A stretch of 64,000 bases of DNA from Rhynchobatus australiae (taxonomy: Eukaryota): NCBI GenBank assembly GCA_034780895.1, contig JAUZTB010000001.1:19358520-19422519 (forward strand), in the 5' to 3' direction. Within the stretch, counting starts at the first letter, position 1; the number at the start of each line of letters is the position of its first letter. Below are positions 1 through 64,000 of the stretch, in pieces. A program made the translations under genes and the position numbers. The notes under the pieces were generated by a model. It was given only the letters and a program-made list of their open reading frames with translations. It had not been told where the DNA came from and made no database searches.

Positions 1-1709
1 GTTCTAGACCAGCTGAGCATTTCCAGCATTTTCTGTTTTAGGATAGATTTCCAACACCTGCAGTCATTTGCTTTTGTTACACCTTAATCTTGTTTGCTGT
101 TCAATTAATAATTCAACTGCAATCTACTAAATATTTGCAGATGAAAGAAACATGCAGCATTTACATTATGACAAATGATCAATGGCAAATGGAAATCTCC
201 ATCTTGACTGTTAACACTTTTCCCATTATCTCCTAAACAATGTGCAATGCACAATTTTAATCATGTAATCATAAAATCAAATTTAAGTTTAAATGGTATC
301 TACAACAATGCATGACATGCAATTTCAGCATCACNNNNNNNNNNNNNNNNNNNNNNNNNNNNNNNNNNNNNNNNNNNNNNNNNNNNNNNNNNNNNNNNNN
401 NNNNNNNNNNNNNNNNNNNNNNNNNNNNNNNNNNNNNNNNNNNNNNNNNNNNNNNNNNNNNNNNNNNNNNNNNNNNTTTTGCTTTGTGTAGATATTAAAA
501 TATCTATGAAAATATAATCGACATGAGGTTACATACTATATACGTCAAACTTGATCACACCTGCTGACTGAAATTCACAAAATCAGCTTCTTCATTTTTA
601 ATCCAAGGAAAAATGTTATGCTTTCACTCTTCATATTTGAAGCACTTGCTGCATTGTTTTCATTTACAGATAAGAGATGGTACCTTATAATTTTTTTAAA
701 GTCTTTTATGCTTTAAGATTCATTTAATAGTTCTTTAATGATTAAATAACTTAACAAAATAAAAACATAGCTTTTAATACCAAGTGATTTCATGCATCGT
801 GTTCTCTCTCAAACTGCTGTTCTCTTGTCCCAATTTGCAAATTATATCTCTCACCAACATCTGTAGCTTTTGATCATTAACCAAGGGCATTTGTGATGCA
901 AATTGCCCCCATTCTACATTTCCCATAAAGTGCCTCACTTTCCGCCCCACCACCATGAAGTATCACACCTTCTGCTCCAGAAAGAAATTTGTCAGGTCCT
1001 CACAATGCCACCCAAACCTAATTTTCTTTCAACCCATATGCCATCTGTCACAACATTGCTTCCTTTGTCAACATGGTCAATGGCAACTGGATCTGCTTTT
1101 ACTGACAGTTCCTCACGGCCATCATTCTCCAATCATAATACTCCCTACTGAAAGCCTCACACGAGTATATTTGGTTTTAAACAAGATTGGTCAATTGACT
1201 TCTGATTGGAGTATCTTGTCCAATAACTTTTTGCTCAATGACTAAACCTTTCATTATTTCAGTGTGACATAGTGACTAAGAGATAATCCCACGTCAGTTC
1301 ATTTTCCTATGTATTCCTCCTGTATTTCCATTGACAAAAGACAGGAGTTCTGCTGAAGGAATAAGTGTCATTTGGTTCCAAATTAAACAGAACCACAAAA
1401 AGTAATAACCTCTGGATTAATAAAAAAACAAATGCTAGAAGAACTTAGCCATTCAAGCAACATCTGTGGAAAGTTGAGCATTTCTGTTTTTGATTCAGAT
1501 TCCAGTATCTAGTTTTATTTGTTTTCTATTTCTGAATTACTGTCTATGTGCCATTTGGTACTGGGTAAACAAAATAAGACAAAGGCTGGAGTGGGAGCAA
1601 GGGGATTCAATTCAGAGGGCTCTGGCACCAATACTTTGGAAATAGAGATATCTAAAGATTAGCTGAAGTTCATGAGAGTCATTTAGAGGCTGAGGCAGAA
1701 GGAATAATA

Positions 1710-3030
1710 GTCATAGAGAAATACAGCACAGATACAGACTCTCCTCCACCCACAGTGCCCACCCACCTGCATTTGGCCCATATCNNNNNNNNNNNNNNNN
1801 NNNNNNNNNNNNNNNNNNNNNNNNNNNNNNNNNNNNNNNNNNNNNNNNNNNNNNNNNNNNNNNNNNNNNNNNNNNNNNNNNNNNACTGCCCCTCAGGTCC
1901 CCTTTAAATCTCCCCCCCCACCCTAAATCTATGCCCCCTAGTTTTGGACTCCCCTACCCTGGGGAAAATGCTGTTAACATCCACCTTATCTACACCTCTC
2001 ATAATATTAAACCTTTCTTATAATGTCACCCCTCATTCTCCTAAGTTCCAAGGAATAATGACCTAGCCTGGACAACCTCTCCCTGCAACTCAGGCCTTCT
2101 AGTCCTGGCAACATTCTTGTAAATCTTTTCTGTACTCTTTCCAGTTCAACCACTTCTTTCCTATAACACAAACTGTACCAAAATTGTACACAGTACTCCA
2201 AGTGCGGCCTCACCAACGACTTGTACAACTGCAACACAATGTCCCAACTTCTATACTCAATGCCCCAACTGATGAATGCCAGCATGCTAAACACCTTTTT
2301 CACCATCATGTCTACTTGTGCCGTCGATTTCAATGAACTATGCACTTGTACTCCTAGATCCCTCTGTTCCATTACACTCCCTAGTGCCCTACCATTTATA
2401 GCAGTCTATTCTGGTTTGACTTTCCAAAATGGATCACCTCACAATTATCTGTACTGAAATCCATTTGCCACTCCTCCTCCCACTTCCCTAACAGATCAAA
2501 ATCCCCCTGTAAACTACGATAACCCTCATGATTAACAACACATAATTCCAGGTCATCTGCAAACTTACTGATCAAGCCCTGTGTATTCGCATCCAAATCA
2601 TTTATATAAATAATGAATAACAAGGGCCCCAACACCGACCTCTGTGGCACACCACTAATCACCAGCCTCTGTTCTGAGAAACAACCTTCAACCACCACCT
2701 TCTGCTTCCTACCTCTGAGCCCATTTTGAATCCAACTAACTAGCTCTCCCTGGATTCCATGGGACCTAACCTTCCAGAGCAGCCTACCATGTGAGACCTT
2801 GGTGAAAGCCTTGCTAAAGTCCAAATAGACAGCATCTACTGCCCTACCCTCATTTACCTTTTTGGTTACCTCTTCAAAAAACTCTAAAAGGTTCATCAAG
2901 CATGACTTTCCAGGCACAAAGCCATGCTGACTCCTCCTCATCAGACTGTCTATCCAAATATCCTGTCCCTCAGAATTCCCTCCAGTAACTTCCCCACCAC
3001 TGGTGTCAGGCTGATCAACCTGACACACTG
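1710..3030 (-). mobile_element. CR1 LINE, 5'-truncated, frameshifted RT and 3' tail
   Basis: ORF pieces SQHGF..GKSCLMNLLEFFEEVT, VYLDFSKAF, PQRSVLGPLLFIIYINDLD, KFADD, LYKSLVRPHLEYCVQFW. Confidence 0.93.
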
Positions 3031-3255
3031 GGGAACAAGGCAATGGCAATGAAATTGAACACATATTTTCTGCCTGTCTCTATGAATGACACAGAAAATC
3101 TTGAAAAAGTGGAGAATGACATGCCAATATTGAATGAGTACCACCAAGAAATTAATATCGGCAACAAAAAAAGTACTGGAGAAATTAGTGTTACTGAAAG
3201 GTGACACAATGCCAAGACCTGATGACCCTCATCCCAGGGCATTGAAGGAGATGTT
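3030..3255 (+). mobile_element. Old CR1 ORF2 fragment, opposite orientation
   Basis: Degenerate LKGD.....PD..HPRALKE-like coding at about 3180-3250. Confidence 0.5.
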
Positions 3256-3959
3256 TTTTTGACAAATCTGTTAGAGCTTTTGAAGTTTTAATGAGCAGCC
3301 CAGATAAGGGAGAAAACAGCATAGATAAGGGAGAAACGCATATGCACTACATCTATTGCATTCCCATAATATANNNNNNNNNNNNNNNNNNNNNNNNNNN
3401 NNNNNNNNNNNNNNNNNNNNNNNNNNNNNNNNNNNNNNNNNNNNNNNNNNNNNNNNNNNNNNNNNNNNNNNNNATGCACTACATCTATTGCATTCCCATA
3501 ATATATCCAACTACAACTACAAACCAAAGACACTGAAGGTGCATTTAGTATTGCCTCAATTCACTTTTTTTTGCCAGTGCCAGATTTCTTAACTACTAAA
3601 TGAATTTGCTACATTAATATTTGCTTAGGGTCTATTCTCTCTTCCATTAATCACTCTTTAAAATGCTAAAGTTTATTTCTCCATTCTTTACAACAATTAG
3701 AACTCCCATCCATTTCTTTTGCTAGCTCCTTGAACACAATCCAGTTCCATTTCTTATAAATACCAATTTAAATTCTTTGAGTCGGGCTGTACCCTGCTCA
3801 CAGAACATGGGTAGTGTTTACAAAATATACACATTTCATATTTTATTTCTCAACATAGAAGGCTATGCAGCTCATCAAGTATCTCTCAGAGCATTCCTAT
3901 TCATATCATCCAGACACCAATTCTCCCTATATCCTATTCACCTATTCTGTCTCACATGC

Positions 3960-4195
3960 CCACTAGCTCACTCCTGATTCTTCTGTCACCCATTCACACC
4001 AGGGGTAATTTACAGTAGCTAATTAACCCTCCAGCACATCTTTGAGATGTCAGAAGAAGTTGCAGCATCCAGTGGAAACCCATGTAGTCACAGAGCGAAC
4101 GTACAAACTCCACATAGACAGCACCATGGTTGGAATTGATCCAAGGTCCCTGGAGCTGTGAGGCAACAGTGTTACCTGCTGCACCTCTCCGTTGT
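3960..4195 (-). mobile_element. tRNA-derived V-SINE-like element
   Basis: Minus strand carries a B-box-like GGATCAATTCC and the V-domain-like GGAGTTTGTACGTTC..TGTGACT..ATGGGTTTCC core. Confidence 0.7.
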
Positions 4196-4729
4196 CCTGC
4201 TGCAAAATACACACTTTTTCTAATAGCTTTTAACATTTTATTTTTTGCTGTTAACTACTTGATATGCCTTGGAAAATTTGTTATACTGAAACATTGTTGC
4301 ATTTTTCCATATCTCAATTATTGNNNNNCTGCACATACACTGTTGAAGAAAACAGTTAAAAAATGTATTTATAACTTATAAATCTAGGTCTATCAGTTAA
4401 TTTATACATGTTAAAGAATAAACTGCTGATATTACATTTAGCAAAGCTTTCATTAAGTGATGTAGAGGAGTAGCGTTTTCTACATTTTTGAGTTGGAACA
4501 TTAAAACCCTCCAGCAAATTATGCTCTGTATAAAATAGTCAAAATATGATTAATTGCTTTAGAAAAAAAGATTTTAGAGAAACCAAAATAGGTATGTTTG
4601 TTTCTTTCCATTCTTAATTTTAGATAACATAAAACAAAGGAAATTAGAATCTACTGCAGGTTAGCACATTCTCATTTAGATAACAGTGAAAATAGATATG
4701 CGAAAACTGATGCTTACTGTATTATTTAC

Positions 4730-5941
4730 CTTCCCCTCTTCAGTATTTTGTTGACAAGAACTGTGTACTTCATCTTCTCTCACCAGTTTACCAGGCCAGG
4801 AAGGAAATCCTTTTATTTGACTCCAGACCAAGTCACCAACATTAAACGTCCTTGGTCTGTAGTGTATTAATTCGTTAGATGGTGAATCTGGAATCCTCAA
4901 ATCATCATCACTGCTTATGCTTTTAGTGTCTGACGGACTTGGAGCACATCCATTAATGTTTTCTGAATTATAATCTCCATTGTAAATATACTCATGTGCC
5001 AAAGAGCCTGGCATTCCCTCCAAACTAGCTGAAGAACTTGGAGATTGCTCCTCTATGGCAAGTTCTTGTTTGGGAGCTGTCAGCAGCTCAAAGTTCCTGT
5101 TCTGCTGAGACCGGTTTCCATTGATATGTGTGCATCTTTCCACAGTGCTCTCTAGTTTTTCTTTAATGTTAACAATGTGTCTTTTTTGACTATTAAACCT
5201 AAAACTGTCCTCGTGAAATCTTTTGTCCAGCTGGCAGTTTTTCTGCTGTAATCCTGCATCAGTCTGATCTCCCTGAAAGGAAGGCATCCTTTCGGCTGAA
5301 GGACTATGATTTACTTGGCCAGAGTGTTCTAGAAACTTCTCACATTTCCACAACGTTGCATCAACTGGCTGTTGTTCAGTTTCCCATTGCTTTTTAGGAG
5401 TGTTGCGACCTGGCGATTTGAAGTATTCAAATCCTTCCCCCTCAGCAGGGAATTTTGCCTGCTCAGAATTTTTGCGCAACCTCACTCCTCTGGCATGCCT
5501 ATTTGCCAGGATATTTTGATTGTTGAGTCGACTGTCGTTCTCCATGCTGGAAAGTCTTTTCCCATGAATCACTGCATTGACTGCATTGGAAAGATTCACA
5601 GGGTTTGCAATGGAGGCAGTAAAGGCACTCATGGCACTCAGGGCCGGGATGGGGCTCATTTGTGAAGTACTACTCACTGCTGTGGTGATCACAACTTGCA
5701 TTCCTTTGCTTGCAGCATCCACCACGGCTTTGTATATAGCATCAACAGAAGGGTCGTGAGGACCCACAGTCGGTGCCTGTTCTCTGTCTTGCTTTGCTTG
5801 AATCTGTTCTATTCGATGTTGGTCGCCGGGTAGCTCATGAAAAGTGGGAGGTGCAGTATGGGAGGCCTCGGGGAGTAATATTGTTCCTGGTTCAGAGTTT
5901 ACAGGTGCATTTGGAAGCGAGACATCATGGACTGGGCTCAC
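4730..5941 (-). CDS. MBD5: MBD5 coding exon 7 including the N-terminal part of the PWWP domain
   Basis: TCTTCCCAG|GTG acceptor; [25 protein letters not shown] and [26 protein letters not shown] (PWWP variant); donor AAG|GTAAAT. 1212 nt, phase 0 to 0. Confidence 0.96.
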
Positions 5942-6319
5942 CTGGGAAGAAATTTAAATCAACTGCAGCATTAGATATTTCTAATGTATAATTTGTCTGT
6001 ATATGCATTAAGTAAATTTTTTAAACTACTTAAAACTAAACTTTAATATGAACAATTCATAAAAATGTTCTGAGAAATTCTTTCAAAATAGTTAATAGAA
6101 GCATAGAAAATATACAGGCCCTTCGGCCCACAAAGCTGTGCCGAATAGTTAAGACATCCATTTGAACCAGTTTTGTTTTTAATAAATTATTGTTTTTCTT
6201 CAACTGCTCCCGTTGATCCAGGAGATTATTACTGCTTTCCTTTTAAAAAAAAATTACAGAAATGGTATTCAAATTGCTACTCCATTACAGAATTAAGACA
6301 CATTTCATCAGTACTTAAA

Positions 6320-7140
6320 AAAATGAAATTGCTAGAAAAACTCAGAGGGTGAAGCAGCATCTGTGGAGGCAAAGGGACAGTCAACATTTCATGCTCAGTC
6401 CCTGTATCAGGGCTGAGAATGCAGAGGGAAGACAGCAGTATGTAGAAGTGAGGGGAATGCTGAGGACAGCATAGGCAGGTAGGTGGTGGTGGAAATTCAT
6501 GGAGCAAAAAAATATCTTAGGTAATGTAACTGAGTAGGGGAAGAGAAGAGGGAAGGAGAAAGTCATTGGCTGGTTGATGATAGGTGGAACCGGACAAGGA
6601 AGGAATGATGGGCATAGGGAACCAGGTGGGGGAGGGATGGAAAAGGTGAACAAAGGGNNNNNNNNNNNNNNNNNNNNNNNNNNNNNNNNNNNNNNNNNNN
6701 NNNNNNNNNNNNNNNNNNNNNNNNNNNNNNNNNNNNNNNNNNNNNNNNNNNNNNNNNGAAAAGGTGAACAAAGGGAGGGAGATCCTGGGTGGACTGATGG
6801 GAGTGGGTTACCTGAAACTGGAAAATTCAGTGTTCATACCATTGGCATGAACATTAAATTTTCCAATTTCAGTAACCCACTCCCTCCAATCTAACCAGGG
6901 TTTCTCTCCCTTTTGCACATTTTCCACACCATTGTAATACCCCTCATTACCAAGAGTTTTCACACTCTCCCACCTGTTTCAGTCTGCCCATCACCCACAT
7001 ACCTATCTACCTGGGTTTCCTCTTCCTTGGTTTACCTTTCTTAACTCCTCACCTGGTTCCACCTGCCCATCATCCCTTCCTTATCTGGTTCCACCTATCA
7101 TCAACCAGCCTTTGTGTCTACCCTTCCCTCTCCCACCAAC
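6320..7140. mobile_element. Penelope-like element remnants arranged as an inverted pair centred near 6842
   Basis: Both arms carry the GMNI.FSNF-type GIY-YIG C-terminal coding and purine/pyrimidine-skewed tails in opposite orientation. Confidence 0.65.
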
Positions 7141-7984
7141 GCCTCAAGTTACAATGGCTCTGCTTGTTGCCGATCAAGCCTAGGTACTTCAAATTCACAT
7201 AAAAACATCCCACACTGGTTACATTTACTCATCCAATGCAGAGAGGGAAGGCAACATTTCAATGTACCAATTGAAAAACTGAATCTAAAGCAAAATCCCT
7301 GGAACATTAACACTCCATAATCATGAATTCAGAGCACAGATCTTCCGAGTATAAGGAAAGTGAATTTGCATTATTTTGGGACTCAATGAACCAACTCTGA
7401 GGTGAAATTGACATTTTCAGATATTGACTGGAAAGCTCAGCAAGGTATTCATGCATTAAATCTTTTCTTTAAAGAATGATAATGCTCACACCCTTACAAG
7501 TAATAATGGGATATGGAGTTAGAGAAATGCAACATAAGTAACTGAGGCACACCCTGAATGAAGAACCTTAAATCAATAAAAATGAGAAACAGTATTTATC
7601 CAAGGGGCAGAGCCTTTTATTTCTTACTAGTAATCAGTAATAAAACACTAGTATTAATATTACTACTGAAAGTAATATGCTGCCAACTAGGTGTAGCTTA
7701 TTAAAAATATCAAGTTTCAGCTACAGAACCACCTGCAAATGAACTAAAAATTATGCAAGAATCTACCGTTGTCAGGGGTAATGCAAATATCCTTCAATGT
7801 TACGAGGCAAAGTATGCTTGTACATACAGAACCTTATTGCGCATATTTTGGATTGTTATTAGATTTGAGGAGTGTGGGTGAGGGGGATGTCACATCTTAA
7901 AAACGTGACCCCAGGTAACCACCTCTGAAGACATTGCTTGTCTTCAGTTTAGTAATTTAGTAATAAATGAAAATCTAAAAACTG

Positions 7985-8200
7985 CAATTGCGGGGAATTT
8001 GAAATAAAGACAAAATGCTGGGAAAACTAGAATCTCACTCTGACCTCTGTCTGTGGCCTCCTGCATTGTTACAACGAGGCCAGGCACAAGCTTCAGGAAC
8101 ATCACATCATTTTTCCTCAGGGCACATTGCAGCCTGTAAGACTCAATACTGAATTCTCCAACTTCAGATAACTTGCACACTTTCTGGTTGCATCAGGCTA
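7985..8200 (+). mobile_element. Penelope-like 3' fragment
   Basis: Degenerate HKLQEHHIIF..GTLQP..LNTEFSNFR coding, typical of the end of the Penelope GIY-YIG ORF. Confidence 0.6.
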
Positions 8201-8269
8201 GCCATTTGAGATGGCCATTCCTCTCTTCCTTTTTTTTCCCAATTGTATGTTCCGGCTAACTGGGCATAT

Positions 8270-8780
8270 CCTAATAGGTCAGATCTTCCAGCATTACTCA
8301 GACTTCACAACATTCAAGCAGCCAACACAATCAAAGAACCCACCCACCCCAGACCTTCTCTCTTCTCCGCTCGGGCAGAAGATACAAATGGCTGAAAGCA
8401 CAGCTTCTATCCTGCTGTTATAAGACTATTGAACTGTTCCCTAGTATGATAAAAATGGACTCCACCTCACAATCAACTTTGTTATGACCTTGNNNNNNNN
8501 NNNNNNNNNNNNNNNNNNNNNNNNNNNNNNNNNNNNNNNNNNNNNNNNNNNNNNNNNNNNNNNNNNNNNNNNNNNNNNNNNNNNNNNNNNNNTTGCACCT
8601 TATTGTCTACCTGCACTGCACTTTCTCTGTTGCTGTTATACTTTATTCTGCATTCTGTTATTGTTTTACCTTGCACTACCTCCATGCACTGTGTAATGAA
8701 TTAATCTGTATGAATGGTTTGCAAGATAAGTTTTTCACTGTACCTCGGTACACGTGACAATAAACCAATTCCAATTAGCA
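8270..8780 (+). mobile_element. Rex/Babar-like LINE 3' fragment
   Basis: Shares 3' UTR with copies at 47790-48000 and 48290-48530 (TGCACTGCACTTTCTCTG...ACAATAAACCAAT). Confidence 0.7.
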
Positions 8781-8859
8781 ATACATTGTGCAGTCAAAGG
8801 AGCTTAATTGTCCAGTTAATGGCTGTTTATTTCAACCTATTACAGACATTGCCTTTGTT

Positions 8860-9015
8860 CCACCTAAAGCCCTCCCCCACTATCTCTGCTACCTAGACAA
8901 ACTTAATTTCTTTCTTAGTTCTGATGAAGGGTCTTTGACCTGAAACATTTACTCGCTTCCCACAGATGGTCCCTGACCTGCTGAGTTTTGCCAGCATTTT
9001 CTGTTTTCATTTCAT
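8860..9015 (+). mobile_element. Penelope pLTR-derived short repeat with hammerhead-like core
   Basis: CTGATGA-AGGGTCTTTGACCT-GAAAC at 8921-8946, followed by the family tail CCACAGATG..CTGACCTGCTGAG..CCAGCATTTT. Confidence 0.6.
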
Positions 9016-9068
9016 CAATTTAGTAATTGGTAGATGCAAGATTAGAAGAGAATGTGCAAGTTACTTAC

Positions 9069-9283
9069 CTGGAAGTTTTGAAAAACACATGCCATGGGGT
9101 TTAGAGGGTTGCTTGGGCCCGAAAGTGAAGAGTGACCCTGAAACCCCTGAAGACCCTGAGTCCCTTGCAGACCTTGTAAAAGTTGATGATGAGTCTGAGG
9201 AAGCATTTGATTGCTGTTGATCAAGGTCTGGAGATGGCTTAATTGTGGGTTGTTCAAAGTATTGTTGAATGAAGATACGTCAC
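9069..9283 (-). CDS. MBD5: MBD5 coding exon 6 (Gln-rich)
   Basis: TGTCCAG|GT acceptor, [21 protein letters not shown]...[11 protein letters not shown], donor CAG|GTAAGT. 215 nt, phase 1 to 0. Confidence 0.95.
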
Positions 9284-12029
9284 CTGGACATAACAATAAA
9301 ACATGGAAGTGCATTAGTGGTGCAATCTGCAAGCATCAATTGAACAATTTTGAAACAAATATACAAGTAATCAATTAGAGAAAAAATAGATTAACAAATG
9401 AACTCATATTTGCAATAATAACAGATTAAAAACTTAGAACAAAAAAACAAAGTGATCTTTTGATACCCTTGTTTGCTGGGAAGCCAAGGTGGCTCATCAT
9501 AGTCTCAACAGTAAATCAAAAAAAATCATGTTTTGATAAATTCTCCATGTACATAGGATAGCTACCAATAAAAGACTTAAATGAGTATTACATCTTTCAT
9601 AGATTCAAGACATGCACAGAACATTTAACAACAAATGAAGTACATGGTATCATTTGGTAATTAAGAACTAAATTTAACCAACTGTTTTTTCATTAAGTTT
9701 GCTGTTATCTACTGGCAAGTTAATTTAAGAATGTTAGTTAACTTTTCAATAGGTTAAAAAGATTCATCTAGTTTTATTTCCTGTGATTACTTTGAAGGGA
9801 TCCTGTTTCTGGACCTAAACTCAAAATTGGGTATCACTGATTATGTCAATGGAGACATTAAGACATTAAGCAATAATTCCTGGACGACCAGTAGAAATGG
9901 ACATAAAAGACAAGGTGTACTGCTCCTAAAGCTCTTTCAAAATCAGAACATAAATGAAGATCAGTTAACTTCACTGAACATTGTACCCTTCAACACCAAT
10001 ATAATCAGATCAACTCATCATTAATCACCTTGCTATTTGTCTACACAGCCTGAGTCACTAACTGCAAAATATTTGTGCGCAAAAGGCTTTTTGACGTTTG
10101 GGAAATATCCATCATTATTTTGGGTTTATAGTGTTACTGAATCAAATTGACTGGTTTCAGAACCAAAAACATTCTTAACATAAATTATTGAATGTAAATT
10201 TGCAGATTTAGAAATTTATGAATGCAGATTTTGAACACATTACCATTTTTAATCTATGCTTCAGGTGATGTCTAAACTAAAATATCTCCTTTGCTTTAAT
10301 TTCCCATCTATTTTAATAAGGATATGAAGTGAGGGAATAAGAACTATTGGCTCTAATTGAACAACTGTTTCAACAGTACAGCCTGTAAATCAATGCAGAA
10401 ACTAAACCAGTGGGATAGTTGCATTTGAGTTATGAGGAAAAAAAGTAAAAGAGATCAAAGNNNNNNNNNNNNNNNNNNNNNNNNNNNNNNNNNNNNNNNN
10501 NNNNNNNNNNTAGTTAAGATCAAATGTCCCACCACTCTACAATGTCTTAAAGTCCATCTTTTTCAAAAGTTGTCAAGTCCACCAATAGACACCACTCCAC
10601 ACTACCTTTGCAGGTTTGTTTTTAAAGCTTTATATAAAATTACTTTCTGGTGTCCAACCTATATATTCTATAGTCTTGCTGTTTCTTTGTCAAAGTTTTT
10701 GAAATTCAAGGATATGGCATATCTTAAGGTCAGTTTCACAAAATATACAAGTATCCAGAAAACAAATATCTAAATGTATGCATCTATCAACTTGATATCC
10801 ACTGCCATGCACAAGGTCCAAAACCAGACAGAATATTCAAAATCATGTTATATCGAAGTTTCTATATAATCAAAACTTAAGTTCGCAGTCCTGTGTTACA
10901 CACAGACTTCACAATTTATGAAAACCTTAACAGTTTCCTTCGTAATTCTGTCAGATTATTCTTTTCTTCTCCATTATATTTAATGATTATCCAAATGACT
11001 TTTTAAAATGTCATTGCAGTGTAAACTGGCTTTCTGGGTACTTTCCATGATCTTGATTCACACTGTAATGTTTTGTTCTCTTCTTGTTTATACAATGGCT
11101 CTAATTTGGCTTCTTAAAGTCCTCAAAACTTCCTGAATCAGTGCCCCACACAACTCAGAACCTTGCCACATTAAACATCAGTTATTTATTAAATAATTTA
11201 GATTATTTCAAATTGGCATGAACCCCATTCAATTCCTCCAAACTTTACTGCAATATTTGTGTATTATATTGAGAGGACAGATGAGCATATTGAACAGAAT
11301 AGCTCCAATAGCTTCCATATACTTTTGAGAACTCCTGTTACTCTGTTAGCTAACACCACCAAAAAATCTGAAATAGACCTACATATCATCGCAAGGGAAA
11401 TATGAGCTCAAAACTAAAGATTAATAGGAGCAATAAATGACTGCCTTTAGGAGGAAGAGAAAGAGGTGCATGGGCTTTTAAGATGTGTTGAGGCCTAGGG
11501 AGTTTTTGGCCACAGAGTTTTTGATAAGGGCAGCATAGATTTGGATTAGTCAGTTTAAAGGAAGTGGAAGATTTGAAGGACAGCCAGTAGAACAGATATT
11601 GGTGTTAGATGAAGGTGAAAGGTATGGATGAAGGTTTCAGCAGATGGGCCGAGGAGTGAACAGAAGCAATAATGATGGAATGTCAGAAATCCATCTAAAA
11701 TAGGACATAGATATCGTGGACAATTTTAAATAGACCTAAAATAGTGCCTGGGTCCAAAGATATGGATGACTCTTAAAAATGTTTCATTGAAGTAAAATAT
11801 CAGACAAGCACTCTGATAACAAAACCGTGCATGGTTCTAATGTGGTAATTCAGGGATGGTTTTGCATGGGAACAGTACATAGATCAGAATCAGATTTATT
11901 ATCACTGACATGTTATGAAATTTGTTATTTTGTGGCAACAGTACAGTGAAAGACATAAAAATTACTACGTTACAAAATTAAACAAATTGTGAAAAAGGGG
12001 AATAATGAGGTAGTGTTCATGGACCATTC

Positions 12030-12330
12030 AGAATGAAGAGGTCGACTAGATTGAGAATAGGTCTCGATAGGCTAAATGTAGGAAGGCTGATGAATCAAGG
12101 ACCAGACTGAGATAAGGAGAAACATCACTCAGCTTTGGAATTCTCTACACTGGACAGTAGTAGAAGCAAAGTCATTACGTTCATTCTAAACAGAGATTGA
12201 TCAATTTCCGGGCATGAAGCAAATTGACACATATGGGAACAGTACTGGAAAATGGCACCGAAGTGGGAGATCATCCACAATCTTAAATAAATCTCAAGAG
12301 TTGTTTGGTCTGCTCGTATTTCTTAGGTTC
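12030..12330 (+). mobile_element. CR1 3' end fragment, preceded by a Rex-like minus-strand tail at about 11880-12030
   Basis: CTTTGGAATTCTCTAC...GTAGAAGC...AAACAGAGATTGATCAATT, a CR1 C-terminus/3' UTR pattern repeated elsewhere in the window. Confidence 0.55.
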
Positions 12331-13839
12331 CATATTATACTTGGGGACAGGAAAGAAACTGATGTTAAAGAACTTCCAGCTAGGAGTGGAAATAAAATAT
12401 CTACTGACATGGATAAGGTTGGAAAAACATTAGAAAAGAATGATGCTGCCCTTATCAAAAACTCTGTGGCCAAAAACTCCCTAGGCCTCAACACATCTTA
12501 AAAGCCNNNNNNNNNNNNNNNNNNNNNNNNNNNNNNNNNNNNNNNNNNNNNNNNNNNNNNNNNNNNNNNNNNNNNNNNNNNNNNNNNNNNNNNNNNNNNN
12601 NNNNNNNNNNNNNNNNNNNNNNNNNNNNNNNNNNNNNNNNNNNNNNNNNNNNNNNNNNNNNNNNNNNNNNNNNNNNNNNNNNNNNNNNNNNNNNNNNNNN
12701 NNNNNNNNNNNNNNNNNNNNNNNNNNNNNNNNNNNNNNNNNACTGGTGCCAAATAAGTACACATTCAAGATTGGGCACATTAAGGGAGGATGGAGGAAGT
12801 GTTCCATTAAAGATGACTGTCTCTATCTAATAGGCAATTTTAAGGCAGATAGGGATTTGAAATTGAATTTTTCAAGTGTTGGTGGATTTTAAAAAAGTGT
12901 TTATCTGACATTTTAACAGAGGTATTAACAAATTTATGGATTATATCTAAACAATTATCAGTTTTTGGAAGATCTAAGGCAAGATGTTCTACTTTAAAGC
13001 TTGTGGACAGTGATCACAGGTATCTGTACTGCAATATATAGTGTTTGCTTGGAGTACCCCCAAAATGGAAAGTTTTGCATGCCATACAATGTGAAATTAA
13101 AAAAACTATGAAATTCAGCCAACAACTATTTGATAAGAACAAATTCGCCAAAATAAATTCATCTTGTTGAAAATCAATAAAATGCTGATGCTGGAACTTT
13201 GAATACTGTTTACGCTGATTCTGGAAATTTCTGGAAATCAAAGTGAACAGCCATTTCCAGATTTCATTCATCCTCAAGTAATCTTCTCAAAATATTCACA
13301 AAAATGATTGGATCATGAACTTCAACTCATTGAGTATCTTCAACTGACTGCAGCACCCTGCAAGTATTAGTTGTTGTGACATACATTTTAACATCTCCTC
13401 CAAAAATTAAACTAACTTCATTATTCTGCAGCTGTCAAGTCCAATTACTGTTTATCAGGATCACATGAGCTGTTCTGGTCTTTAGGAACTATTAAAGACA
13501 GCAGTGAGCTATTGAAAATATCAATCCATCTCACAAATGACTTCATTCTTCCATCTTTTTATGTACTACTCTGGGATAACCTGATTCAAATCCAGTGTCT
13601 TTAAAATCTAAAATCCATTTAATTTGGCAGTGATCAACCTGCAATGTAAAATTTGTCATATTTATGTTTGAAATTAATATGGCATAATTAAACTCCAAGT
13701 TGTTGATACATACAGCATTTCAGTATGTTACTGTTTGCAAGAAACAAATCAAAAAGGTGAAAGATATTGGCAAATACAACAGCTGCTGAAGATAGAATTC
13801 TTTTTATTTAAACATTTAAAAAAATTATAAATTATCTTG

Positions 13840-14125
13840 TAGGACACAGAAGGAAGCGGGGAGAGCAATCTCATTAGTCCTGTTCTTTTACTCCCTTACA
13901 CTTATTCTCTCATACATGCCCAGCAACAACCCTGATTCTTTTTGTCATGAATGTACAGTAGGGGATAATTTACTGTCGGCAGTTAACCTACCAGTACATC
14001 CTTAAGATCTCGGAGGAAATCCAATGGTCACAGAGAGAAGTGCAATCTGTACACAGAATGGATCCAAGGTCAGGACTGTACCTGGGCCCCTGGAGTGGTG
14101 AGGCACCAATACTAATTGCTGTTAT
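13840..14125 (-). mobile_element. V-SINE-like element, diverged
   Basis: Similar to the copies at 3960-4195 and 33995-34320. Confidence 0.55.
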
Positions 14126-15969
14126 TGTTCTCCTTTATGACATTTAATGTATTTTTAATAAGCATGTTGAATGTAACTGGAATGTCTGCTGTAGTTCGTG
14201 GGTTTGTAAGAAGGTGGAATGATTTTGCAGGATCTGAATCTTCAAACTTTTGAACAGAAATCTTGAGGGTCATATTTATTCTGGACCATTATCCAAATTG
14301 TTAAACGTAGTATCAATGCAAATACAAGGAATGTGTGAAGTATTGTCGATAATTTGAAGACAAAACATAGTTTTAAAGGCATTTGTAATTGAGCCTTCGC
14401 AATCAGATAGGCAAACAATAGGAGTGCAAATCACCAAAGACCAGCAGTGGTATTTTGTAAGAATGGCTCTTCCAAAAGTCAATCATAAATGCATAATATG
14501 GTAAGAAAAGTGCCCTAATTCTCCAGTTGGTGCTTAGCTGTTCCAAGGTTTGATTTACAGTCTAGCTGAATTCAACTGGAATAGAGTTGGGAAAATGCAA
14601 AAGCTTAAATATCAGAGGCTAGTGAGGAATAAAATGACAGATTTTAGAAAGCATAAACTTGAGATGACTAAAAAAAAATTAGCTTCTAATATGGTTTCCT
14701 CATATGAATGCTGAGCAGGCCTGTTGATATTGACTAGGTTACACAAATGTCTAACATTTTGCAAAATTTATTCTTACAGAATTCCACATTCACATATGCA
14801 ATTAATGCTCAACTAACTTCTGTCATTTTCCTTTTAATACTTCTGGATGTAGTTTATCCATATCAATTACCCTCCACTTCAATAGCTTCAAATATTTTTC
14901 CAGAAGTTTGTTAATTTCACACGATCCAACTCAACCTATGCTGTATCTTGAAATCTGTTTTTTTTTGAGTCATGCAACTTTTCTTCCTCCTCTTGTTGAA
15001 AGTCAGTAACTTAGTTTTGGATGCCACATTTTTTTGTTCCAGGTTGCCCATTAATTTTTTTTTCAGGTGAACTGCTGTTTTTTTGCAAGTATAAATATCC
15101 TCCTTCCCTGAAAAAAAACATCTCTTGAAGCTATACCGAGGTACAGAGATACTGAGATTAAAGATCTCATCAAATGACTCTGAACCTAAGCATTTCTTCC
15201 ACGTACATCTTAGCAATGATATAGATGGTGTATTTATCCAGTCATTTAAGGAAATATAATTTTGGGGACATCTTAGTTTATCTAACTTAGCAAGAACATG
15301 CATTTACACAATGCTGGAATTTAATTAAAGATGCTTCATAAGAGCATTATCAAAACAATTTGATATAGCTACACAATGATATAAAAGCACAGAAGACCAG
15401 AAGTTTGGATGAGGACTTTGGTTTCAACAGCATCTTAAAAGGAAAAACATCAGAAAAGCAGAGAGTAGGGATTGAATTCCAGTATTCAGGGTCTTAACAG
15501 CTGAAGGCTATGCTCTAAGTGGTAGAACATTTAAAATCAGGGACATGCAAATAGGCCAAAATGAGGAGGAGTATGGATATCTCTGAAGCATGCAAGATTT
15601 GAGATGGGGGTGGAAAAGCCTTGGACTTGATCTTAAAATTCTCATTGTTTTCAGTGAGGCATTGCTCAACAGGAAGCCATGTTCAACACAAGCCTATGGG
15701 AGGTAGTCAGCCAATTCTCTTTGGCTGCAAGCACAGGGTCACAAAACTAGAAGACTGCCAATTCCTAGAGTATTAAAAGGGGAGAAAGGAAGATACTGAA
15801 CAGTTATATGCCACAATAACAGTCTTCATATTGATGGAAGGCAAATTACTGGAAAATTCTCAAGGACAATGCTAAATCATACAGGTTCCACAAAAATAGT
15901 CAGTGTGAATTTTCCTGTGTCATTGATAGGATGGGATTGATAACATGGATCGCAGGAGTATAGGATTAT

Positions 15970-17150
15970 TATAAATAGAGTCAGAGCACAGAAACAGGCC
16001 CTTCGGCCCAACTGGTCTTTGCTGACCAAGATTCCCATCCAAGCTGGTTCCACTTGCCTGTTAGGCCCATCCTCCTCTAAACCTTTCCAGGTGTCTTTCA
16101 AATGTTGTTAATGTACTTGCCTAAACCACTTCCTCTAGCAGCTAATTCCATTTGCAGACCACCTTCTGGGTGAAAAAGTTGCCCCTCAGGTTCCTATGAA
16201 ATCTCTCCCCCCGCACCCTAAACCCATATACTCTAGTTCTTGATTAAGTGGGTGCCTGATGGTCAGGATGGCTTGGTGGGTGCATTTGATGCATTCTATG
16301 GAGGTGAGATTCTAGAGTCATCAATGCCAAGCCCCTGCTAATCAGAAATTTGCTCACAAGTTTGTACATGATACCAAAAACTGCAGCATAATCAATGGAT
16401 TGCTTAGGTGTGGAAAATGGAATTCAGTCCAACTAAGTGAGAGATTATAAAAAATTGGGGTGGGCAAACAAAGTGAGGGGGAAACAAAGTGTTTTTTTAA
16501 GCCAGAGGGCTGAAGAGACTCAGCTACTAAGTACATTCAAGAAATGGATCAATAGATTTTTTTATATTAAGGGAATTAAGAAATACAAGGAGTACAAGGA
16601 AGTCACACTTGAGATAAAAGATCAGGCATAATCTTATTGAATAGCAAGCATGAGAGTTTGAATAATCAAACCATACTTCTATTTCTTATGTTTTTATGAT
16701 AGGATAATGAACTATATAGAGGGACAGAAAGATCTTGAGAGCCTATATCCAGAGAATACAATAGTATGAGCAAAGGTGCAGAAGAGATTAATGAGGTTGT
16801 TACCAAATGGGGAGAACTACAGTCATAAGGAGAGCCTGAAGGGCTAGGGTTCTTTTCTTTAGGAGGCTCAGGAGAGATTGAATTAAGGTATATAAAATTA
16901 TAAAAGGCCTACGGTGCATTGACAGGAAGGACTCTTCTCTTATCTGACTGTTAATGATTAGAATTTAAGAAAAAGGGTCAAAAGAATTATAAGGGAGCTG
17001 CAAAACAGAAGTATTTCCCTTAAATAGTGGTGGTGATACAGAACATACTGCCCAAAAAGGAGTTTAAACTAGAAATTCTCAACACAACTGAAGAGCACCC
17101 AAGTGAACATGTGCAGTATCACAACCTGCAAAGGTTACCCAACACAAGAT
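15970..17150. mobile_element. Cluster of CR1 fragments (minus-strand 3' tail at about 15970-16230, plus-strand pieces to about 17150)
   Basis: CAGAAACAGGCCCTTCGGCCCA tail; degenerate KFVHDTK and EKVQKRLMRLLP-like RT C-terminal motifs. Confidence 0.6.
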
Positions 17151-17879
17151 GGGGATGTACAAAAGTCATGGATGTGATTAGCTGTACGGTCTTTTTGCCT
17201 CAAATTTCTACTAATCATAAAGAATGATTTGAAAAGGTAATGAAGCAATTTCAGCAGGTTGGACTGGATAGAGTTGGGCAATATTACAAAAATAGATAGG
17301 ACATTACCCTCCATATTCCCGGTTCTTAGTACCTCATTAACCTGACATCTGATTACACTGCGAGATTCTCATTTCTCTAACATTAGACAGTATTGTTGCC
17401 AAATAAAGCTGCATTTTTTTTTTTCTTTGTTGCTGCAATTATAGGTTTTGGAATGCACGCTTCACAAATTAGGCCGAGATTGCCTAAACTCATCTCATTT
17501 AACTCATTTTATCCAAAAATACCATTTAGCTGGCTTGAATAAAAAAAATCACACTCATTAATAAACTATTGCATCCAGCTGCAAATAAAATTGGTGTACA
17601 AGGATTGTTCTACTTATTCCTAAATTAAAAAAAAGCCAAAGAAACTTAGTTTTGCCTTTAGTAGAAAAACAGAACATCTGGTTTTATTATTCAGCAATGA
17701 GTTCAATTATATACACTGCAATCTTCTTACTGATATTTGCTAGCACAAGTTCACCTTTCCTTTTTTCTTCCGAGACCATTGCTCCCCCATACTCCTCCAT
17801 ATTGTTCCATCATACTTTCAAAGGTTCCATCTTCTTCCAAAGTTAAAAATCGAGACTCCTGCTAGCATCTTTTACTCCA

Positions 17880-18100
17880 AGAGAAAATGCTGTAAATATT
17901 CAGCAGGTCAGGCTACATCTACTGAATGAAAAGCAGAGCTAACTTTCAGGTCATTCTTTCATCAGAACACCATGGGACATGAAGGGTCTTCAACTTGAAA
18001 CGTTAACTGTTTCTCTTTCCACAGATGCTGCCTGATCTGATGAATGCTTCCTTCATTTTCCGTTTTTATTCCAGATTTTCGGTATCAGCATTTTTTTGAT
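17880..18100. mobile_element. Penelope-derived foldback repeat with two opposed degenerate hammerhead-like cores
   Basis: Arms AAATGCTG..TCAGCAGGTCAGGC.ACATCT and ACAGATGCTGCCTGATCTGATGA..CATTTT are reverse complements. Minus-strand CTGATGA...GAAA at about 17944-17965 and plus-strand ATGAAGGGTC...GAAACGTT at about 17979-18004. Confidence 0.6.
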
Positions 18101-18469
18101 CTTCTTTTCCTCTAACACTTTCCATGCACCAAAAATCCAGAACTGCAAATCTCATATAATCTACACACTTAAAAACAAAAGATAGCATTGGATGACCAAT
18201 TAATATACTTCTTGCCTGTAGATTTTCATCCCTCCCTTAGGCTTCTTAAAATACAAGAGGAAGTCAAACTCAAATAAATAAAGCATTTTCAATGCACGAA
18301 TTGATTTACACTACTTTCGCAATGGTAATACAACTAGTGCCAACCCAATGGTTTGATGTGAAATAACTGATGTGAAACATTTCTAGTTTTGCTACAATGA
18401 ACTCTACAATGCTACAGCACAAAGCTGGTGTGAAATGTACATAGATAATTGCCATGGACTTGGCAATAA

Positions 18470-18900
18470 AACAATAACTTGCATTTATATTGTGCCTTTA
18501 CGATAGAATAATTGTCCCATGGTGTTTCAGACATGCAATATAAAAAAACAAACATTTCATGATTTAAAAAAAATTGATAAAAGGGACATCAAACAAGGTA
18601 TTAAAGGACAATGGGAGTTGGACAGCAGAGGGATGTTACTGAAAGAATTCCAGACCATGTTCAGACTCTTGCAAGGCTGAAGGCAAGGCAGCCAATGGAG
18701 GGCAAAGAGTGGGTGTAGGTTTGAAGAGTTGAGGTGGTGCAGAGTTGTTGCATGAGTAGGAAAAACTACACAGATAGGGGGCAGAAATTAAAGTGATTCA
18801 AATAACACAATGAAAACTTTAAATTGGAAACACCAGTGAATTAATCAGCTAGTGGAAGGACAATGGATGGTCCGGACAGTATGTAAGATGGGACTTGGTN
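18470..18900 (-). mobile_element. L2-like LINE 3' fragment
   Basis: Plus strand AACTTGCATTTATATTGTGCCTTT is the reverse of the L2-type 3' tail. Related pieces at about 15290-15620 and 50330-50860. Confidence 0.5.
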
Positions 18901-20961
18901 NNNNNNNNNNNNNNNNNNNNNNNNNNNNNNNNNNNNNNNNNTAGGAATCCTCAATGAGATCATGGCAGATGCTCTATTTCATATGCATTTTCATGCTCAA
19001 TCCACACATCGCTTGATTCTGTTGGCAACTAAAACTCCCAATCTTAGACTTCAATGTACTCATTGAGCACCATAACCCAGGGGTCAAAAATTACAGGAAT
19101 TCACTACCCTCTGGAATGATGTACCCCTTCCTCTATATTTCTGTTCCCTAATTCTGGATTAGTCAGAGAAAGCAGCTTCTGAGAATCGTAGGTACTTCAG
19201 TGACTGAATTGAATAGTATAGGTCTTTCCTACTCGATCTCTCCTCATAGGAAAAGTCTTGGGGAAACAATATGGTGAATCTATTCTGTACTGCCTCCAAA
19301 ACAAATGTTTTCTCAGGTATGGAGCCAAACTGCTTACTGTACTCAAGTGCAATCTCAAAGTGCTCTGTAAAAACAAAAAGCTGTTCCTTGATGGTATATT
19401 CCAACATTATTGAGAAGTCCAGAAGTAACAAGAAGCATGGATAAAAGTTACATTGAAACATAGGTTATGAGCCAAATGCTTGTTATTGGCAAGATGAGAT
19501 AAACCATCTTATTGCTGGAAACAATTTGGGATGAGAAGTATGCAATATTCATAGAATTACTGTATATTAAAACCAACAATAAAAGCTTGTAAATTTGACT
19601 AAGGCAAAGGACANNNNNNNNNNNNNNNNNNNNNNNNNNNNNNNNNNNNNNNNNNNNNNNNNNNNNNNNNNNNNNNNNNNNNNNNNNNNNNNNNNNNNNN
19701 NNNNNNNNNNNNNAAGCTTGTAAATTTGACTAAGGCAAAGGACATTACTGTGCCAGATTGGGGAATACTGTTTTGTTCAAATTGGTTTGCTACACTGATG
19801 CACAACTAGATTTTTCATAGAAAGTAAATGGCTTCTCATTGCCTAATTTAAGCTATTACAACTCCAATTCAGTATGTTCTAATTGGTTAAGGAACAAATT
19901 TCCAAGTTTGAAAAGCAAAACTGCAGCTAACAAAAAGCAGATTCATAAACAGTCTAAGTGCTATGGATGGTTCACTGCTTAGATTTTATGTAAATTATTC
20001 TTACTGCTGTAGAATAACTAATTCACAGGCTCCTGGCTAGATGGAGTAATGGCAGAACACACTGATTTTAAAAAATATTAGGCTGGCTGCACAACAGAGT
20101 ACATCACCACACAATTTCAAAATGGTAGTCAATGAGAAGATATCAGTGCATTTTGCCAGGAAAGCAAAATTGGAGGCAATATGAATGTGGATGAAAGTTG
20201 TAATCAACTCCATTGGCCAAGGTCCTCTATTCAATAAATGCGGCAAACGGAAGAGGGTTTTTTTTTGAAAGGGAGAAAATGGATTAAAATATAGGCTGAG
20301 AACAAGCAGGTACCCAATTGTGTTCCACCAACAAGACTTTTGATGCATTACTAACATGTTTTGTTAAATTAAAAGGTAGTACTATAATTCCCTTTTACTT
20401 GTACAAGAACTCTCACTAAGTTATTTGGAAAGTGAATTGAGAGTCAAAAAATTTTGGATCATAAAAGCTAAATTATTCAGCACTCTTTGAAAGATATCGT
20501 ACTCTCAAATTTGAGAGTGTTGTCAGTTGTGCATTATTTCAAAAACTCTATTATTTCAGTTTCATTAATTGCAGGANNNAGGGCAGCTGTTAGAAAGGTT
20601 TTCTTTCACCAAATTTCAAGCAAAAACCGTAGTTGAAATATAAAAGCTATAAAAATAGTTGAAAACTCAATTTATCATTCATGGCAATTCATTTAAAAGT
20701 GGATGCATATTAGTATAGACCAGAAATAAATTGAATTTCTTGAAAATACTTCTTGCTCTGTTCTTTATCTCGGCTCATAATTTTGTGTTAAAGTAACAGT
20801 GAGGCTCATCATTCTTCATGTGCAAATACTACAGCAATTCGAGTGAAGGGCAATGTGTGGTAAATGTGGAGATGCAATGCTGCTGGTTGAGATGCCATAT
20901 ACTGTTAATAATGTTGTGAAAATGACATCTTGTTGTTTGGATCACCACTGATTTGCATTGA

Positions 20962-20999
20962 GTAATGCAAGTTATGGTCTGTAATGCAAGTTATGGTCT
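20962..20999. repeat. Perfect 19-bp tandem duplication
   Basis: GTAATGCAAGTTATGGTCT x2. Confidence 0.9.
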
Positions 21000-22168
21000 A
21001 TGTCACAAATTTATAGCTAATCTGAAAAGCAACAAGGAATGTGTTCTGTAAGCACATAAGGTTCAGGCATATTTAATTAAACCCAGAATAGTTGTCAGAT
21101 TATCTTAATGATCTCATTGTTAAATTCTCCCAATGAATACCAAACGTCACAAAATGTGGAGCTGCATTTCTGAAGGTTTTAAATCAGTATTGCACATTTT
21201 AAAAATGAAATTTAGTATTAATTTCTGCTTCTTTTCACACTTAATTCAGTCTCTTTCCTTATTATTTTATCTTTATTAATGTCACATTAAAGTCATTTCT
21301 AATTTCTACTCGTCAGTCCTTGTGCTAGTCATTTTACAACCATTCATCCTAACTGGATGAGGAAATGCAGCTGCTATTCTGGTTCACTCAAGTCCCAGAT
21401 ACCCCATTTTATTTGCTGCAATTTCCTGCTTTCAAATCAGTAATTGATAGTACAAAATATCTGTTGAAATTAAACAGATTAAATAACACCAGCTCTCATT
21501 CATACAGCAAACAGTGGTTTATCATATTTCCACCAGACTATCGCGAATCAAGAAGTATTTTTATTTTATATTTCATGTCACTAAATATGATGCACACCAC
21601 CTTCATGGGTCAATCCAGGTGATTCAGTTTTTTTTACTGAAATAAATCTTGTCTTTACATAGTACTCACTAATAAATTCACCCCAAAATAAAGTTGCTGG
21701 GAACTCTGTATATAAATGTGGAGATGGCAATAGAAGTACCTGAAATATAAGTAAATAAAGATTCCCAAAACAAATACACTTTACATTCATTTCTCAGTGT
21801 ACCAGGTATCTGAATTTTCCTGATCAAAACATTTTTCCATCGCCCAAGTATTATTTAAAATTGGGAGCAAAATTTACATTGCAGTAATATTCATTGCAGT
21901 CAATTACACATGTAAAATAATATTCAAAATACCAATTGATTCTGTGAATTTGAAATATTAATAAATGGGGTACCTCATCGTTAATACATTTCAAAATGTA
22001 GCAGATGAAGAGGAATTTTTCTGATCAATACATTTCTTCCAATACCCTCAATAATTTCCCGCCCCCCCAGGAATATTTTAAATAGGGAGCAAAATTTACG
22101 TTGCAGAAATGTCTTGCATTCCTTAACACAAGTAAAATGTACTAATCACTTGGCATTTCAAAACTTAC

Positions 22169-23161
22169 CAAGAAGGTTGGCTCCTAGCAAAGGGAGGTGT
22201 GGTAGCAAAGAGTTGTTCAATTTTGTAGGTCCTGTTGCATGCCCAGCAGCTGAAATAGGTAGCAGCGATTCTGCCATTGACATAACTGCTGTCCCACCAA
22301 GAGTAGAGACAGCAAGTGCTGCTACCGATGTGGTAGTAGTAGTGGTTGCCTGGGATGAGGTTGCTATGGAAACCTCAGAATGATTAGTACCATGGTCCAA
22401 AGGAGAGTGCAGAACACTTCTCAACAGATGGGGATTCAGGGCCATTAGTCCCGGGGCTGCTGTGACAGCTGGGAGGAGGAGAGGATTTGTAGTAGTGTCA
22501 TTGCTTGAAAGGCTTGGTAAAGGGTTCCCCAGAGGGTTTGTCAAAAGGGTTTCTGGTCTGTTACTAACTAATTGATTGCTATGCAAATGATCTGGCAAGG
22601 GTTGGATCTGTGTCACTGAAGGTGAAGGGTGGTTTTGTTGCTGTAATAAATCTGGGAGGGTCAAGTTAAACGATGTAAGGGGTAGCATTGTAGTCTGTGT
22701 CTGGTTTTGAAACAATGTTGCCAAAAGTTGAACAGGTTGCAAAGTCTGTCCGGCCAAATCACCAGGAAGCAAAGTCAAAGCTGCATTTAAATTTGGGTTC
22801 AGAATTCCCAAAGGATTAACAGAGACTTCTCCTTTGCCATCTCCTGATGTAGGTAACATGCTCAGCATATTCTGGTTCAGGAGCTGTTGCTGGTTCATTG
22901 CTAAAGGAATGGACAGAGAGCCAAGGAGATTTGGGTTCACAGGGTGGGTATGATTGCTACTCGTAGGGACAGCATGTCCAAACTGAAAAGCCTGGTTCTG
23001 ACCAATGACGGGAAGTGTGCCCCCCATGGGGATCTGACTATGTAATGCATTTCCAGCTGCTGTTGTAACTATAACTCCATCTTGCAGAACGGATGTTGTC
23101 TTGGTAATGGCAAGTTGGTTGGTGCCAGCAATGGCCATGGATGCTGACTGGCCAGAACTAC
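22169..23161 (-). CDS. MBD5: MBD5 coding exon 5 (long form)
   Basis: TTTCAG|GT acceptor, [21 protein letters not shown]...[15 protein letters not shown], donor G|GTAAGT. 993 nt, phase 1 to 1. Confidence 0.94.
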
Positions 23162-24379
23162 CTGAAACCCACAGACAGGTTAAAGATGAGTAAAATATCT
23201 CAATTCTTTGTTTTACCATTTACAATGAATGCAGTTCACATATTGATTTTTACATTAACAATTCAACACGGGAACCAACATTGCAGAAAGATTAATTACT
23301 GGAAGGTTGTTTGATTATCCGGTTTCCAAATAATTTCAAAAGAGAGGACTGTCACATTGGCCAGCTCTTCATTTTGTTTGTTACAACTTGGGTATATTAA
23401 ATCCATTCCTAAAACATCATTAACAAAATATTTAAACCTAAGCTGTAAAATTATTAAATATTACACTGAAAAAGCTCTCTTTCATAACAAAAAGTAGGAA
23501 GCTATATCATGAGGCAATACAAAAGACATTTGAATTCAAATCAAAAGTAATGCTCAAAGCAGAAAGATTAATAGTGACTAAATTAGAACTTATGAAACCA
23601 AAACACGTTTTTTGTTTAAATGAAAATAGGTTCCAAAGTACACATAGGATAAATTGAGTGTGAAAAATTTTGAAAGCACCTCTAATTTTTTTTTTGGTGT
23701 GGTCAATACTTCGAATTGGCTTTAAATGATCTTTTTTGAACTTCAGACAAACAATTTAAATTCTTAAACTTTTCATTATTGTTGTCAATCTATCCAAGGC
23801 ACACAAGAGATAAGTCATTCCTGAAATTTGTATCTGAAGATAAAAATGAAGTTAAAGTAACTGATATTTTGAGCTGCCTTTGGAAACCTGTGAACTACAA
23901 TGGGTAAATGTCAGTGCATAATACAAGCATTTTCTGTGTCAATATTCAAATGGAACAGAAGACGGATTTGCCCAAATCAATACTCATCAGTCAAAATCAG
24001 AAACAATTGAAATTTTGGCATCATGTCAAATGTTTGCAATTAATACAATGAGGGTGGCCACTGGACTGATTTCTTTTTCCTTGATTTCTTGAGGGCATCT
24101 GTTAAGGTGCTACACAGGAAAATTAAGTATTTACTTGTATTTATATATACTAAAAGTAGCAAGGGAAACAGGGATTAGATGATGTTTAAAGAACAAGCAG
24201 CTTAGAATAGTGATAGGTAAATGCTTTTCCCACCTGGAATGGATACAAAATATCATATTTAGCTGGGACCTTTGTCCTTCTCAATACATGCAAGTAATCT
24301 AAATTTTGGTATATTACAACTTCAAAATTTCTACAGACAAGCAGTTGCAGATAACTGGAAAGACTGATCAATCTTTATA

Positions 24380-25030
24380 TGCAGATAGACATCAAATCAA
24401 ATTTAATGCTGAGAAAGATAATACATTTGGGGGGGGAAGAAAAATATGACAACATAGACCATATGATTAAAAGAGGGGAATAAAAATTAAAGTTGTGGGG
24501 ACATGTTATTAAATATGAATAAAACATCATGTTGGCCTAGATTTTTTGTAAACAACTTGGAATACAAAGTACTGAACAAATATAAGTCACCGGTTAAACC
24601 GTTGTCAGAAAATTGTGCCTATTCTGGATAGCTCACTTTCAAAGGTTATAGACATGGACAGGTTTACGGAAAGGCTGTGAGAGGAAGGAAAGATTAGAAA
24701 AACCTGAAGTCAACTGAATTTGACAACATCTAATAGAGATGTTCAAAGATGTGAGGATTTGTTAAGAAGAATCAGAAAAGATATATTGCTAGTTAGAGAG
24801 TTAAGTTGTGAGCTAGATCATCAAGGATGAAATTAACGTTTAAAGAGGAAGAATATATTATGACGGAAATGAAATCACAATAGCTTTTACTAAAAAAATA
24901 CTTTCATGTGAAACATTAAAGGGCAAGAGCAGGGTAATAGAATAACTGTAAAGCTCCCTTGGAGACCTGGAATATGTGAAGTTAGCCCAAATACCTCCTC
25001 TTGTGCTGCAACATTTTGTAATTCCATGAT
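24380..25030 (+). mobile_element. Ancient CR1 3' fragment
   Basis: Degenerate YKSPVKPLSENCAYSG (consensus YKSLVRPHLEYCVQFW). Confidence 0.5.
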
Positions 25031-27519
25031 AATCTTAAGATGAATGCACAAGATATACTGTAGGTCCGTCTTACAATATTCTTCAGTTTATCACACAGTC
25101 TTGTGTGTAAAATCAATTCATGGGGAAGATTTAAGACCAAATTACATTAATTCATGAGCCAGATGTACTTCCTTCACAATAGAGCCTGGCAGGTAACTTC
25201 TTTCAGTCTCTAATTTCCTGGTTCAAGCAAGGACCATTATTAAAAAAGCATGGATTGAATAGTGAAAGGTCCAGAGTTAGGATATGGCATCATACCACTG
25301 CAAGTTGATTCCAATGTATTTCATGGAGCAGGGGATAAAGGGGAAGTAGAACCATTCAACNNNNNNNNNNNNNNNNNNAATATTCTCATCTTGCTTTTAG
25401 CCAATAAATACTTTGTCCAAATACTGCCACCAGTTACACATTATATATTACTCTAGTTGCATATTCTTAATAGATTAATAATCTGAGGCAATTATAAAAT
25501 TAGAAATTGAGAAAGACATAAATTGGTAAAGTGTCCTGGGCAATGTCTAATGTTTAGCAAGTCACAACATTCATTTTCCCAGCTATGAATCACCTTGGGA
25601 CATTTTTTGTGATGAAGGCACCATAAAAATGCAAGTTGTTATGAAATATAAATAGCAAATTTTGTATAATAAAACACAAAACACAATACTGACACTTGGA
25701 TCCCAGGAGGTTCAATTATCAGCTTGTATAATATCAACACTGCTTCAGTTGCATTAAATACATTTCTATGTAGTTTATCAAATACTGTAGAATCAGAACA
25801 ATAAACCTAGGCAGATCTCCACATCAAACTAACCAGATCTAAAGAGTTTATTGGCAAAACAGTAATGACCAAAGGCTCCAAAATAATAGATCAATAACAC
25901 TTTCACATTTCTGAGCTGCTATCTTCAATCCAAACATTTGCCTGAAATCATTATTTGGATGCGTTGCTACATAAATGCAAATTATTGTTAAAGTCAAGTT
26001 TAATCTCAGTAATATTTGTTTTATGCTATGCGAGATTGTTAAACACAATTTTGCTCAAGATTAAACGGTGTTCATCTGTTATCACTGAAGTGATTGTTAA
26101 CTTACAAGTGATATTTTGTTGAGGCATACAATCATACATTTTGTTCTTAATTTTGTTTCATCTTGGAAAACAATTTGCATGAAATGCAAGTAATTCTAGC
26201 TCTAACATCGATCGTTCTCAATGGAGAGCATTGACACACAATTACNNNNNNNNNNNNNNGTATTAGCTTATGTCTTTTCCTAAAATATGTGGACACAAGC
26301 ATGCTAAATATGCGCCGACAAAATTTGCCTGGTTATCAACTTTCTTATCTTTAATCACATTCCATTTTTGCTATTGCTAGATAAACCAAAGCTGAAAAAA
26401 TAACATGCATCAAAAATTTAATCAAACAGCATATGTGGAGGTTTCATAATTTTCTGTCAACAGCTCATTCAATAATATTTTATTAAAATATTTGAACAAA
26501 GATGTCAATTTAGTAACTAAGTGAGCATCAGCCTGGAAATTTCACAATCATGAGCCATTGAGTGCATAATAAACCTAAATAGACTAATTGGTTATATAAA
26601 GTAGCTACAGTGTACATATTCATCGCACGTCATCCATAGTAAAGAACAATTTTGAATATACTTAAGGATTAGAATTCAGAATTGTAGTGATTAATTTGAC
26701 AAATCATAAGTGAAAAACTAGTTAATTTTGCTTCACAGATGTATTTTATGTATAACATTTTTCTAAGCGTACAAATATGTCAACTATACAAAATAAAACA
26801 AGTTGCATATAAAAATAAAATATATCCACATACATACTTTATTATAATCTTATTCTTTTCAGTTTCCCCAATGTGTACATACTACAACTAATCCTATGAT
26901 ATTTCCTAAGGTCATTATATTATGCAATAGGAATGGAACCAGAAAACATTAAGGTAGCAAGTGAAGCACACACTTTCCTAGATGTTGTCCAGTGATACAA
27001 AATGAAAAAGCATTACACAGAAGTGGAAATGCATCCAAAATCAAGTTACCTGCTTTACTATGGAACAAATGACGAAAGAGAGGATTAAATTAGATATCTT
27101 CAATGTGGAGCCAGAAAATGGATGCGAGAGGCTGAATTTTAAATGACTGTTTAAATTTTGAGTGTTCATGAGGCTGAGTAAATGGTTATTTAGAACTCTG
27201 TAAAGCTGTGGAACTTTCATAATTTGAACACAAATATTTGCACTTGTGCTTTGCATACTTTTTAGTTTATTTTGCACCATATTCAATTCACCATTCTTGA
27301 ATCTAGGAAGTAGTGAATATATCAGTTTGATTAAACCATGTGCTAATAAATGACTTGTGCTATCACAACTTTGGCAGAGTGTTTAATTTATGGAAGTGGT
27401 TTATATTGCACCTTGCTTGCACCAAAACAATTTCAAACCATTTGCAACATCAACACATAACACAGTATATTATTGCTTACTGGAAGGAGAATTATATGCT
27501 AGAGAGGCTATAACATATT

Positions 27520-27990
27520 ATAAAGGGCATTGGTTAATCCATATCTGGCGTATTGTGCACAGTCTGGGTCTCCTTATTTAAGGAAACAGGTTAAAATAAT
27601 GGAAGTCATTCAATGTAGAACCTGGAATTGGTGGGTTATCTTATGAGGAAAGGTTAGACAGGCTCAGTTTTTATCTACCGGAGTTTAAAAGGGTGAAAGG
27701 GGGCTTGACTGAAACTTTCAAGATCTTGAGTTTTGACAGTGGACATGGAAAGGATAGTTTCCTCTTGTGGATGAATTTAGAAATGGGGGGGGGGTTTCAT
27801 TATTTATAAAATAATAAGGTCACCCATTTTAGGCAGAAGAATTTTGTTTTTTTTCATAAGGTTGTTAGTCTTTGGAACTTTCTTTCTCCGAGGTGGTAGA
27901 AGCAGGACTCAGGAATATTTTTTTTAAAGGTAGAGGTAGACAGATTCTTACTAAGGGGATAAAAGGTTACTACTTATAGGCAGAGTTGAT
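27520..27990 (+). mobile_element. CR1 3' fragment
   Basis: HLAYCAQS..PYLRK and GLSYEERLDRL coding; same family as 38660-39100. Confidence 0.65.
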
Positions 27991-28948
27991 CTGTATGCAT
28001 TCTTTATAGAATCCTGAACAACCTTAGTTTATTAAGTTTATGCTAACCTTAAGAAGAAAACATACTAGGACTGCATTTTGGCAGTCTATGAAAATCATTC
28101 TTCAAGCTTCCGCCTCCATATTATTATACAGCACCTGGAGAAAGATGTCAGACAGCAGTATATCACATCTTAATGTATGTCATGCCACACAGCTCACTGC
28201 AAAAATAATCCTACATTTGATGAAGGAGGTGATGTTTGTGTCTGAACTTTTAAATTTTGACTTCGAGTGAGAGTCGTCCACATTACATTTCAAATAAGAT
28301 ACGAGGTACCCTTAGTTGACACAAACAAACCACTGGGTTGTGTCTGCCAAAACTCAGCTCTGATTACCACTATATCATTTTGGTTCAGCCATCAACTCCT
28401 AGTATATATTGATGGATACAATAAATAATCCAGAATTTTTAGCAAATGTTGTCACCTCTGTGCTTTTGTCTGCTCCCGTGGTTTCATTGGGTCACAAAAA
28501 CTGCATCAGATATGTTCTTCACTGAGATTCAGTCACCATTTTGAACATTTATGTAAAGGTAAGATGCAAATACTTGCAGAGAAAAATCCTTTCATATTCC
28601 TCAAAAGACAGGTTTTTAATGTCATTCTATTCCAATTTAAATCTAGGCCCTGGATATGAAATGAAGATGCATGATGGTATCAAAATATGTTCAAGAAATT
28701 AACAAAAAATGAAAATTTCAATTCGAATGCAAAAGCTTCTTAAGAGGTATTGATGATGATACATGCAGCAAGCACATTTTCAACAAGTTAGCTTCAGCAA
28801 GATTTCCACATTTAGAATTTTCAATATTGCTTGTTCTATATGGAGTACATTTTACTTTGTTTAAACTTTGTGCTGTCTTGAATTATTTATTTGGTTTGTG
28901 TGATGGGGAAAGGAAAATGGGCCCAATTCCTACAGCACACAAGCATAC

Positions 28949-29020
28949 CTCCTGAAAGGTTGACCAAGGAACAACGTTGTCGTCTGTGAAGATGTCCATG
29001 GGATGGACCATCCTGCCCTC
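28949..29020 (-). CDS. Candidate 72-nt in-frame alternative (cassette) exon of MBD5
   Basis: Pyrimidine-rich AG-free tract, then CAG|GAG...GAG|GTATGC. 72 nt, open in the phase-1 frame of this intron (GGQDGPSHGHLHRRQRCSLVNLSG). No transcript evidence. Confidence 0.5.
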
Positions 29021-30274
29021 CTGCCAGAGGATAGCATTGATGAGGGCAAGAAAATTGAGGAAAATGTTGTTACAAGATAAAATTAACATACACGTAGCAA
29101 AAGTCAGTAATTATATACAAAGAGAATCTCCCACCCCCCCACCTGATTCTCTACATTTCTTGTCATGCAGATATAATTCAATTAAGCAAACACTAAGTAT
29201 AGATTAAGTGTACATTGTTCTCCCCATTTTGATCAGCTTTGTTCTGACTGCTTTGAGCTGAAAATCTATGCGAAGACAGATTTGTCATTTTACTTGATGT
29301 TCCATTGTGCAGAGAAATATAGCCAGTCTGCCTAACACATTCCTCTAACAGTTTGGCTTATTTGAGACAAATGCTGTCATAAAGGTTGTACAACAATACA
29401 GCAAAGTTCTTGATACATAGTCATCCTTCCTAGAATGCACGAAGCCAAATCTGTTAACAATTCAAACTTGTTTCATAAAGCCTGGGAAATATTCAGCTTT
29501 TGTACAAAATACTAGCATTTGATTCCCCCCCCCCCCCCCCAAAATGGTAGAAAACATGTAAAAATTGCAATTCTTTTCAGTGTGCAATATATTAGTCATG
29601 GACCAAAATTAACCAACAAGATAATAATTATCGCTTTTTTAAAAATGGAAGATACTTTGCTAAATATGACTCTAGCTTCAAATGACGTGTGAATAAAAAT
29701 GGATAAATTAAATTTTAAATTAAAAGGATACTTTCGATCAATAGCTCAATTGAAATACATGCTTGCTTTCAATTTCCTCTCCTACTCAAAAATTCACATT
29801 AGCAAAGGGGAAATGATCTTCATGAGGCTTCAAACACATTAAAACTTAGCAAATATTAGCTAAGTTTTTATTCACTGTACACCAAGCATATAGTCACACA
29901 AATGAAAACCGAACGTGCATGATTAAAATAAAATAAATGAATCAATTAAAGAATCAGCCACATTAGAGCTCTGCACTTGTAATCTTGAAGAAAAACATTT
30001 AAAATCATATAGAAATTACTTCCTGCTCAAGCCATTTGGTTATACGTATTTGTCAGTGAGAAGATGCCATACTACAATAAGGTATCTGTAAACTTCTTGT
30101 AATTTACATAATAGCACTTGACAAATATTCAAAGAACCTTATGATATAGAAAACATAACAATCCTTGAGCCAAAAATGAAACTGACGACAAATTATGTAC
30201 CCAGACTTGAAACTTGTGACAAAATTTGAAAATATCAAATAAAAAAAATTCAATGGATTAGTGTAAAACCATAC

Positions 30275-32368
30275 CTGCATCAGCACTGGTTTGGCTACAA
30301 ATGCCACTACTGTTTGGTACCATTACTGTTGAAGAGGCTGCAATTCTTGAATGATGGTTGGAATGCAAACTATTTCCCAAAGTCATTCCAGATTGATGAA
30401 GCAGCCCACAATTGCCACCATCATGGGGCTGTCCGACTAACCCAACAAATTGATTGTTTAGGCCCTGACAACTGTGGATTAAATTACTATTTGTATTCTG
30501 GCAAGAAATACTTTCCCCTCTTGTTAAATTTTGAGCTGATAGGTTATGAATGGAACCTGAGTTCAGACTGGTATTTGAAAAGTTATGTTGGTTGGATGAA
30601 CAAGAAATACCTGTAGTGGAACCACCACAACTAGCACTGCTATTGCCACTGATTTGAGAACTCTGTGAACTCATAGACTGAAGTAACTGAGACATGGTGT
30701 TATTCATAGTCACAGATGAATTCTGTCCTTGTTTCCTTAACGAGTCAATCACAGACTTTGGAACTCCTGAGCTGCTCATCTGAGACTGTTTCAGCATACT
30801 CAATACTGTAGGGGTAGCTTGCTTCCGCTTTCTTAAAGGGTCCTTTTGCTGTGCCATTAATTTGTCTCTCAGTGCTGCACGCCCACTTTGACCTTCATTA
30901 ACTGAAAGCAGCATGTTTGTAGTTGGTGGAAACATGGAATTTAAAGTGCTGTGTCCTTCACTATTGCCACCACTGCCAACTCCACCAGTACTGTTACTAC
31001 CAGACAGTTTGTTTTGATTAGCTAGCTGTGCTTTGGCTGCTGCTGAAAGTAAACTGCTTGCTGGAAATGAGGCAGCATTATGCTGGTTCAAAATTTGATT
31101 TAAGGGCATACCTAGCAAACCTGGCTGACCCTTTTGTTGTACATTTCCAACAGATACAGATGGAAACAAAGGGTTATTTTGAGGATTCAAAACATTGTTC
31201 ATTCCAACCAACAGTGGATTAGAAACATCTTTGTATTGATGAAGTAGTCCATCAGGCTTGGTAGATGGACTGGATGGCATAGATGGTCTTGGAGAACCCA
31301 TGGATGACCTTGGCGACCTTGGAGGGACTTTTATTCCACTGCAGCTTGACTGAGGACCTGCAGGTGGCATCATTAAGCTTCCATGATCAGAGGATGTGGA
31401 TGATGACCGCGACCTTTGTGGTGATGCCTCAATTCTTCCCATTACAGGTCCAATCATATGTACTGGAGAGGTAACTGGAGCAGGAGACACAGATGTGGAA
31501 GTTGAATGTTGAACCCGTGGTACATGAGTTCCATGATTTACTGGGCCAGGCTTAACTGTTGGCAATGGTAGATTGCTTGGCAGAGGGACAACAGCAGGAG
31601 GCATGTTTACATTCATCATAGGTACCTGAGAGTGCATGGTTGTCTGGAAATTAGATGTATTAATAAGTACTGGATTAGGTTTACTTGGTATAGGGTCAAG
31701 GATACCTAATGGATCTTTTTCTGAGGGCAATGGCTTTTTCTGGAGAGCACATGATGTTGGGGGTCCTGGAGGAGGTTTGTGAAACATAATTCGNNNNNNN
31801 NNNNNNNNNNNNNNNNNNNNNNNNNNNNNNNNNNNNNNNNNNNGACTTTTTGTAGTCATTGTTGGTGAAAGAGGTATAGAAGTCCTACCAGCCATAGCAC
31901 AGGATGAGTGGGATGAAGAATTCTGTATCAGAACTGTGGGAGGGGAATGGGGAATTCTATTTACGTGAATAGGACTCGAGTTTGGCCCAGCATGAAAGCC
32001 TGGATTACTTCTTGTAAACACATCAGGACTTCCCATTGTATCAGTCCTGGGAGATATGGAACCATCTCCATAGATCTGTGATCCTGATGATGCTGGGCTA
32101 GACAGACCACCATGACTTCCACGATATGGAGACTTTTGCCCTTGATCATTGCTACCTAGTCTTTGTCTAGAATAACCATGAAGTTCTTGCTGGGGACTTC
32201 CACACAGGTCCTGTTGATAAAGCCGTGCTGCAGCATTTGGACCCCCCATCAATTTAGGCAGAAATGTATTCTTGTAGTCTGGCACTGCAGAATTTGTTAC
32301 TACTTCTTGTGACTTATTCCTCATTGCTCTAGGAGTTGCAGCCCGTGATTGTACCAATGGAGTTCCAC
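30275..32368 (-). CDS. MBD5: MBD5 large Pro/Ser-rich coding exon 4
   Basis: TTATTAG|GT acceptor and GCAG|GTATGG donor; 2094 nt, phase 1 to 1. Motifs [51 protein letters not shown]. The internal 50-N gap (31794-31843) keeps frame. Confidence 0.97.
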
Positions 32369-33994
32369 CTAATAAAAAAAAGCACAATCATGAGCAAAGA
32401 ACTAGACTGATCACTCAATTAAGGACAGGTATTATAATCTTCATCTCGTTGCCTCTACCTACTGCCTCAATCTTTACTTTGCTTCCTGTGCCCCCAAGTT
32501 AAAATTGACCTAAAAATGAAAAAAATCTGGTGCACTGGGGTTTGGGGGATTCAAAGAGAGGGAGGTTTGGTGGGAAAAGTGCAGCAATCAGAGGATGGCA
32601 AGAAAGAAAGACAGCCAGATTCTCATCAATGACTGCTGTTTGATGATTTTGGTTGAGTCACGGGCACTGACACAGCAGGCAAAGACAGGACTGTGTGTGG
32701 CTGTGACAGCCTCATGCAAGTGTTACAGGATGCTCAAACAACTCATAACAGGATGGGAATTGGTTACTAGATAGCTGTGAGAAACTATATGGCTGCTGCT
32801 GCTCCTTTCTGTGAACTATCACAAAAATGTGTTACTCCTTCCATGAATGGAGAACATTAAAAAGAAAGGTAAACACACCATGCATGGTTTTGCTAAAATA
32901 ATCAGAATGGGCCAATGAATATTTGAAAAGTCTTCACAAAAAAATACACTAGTGAAAATGGTTGTTAAATAATTCTTTTGGTGTCATTAAGGAAAGTTAA
33001 TAAAAATGTTAACATACAGCCTTAAAACAAAATTCCACTTCTAGTAATCTCATTTTGGATATTCTTTTCAAATCTACAATATTTATAACAAAGTTAGAAA
33101 AACAAACTTGCACATAAGGTATTTTAAAAAATACACAAATTAAGGCTTCAAAATTTTAAATTTGCACAATCATCCTTCAATTTTATCTGTAATGAGACTC
33201 TTTTCTTAATGAAGCCCCTCTTCACCCAGGCAATGTGATAAAGACGAGATAGATTTTCCTGTACATCTAATGCCAACAGCACAGAATGCATTTTATATTA
33301 CCAGCTGCTATATGCTGTCATAAACCCCTCCTCATCAGTCAATTTGGGTACAATAGCTTAGTCATTATCCTGGAGGTCACAAGTTCAAGTGCCAGAGGGC
33401 CAAATGGCAAAATAATAAAACTCCAGTAACCTCTGGATTTGCCCAGACAATAAGCAAAGGTTGGGTTTTCACTCACATCCTTCAGAGAAGCAAACTGCCA
33501 CCATGATAAAATCTGTCACTTACGTAAATTTAATTATTAACTTGAGTTTATTTGTAAAGCTGCTGGGCTAACTACAAATGGGAGGTAAAAATGTTACCTA
33601 TACCTCAAGAACAAAAATTTAAACAAGGCATTTAAATGGTAATTTGGTACTGCTGAAGCCTCAGAACAAATGAAAAATTACTTTTTGTTCTATCAGCAAT
33701 TAAAATACAGAAGTTGAACTAAAGACTCAAAATTCTTAAAAGCAACTTCTTGTATTTAAATATACCTTGAACGGAACTTAAGAAACTAAAGTACAAACAG
33801 AAAAAGCTGGAAATACACAGCAAGTCAGAAAACATGCATGGACAGTTTCATTTATCTGCTGACATATTCCCACATTAATTTCTAGATTTTATTTTCCAAC
33901 ATCCTGTAATATCTTGCTTCCATAAAACTTAATGTCAACAGAGCCTTCTTCAACATCGGACAAGCGACTGAAAACTCAATTTAGCGTAATCATA

Positions 33995-34320
33995 AAGACA
34001 GACTCGGACAGCATGGAGACAGCTGCGTGGACCCGCCAAGTCCACACCAATCAAGCACCCATTCACACTAATAGCATTAAAATTCTCTAATTTTAATTTT
34101 CATTAACTTCTTCCAGATTCTACCACCCACCTACATGCAGGTAATTTACAGCGGCCAATTAACCTACTAACCAGCATATATTTGGGATGTGACAGGAAAC
34201 TGGAGCACTTGGAGAAAACTCACACACAAGGAGAATGTGCAAACTCCACATAAGCAGTGCTAGGTATCAGGATTGAACTCGGACCTGAGGCATCAGCTCA
34301 ATGAGCAGAAACACTGCTAT
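33995..34320 (-). mobile_element. V-SINE-like element with CR1-type tail
   Basis: Plus strand GGATTGAACTC (reverse B box), GGAGAATGTGCAAACTCCACA and GGAAACTGGAGCAC core. Confidence 0.65.
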
Positions 34321-34861
34321 CCAACAAATAACAGCAATACTGTAGTTTCATGGTTTCCAGAATTTTTCCATTTTAAAGGTACTTATTTATCTGAATTTAA
34401 ATTCCCCAGGTTCAGAGATGGGACTTAAACTTGTCTCTCTATATCAATGGTCCAGGTTTCTACTTGCTCATCCAGTAACTATTACACTGTGCTATTGTCC
34501 CCTAATTATCATTCTCTCCAATTTTTCTGTAATACCAGTGGTCATGTGTTTTAATAAAGCCTCCTTTAACCAGGCCACGAGACAAAGCAGTATTAGATAG
34601 TCTCATCTACCCAGCTGCCAATGACACCGAATATTGCAATACCAGTTGCTTTTTTTCATTCACTCCATTAGCTATTAACTTTGTATGAGAGTCAATTAAA
34701 AGTATGTTGTCAACATGGCAGTTTATAGTTTCTCCTGTGCTTCAAGGAAATCAGAAGAATACCTTGTTGCTAGTAATTAAAAAACCACNNNNNNNNNNCT
34801 GCAAACCACAATCCACATGGAGCCCTAACCAGATTGAATATTTTAGTTTCTGAAAACTTAC

Positions 34862-35042
34862 TTGTTCCACCACCTGGGCTTGTGAGAAGCAAGGAAGGAT
34901 GTGGTGTCTCAATACTTTTATGTAGTGTAGCTACAGCAATGATTTTGCGCTTGTGGATGCAAAGTTTTGTCAAATCTTCATCAGCTTTGACATCCTCTGC
35001 TGTTCTTTGCTTGACGGTTGCTCCAGGATCAAAAGTGAACAC
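34862..35042 (-). CDS. MBD5: MBD5 coding exon 3 (end of MBD domain)
   Basis: AAG|GTG acceptor, [43 protein letters not shown]...TSPGGGT, donor A|GTAAGT. 181 nt, phase 0 to 1. Confidence 0.96.
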
Positions 35043-38000
35043 CTTAAATCAAGACAACACTTCTGTTACTGCTTCAATGTTACAACATTAACTCTGGATG
35101 TAGTGATATTCTCAGGGAAAAGTAAATTCACTTTGGGGACCAGCAATTTATACAAATATATTATGCAACCACTCAGCACATCTTCCTCCACTCTGCTGCA
35201 AAGGTGCAAGATGAGACTGCTAATTTTTAAATATTCCATCAAACAACATCTCAGAAGTTGTTAACAACATTACTGATAAAACAAAAAAACTTTAACCCAA
35301 CAGTTGACAACTTTGATATGTTTGCCTAAGGGAATTTAATTTCTGTATTTTATATAATGGAACAGGAAATTCTGGAAATGGTTAGATTAGGCAAAATCTA
35401 TGGAGAGAGAAACACAGATGCTCCACCTGTTCCCTTTCCTATTAAAATTCAGTTCGGGTTCATGGCAACAACTCAAGTTGCCTCTTCTTGGTGCGTATTA
35501 ACCAAAGTGGAACTGTAAAACAGGATGCCGATCAATTGCTCCAAAAAAAAAGACAAGATCAAAGGGAACAAGACTTTGTTTGCAATGCAATTTTGTATAT
35601 GATTAAAAATATAAAAGATGACATTTTTGTATTATGCAACCTAATATGGTTTCCTTATCTGTTCAATTTCCATGTAAATTACAAAAAAGTATAAAAATTG
35701 GTACTTTGTTTTGTATATGTACAGTACAAATACATCAAAGTGTTTTTTGTTATTCCACCAGTTGTGCTTGGTGAAAGCGTTTCTTAAATAACTTCTTGGT
35801 AATAATTTCAAGAAGAACACTGTTTATGAAATAGACATCATGAGTAAATTAAATTCAGTATTTCTACTGGTAACTGTTAGCTTTAAAAAAGCCTTAGGAT
35901 ATAGATAACACCAGAAAAGCTACATTTATTGAACATCTCTATTTCTTCTAATAAGCTAGTAACAGGGTGCTTTCTGGAACTGCTGCATCCCTGGGTCTTA
36001 GGAAGATGGCTCCCCAGGATTTAAAGCAAGGCTATTAACACTAGGTGAAAACATCTCAAATATTAATAGTTACAGATTAAAAGAATGTGCATTGATATAG
36101 CACCTTCACTTTATTAAAGCACTTCATGGTGAATGAACCGAATCCCTGCTATAATGAAGAAAAATAAACTTGCCAATTTCTACCTATCAGAATGACTAAG
36201 TAATGAGGTGAATAATCAGCTTTTTCTTTAAGAAAAAGTAATGTTGCTTGTTCTTCCTTGAAAAGTGCAATCGAATTTTTAATGAAACTGATTGACATTT
36301 GGACTACCATGTACAAAAATACATTTTTCACATACCATCAAAATATAATTCAAAACACAATGATTTCTTACCTAAAAAGGACAGAGGAAAAGAGCTTGGA
36401 AAGAAAGAGGAATCCACAAGGCAGTTAGAATTTTAGTCTGGCTGTCTCAATTCCAACCAGTAATCCTTAGATTTACAAGTTAACATTTGATGAATCACTG
36501 AGCAAATTCACTTAGCTATGAGGAAATGGACCATCTTGTTCAGGGTAACCACGTATATCTATTCATTGAAGTTTCTCTCCGGAACCTCAAACTGAGAAGG
36601 CCCTTTTAAATCCTCCAAACAGGAAGTGTCCTTTGGATCACTTCTCTCTGCACTGGGTAGCACTAAAAGTCTCAGCTTCAAATAATCGCTTGCCTTCATC
36701 GGCCAAGGTCTCTCCATAATTAACTTTTCTTTCCATAGTATATCAACAGCATTTTGGTCAGTCTTATTTCAAATTTTCATTTACTTCCTATAGCCAAGGC
36801 GTCCCATGTTTTAAATTTGAGATCCACCACTGACTTTCTTGCCCAGGCACTTAAATATTTACAGACTTCATCTTTCACATTCATCTCTGACTCCCACTAT
36901 ATTCACCTCAATAAAACATTATACATCACTATTTCATCACCATTGCTCTTTTATTAATTTGAAAAGCTTTGTGGCACACTTTATTATTTATCCTTGCCTT
37001 TCACTGTTAAGTTTCTCAATTCTTCAAAAAGCCACATGTTCAACCCAGCTTCAGAATTTTGATTTTGTGCTTCTAAATCTGTGCTGTACCTGATGTGACC
37101 TCTTATCTTAACCACACATTTAATGCAGTCTACTGGAGTCCATGCAGTCACACTATTATGATGCTTAATAATATGTAATATTTGTATTTTGTATGATAAG
37201 TAGTTTTTATTTTTCTGTTATAGTTCATTATATAGGAATGCATTCAAATAGTTATTAAAAATGAGATATATTCCAATTGTCTTCTTAGACTTTGAAGGAT
37301 AAACAATGACCTCCTTACGTCAATTTTTCCATAGACAACTGATGCAATTGTATCTAATTTCATACATCCTGAGGATCTTAAATACTTTCCACAGGATCCT
37401 TGTTAGCACCATTTCAAAGCTTCATTGACAGAAGATCCCAAAGCTGTGATGTTTGCCATATAGAAGAAGTAAAAGGGGGAGTATTTTGGACCACCATCTG
37501 TATATTCTCCACAGCATACTGACTTGGCAATATGTCACTGTTCCTTCATCATTGTTGAATCAAAATTATCTAACAGCAAGTCTCAGTGCCGTCACCATAC
37601 TGGCTGCAATGGTTCAAGATGAATGCCTGCTACCATACTAAAGGGCAAACAGATAATAAATGCTGTATTTGCCCATGAAGTCCACATTAAAAATATAAAT
37701 TACAGATACATTAAAGCCACAAGTAATTTTTTGTTTTAGAGTTTGTCCCTAACTGGGCACCACTATTAACAGGTCACTCAAGTATTTTGAGGTATGGCAA
37801 CATAATGGTTCTTACAGCACTGGTATCCAATGACCTAAGGACCTGAATTCAAACTCCATCATGGCAGCTGGTGAATTTAAATTTAGGCAATTAAAATAGA
37901 TCTGGAATTTTAAAAAGCTAGTATCGATAGTAATGACCTGTTTAATGCATNNNNNNNNNNNNNNNNNNNNNNNNNNNNNNNNNNNNNNNNNNNNNNNNNN

Positions 38001-38050
38001 NNNNNNNNNNNNNNNNNNNNNNNNNNNNNNNNNNNNNNNNNNNNNNNNNN

Positions 38051-38060
38051 GCCACTTGGA
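38051..38060 (-). CDS. MBD5: MBD5 coding exon 2 (MBD core); only the first 10 nt visible, rest in gap 37951-38050
   Basis: Acceptor TTTTCTTTTTTTAG|TCCAAGTGGC completes AG|T=Ser then Pro-Ser-Gly, the SPSG motif expected after GVLY. Phase matches exon 1. Confidence 0.85.
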
Positions 38061-38659
38061 CTAAAAAAAGAAAAAACAAAGACTTTGTAAATAAACAAGT
38101 TATGACTTTAAGAACTTGATGCTAATCTATTTTAACAACATGGACTTGATGGCCTAAATGGCCCACTTATAAACTGCTTGGAGTTATGAACGTGAGACAG
38201 AGAAGTTTACAGAGCCAAATGTAGATTATAATGTTTAAGGTCTTCTTGGCCAGGGCAATTCAAAAGCAATGAGGAACTAGATCGGGATAGGATAAAATGC
38301 ATGTGGAATATAGCATGGGATTGGACATATCTTGGAATTATACACCTATTTGAATTCCAAGGCACCAAAACCAGAGAATGTAAAGGGAAAGCAACCGAAA
38401 GTTCAAACAGGATTAAACAGCGTACATCACTTGAAAGAGAATTGCATAGAATATGGAATCCTAAAATATACCAGATTTTTAATGACCTATAAATATATGA
38501 ACTACATTCCCTCTGTGCTTTCAGATCAAGCAAGTTGGCAGTGCCAGTGTGATTTTATTTTAAACCAACCCCCCCCCACATTTTCTTTCATTTGGAATTT
38601 CCAGATGATTCTAGTTCTGTTTTTTTTTTACTTGTCTGTACATTGTTAAATGCCTTCCA

Positions 38660-39100
38660 GTTGGAAAATGCTAGCATCTAAAATAGGCTAGACTGATACC
38701 CAAAATGGGTGGGTAGCCTTATGAGGAAAGGCTAGGTTTGCATCTGCAGTTTAGATGAGTGAGAGGGGGCTCAACTGCGACATAAAGGAACCTGAGAAGT
38801 TTTGATAGGGAGAGGATATTTCCTATTGTGAGAGAATCTAGAACTAGAGGTCACTGTTTACAAATGAAGGATCTCCCTTTTAAGGCAGAGGCGAGGTGAA
38901 TTTTATGTTCTATCAGCAGATTGCAACGAATAGTGGAAGCAGACAATGAATATTTATGGCAGGTGTCGGTAGATTCTTGGCATAAGGGGGTGAAAGGTTA
39001 TCAAGGGTAAATGAGAATATGTAGTGAAGATTGTAGTTAGATCAGCCATTATTTTATTAAATAGAGCAGCAGACTTGGTGCCGAGTGGCCTTTTCCCCAT
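38660..39100 (+). mobile_element. CR1 3' fragment
   Basis: TTATGAGGAAAGGCTAGG, GAGAATCTAGAACTAGAGGTCACTG and a 3' tail with GAGTGGCCT. Confidence 0.65.
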
Positions 39101-41210
39101 TCACTTCATCATTGATATGGTATTGGCATCATACCAAACCAAACTCTTGAATGTACATTAGATCAATGACTTACTGCTGCTAATGTAACCTCATGTCAGT
39201 TGGTGGCTTATCAACTTCAGGCCACAAAATCAATGATTATTTGTGAAGCAGAAGCCACCATCACTAATGCCACAATTTGGATTTACGAAGCACCTTTGAA
39301 GGATAAATTACCCGAGTTACTTCAGATGTTTTCATCAAGTTTATGAATTTGAGTTTAAATCAAACATGGAAATTCACAGTGGTCGAGAACAAAATAATTT
39401 AATTGAAGAATGTGCTTGTTTTCAAACAAATGTCATTTTGTCAGCTAGCTTGTTAGTAATATTGCCTTTTCAACCAGATACTACATGCTTGAGGTCCTTA
39501 CGGTACAAGTCTTGAGAAAATGTTGTAATGTTGATGGTGCCACTTTTCATTTGCATTGTAAATGATATTCCATCTGTACAGGTAGCCAAAGATCCTATAG
39601 TATTGTTCAAAGAGTAGGGGCTGGTAGGGGAGGTGGAGTTCCTTGTGGCTTCTGACAAATATGAATCCATTCCTCAAGCAGCACCACAAAAGTTTAAATG
39701 GTCTACTACTAATGGAATATTTTTGCCAAGATGTCAATGGTATCTGCACTTCAAAATAATTAACTGGCTTGGCAGCACTTTGGGTTAAAGAAATAAAAAG
39801 TACTATAATTGCATGTTGTTTCTTTTCTAAAGATGACAGCAGAGAGAATTGAAAACCAGTTAACCAAAGTATCTTGCTTCAGAGTTTGATACATATTGAT
39901 AACTATTTGAATATTAGTTGAGAATGCAGTATATGTTCACTAAATTACTGAAATGGGAAAAAAAAAAGTGGTTTTTGCATATTCCTCATCTGTAATGAGC
40001 ACAGCTTGGTGATCCAACAACGCTTTCCAAAGTTTAATTGGTAAGAAATCTGCTATACTGCTATCATATTAACCTTAGAAGCAATTTATGGTGTTTGACA
40101 ATCAACAGAATTTTAGTTTAACAAAAGATAGTTTCCATTGTACTCTAAAAATGGCCATAATTAATGAATGCACTCATCCCTGTATTACTACAAAAAGTAA
40201 ATTTTAACATTAAAAATCAATGACAGTTAAATTATTGTTGCATTCATTACACCCACTGATCTGGGAAAGTGTTATCCATCTGATTTCAAAATTTTCAGCT
40301 GCATTTTATTTTCTCATATTTGTTTGCTGGTATAGAAGTAGTTTCATCATGGTTAATGCTCACAAACTGGATATTAATGAGGTTAATTTTAAAACTAGAC
40401 AATTTAATTTTACAACCAAGAAACACTTCCCTCTAATGTTAAAGTCAGATGGCAAGTTTAGTATCAGCCTTGGCTCAATACTAACACTTGAAAATTCAAG
40501 CGTCAAGCTCTATAGCAGGGCCCAAGCATGCAGTTTAGGTTGATACCTGAGTGTAATGCTGATGGATGTGGAATTTGCTGCCTATTGCTTTTTTGGTGAC
40601 ACTAATGCCTCAGTTAGCACTTTAGACATCAGCTTGCCCAAACAGATGTACCACTGTACACTACAGCGTAATTCAGCCATAAATCAACCTACTTTATTCA
40701 TTGACAATTTCCTTGCTTCTGTTAATGGTTGGGAAAAAGAATTAGGGGGAGATTGGGATAAGGCGGCAGAGGTTAACTTGGAAGCCCACCACAGCACAGG
40801 GATGCAGAGAGGCTTTATTCTTCCTCCAATCATTTTAAATAAATTATTTGCACAGGGTTGTTTGCCAAAAAAAAGCCTTTGACAGCCAGAAGCCAGTTCC
40901 CAGTCAGTGTTTAGTAATCAGATAGACAGACTTTAAGGTAAGGAGTGAGAAATTTAGNNNNNNNNNNNNNNNNNNNNNNNNNNNNNNNNNNNNNNNNNNN
41001 NNNNNNNNNNNNNNNNNNNNNNNNNNNNNNNNNNNNNNNNNNNNNNNNNNCTTTTTAGAAATGTTTAGATGAGTAAACAAAACACCACAGCATAGAAGGC
41101 TATGTGCCGAGTGCTGGAAAATGGATTAGTGTAGACAGGGAGTTAACTGCCAGCACTGACAGAGGTCTGAATGCCCTGTTATCACGCTATAAAACATTGT
41201 AGCTCTAATT

Positions 41211-41415
41211 GAGGGTGGCATGGTAGCTTAGCGGTTAGCATGATGCTATTATAGCAATTGGGGTTCAATTCCCATTGCTGTAAGAAGTTTGTACATTCTC
41301 TGTCTCCATGGGTTTCCTCCCGCATTCTAAAGATGCACAGGTAGGTTAACATGGGTTTAAAATGGGAGGTATGGACTCATTGGGCCAGAAAAGCCTGTCA
41401 CAGTGCTGTATAAAT
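41211..41415 (+). mobile_element. tRNA-derived SINE
   Basis: A-box-like TGGTAGCTTAGCGGTTAG, B box GGTTCAATTCC, CR1-like tail GGGCCAGAAAAGCCTG...GTGCTGTAT. Confidence 0.75.
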
Positions 41416-41768
41416 AGGTTTTTAAAAACGGTGATGGAAAATGTACTTCTCTTATTTGATTTTCTTTTGTTCATATTAGTCAAAGCATTCTGTGCTGTCA
41501 AAGAGACAGGACAATCCACAGGTCTTTTGAAAATTTGGGTGAAGAAATCATGATGCAAGTTGCTCAATGTCAAAAAAATGTCCTGTACCACAGTTAGATC
41601 AAAATTACAAGAGGTAAAGCATATTAAGCATATGATTTGCATTTAAAACATATATGTACAAAAAAAAANNNNNNNNNNNNNNNNNNNNNNNNNNNNNNNN
41701 NNNNNNNNNNNNNNNNNNNNNNNNNNNNNNNNNNNNNNNNNNNNNNNNNNNNNNNNNNNNNNNNNNNN

Positions 41769-41983
41769 CCCCCCACTTCTCCAACTCCCAGCACATCACT
41801 CTTGTACTTCCTGACGAACTCCTGCATGCTCTTCACTTCACTCTCTGACAAAGCCTGACACTGAAAGGGGTCCTGGTCATAGACAGGCAGCTGCCTCATT
41901 AGTTGCCTACGGCGATAATAGGCCCCTTCAGTGCCAGCAATTGGCTGCATTTCCTTTGGAATGAAATCCATATAATGAATAGC
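41769..41983 (-). CDS. LMCD1: Isolated LMCD1 (dyxin)-like PET-domain exon fragment inside an MBD5 intron, truncated by an assembly gap
   Basis: (CT)n tract plus CATTAG|GCT acceptor; [70 protein letters not shown]. Closer to recalled LMCD1 ([36 protein letters not shown]) than to testin or prickle. Confidence 0.85.
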
Positions 41984-42704
41984 CTAATGAGGGGAGAGAG
42001 AGAGAGAGAAAAGGACCTCTGTGATCTGTAACAACAAACATATGGATTTAATTCCCCTTAAATTACAGCCAGAATTTAACTACATCATGCATGAGTATAA
42101 AACAGCTATTTTCATTCACCTCCAGCTCTTCAAGTTTTATAAATATTTTTTAATTGTGATATTTTACTATAAATGGTCATAAATTATTGCCAGTGGTAGT
42201 GCTTGCATATTACTCATTCTGACGTATTAGTGGAATTCTACAAATATTGTGTTGTTTGGAACAGTTTGTGCTGATTACATTGTTCACTCCCATTAAATGA
42301 GAAATCACTTTCTCTTAAAGCATTCTGAGTTCTTGAGCCATATTTTCAATGTAAATCCGTGCTGATTATACTTGTGTAAGTGTCCTGCCGAAAATAATGT
42401 TATGTTATAACATATCAGTTACAAATAAAATATTTTATAAGACAATTCTTATCATTTTAGCCAGACAGTTCTTTGGCTCTAAGAGAATCATCAGACATAG
42501 AACACATTGGCTGCCCAAGATTTCACAGACTCAGAGAAGAGTAAATGGACATGATTTTACCAATATATTATCAGGAAATATCGTTATTGGCTGCTGTCCA
42601 GGCATGTTAAAAGGATAAATAACACTGCAGCAGAATTCCCAATCCCACATTGACACATGGACTTGCCTGGGAAAGAGGAAAGAGATCAATTGGCAGGTTG
42701 AGTA

Positions 42705-43610
42705 ATGTTGCAACAACAACCTCAAAGATGCGTGCTTAGTCTACTGCTCTATTTTCTCTACACTCACGACTGTGTGGCCAGACACAGTTCAAACGTTACC
42801 AATAAATTCACCGATGACACTAATGTCATTGGCAGAATTTCAGATAGCGATAAAACGGCATACAGGAGTGAGATAGATCGGCTGGTTGAATGGAGTCACA
42901 ACAACGTCTTAGTCAGTGTCAGCAAGACAAAGGAATTGATTGTGGACTTCAGGAAGGGGAAGACAGAAGAACACATACCAGTCTTCACTGAGGGGTCAGC
43001 AATGGAAAGGGTGAGCAGCTTCAAGTTCCTGGGTATCAACATCTCAGAGGATCTACCCTGGGCCCAACACATTGATGCAATCATGAAGGCGGCACACCAG
43101 TGGCTCTACTTCATCGGGAGTCTGAGGAGATTTGGTGTGTCACCAAAGACTCTTGCAAATTTCTACAGGTGTGCAGTGGAGAGCATTCTGGCTTGTTACA
43201 TCACCATCTGGTATGAAGGCTCCAATGCGCAGGATTGGAGGCTACAGAGATTCAGCCAGGTCCATCACGGGCACAACCCTCCCCACCATCGAAGACATCT
43301 TCAAGAGGCAGTGCCTCAAGGAGGCAGCATCCATTATTAAGGACCCTCACCACCACCTGGAACATGCCCTGTTAACATTACTACTATTGGGGAGGTGGTA
43401 CAGGAGCCTGAAGACCACACTCAATGATTCAGGAACAGCTTCTTCCCCTCCACCATCAGATTTCGGAACAGTCCATGAACACTACCTCATTATTCCTCTT
43501 TTGCACTATTTATTGCTGCAGCTTATAGTAATTTTTATGTGTTTATGTCTTGCTGCCACAAAACAACAAATTTCATGACATATGTCAGTGATAATAAACC
43601 TGACTCTGAA
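42705..43610 (+). mobile_element. Rex/Babar-like LINE, 5'-truncated RT and 3' UTR
   Basis: PQRCVLSLLLYFLYTHDC, KFTDDT, SKTKELIVDFRK, SFKFLGINISEDL; ends GATAATAAACCTGACTCTGA. Confidence 0.9.
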
Positions 43611-45628
43611 TGCTTGTCAGTTCTTCTGGCAAACACCCAAACCTTCAAAACTTCCACATTTTTGAATATATCTGTACAAATGCAAATTAAAATCTGTAAA
43701 ATTCAATTCACATCTCGTTGCAGTTTGTTCACATGATCGATACAACTCTTTAATATATTAAAATCCATATAGCTCTTTAAAGGACTTTGTCATTATTCTG
43801 AAAAATTCTCAGGATCAGATATGCTTTCAGAGAATTATAGCTGCACTGTTGGAACTGGACCATCATACTGGAATAGTCACTTTGCACAACCATTACAACT
43901 CTCTAATCATTTGTAACTAATGCTACTGAGCAAAGAAAAGACCTTCTTGCAAATAATGAAACCAGCTTACTTTAGACCTGGCACAAATATAAAACAAAAT
44001 CTCTTAAACATCATTTTTGGGAGCTGTGTATATTCTGTTGGCAGCATGATATAATAGAACCATCTTAAAAAGTTTCACAGTTACATATATAACCACCAGC
44101 AAAGCACATCCCAGGTTTATTATTGCATGGACCTAGGTGCAGGTTTTATGCATGCACGTGAATGCTTCAAAAACAGAGACAAATCTGGATCATTGAACAC
44201 CAACGCTTAGGTCATGATAATTTTGTTCAACTGTTTTTCCATTCTGAAAACCATTCATCTGCACACTTTGGAACATTGTGAGATGAGGATTGTGTTGTTT
44301 TTGGTTAAGTTTGGGCTGCATAATCTATGCTGAAGCTGAATTGGAATGGTTCAGTCCTTTGAATTTGAGTTTTACATTGGTTAGGAAATGATCTTTAAAG
44401 CTGGTTTACAAGCAATGAAATCCACATGGTAAATTATAAATCGATCGCAAATTAATTGGTTGAAATTTAGGCATAACATTGTTAATCGAGATCTGAAATT
44501 TTTTAAATTACTATCAAAATCTTGAAACCCAACATCAACCTGCTAAATTAACTATAAATCTGGAAAATTTTACTCAGTGTCTGCCTGCCTATGTTATTAA
44601 GCTGTGGGTAACATCAACCGTGTCCTATCTGAGTGCAACATTGACACATGCCCACTTTTCAGCAGGGGTTAACACAGTTCCTTCTGTTTTTGGCACAGGA
44701 CAGATGTGATGTCACTGATACTTCAGAGATTTATTACTGCAGCACAGTCTGGAACATTGAAGCCAAGACTTACAAATTTACTAAGAAATATTAAAACTGG
44801 AGCAATGCTTGGATGTTCTTAATCAGCCACTGACTACATGCATCATTCTAATCTTTCAAAGTTACAGTTACACAAGATACATTCAATACAAAATCTGTAT
44901 CTGTCAATTTTTGCTGTGAAATTCACTTTAGTCATCACTCTTGACCAAACATGTGCTGATGTATCACTTCAAATAGATTGGCCATAGCTTTACTGTCAAT
45001 GAATCTGTTTATGAAATAGACTGTTGACCAAGTAACATTACAGAAAACTCCAACACTACTTTTAAACTGGATCCACTTGCGCAATTCAAATGAGAAACCT
45101 GGAAGAACATAGCTTGTCTAATTTTTCCACATTATTCAAGAACAAACACAGTGTTTTCCTTATGTCTCACTAATATCTTTCAAGTCTGTGCATTCCACAT
45201 TAATTACAGACTAAATCTGAGGCCTTCCTCTATTGAATAGTTAACTGCTAAATTCCAAGATTCATTTACAACAGAACATTTTGGTAAGTTTTCCTTAAAA
45301 AGTTTTGAAAAACAAAATACTTTATTTCAATTACCTAAAAAAAATTATTTGCATTGAAAGTGAATATACTATTGACCTCTAAATAGGTCACAGAGTAATG
45401 AACAATAGCAAGACAATATTGGAAGTCAGTCAGTTTCAATTGTGGAGGCACTGAAAACAAAAATCAGTGAAAGATTCAATGCCATATATAAGCAAATAGA
45501 AAGCCATTATTTGAATGTTTTAAATTCACTCTGTATTTGACCCAGAACCAAAGTTTGAAAGTCAAACTCTCCTCCACCCACTGTTTCCCGAGCTTAGCAC
45601 ATTAAAATAAATGCAGAACAACATATAC

Positions 45629-45738
45629 CTCATGTACAGCACTCCATTCTGATCAACTTGCCGCTGCCATCCTATTGGAACTTGGACTGCTGATCCCCCG
45701 CCATCTTTTTCACCATCATTTTCGTTTCCTCCATTCAT
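45629..45738 (-). CDS. MBD5: MBD5 first coding exon (start codon, N-terminal part of MBD domain)
   Basis: ATG at 45738 gives [36 protein letters not shown], matching the vertebrate MBD5 N-terminus (MNGG...[17 protein letters not shown]). 110 nt ending AG|GTATAT, phase 2. Confidence 0.95.
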
Positions 45739-46313
45739 TTTCACGTTTCTGCTTGTGACACCCCAAAGATATCAAAAGTCAGATGATATCTTCGGATTTC
45801 ATGTCATCATGGTCTCTGAAACGTGACCATATGGTACAGTGCCCACTGTACGAAGTACTCAAGGAGATGTTCGGGCTCAATGAGGAACCATTTCTTCAAA
45901 AACCACCATTTTGTATAATGTCACTGTCTCATAATAATCCACATTCATTTAATGCTGTTGGATGATTCAGAGTGTTTGGAGTTGTACAGTAGTGCTACAT
46001 GGAGAGAACCGGTTGCTTCCCAATCACGATGTACATGATTCACAAAAATCCTCAATTCGGTTCTGAGCTTCAAGATAATTTATGTTATGAAATAAAACAG
46101 TTTTTTCAGCTCTACTTATTCCTGCAGATTAGTGTTGATTTTCAAGACCAATGTAATCTTCTTCTAAAAGAATCCATGGTAGGCTGCATCCTTCAATGAA
46201 CATAATTTCTTACGCAAATCTCAAGCCCAATGGTTTGCCCGTTTAACAAAGCAACCTTCTGAATTCACTTATCATTTCAGAAGTTTTGAACGAGTCATTC
46301 TTCATACAAAGTC
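45739..46313 (-). other. MBD5: Probable 5' UTR portion of the MBD5 ATG-containing exon
   Basis: Acceptor TTGTATTTTTACAG|GAC at 46313, 575 nt upstream of the ATG, with no recognisable TE sequence. Length resembles the long 5' UTR segment I recall for the human ATG exon. Confidence 0.6.
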
Positions 46314-47554
46314 CTGTAAAAATACAAGTTTGGATTATTTAACTGAAAATTGATACACTGTGCAAAATTAGCAAATAACTAATCAAATAAATAACTATGG
46401 TCTCATACCATTAATCTTGCACATATTATACACTGATATGCAGTTAAATTTATGGATTCTAATGAAACAGTAATACTCTAATGGCAACTTGAACCAACTA
46501 GAAAGCATTTGAATTATGATGAAATAGTTTTCCTTGTTTTAAATAAAAACATGGGAGGCTGATATCAACATTTGTCCTTGAAATTGCTTGGTAAAGATCA
46601 TACTTAATTTGAAACAGTAATTACATTTCTCCAAATTCAAATTGTGACTCAGCTCCAGTAACCCATATAAAAAAAATGACATCAGCAGTCAATACACATA
46701 TACTACACATTACCAAATGCTCTAAAGGACACACTGCATCATCAGATATGGAGCATCATACATTTTAAACCTCACATTTACCATTCACGTGCATGCAAAG
46801 GATTGCCTGATGTTCTTATTTGAGCAAGATATTGGTTAAATTGTCTACCATGTTTCTGTCCTTCAAAATGGAATGTTACATCAGATAGAGCAAACACAAG
46901 AGAAAGTCAATGAGAAGTTAAGAAACAATCGAATTATTCTGTAAGTAACTGAAAAAAATGTGATTTGTTGAAATAGGTTACGTTTCAAAAAACACAATTA
47001 TCAGAATCAAGAGTATGAAATTGTGTTAACTATTTAGAACCTGCACCTCTTGCAGCATTTAATGAAGTAGGTCAGATGCAAGAGAAAATGTACACTGAAG
47101 AAAATTACCAATGGCCTTGCTTCCTTTGCAGCTTCTAAGATAACATTACAGAGAAAACCATGAAATGTAGCACTTGTCAAACAGCATGAAGATGCAGAGC
47201 ATATTTTACTATACCAAAGCAAATTAATTCACTGCTGATGTCAAGTACCTGTCTACATTGCAAATGATAATTATACAAGTTACATACAATCCTACTGCAA
47301 CTGTTCATTGACCTTTATTTACCACTTTGTTTTACTATCTGAATCAGGTGAGAAGAGTTTCAAATTGATTTTAAGCCATCTTTGAGGACTGAATATATAT
47401 CTAGCACCTCGGTGCATGGACATCATAAATATTTTCATAACTTCCCAACATCAGGCTATAAAAATAATGGCAGAATAGCTATTAATAACTTTTTTTTGAA
47501 ATTCAACTACCCCTGAAACGCCCAGTGGATGCCATCTCCCTGGCCCTACATTTA

Positions 47555-48000
47555 TCTCTGGAGCATCCAGACAGTAAAGACACCCATGTTGGACCATTGT
47601 TTATTTACTTTGGCTCCACCTTGAATACTACAATTCCAAGCAAACTTCTCCAAACTCCTGGACCTGGGACTCAACACCTCACTTTGCAATTGGATCCTTG
47701 ACTTCCTGACCAACAGACTGCAACCAGCAAGTATAGGCAACAGCCCCACCACGATTATCCTCACTGGTCCCCCACAAGATTGAGGACTCTTTACCTCACA
47801 ATCCATCTCATTATGGCCTTGCACCTTTTCGTCTGCCTGCACTGCACTTCCCCCGCAACTGTAACACTTTATTCTGCATTGTTATTGTTTTCCCTTGTAA
47901 TACCTAAATGCACCGAATGATCTGTATGGAGGGCGTGCAAAACAAAGTTTTTCCACTGTACCTCAGTATATGTAACAATAATAAACCAATTTACTAATTT
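47555..48000 (+). mobile_element. Internally deleted Rex/Babar-like LINE
   Basis: RT piece [22 protein letters not shown] joined directly near 47780 to the family 3' UTR. Confidence 0.75.
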
Positions 48001-48289
48001 AAAAAATCCTTTGTTAATTTCTGAATGCTTTTGTATAAATAATTACTGGCACCTTTCACAGCACTGAGCTGAAGTTTGTTACCAGAGGTTGGTTATTTGG
48101 CAAGTACTTGTTACTTAAGCTATTTATATTAACTAGCCATTCTGAATTTTCTATGCATTTGTTCTAGTTGACGTCATTGGCTTTCTAGATAAGAACCAGC
48201 ATAAGGAAAAAAATCAATCAAAATTGGTTTTAATGATTTCTAATGTAGAGACTGCTTCTAAATTTTATTTTAAATTAGGTCTGCATATA

Positions 48290-49150
48290 TTGGTATTGGT
48301 TTATTATTGTCACTTGTACCAAGGTACAGTGAAAAGCTTGTCTTGCAAACCCATCGTACGGGTCAGTTCATTGCACAGTGCAGTTACATTGAGTTAGTAC
48401 AGAGTACATTGATGTAGTACATGTAAAAACAATAACAGTACAGAGTAGTGTCACAGCTACAGAGAAAGTGCAGTGCAATAAGGTGCAAGGTAACAAGGTA
48501 GATCTTGAGGTCAGAGTCCATCTCATTGTTCAATAGTCTTATCACAGTGGGGTAGAAGCTGTCCTTAAGTCTGGTGATACTTGCCCTCAGGCTCCTGTAT
48601 CTTCTACCCGATAGAAGAGGAGAGAAGAGAGAATGTCCCAGGTGGGTGGGGTCTTTGATTACGCTGGCTGCTTCACCAAGACAATGAGAGGTAAAGACAG
48701 TACAAGGAGGAGAGGCTGGTGTCCGTGATGCGCTGGGCTGTGTCCACAACTCTCTGCAGTTTCTTGTGGTCCTGGGCAGGACAGTTGCCGTACCAAGTCG
48801 TGATACATTCAGATAGGATGCTTTCTATGGTGCACTGATAAAAGTTGGTGAGTGTCAAAGGGGACAAACTGAATTTCTTTAGCCTCCTGAGGAAGTAGAG
48901 GAGCTGGTGAGCTTTCTTGGCCATGGCATATATGTGATTTGACCAGGACAGGCTGTTGGTGATGTTCACTCCCAGGAACTTGAAGCTTTCAACCCTCTTG
49001 ACCTCAGCATCATTGATGTAGACAGGTGCACGTAAACCACCCTTTTCTGAAGTCAATGACCAGCTCATTTGTTTTGTTGACATTGAGGGAAAGGTTGTTG
49101 TCATGACACCATTCCACTAAGCTCTCTATCTCCTTCCTGTACTCTGACTA
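48290..49150 (-). mobile_element. Rex/Babar-like LINE 3' portion
   Basis: VESFKFLGVNITNSLSWSNH, LYFLRRLKKF, FYQCTIESILS, SGRRYRSL, SFYPTVIRLLN. Confidence 0.9.
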
Positions 49151-49639
49151 ATAAATTTAAAAAACACACCTCTCCCTTTGTTTTGCACTCCATTCTCACC
49201 ATTGTCAAAAGGCAGAAGCAATTTTAGAAGATGTTAACACAAAGTGCTGAGGCACTCAATATTTAACTGATGCATTTAGTTATATAAGATAATTTCTCTG
49301 TACATTGTTGTAAAGTAATAGTTAGTGAATTAAACAATAATATAAACCAATACTTATATTTTTAAGTAGGCAAAAATCACATTTTTCTTTTTATGGATGA
49401 CAAAATTTGGGTAACTGGATTCATATTCAGTTCCCTGCACAATTACCAATCTACATTTTGAAGAATGCATTTCGGTTTCATGTTAGCTAACTAGGACATG
49501 AACTTCCACTTAAAGGAAATGTAAACAGATTTATATGCATGTTAATTTCTGTACATACGTAGATTTTTTTTTTACAGAATATGAAAAGTGATTGGGACAA
49601 AAAAAGATAAAGCTCAACTGAGGAGTCACATGAACCTAA

Positions 49640-49880
49640 GTGTTGGAATCTGGAGCAGCAAGCAATCTGCTGGAGGAACTCAGCAGGTCAAGTAGAATCT
49701 GTTGGGGNNNNNCCCGCTTGTAATTAAAATAATTGTTAATATTTTGGCTTGAACTGCATCTGTCTTGATGCAGGGTTTCAACCCAAATTGTCAATTGTTC
49801 CTTCCCTCACCTCTCCCTGCCCCCACCAATAGATGCTGCTTGACCAACTGAGTTCCTTCAGCAGACTGTTTGTTGCTTCA
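49640..49880. repeat. Foldback repeat of the same Penelope-derived family (related copies at about 1-65, 1425-1530, 33795-33920, 51030-51155, 60170-60305)
   Basis: Arms TCTGCTGGAGGAACTCAGCAGGTCAAG and CTTGACCAACTGAGTTCCTTCAGCAGA are near reverse complements. Confidence 0.65.
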
Positions 49881-51654
49881 AACTAGGAGTGCTACAAGCC
49901 ATTTTCTTTAACTCGTGTCTTTTTTTGTATCCTATGTTGTGCATGAATTTTTTGGAACCAAAAAGGCTTTTCAATTTTTACAGAAAGTAAAATCTGTTGT
50001 GCTTTTTAATACAGGAAGAAAATGACATACATTGAGAAGGACATGAGTTGCAGAGTAGAAGGGAGATATTCATAGGATTTGAAGAATGTGGGAGTGATGG
50101 ATAGGAAGAATGATCAAAGGGATACATAACAGTGGAACTAATTATAGATTTAAAAATAAGGAGACAGCTAGGAAGATCAGGAACAACTGTATGATGCACG
50201 AAGCAGAATAATAAATTGTCAATCAGCCAATGGTATTGCACAGACACCAGATGAAAACCAATTCCAGCTCGGCTACTTGCTTCCTAGAGAGAATGTGAAA
50301 TCACAATACTTCCACCATTAGTTTGAAGGGTCAAAAGCCTGATATTTCATAGTTCATATTTGACTGTTCCATCACACTCTGGCTGGCTTCCCTCATTCCA
50401 TTCTTCATGGAAAACAAAAACTCTACTGCCCCTCTTCTAACTTGCACCAAGGCCCACTCATCCATCAGCCTGTATGCAATCTACATTAGCTAGTTCCCAT
50501 TAAGCAATGCCTTAGTTTTAAAATTCTTATCCTCATTTTCAAATTTCCAAGATAGCCTCACCCTTCCCTCTCTTCATTATCTTCTCTGAACCTTCAATCT
50601 GCAGATATATCTGCAATTTTCCATTTTGGCTTCCTGATCAACCGTGAACATGTCTCAAATTTAATCATCCCCAAATCGGCAACTACATCTTCAGCAATCA
50701 AAACATCATCCTCAGGAATTCCATATTTAACCTTATTTAGTTCTCTGGTCAAGCTTATCTGCCCAAACTTATCTTACTGCCAAATTTTATTTTACGAGAT
50801 GCTTTGCACCAGTGTTAATATTTTATCATCTTAAAGGATGCCATGTAAACACAAATCACTGATGTTGTTAAGTGAAATTAAAAAATCCTGGCAACAAATA
50901 GCTGAAAACCTCAAAATCAGCCTGGTCTAAAAAAATACAGTAAAGATGACACCATTGTAGAACATGTAGATTTAAAGCAATTAACCTCCCCTCCTCCATC
51001 ACCAACACACACACACACACACACAAAAATAAAGACGCGAGACACTGCAGATGCTAGAAATCTGGAGCAACAGGTCTCGGCCTGAAATGTCAACTGTTCA
51101 TTTCCCTCCAAAGATGCTGTGTGACCCGAGTTCCTCCAGCATTTTGTGTTTGTTGCAAAAAAAAATCTTTCCTTTCAGAAGAAATCCATTCTTTTTCTTG
51201 TTCCACGTTCAGGATTACCTGATGTTGGACTACCAATTTTAACTATAAAATATTGCACCAGAATTTACATGGAATCCCTCCTATTTTCTCCTGTCTATCC
51301 TAAAAGGCAACCTATCCCATATCAGATGATAACATTCAAGCAAAACTGGTTACTGAAGAGATAGTAATGACCAAATTAGTTCACAAGGAGATATACATTC
51401 TCTTCAGTATTTATTACAGGTTAACAAACCATCAATTTGAAAAGAAACATTAAATCATTCTAGAGAGAAATACTGATGAAATGCAGAAATTAATTTGTGC
51501 CTTTTCCTACATGATCTGCAGTTTAAAACAAAAAAAGTACTTGAAACTCGTGCAGTCAAATTTTCCAGAAACTTGTAGACAGGATGAGACATCCCTCAAA
51601 AGTAGGAATTGCTGGATGATTTATGCCACTCCGACATTAATTTTGCAAAAGATA

Positions 51655-51942
51655 TCTTCATTAGTCACATGTACATCGAAGCACACAGTGAAATGCATCT
51701 TTGTGTAGAATGTTCTGGTGGCAGCCCACAAATGTCGCCACACTTCCAGCACCAACATAGCATGCCCACAACTTCCTAACCTGTAAGTCTTTGGAACGTG
51801 GGAGGAAACTGGAGCAACCGAAGGAAACCAACGCAGACATGGGGATAACGTACAAACTCCTTACAGACAGCGGCCGGAATTGAACCTGGGTTGCTGGCGC
51901 TGTAATAGCATTATGCTAACAGCTACACTACCATGCCTGCCC
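51655..51942 (-). mobile_element. Near full-length tRNA-derived SINE
   Basis: Minus-strand head GGGCAGGCATGGTAGTGTAGC, B box GGTTCAATTCC and V-like core. A 5'-truncated copy of the same family lies at about 58478-58650. Confidence 0.8.
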
Positions 51943-54900
51943 AGTCTCCATCTCCAGATTTTCATGGTTGTTGGTTTTGCACAATGACTGCTCAACCTTC
52001 CTCTTCTTAGGCAGTCCCTTGGGGTTGAAGATGACTTGCTTTCATTCCACTTATATGGGTTCCGATGTTGCTGATGGGGTCTATTAAATTTGCCACAGAA
52101 AGTAAAGCAATTAATAATACGCGCATCATTTGAACAGCAAGATAAATGTCACCACCAATCTTTCTTGCAAATAANNNNNNNNNNNNNNNNNNNNNNNNNN
52201 GTTTTTAGTTCAACTATTTTAAAATGTTATCAGATCCCGAAGACTTGTCAGATATCTCTTTAGTCCCGCTAAATACTGTTACTTTTGTTGCAAAATATTG
52301 CTTAAGAGAAATATTACTCCTCCAAAAAAAAAAATCGATAAAATAATGCTGGGACAGGCCAAAAATAATCAACACACAGAACAAACTTTTGATAATCTTT
52401 GGTTCACGTCACCAATTTAACAAAGTTATTTTTGAATTCTTTCCAATACAGAAATATGCTTCATAACGCTAACACATCATTAGTAAGAACTTTAATGCTA
52501 TATTGATTTTCAGTTTGGGAGTAAACAAAACTGGTCAAAAAAAACTATTCTACGAGATGATTTTTCTAAGTTTTTAAAATAAGCATTCAGTTTTTCCTTT
52601 CCTTCCATTAAATAGTAAAAATGAATACTAAACAAGGATAATGTTAATTAAATAGATGGCAAGGTTTACAGTTACCTAGTGGATAATGCAGACGAGCCTT
52701 TACTAGATATATTAAAGATCTCCAGGCTGATATGGTACTAAGTGACAGCTAATTTCGAGTTATGAGTGTTTAGGTATTACAAAATATATGGCAAAACTTG
52801 GCAAACACAAAATGAACACTATTTTAACAAACTTTGTTTTAGAAAAGGGAAAAAAGTCCTGCAATCAGTGCACCTTAAAACCAGAATCAGGTGAGACTAA
52901 TCTTGAACAATTTCTTTGGCCCTTCAAAATTGTGGTTGAGAAAAACTAAAACCTATACAAATATTTGGTTTACTTAGGTTGCTGCAATACCAAAGGGACT
53001 TTAAAAACAACTTTCATTGATATGGTGTATCAAAGATTCTTCTCTTGGGTCAATTAGGATGAAACAGATGCAACAGTGCCTTCTTAATAAATGCAAAAAT
53101 TCTATAACACTATTTTAGGCAAACAAATGAGTTATTCCAGGTTTTCAGGACAGTATTATCTTGCAACCAAGGTCAGAAAACTTGATAATTTGGCAATGAT
53201 GAAATTGCTGCTTGTTAGAGCTTGCTGTGTGCAGATTGGCTATTACACTTTCTAGATAAAGATAGTGACTATACTTCAAAAGCATTTCATTAACTGTACG
53301 TGTGAAAAATCTTGGTTGTGAACAGCAAAATAGAATTATCATTCTTATGTCAAGAATGCACTGAAAACAATAAAGGTAATAATTCATTTTGTAGTTTAGT
53401 CAAACTAAATATTTGTGCCTTATGAGTGGCAATGTATTAATTTTACTCTGGTGTAGGCCCAGAGACATCAAAAACATTGATCTATTAAGCCCTTCATTCT
53501 TGAGACCATGCTCGTGAACCACCTCTGGACCCTCTCCAGGGCCTGCACATCTTTCCTTGGAGACAGGGCCCAAAATTACTCACAATATTCGAAATGCAGT
53601 CTGACAAAACCCTAATAAAGCCTCAGCAGAACAGAATCTATTCATAAATAAAAGTTTACTGCTAAATCAACTGGACAGAATGAGAGAATGGAGGCCAGTG
53701 TTACTTTTGGAATTGTCATTAAAGATGCAAATTATTCTTTGGATCATAACTGTTCTCGTTAGGTCTTCCTTACATTCCTCAACGCAACCAAGACAAAAAT
53801 AAAAAATGTATTAATATTCACAGAAGTTATGTTATCCATCATTCTGCCACTCTGGACATCACACAATATACTTACTACCACTAGTTTCTGTTTTTTTAAA
53901 AAAGCAAAAGTATTTTCAATTCATACCACCCTAAAAATAATTTTACCAAATACGATTATGTCTTTGTAGTGTGTTAATTATGATTGATCACTTAAACTGG
54001 ATGTGTTTCTTCAATTTAAGACATTTGGGAAATCTGCCAAGGAAACAACTTTTACAACACCAATACACCATACTTGCAATGTGCATCATTGAAAGATGTA
54101 CTGCAGCAACTTGCTAAGCTTTCTTCAGCTTGTGAACCCAGTACTTCTAACATACCCTTCCAGTCATACTCCATCTTTTTTGGAAAGGCATTGCCATTCT
54201 TTCAATGTCACTGGGTCAAAAATCAAGGAACTTCAACCTAAAAGTACCATAGGGGAACTTTTAAGTGCCACAACGACATGAATTCAAGATGGACACCAAA
54301 TGCTGCTCTTGATAGTCACACCCACATCCTGCAAGCAAATAATCAAAGTTGAATCTAGCTGTATTAGCAGGTAAAGTTGCACTTGTTGAAACTTGGTGAC
54401 AAAATAACCTCAAGTACAAATACTCCACTACCTAATTTCACTTATGCCCATATCCAAAATGAGACTGATACACACCACTGTCAATTATTTTCAATTCATG
54501 TATCTGTTCAGTATTCTCATCTTGCTGGAAGAATGAGTCAAAGGTAACATAACCATTTACATTTTTACTTTGATTTGGAAGCCACAGAAAAATGCCCACG
54601 CCTAAATTGGAGCCCAGATATGTTATCAGAGTCTATTGGGATCCAACAATGTGTGTTTGGTCAGTTTTGAAAAGAGGGCTCTTGGGATAAGGTTCGGCCT
54701 ACTGTCACTGGTTCTTTATACATAAATGGTCTAATAAGACCTTAAGATTTATAAGCAGAATTAGGCCATTTGGCCCATGGAATCTGTTCCGCTATTCAAT
54801 CATGGCTGATTTTTTTTCCAAACCCCATTCTCCCTGTAACCCTTAATCCAATTACCAATCAAGAAAATGTCAATCTCTATCTTAAATATACCTAATGACT

Positions 54901-55688
54901 TGGCCCCCTGTGGCAACAAATTCCACAGATTCACCATCCTCTGGCTGAAGAAATTCCTCATCTTAGTTTTTAGAGAGATGCCCCTTTATTCTGAGGCTGT
55001 GCCCTCAGATCCTGGACTCTCCTACTAATGGAAATCTTCTCTCCATATCTACTCTATCCAGGCTTTTCAGTATCTGGTAGGTTTCAATGAGATCCCACCC
55101 CATCCTTCTAAACTCCATCGAGTACAGGCTTGGAGACAATAAACACATCTCATGCCAAAAGAAAACCTTTCATTCCTGGGATCATTCTTGTAAACCTCCT
55201 CTGGACCGTCTCCAAGGCAGCCATCACATCTTTCCTTAGATACAGGGCCCAAATTGCTCACAATATGCCAAGTGGGGTCTGACCAACAGTTTACAAAATC
55301 TCAAGAGTATATCCTTGCTTTCATGTCCTAGCCCTCTCAAAATGAATGCTAACATTGCATTTGCCTTCTTCACTACTGCCTCAACCTGCAAGTTAACCTT
55401 TCGTGAATCCTGAACAAAGGACTCCCAAGTCCCTTTGCACCTCTGATTTCTGAACACTTTCCCCCATTTAGAAAACAGTCAATACCTTAATCCTTCCTAT
55501 CAAAGTGCATAACCCCACAATTCCCTCCACAGTATAACATCTGCCACTTCTTTGCCCACTGTCCCAACCTGTACAAGTCCTTCTGCAGACTCCCTGCCTC
55601 TGTGATACTACTTGTTCCTCTACCTATCTTGCTATCGTCATTGTGGTTAAGTTTACAAACATCAGTTCCTTCATATAGATCATTGATA

Positions 55689-57092
55689 TAGTGGCATGCC
55701 AAAGTTTGGGCACCCCGGTCAAAATTTCTGATACTGTGAATAGCTAAGCAAGTAAAAGATGACCTGATTTCCAAAAGGCATGAAGTTAAAGATGACACAT
55801 TTAATATTTTAAGATTACTTTTTTATTCCCATCTTTTACAGTTTCAAAATAACAAAAGGAAAAGGCCCCGAAGCAAAAGTTTGAGCACCCTGCATGGTCA
55901 GTACTAAGTAACACCCAAGTGTGTGGGTGTTACTAAGTACACCCAAGATACTTTGGCAAGTATCACAGCTTGTAAGTGCTTTCTGTCGCCAGCTAAGAGT
56001 CTTTCAATTCTTGTTTGGAGGATTTTCACCCATTCTTCCTTGCAAAAGGCTTCTAGCTCTGAGAGATTCTTGGGCTCTCTTGCATGCACTGCTCTTTTGA
56101 GGACTATCCACAGACTTTCAATGATGTTTAGATCGGGGGACTGTGAGTGCCATGGCAAAACCTTCAGCTTGTGCCTCTTGAGGTAGTCCATAGTGGATTT
56201 TGAGGTGTGTTTAGCATCGTTATCCTGTTGTAGAAGCCATCCTCTTTTTACCTTCAGCTTTTTTTTAAGCAGATGGTGCGATATTTGCTTCCAGAATTTG
56301 CTGGTATTTAATTAAATTCAATCTTCCCTCCACTAGTGAAATTTTCCCCATGCCACTGGCTGNNNNNNNNNNNNNNNNNNNNNNNNNNNNNNNNNNNNNN
56401 NNNNNNNNNNNNNNNNNNNNNNNNNNNNNNNNNNNNNNNNNNNNNNNNNNNNNNNNNNNNNNNNNNNNNNNNNNNNNNNNNNNNNNNNNNNNNNNNNNNN
56501 NNNNNNNNNNNNNNNNNNNNNNNNNNNNNNNNNNNNNNNNNNNNNNNNNNNNNNNNNNNNNNNNNNNNNNNNNNNNNNNNNNNNNNNNNNNNNNNNNNNN
56601 NNNNNNNNNNNNNNNNNNNNNNNNNNNNNNNNNNNNNNNNNNNNNNNNNNNNNNNNNNNNNNNNNNNNNNNNNNNNNNNNNNNNNNNNNNNNNNNNNNNN
56701 NNNNNNNNNNNNNNNNNNNNNNNNNNNNNNNNNNNNNNNNNNNNNNNNNNNNNNNNNNNNNNNNNNNNNNNNNNNNNNNNNNNNNNNNNNNNNNNNNNNN
56801 NNNNNNNNNNNNNNNNNNNNNNNNNNNNNNNNNNNNNNNNNNNNNNNNNNNNNNNNNNNNNNNNNNNNNNNNNNNNNNNNNNNNNNNNNNNNNNNNNNNN
56901 NNNNNNNNNNNNNNNNNNNNNNNNNNNNNNNNNNNNNNNNNNNNNNNNNNNNNNNNNNNNNNNNNNNNNNNNNNNNNNNNNNNNNNNNNNNNNNNNNNNN
57001 NNNNNNNNNNNNNNNNNNNATCTTTTACTTGCTTAGCTATTCACAGTAACAGAAATTTTGACCAGGGGTGCCCAAACTTTTGCATGCCACTG
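55689..57092 (-). mobile_element. Tc1-family DNA transposon with IR/DR-type long TIRs; defective, centre in a gap
   Basis: TIRs (T/C)AGTGGCATGC.AAAGTTTGGGCACCCC.GGTCAAAATTTCTG at both ends, each flanked by TA. Inner direct repeat GCAAAAGTTTGAGCACCC near 55873. Transposase C-terminus WHSQSPDLNIIESLW..LK. Confidence 0.93.
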
Positions 57093-57175
57093 TATAAAGT
57101 GAAAAGGTGCAGTCCCAACACTGACCCCTGCAGAACTCCACTAGTCAATGGCAGCCATCCTGAAAAGGACCCTTC

Positions 57176-58430
57176 TAACAGAACATAGAACAGTACAGCA
57201 CAGAACACGCCAACAATGTTGTGCTAGCATAGCTAATCCCTTCTTCCTATAGAAATCCCATATCCCTCCATTTTCCTCTCATTCATGTGCCCATCCAAGG
57301 TCCTCTTTAAAGCCCCCAATGAATTTGCCTCCACCACCCTATCAGGCAATGCATTCCAGGCATCCACCACTTGGAGTAAAAAAAGTACCCTTCAAGTCTG
57401 TTGATCCTACCCCCTCTCACCTTAAATGCATACCCTCTGGTGTTGGAGTGCTCAATAATGGGAGAAAGATATTGCTTGTCCACCCTATGCTCCTCATAAT
57501 TTTATACACTTCCAACAGATCACCCTTCAGCCTCCACCGCCCCAGAGAAAAGAATCCTCTCTTGATAGCACATGCCCTCTAATCCAAGCAGCATCCTAGT
57601 AAATCTCCTCTGCACCCTCTCTAAAGCCTCAATATCCTTCCTGTAGTGTGACCAGAACTGTATGCAAAACTGTTAATGTGGCCTAACCAGAGTTCTATAG
57701 AAACATATCATAACTTTTTGACTCCTATTCTCAATACCTCGATTAATGAAAGCAAGCATTCCATAAACCTTCTTTACCACCCTATCTACCTGTGTAGTCA
57801 CTTTTATTGAGCCATGGATTTGCACCCCAAGGTCTCTCTGCTCTTCAACACTTAAGGTGTCTTGCCCTTTAGAGTGTACTGCCTCTTGACATTAGTTCCA
57901 CCAAGGTGCAACACCTCATTTATCTGGGTTAAACACCATCTGCCATTTCTCTGTCCACATCTGTAACTCATCTACGTCACGTTGTATCTGTTGCCAGTCT
58001 TCTACACTATTCACAACTCCACCAATCTTGGTATCAACTACAAACTTACTAACCCACCATTCAACATACTCATCCAGGTCATTTATGTGCATCACAAACA
58101 GCAGAGGTCCAGTACAGATCCCTGTGGAACACCACTACTCACAGGTCTCCAGCCTGAATAAGTCCCTTCAACCATCACCCTATCTTCTGTGGGCAAGCCA
58201 GTTTTGGATCCACACAACCAATTCTCCACTGACCCCATGNNNNNNNNNNNNNNNNNNNNNNNNNNNNNNNNNNNNNNNNNNNNNNNNNNNNNNNNNNNNN
58301 NNNNNNNNNNNNNNNNNNNNNNNNNNNNNNNNNNNNNNNACCCCATGCCTCCAAACTTTCTTGATTAACCAATGACATGTGACCTTGTCAAATGCCTTAC
58401 TGAAGCCCATATAGTTAACATTCACAGCTC
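57176..58430 (-). mobile_element. Second CR1 subfamily copy inserted in the host CR1
   Basis: Has its own 3' tail (AGAACATAGAACAGTACAGCACAG) and RT motifs FSKAFDKV, WIQNWL and SGVPQGSVL. Confidence 0.8.
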
Positions 58431-59637
58431 TGAACCATTCTGACTTCTGCCAGTCAGCCAATCTTCTTTCCATGCTAGTAAGGAATCTGCATGTTCTCCC
58501 TATGATTGCATAGGTTTCCTCTGGGTGTTCCGGTTTCCTCCCAAATTCCAAAGACATATAGGTTAGGAAGTTGTGGGCATGCGTCAGAAGTGGGGCGACA
58601 CATGCAGGCTGCCCCCAGAACATTCTACACAAAGATGCATTTCACTGTAATAAAGAAATCTTGTATCTTATATATAGTACCTTGCTTCCAACACCATGGG
58701 CTCTTATCTTGTTTAGCAGCCTAATATCCGGTGCCTTTTCAAAGGCCTTCTAAAAATCCAAGAAAATAACATCTACTGATTCTCCTTTGTCTAACCCATT
58801 TGTTACCTCTTCAAAGAATTCTAACAGATTTGTCAGGCAAGATCTCCCTCATAATGTTCTTGATTTTCATTATCTAGATNNNNNNNNNNNNNNNNNNNNN
58901 NNNNNNNNNNNNNNNNNNNNNNNNNNNNNNNNNNNNNNNNNNNNNNNNNNNNNNNNNNNNNNNNNNNNNNNNNNNNNNNNNNNNNNNNNNNNNNNNNNNN
59001 NNNNNNNNNNNNNNNNNNNNNNNNNNNNNNNNNNNNNNNNNGGGGGGGGCACCAATTAAGGGTGCTGGTTTGCTCTGGTTGGTGTCAAGCTTCTTGAAAG
59101 TTGTTTGAGCTTTACTAATCCATGACAGTGGACTGTATCCTATCATGCTGCTGACTTATACCTGGCAGATGATGGAAAGACTTTGGGGTATCAGGAGGCA
59201 ATTCACTTTCCAAATGTTGATGGTTCAAGAACTAGCATTGATAATACCATTGAATGTTTAGTCTCTTGTTGCAAGTGGTCATTGGTTGGCATTTTTATGT
59301 CACAAATATTGTATGCCCGTGGTCAAGAACTCCTGCAATCATGTCCTGGCATTAGGATCACTGACAGTGAACAACTAATCACATTTCTGTAGAGTATGAC
59401 TCCAATCGTTGGAATGTTTTTCCCCTTAGACACCCATTGGTTTTAGTTTATTAGGACTTCCTGATGAGACAGTTGGTCAACTGCCTTGATGACAGGAGGT
59501 CTCCCTCTCTACTCAGCTCTAGAATAATAGGATGTAATGGATTCAAGTTTGCTTACAATAATGTCTTACTGTCATTTGGTAATATACCTGGAAGTAATAA
59601 TTTATAGAAATTAATAGAATGTGAAGCTTGGATAGAT

Positions 59638-59985
59638 TGGCAGTGAAGCAGCTTGTGGCGCTGCTGCCTTACACCACTGGAGACCTGGGTTCATCCTGAC
59701 CTCTGGTGTTGTGTGAAATTTGCATGTTCTCCCTGTGACTGTGTGGGCTTCCTCCATGTGTTCCTGTTTCCTCCCACATCCCAAAGATATTCAGGTTCGT
59801 AGATTGATTGACAACTGTAAATTGCCCCTAGTGAGTGGTAGAATCTGGGAGAGTTGATGAGAATGGGGTGAGAAAAAAATTCTAGGATTAATATNNNNNG
59901 ATTAGTGCAAGTAGGTGGTTGATGGTCAGTGTAGACATAGTGGGCCAAGGGGCCTGTTTCCATTCTGCATCTTTTTATGACTCTA
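59638..59985 (+). mobile_element. V-SINE-like element, near full length
   Basis: GGAGACCTGGGTTCATCCTG B-box region, TTTGCATGTTCTCCCTGTGACTG core and tail GGGCCAAGGGGCCTGTTTCC. Confidence 0.75.
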
Positions 59986-60719
59986 CAAGGTTAGTATTCC
60001 TTTGGAAATACATAACACTTTCATTGTTTGGCAAATGTAGCTGAAATACAGTGTACACGTGTTATGGCAGTTCACATAACAGAATTCACAAATCACTACC
60101 AAACATCAAAATTTGCTCCTAACAGAATTTTTTGTGAAAAAAATAAAGATATATACAGAGAACTCAGACAAAAGATTCTGCAGATGCTGAAATCTGAAGC
60201 AACACACAAAATGCTGGGGCTCAACCCAGAACGTCAACTGTTTATTTCCCTCCATAGATGCTACCTGACCTGCTGAGTTCCTCCAGCATTTTGTGTGCCT
60301 TGCTGCAGGGAACTCAATTAGTTTACAAAGGACAATGAATCACATGCTGCTGGTTCACAGCAGGAGGCCACTTGAGATTTGTTTTGGGAACTGACAGGGT
60401 TTGCACAACAATACTTTATCAAACAATGCAATATCCATATCTAGTTAAATAAAAGCCTTTTTTTCTTGCCTACAATATAATCAGAATTCCTTTGCCTACC
60501 AACTACACAAAATTTTCCTGGAGGAACGTGTCTCCACATAACATAGATTTCAAATAGGGGGCAAAGGATTTACTTTACGGAAAATTGTGACGCAGCTGCT
60601 TTCCTTGGGATGTAGCCTCTCAGTAGTGTGGTACACTGCACTGGAGAAGGGTGGGTTCAATGCAAAGGAGAAGTAAATAAAAATTAGTTCTTTACAGAAA
60701 TACTACGAGAGAAATCAAC

Positions 60720-61550
60720 GAGCCTGAAAAATGATAACTTTCAAGGACAATCTAACATTGCGGAGTTTTGAAAGATGGCTATGGAGTTCATAGATGCTCT
60801 GGGTTTTTAATCTTCCAAAATTTAAAACAGTTTGAAATGATGCCTGCAGATTGGAGGATAACAAAGGAAGTCCTTATTATTTAAGAAAAGAGAAAGAAAA
60901 GAGAACTATGGACCCATGAACATGATATTAGTACCTGAGAAATGCCGGAACCTAAAGGATTGAAAGAAAGACAAAAAAATAGTAATGTCTGACCAGAGTC
61001 AACATAAATTTATGAAAGTGAAATATTGTTCATTAATCTGATGGGGTTGAGAATGGATCTAGCTCAGTAGATGAGGGGGAACCAATGGAATGGTACATGT
61101 GGATTTTCAGAAAGCTTCTGATAAAGACCTATGCAAGAGGTTGCTTAACAAGATTACAAGACATAATAAACTAGTGTTAATTGAGAGCTGTTTAAATCAA
61201 CAGAAAATAAAAATAGGAATAAACAGGCCCTTCTCAGGTTGGCAAGTTGCGATCTATGGGTTATCACAGGGATCGGTGCTTGGTCTCCATCTATTCACAG
61301 TCTATATCAATGATTTTGCCAATGATCAAATGCAACATTTCCAAGTAAGCTGATTATACAAAACTAAGTGAGAACGTAAGTAGCAATGAGGATTCAGAGA
61401 GGCTTCGAGAGGTTATAGACAAGTTGAGCAAAAGGGTAATGTGCCATATGAAGTACAATGCAACAAAGTGTGAGGCTATCTACTTGAGAAAACAAAATGC
61501 TGTACTTTTTTAAAAAAATAGTAAGAGATTGAAAGTGCTGATGTTCAAAG
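60720..61550 (+). mobile_element. Old CR1 RT fragment
   Basis: HVDFQKASDK and SQGSVLGLHLFTVYIND, with stops and frameshifts. Confidence 0.8.
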
Positions 61551-64000
61551 CAAAAACTTATCAAATTCTCTTCCTACTGTCATTATTTCATCCTTCATTA
61601 TGACCAACCCACTCATTTTCAATTTTGTCTCAAATATCCTGAAATATTTAGTTTCCAACCTTCAGTATACACAACCATGTTGCTGCAACATTAATTTTTA
61701 ATGTGTGTGCATTCATTTATCCATTTTGTAGTAAAATGTGCATTCAATAAGGTTAATTTATTTTTCATGTTTAACTGATGCCACTAATGTCCTACACACT
61801 GTTTAGCTCCCTGCTTTTCTACTCTATACCTCAGGTCAAGAGTTTCACATCTTTTAATTTATTTCAAGTGTACATTCAGCTTCAGGTGTTCATATACTAA
61901 GTTTCATGACATTATGTATTTTATATTGCTTGACCAAGATGTATTACTTTACACACCTTTGAAAATTAAATTTAATCTGCGATGAGTCTACATAATTCGC
62001 CACCAGGTCCTAGAATCAGAATCAATGCCCTCTTTATGCTTGCCCACTGTTTACATTTAAGAAATGTGTCAACTGCAATTAAAGCCCCGATTAATTTAAT
62101 CTGCAAAAAAAATAAAGACATGCATTTATGTAACATCTTTCTTGACCCCAGGATCTCCCAAAGTTTTTCTACTCCCAGTTAATTGCCCTATAAGTATAAT
62201 TATTGCTTTACCGAATGAAACAGTCACAATTTGTGTACCATCAGATTCCAAACAGCTGAGAAACAAGATAACTTTTCTGTGATGTTGATGGGTCAGCCAG
62301 GGCAATATGAAAGTTAGACTGAATTGCAAAGAAGCTTTTCATGTGATACAGAACTTTTCTTCCCTCCTTTTAAGGCATGTATTTTCCATTTTACCACAAC
62401 ACATTGAAGATCAGAAGATTGGGAAAGTTGGTGAATTGCTTGAAGTGTTGTAGATATCAGAACAGAGGGAAAAAACAAGATTGCTTTATCTCAAATCATA
62501 CACAATTTAGTCCATTTGACTAAAACATTTTTCGATAATTTAAACAGTAACAAATCAACAAACACCATAGCAAAAATTGTTTTCTAAAAATATTAAGACA
62601 GCAATCAAGACCATGGAACCAAGTGATAAGTTAACAAAAGTTAAAACATTGGTTACTAAATTAAGAGAAAACATTTCACTGTGCATAAAGTTTCTATGGG
62701 AAGAAGATAAAATCAAGGGTTATAATCTATTATCTATGCTCTAATGCTGCATAGCCATTGAACATTNNNNNNNNNNNNNNNNNNNNNNNNNNNNNNNNNN
62801 NNNNNNNNNNNNNNNNNNNNNNNNNNNNNNNNNNNNNNNNNNNNNNNNNNNNNNNNNNNNNNNNNNNNNNNNNNNNNNNNNNNNNNNNNNNNNNNNNNNN
62901 NNNNNNNNNNNNNNNNNNNNNNNNNNNNNNNNNNNNNNNNNNNNNNNNNNNNNNNNNNNNNNNNNNNNNNNNNNNNNNNNNNNNNNNNNNNNNNNNNNNN
63001 NNNNNNNNNNNNNNNNNNNNNNNNNNNNNNNNNNNNNNNNNNNNNNNNNNNNNNNNNNNNNNNNNNNNNNNNNNNNNNNNNNNNNNNNNNNNNGAAATGA
63101 ATTGGTAAACCAAGCATTCCAAGTTGTCACCACTACTCTTCTCTTAAAGAATGAATACCTACTCTTGTTCAAATGTTGTTACTGCTGACTGAAATCACAT
63201 TAACCCCAAGTTAATATACAAGAGAGAAGTCCAAATGTCATACAAAACAAATATAGCCAAAGAGCCTATCTGATGATCTATTATAGTGGAGAAAAGAGTC
63301 AGAGGCAAATATAAATCAGGAGGTAAGCTGTACATAATTCATTGCGTAGTTTTGACAATTCCCTTCAGCAGTACATAACTAGTTTTCTGAACAAGATCAC
63401 TGATGCTTAACTGTAAGAGGAATACATTTGTTATTCTTTGTACTTGATCAAGTGCTACAGTACACTCAAACTATGAAACTCTGAAACATCCAGCTTGTTC
63501 AGGCATCCACACTCAAGAACATACAGCACTCAGGTGGAAAAATATGCATTTAAAAGCTGGGTAATAGTTGATCTGTAATTTGTCAAATGCACTACTTCTA
63601 AATAGCATTGGTAACACTGATAGCATGGAGAAATAAAGCAATTTTTCAAGGATATTGGTCAGTAGATACAGGTAATTTCTGAAGGACAACAAAAACATAC
63701 AAAATACAGTAAAAACTCCAATAATGCAGCACATTTGGGACTTCAGTGGTGCAGGATTTGCAGATTTTCTGGACAATTGGATATTATTTCTATTAATATC
63801 CCATCACACTAACTTCTTTTTTTTGGATGTTAGGCAGCATTACAATACATTTTTCTCCAGTGAACCAAGTTCAAAGGGAGCGCAGGAACCAGGGCTCCAG
63901 TGAGCATAAAGGGAGCAAACACACAGGATTTCCAAACTGTGAGGTAGTGGATTATTAGAGTTTTACAAGGAACATTGAGTTTAAAAGAGGAATCTTGTAA

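Follow-up and report, generated by a model that had tools for sequence, protein, structure and literature searches.

The piece of DNA at 41773-42689 of the window (the whole stretch of 64,000 nucleotides that we analyzed) is almost certainly the 0.9-kb stretch absent from the middle of the only LMCD1 gene in the genome; it fits a gap of 948 Ns at the native locus, on another scaffold, and was most likely misjoined to an intron of MBD5. We are equally confident that the stray PET-domain exon it carries is an ordinary piece of an LMCD1 exon in the wrong place and not a real feature. The piece was single-copy, the native locus lacked exactly this piece, and contigs from other sequencing runs joined it to both edges of the gap in frame, which together argue for an assembly error.

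On the minus strand, 41983-41769 formed an open reading frame of 71 codons that ran into a stretch of 100 Ns (41669-41768), which bounds the misplaced piece on the side away from the join. The frame matched the Pfam PET domain (E 5.6e-28), and a protein search returned 84 matches from 90 candidates, in which the top named proteins were shark and chimaera LMCD1 at 85-89%. Over its 71 residues the frame was 85-90% identical to vertebrate LMCD1, a protein with PET and LIM domains (P0002 of Heptranchias perlo, P0003 of Stegostoma tigrinum, P0004 of Callorhinchus milii), and the best match, P0001, was 90% identical. The preliminary description had reported an uninterrupted PET frame of about 71 codons on the MBD5 strand. 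The open frame and the domain stand, but LMCD1 accounts for only 70 codons plus one further base, corresponding to residues 124-193 of P0001. The last four letters, 41772-41769, all G on the minus strand, departed from the orthologue codons, and a contig from run X4 matched the window only from 41773. Runs of G at the ends of reads are a familiar artifact of two-colour sequencing, and these four letters at the contig end are likely to be a read-end artifact.

The exon begins in phase 0 after a pyrimidine tract and an AG acceptor at 41984-41985, which bears out the earlier reading of a genuine intronic acceptor. Upstream of it lies the 3' end of an LMCD1 intron (41984-42689, minus strand, 706 nt, single copy in assembly G000), and since intron and acceptor adjoin the exon the piece is not a processed pseudogene, a point on which the preliminary description agrees. 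We refer to 41773-41983 as the 5' part of the PET-coding fourth exon of LMCD1, a numbering that assumes a single short exon at the start, encoding residues 1-8. Only this 5' part is present, and it reaches the N stretch without a donor of its own. Searches with P0001 and P0002 (tblastn) found no other LMCD1 exon in the window, in agreement with the preliminary description.

The native LMCD1 locus was located by mapping P0001 to G000. Its exons lay in order on the minus strand of C107, with residues 9-38 at 40696733, 38-123 at 40685606, 208-248 at 40665242-40665120, 249-320 at 40654700 and 320-373 at 40651178, and residues 124-207 were absent from this locus. In their place stood a run of 948 Ns (G000:C107:40665245-40666192), which abuts the first base of the exon's 3' part and is where the stray 5' part belongs. 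The 3' part, the last 41 codons (residues 208-248), closes in a phase-0 donor at 40665119. The donor of the preceding exon and the acceptor of the following one are likewise phase 0, so that frame and splice phases of the piece fit those of its neighbors. The suggested check of whether the native locus lacks this exon thus turned up a gap at the expected place. The 39 exon letters needed for residues 194-207 were missing from the assembly altogether. In this species 959 letters would be needed against the 948 Ns present, a difference that suits a gap of estimated size better than one laid out letter by letter. There were 15 N stretches in the 70 kb around LMCD1 and 25 in the window.

Taken together, the piece and the exons on C107 cover residues 9-373 in order and in frame, as in the LMCD1 orthologues, and the gene differs from vertebrate LMCD1 only in its location in the assembly and in the 39 missing exon letters. 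The animal itself would splice the exon between the third and fifth exons of LMCD1 with all joints in phase 0, and its MBD5 would be without such an exon.

Copy number in G000 was assessed at the level of peptide, family and nucleotide, all counts being lower bounds, though the gap at the native locus accounts for a single copy. The peptide matched at least two places, itself and a paralogue on C42 (L002), and a PET family search gave at least 8 places without a further exon of the LMCD1 type among them. The 917 bases at 41773-42689 matched only themselves, and the stray piece is the only copy found of the first 70 codons of the LMCD1 fourth exon. The C42 paralogue, which we take to be testin-like, has an exon that starts at the same codon and in the same phase as the LMCD1 exon and ends in a phase-0 donor. 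However, it is complete at 108 codons, has its own neighboring exons in place, and is 57% identical to the stray peptide, as against 85-90% for elasmobranch LMCD1, to which the PET domain is closest. We also noted three further PET and LIM genes with a PET domain divided among several exons (G000:C107:28603509-28623712, C42:6479404-6485611 and C65:5476762-5483006; L005-L010, L018-L020, L024); these are presumably Prickle paralogues.

We compared contigs from 5 of 24 sequencing runs, X1, X2, X3 and X4 with the window and X1, X2, X4 and X7 with the native gap; the organism labels of X2, X4 and X7 (B, D and E) differ from that of X1. A single X4 contig of 9,195 nt (depth 15.8) bridged the gap. 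Its letters 5020-6518 matched the native left flank, 6558-7467 matched window 41773-42686 (910 letters), and 7474-8001 matched the native right flank, and it diverged from the window past both ends of the match. The crossing amounted to 39 + 910 + 6 = 955 letters over the 948 Ns. The first 39 letters are just what residues 194-207 need, and frame and length are therefore kept as in the orthologue. Four exon differences were found among the 15 listed of the 28 between X4 and the window over the piece; all four fell at third positions in the LMCD1 frame, where three leave the residue unchanged and the fourth gives that of the orthologues, a pattern that hints at a working LMCD1 exon as judged from codon positions. 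Exon codon 43 (window 41855) encodes Q in the window and H in X4 and P0001-P0004.

Runs X2 and X7 each reached one edge of the gap. An X2 contig of 442 nt (depth 3.8) matched window 42689-42305 with its letters 58-442 (385 letters, no difference) and the native right flank with its letters 1-54, again without a difference. The loose end of this contig agreed with window 42663-42689 in 27 of 30 letters; beyond that the window enters a repeat and the contig does not. A loose end of X7 at the left native edge translated to QAASAKEEA, which are missing codons. The X4 record, and likewise the X2 record, appears to be one and the same contig in the window and native-locus comparisons, given equal length, depth and strand and complementary coordinates. 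The piece was thus contiguous with other LMCD1 exons through the X4 bridge, with X2 and X7 each supporting one edge, and what is seen here in contigs of relatives probably holds for this species as well.

Run X1 held 0.96 of sampled words, and its long contigs were without difference from the window; the assembly may have been built from it, and X1 is hence not independent. One X1 contig matched 42084-42689 and then carried 21 further letters that did not fit the window, a second began at 42687 and entered the repeat, and another stopped at the left edge of the native gap. Even this run therefore gives the join no support, and the 21 letters probably link its contig to the native right flank. 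Contigs of X3 gave almost no cover of 41769-42620.

The gene that hosts the piece is MBD5. The main blocks of its exons were 94-100% identical to P0087, the MBD5 protein of Mobula hypostoma, which places the animal among the rays or sharks, with the first coding exon at 45629-45738 (minus strand, ending in phase 2) and the exon for residues 70-131 at 34860-35045 (minus strand). Four queries run without a positive control failed to locate the second coding exon, which would encode residues 36-70 at the core of the methyl-binding domain, in either the window or G000: tblastn on the window, P0098, a 37-residue query (0 candidates) and a degenerate pattern (0 matches). This exon may lie within an N stretch of 35045-45629, and its failure to appear is another sign of patchy assembly here, not proof of absence. 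Elsewhere in the gene, a stretch of 50 Ns (31794-31843) interrupts the large MBD5 coding exon, and the match of residues 132-831 spans it at 95%. The segment at 28875-29021 (residues 831-882 of P0087) was 59% identical, against 95-98% for its neighbors, and could be an alignment edge or an alternative exon.

The preliminary description had left room for a duplicated or shuffled exon that might act as a poison exon of MBD5. Poison exons are stop-carrying cassette exons that trigger decay, and MBD5 is dose-sensitive in people. Were the placement true, the exon would be a borrowed poison exon in such a gene. In its strongest form this explanation holds that the exon and 0.7 kb of its intron were recently duplicated, that the copies collapsed in assembly, and that the duplicate truly lies in the first coding intron of MBD5, where it might tune MBD5 dose as an alternative exon that carries a stop. 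The window has no N anywhere between 41769 and 45738, so the piece is indeed unbroken up to the first coding exon of MBD5, as previously stated. The splicing arithmetic was also correct; joined from 45629 to 41983, the phase-2 end of the MBD5 exon would shift the frame, which would meet a stop 28 codons further along, at 41901. A collapsed copy would likewise leave a gap at the native locus. However, X1 depth on the piece was 5.2 and 6.3, compared with 4.4-8.4 on the native flanks and 6-10 in the MBD5 intron. Depth was not doubled and therefore no collapsed duplicate was apparent, and X1 showed no differences that would mark two copies.

Other observations told against the same explanation. 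The X1 contig departed from the window at 42689, and none of the 32 contig matches listed from four runs crossed 42689/42690 as in the window; the 169,762 matches beyond these were nearly all repeat copies. Neither sequence over the junction nor doubled depth was thus found among the contigs listed from the four runs, and where a complete second copy would be expected at the native locus there are Ns. The piece resembles a poison exon in having an intronic acceptor whose use would give an early stop, but it lacks a donor, which lies on C107 at 40665119, and at the N stretch it finishes with G letters that do not fit the orthologue. Its place in MBD5 was not supported, since the contigs of X2 and X4 put it in LMCD1 and not in the MBD5 intron. 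Our search of the literature, which was not exhaustive and saw sources only in part, found no report of an LMCD1 exon nested in MBD5. We therefore set aside the duplicated or poison exon, and regard a collapsed duplicate as very improbable.

A true rearrangement in this individual or lineage that carried the exon from LMCD1 to MBD5 and left LMCD1 broken would account for an exon that is absent at the assembled native locus and present in the window, and we consider it more improbable still. The native site is not a clean deletion but a run of Ns close to the needed length (948 present, 959 required), X2, which is identical to the window for 385 letters, has the native arrangement, and the exon frame is intact and 90% identical to that of the closest orthologue.

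We return to misassembly and to the join itself, which lies at 42687-42690. The LMCD1-side contigs of X1 and X2 cease to match at 42689 and the X1 contig on the repeat side begins at 42687, so that the two sides share three letters; a search for LINE copies in the DNA examined found no longer overlap. To the right lies the remnant of a high-copy non-LTR retroelement (42690-43610, plus strand; PF09004, E 5.3e-5) with a depth of up to 1e5-1e6. The depth jump and the contig ends place its start at about 42690, not at 42705 as first given. An X3 contig (43580-44467) and an X4 contig (43588-46000) attached the 3' end of the repeat to the MBD5 intron, and the repeat therefore belongs to the MBD5 side. 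The preliminary description had proposed a chimeric contig joined through the LINE at 42705-43610. The chimera holds, but the two sides meet end to end at 42687-42690, and blastn found no copy of this LINE in the native LMCD1 flank at the break. A misplaced piece formed through two copies of the same LINE would explain why a high-copy repeat starts right at the join, yet after 42689 X2 and X4 carry the unique right flank without a LINE match, which refutes this route insofar as the contigs of relatives represent this species and makes it about as improbable as the rearrangement. The preliminary description had taken a gap at the true LMCD1 locus and an unspanned junction as the marks of misassembly; the gap lies at the exon site, and the join is spanned by none of the contigs listed.

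A plausible course for the misassembly would be as follows. A short-read contig of LMCD1 would have broken inside the exon, at the site of the 39 missing letters and the four Gs, with its other end at 42689. That end would have been joined, with an overlap of a few letters and without Ns, to a contig starting in the LINE remnant that the MBD5 intron carries. A sized gap would then have been left in LMCD1 by the scaffolder. Simple repeats, and after them LTR elements and LINEs, are named as what chiefly breaks short-read assemblies in one study (10.1101/2019.12.19.882399). The contig ends beside the LINE remnant resemble the chimeric joins and gaps that short-read assemblies form at repeats. 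Unlike the usual breaks, the join described here bears no N and sits at the edge of a repeat, so the window alone hides it.

LMCD1 and MBD5 thus look like ordinary genes, and the stray exon has no biological consequence. Annotation is nevertheless at risk, since LMCD1 would be called broken and MBD5 would be called short of part of its methyl-binding domain. The assembly holds false joins without Ns, and foreign exons, broken genes and odd neighbors in it therefore need to be checked against the native locus and independent contigs.

Two smaller observations concern the assembly at large. At several stretches of 100 Ns the same few letters stood on both sides (window 6658-6757 and 58240-58339; L028 8666-8765; L032 1567-1666), which suggests overlapping contigs left unmerged. 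The window also contains an open frame at 55907-56311 on the minus strand, which we take to resemble the remnant of a Tc1-type transposase.
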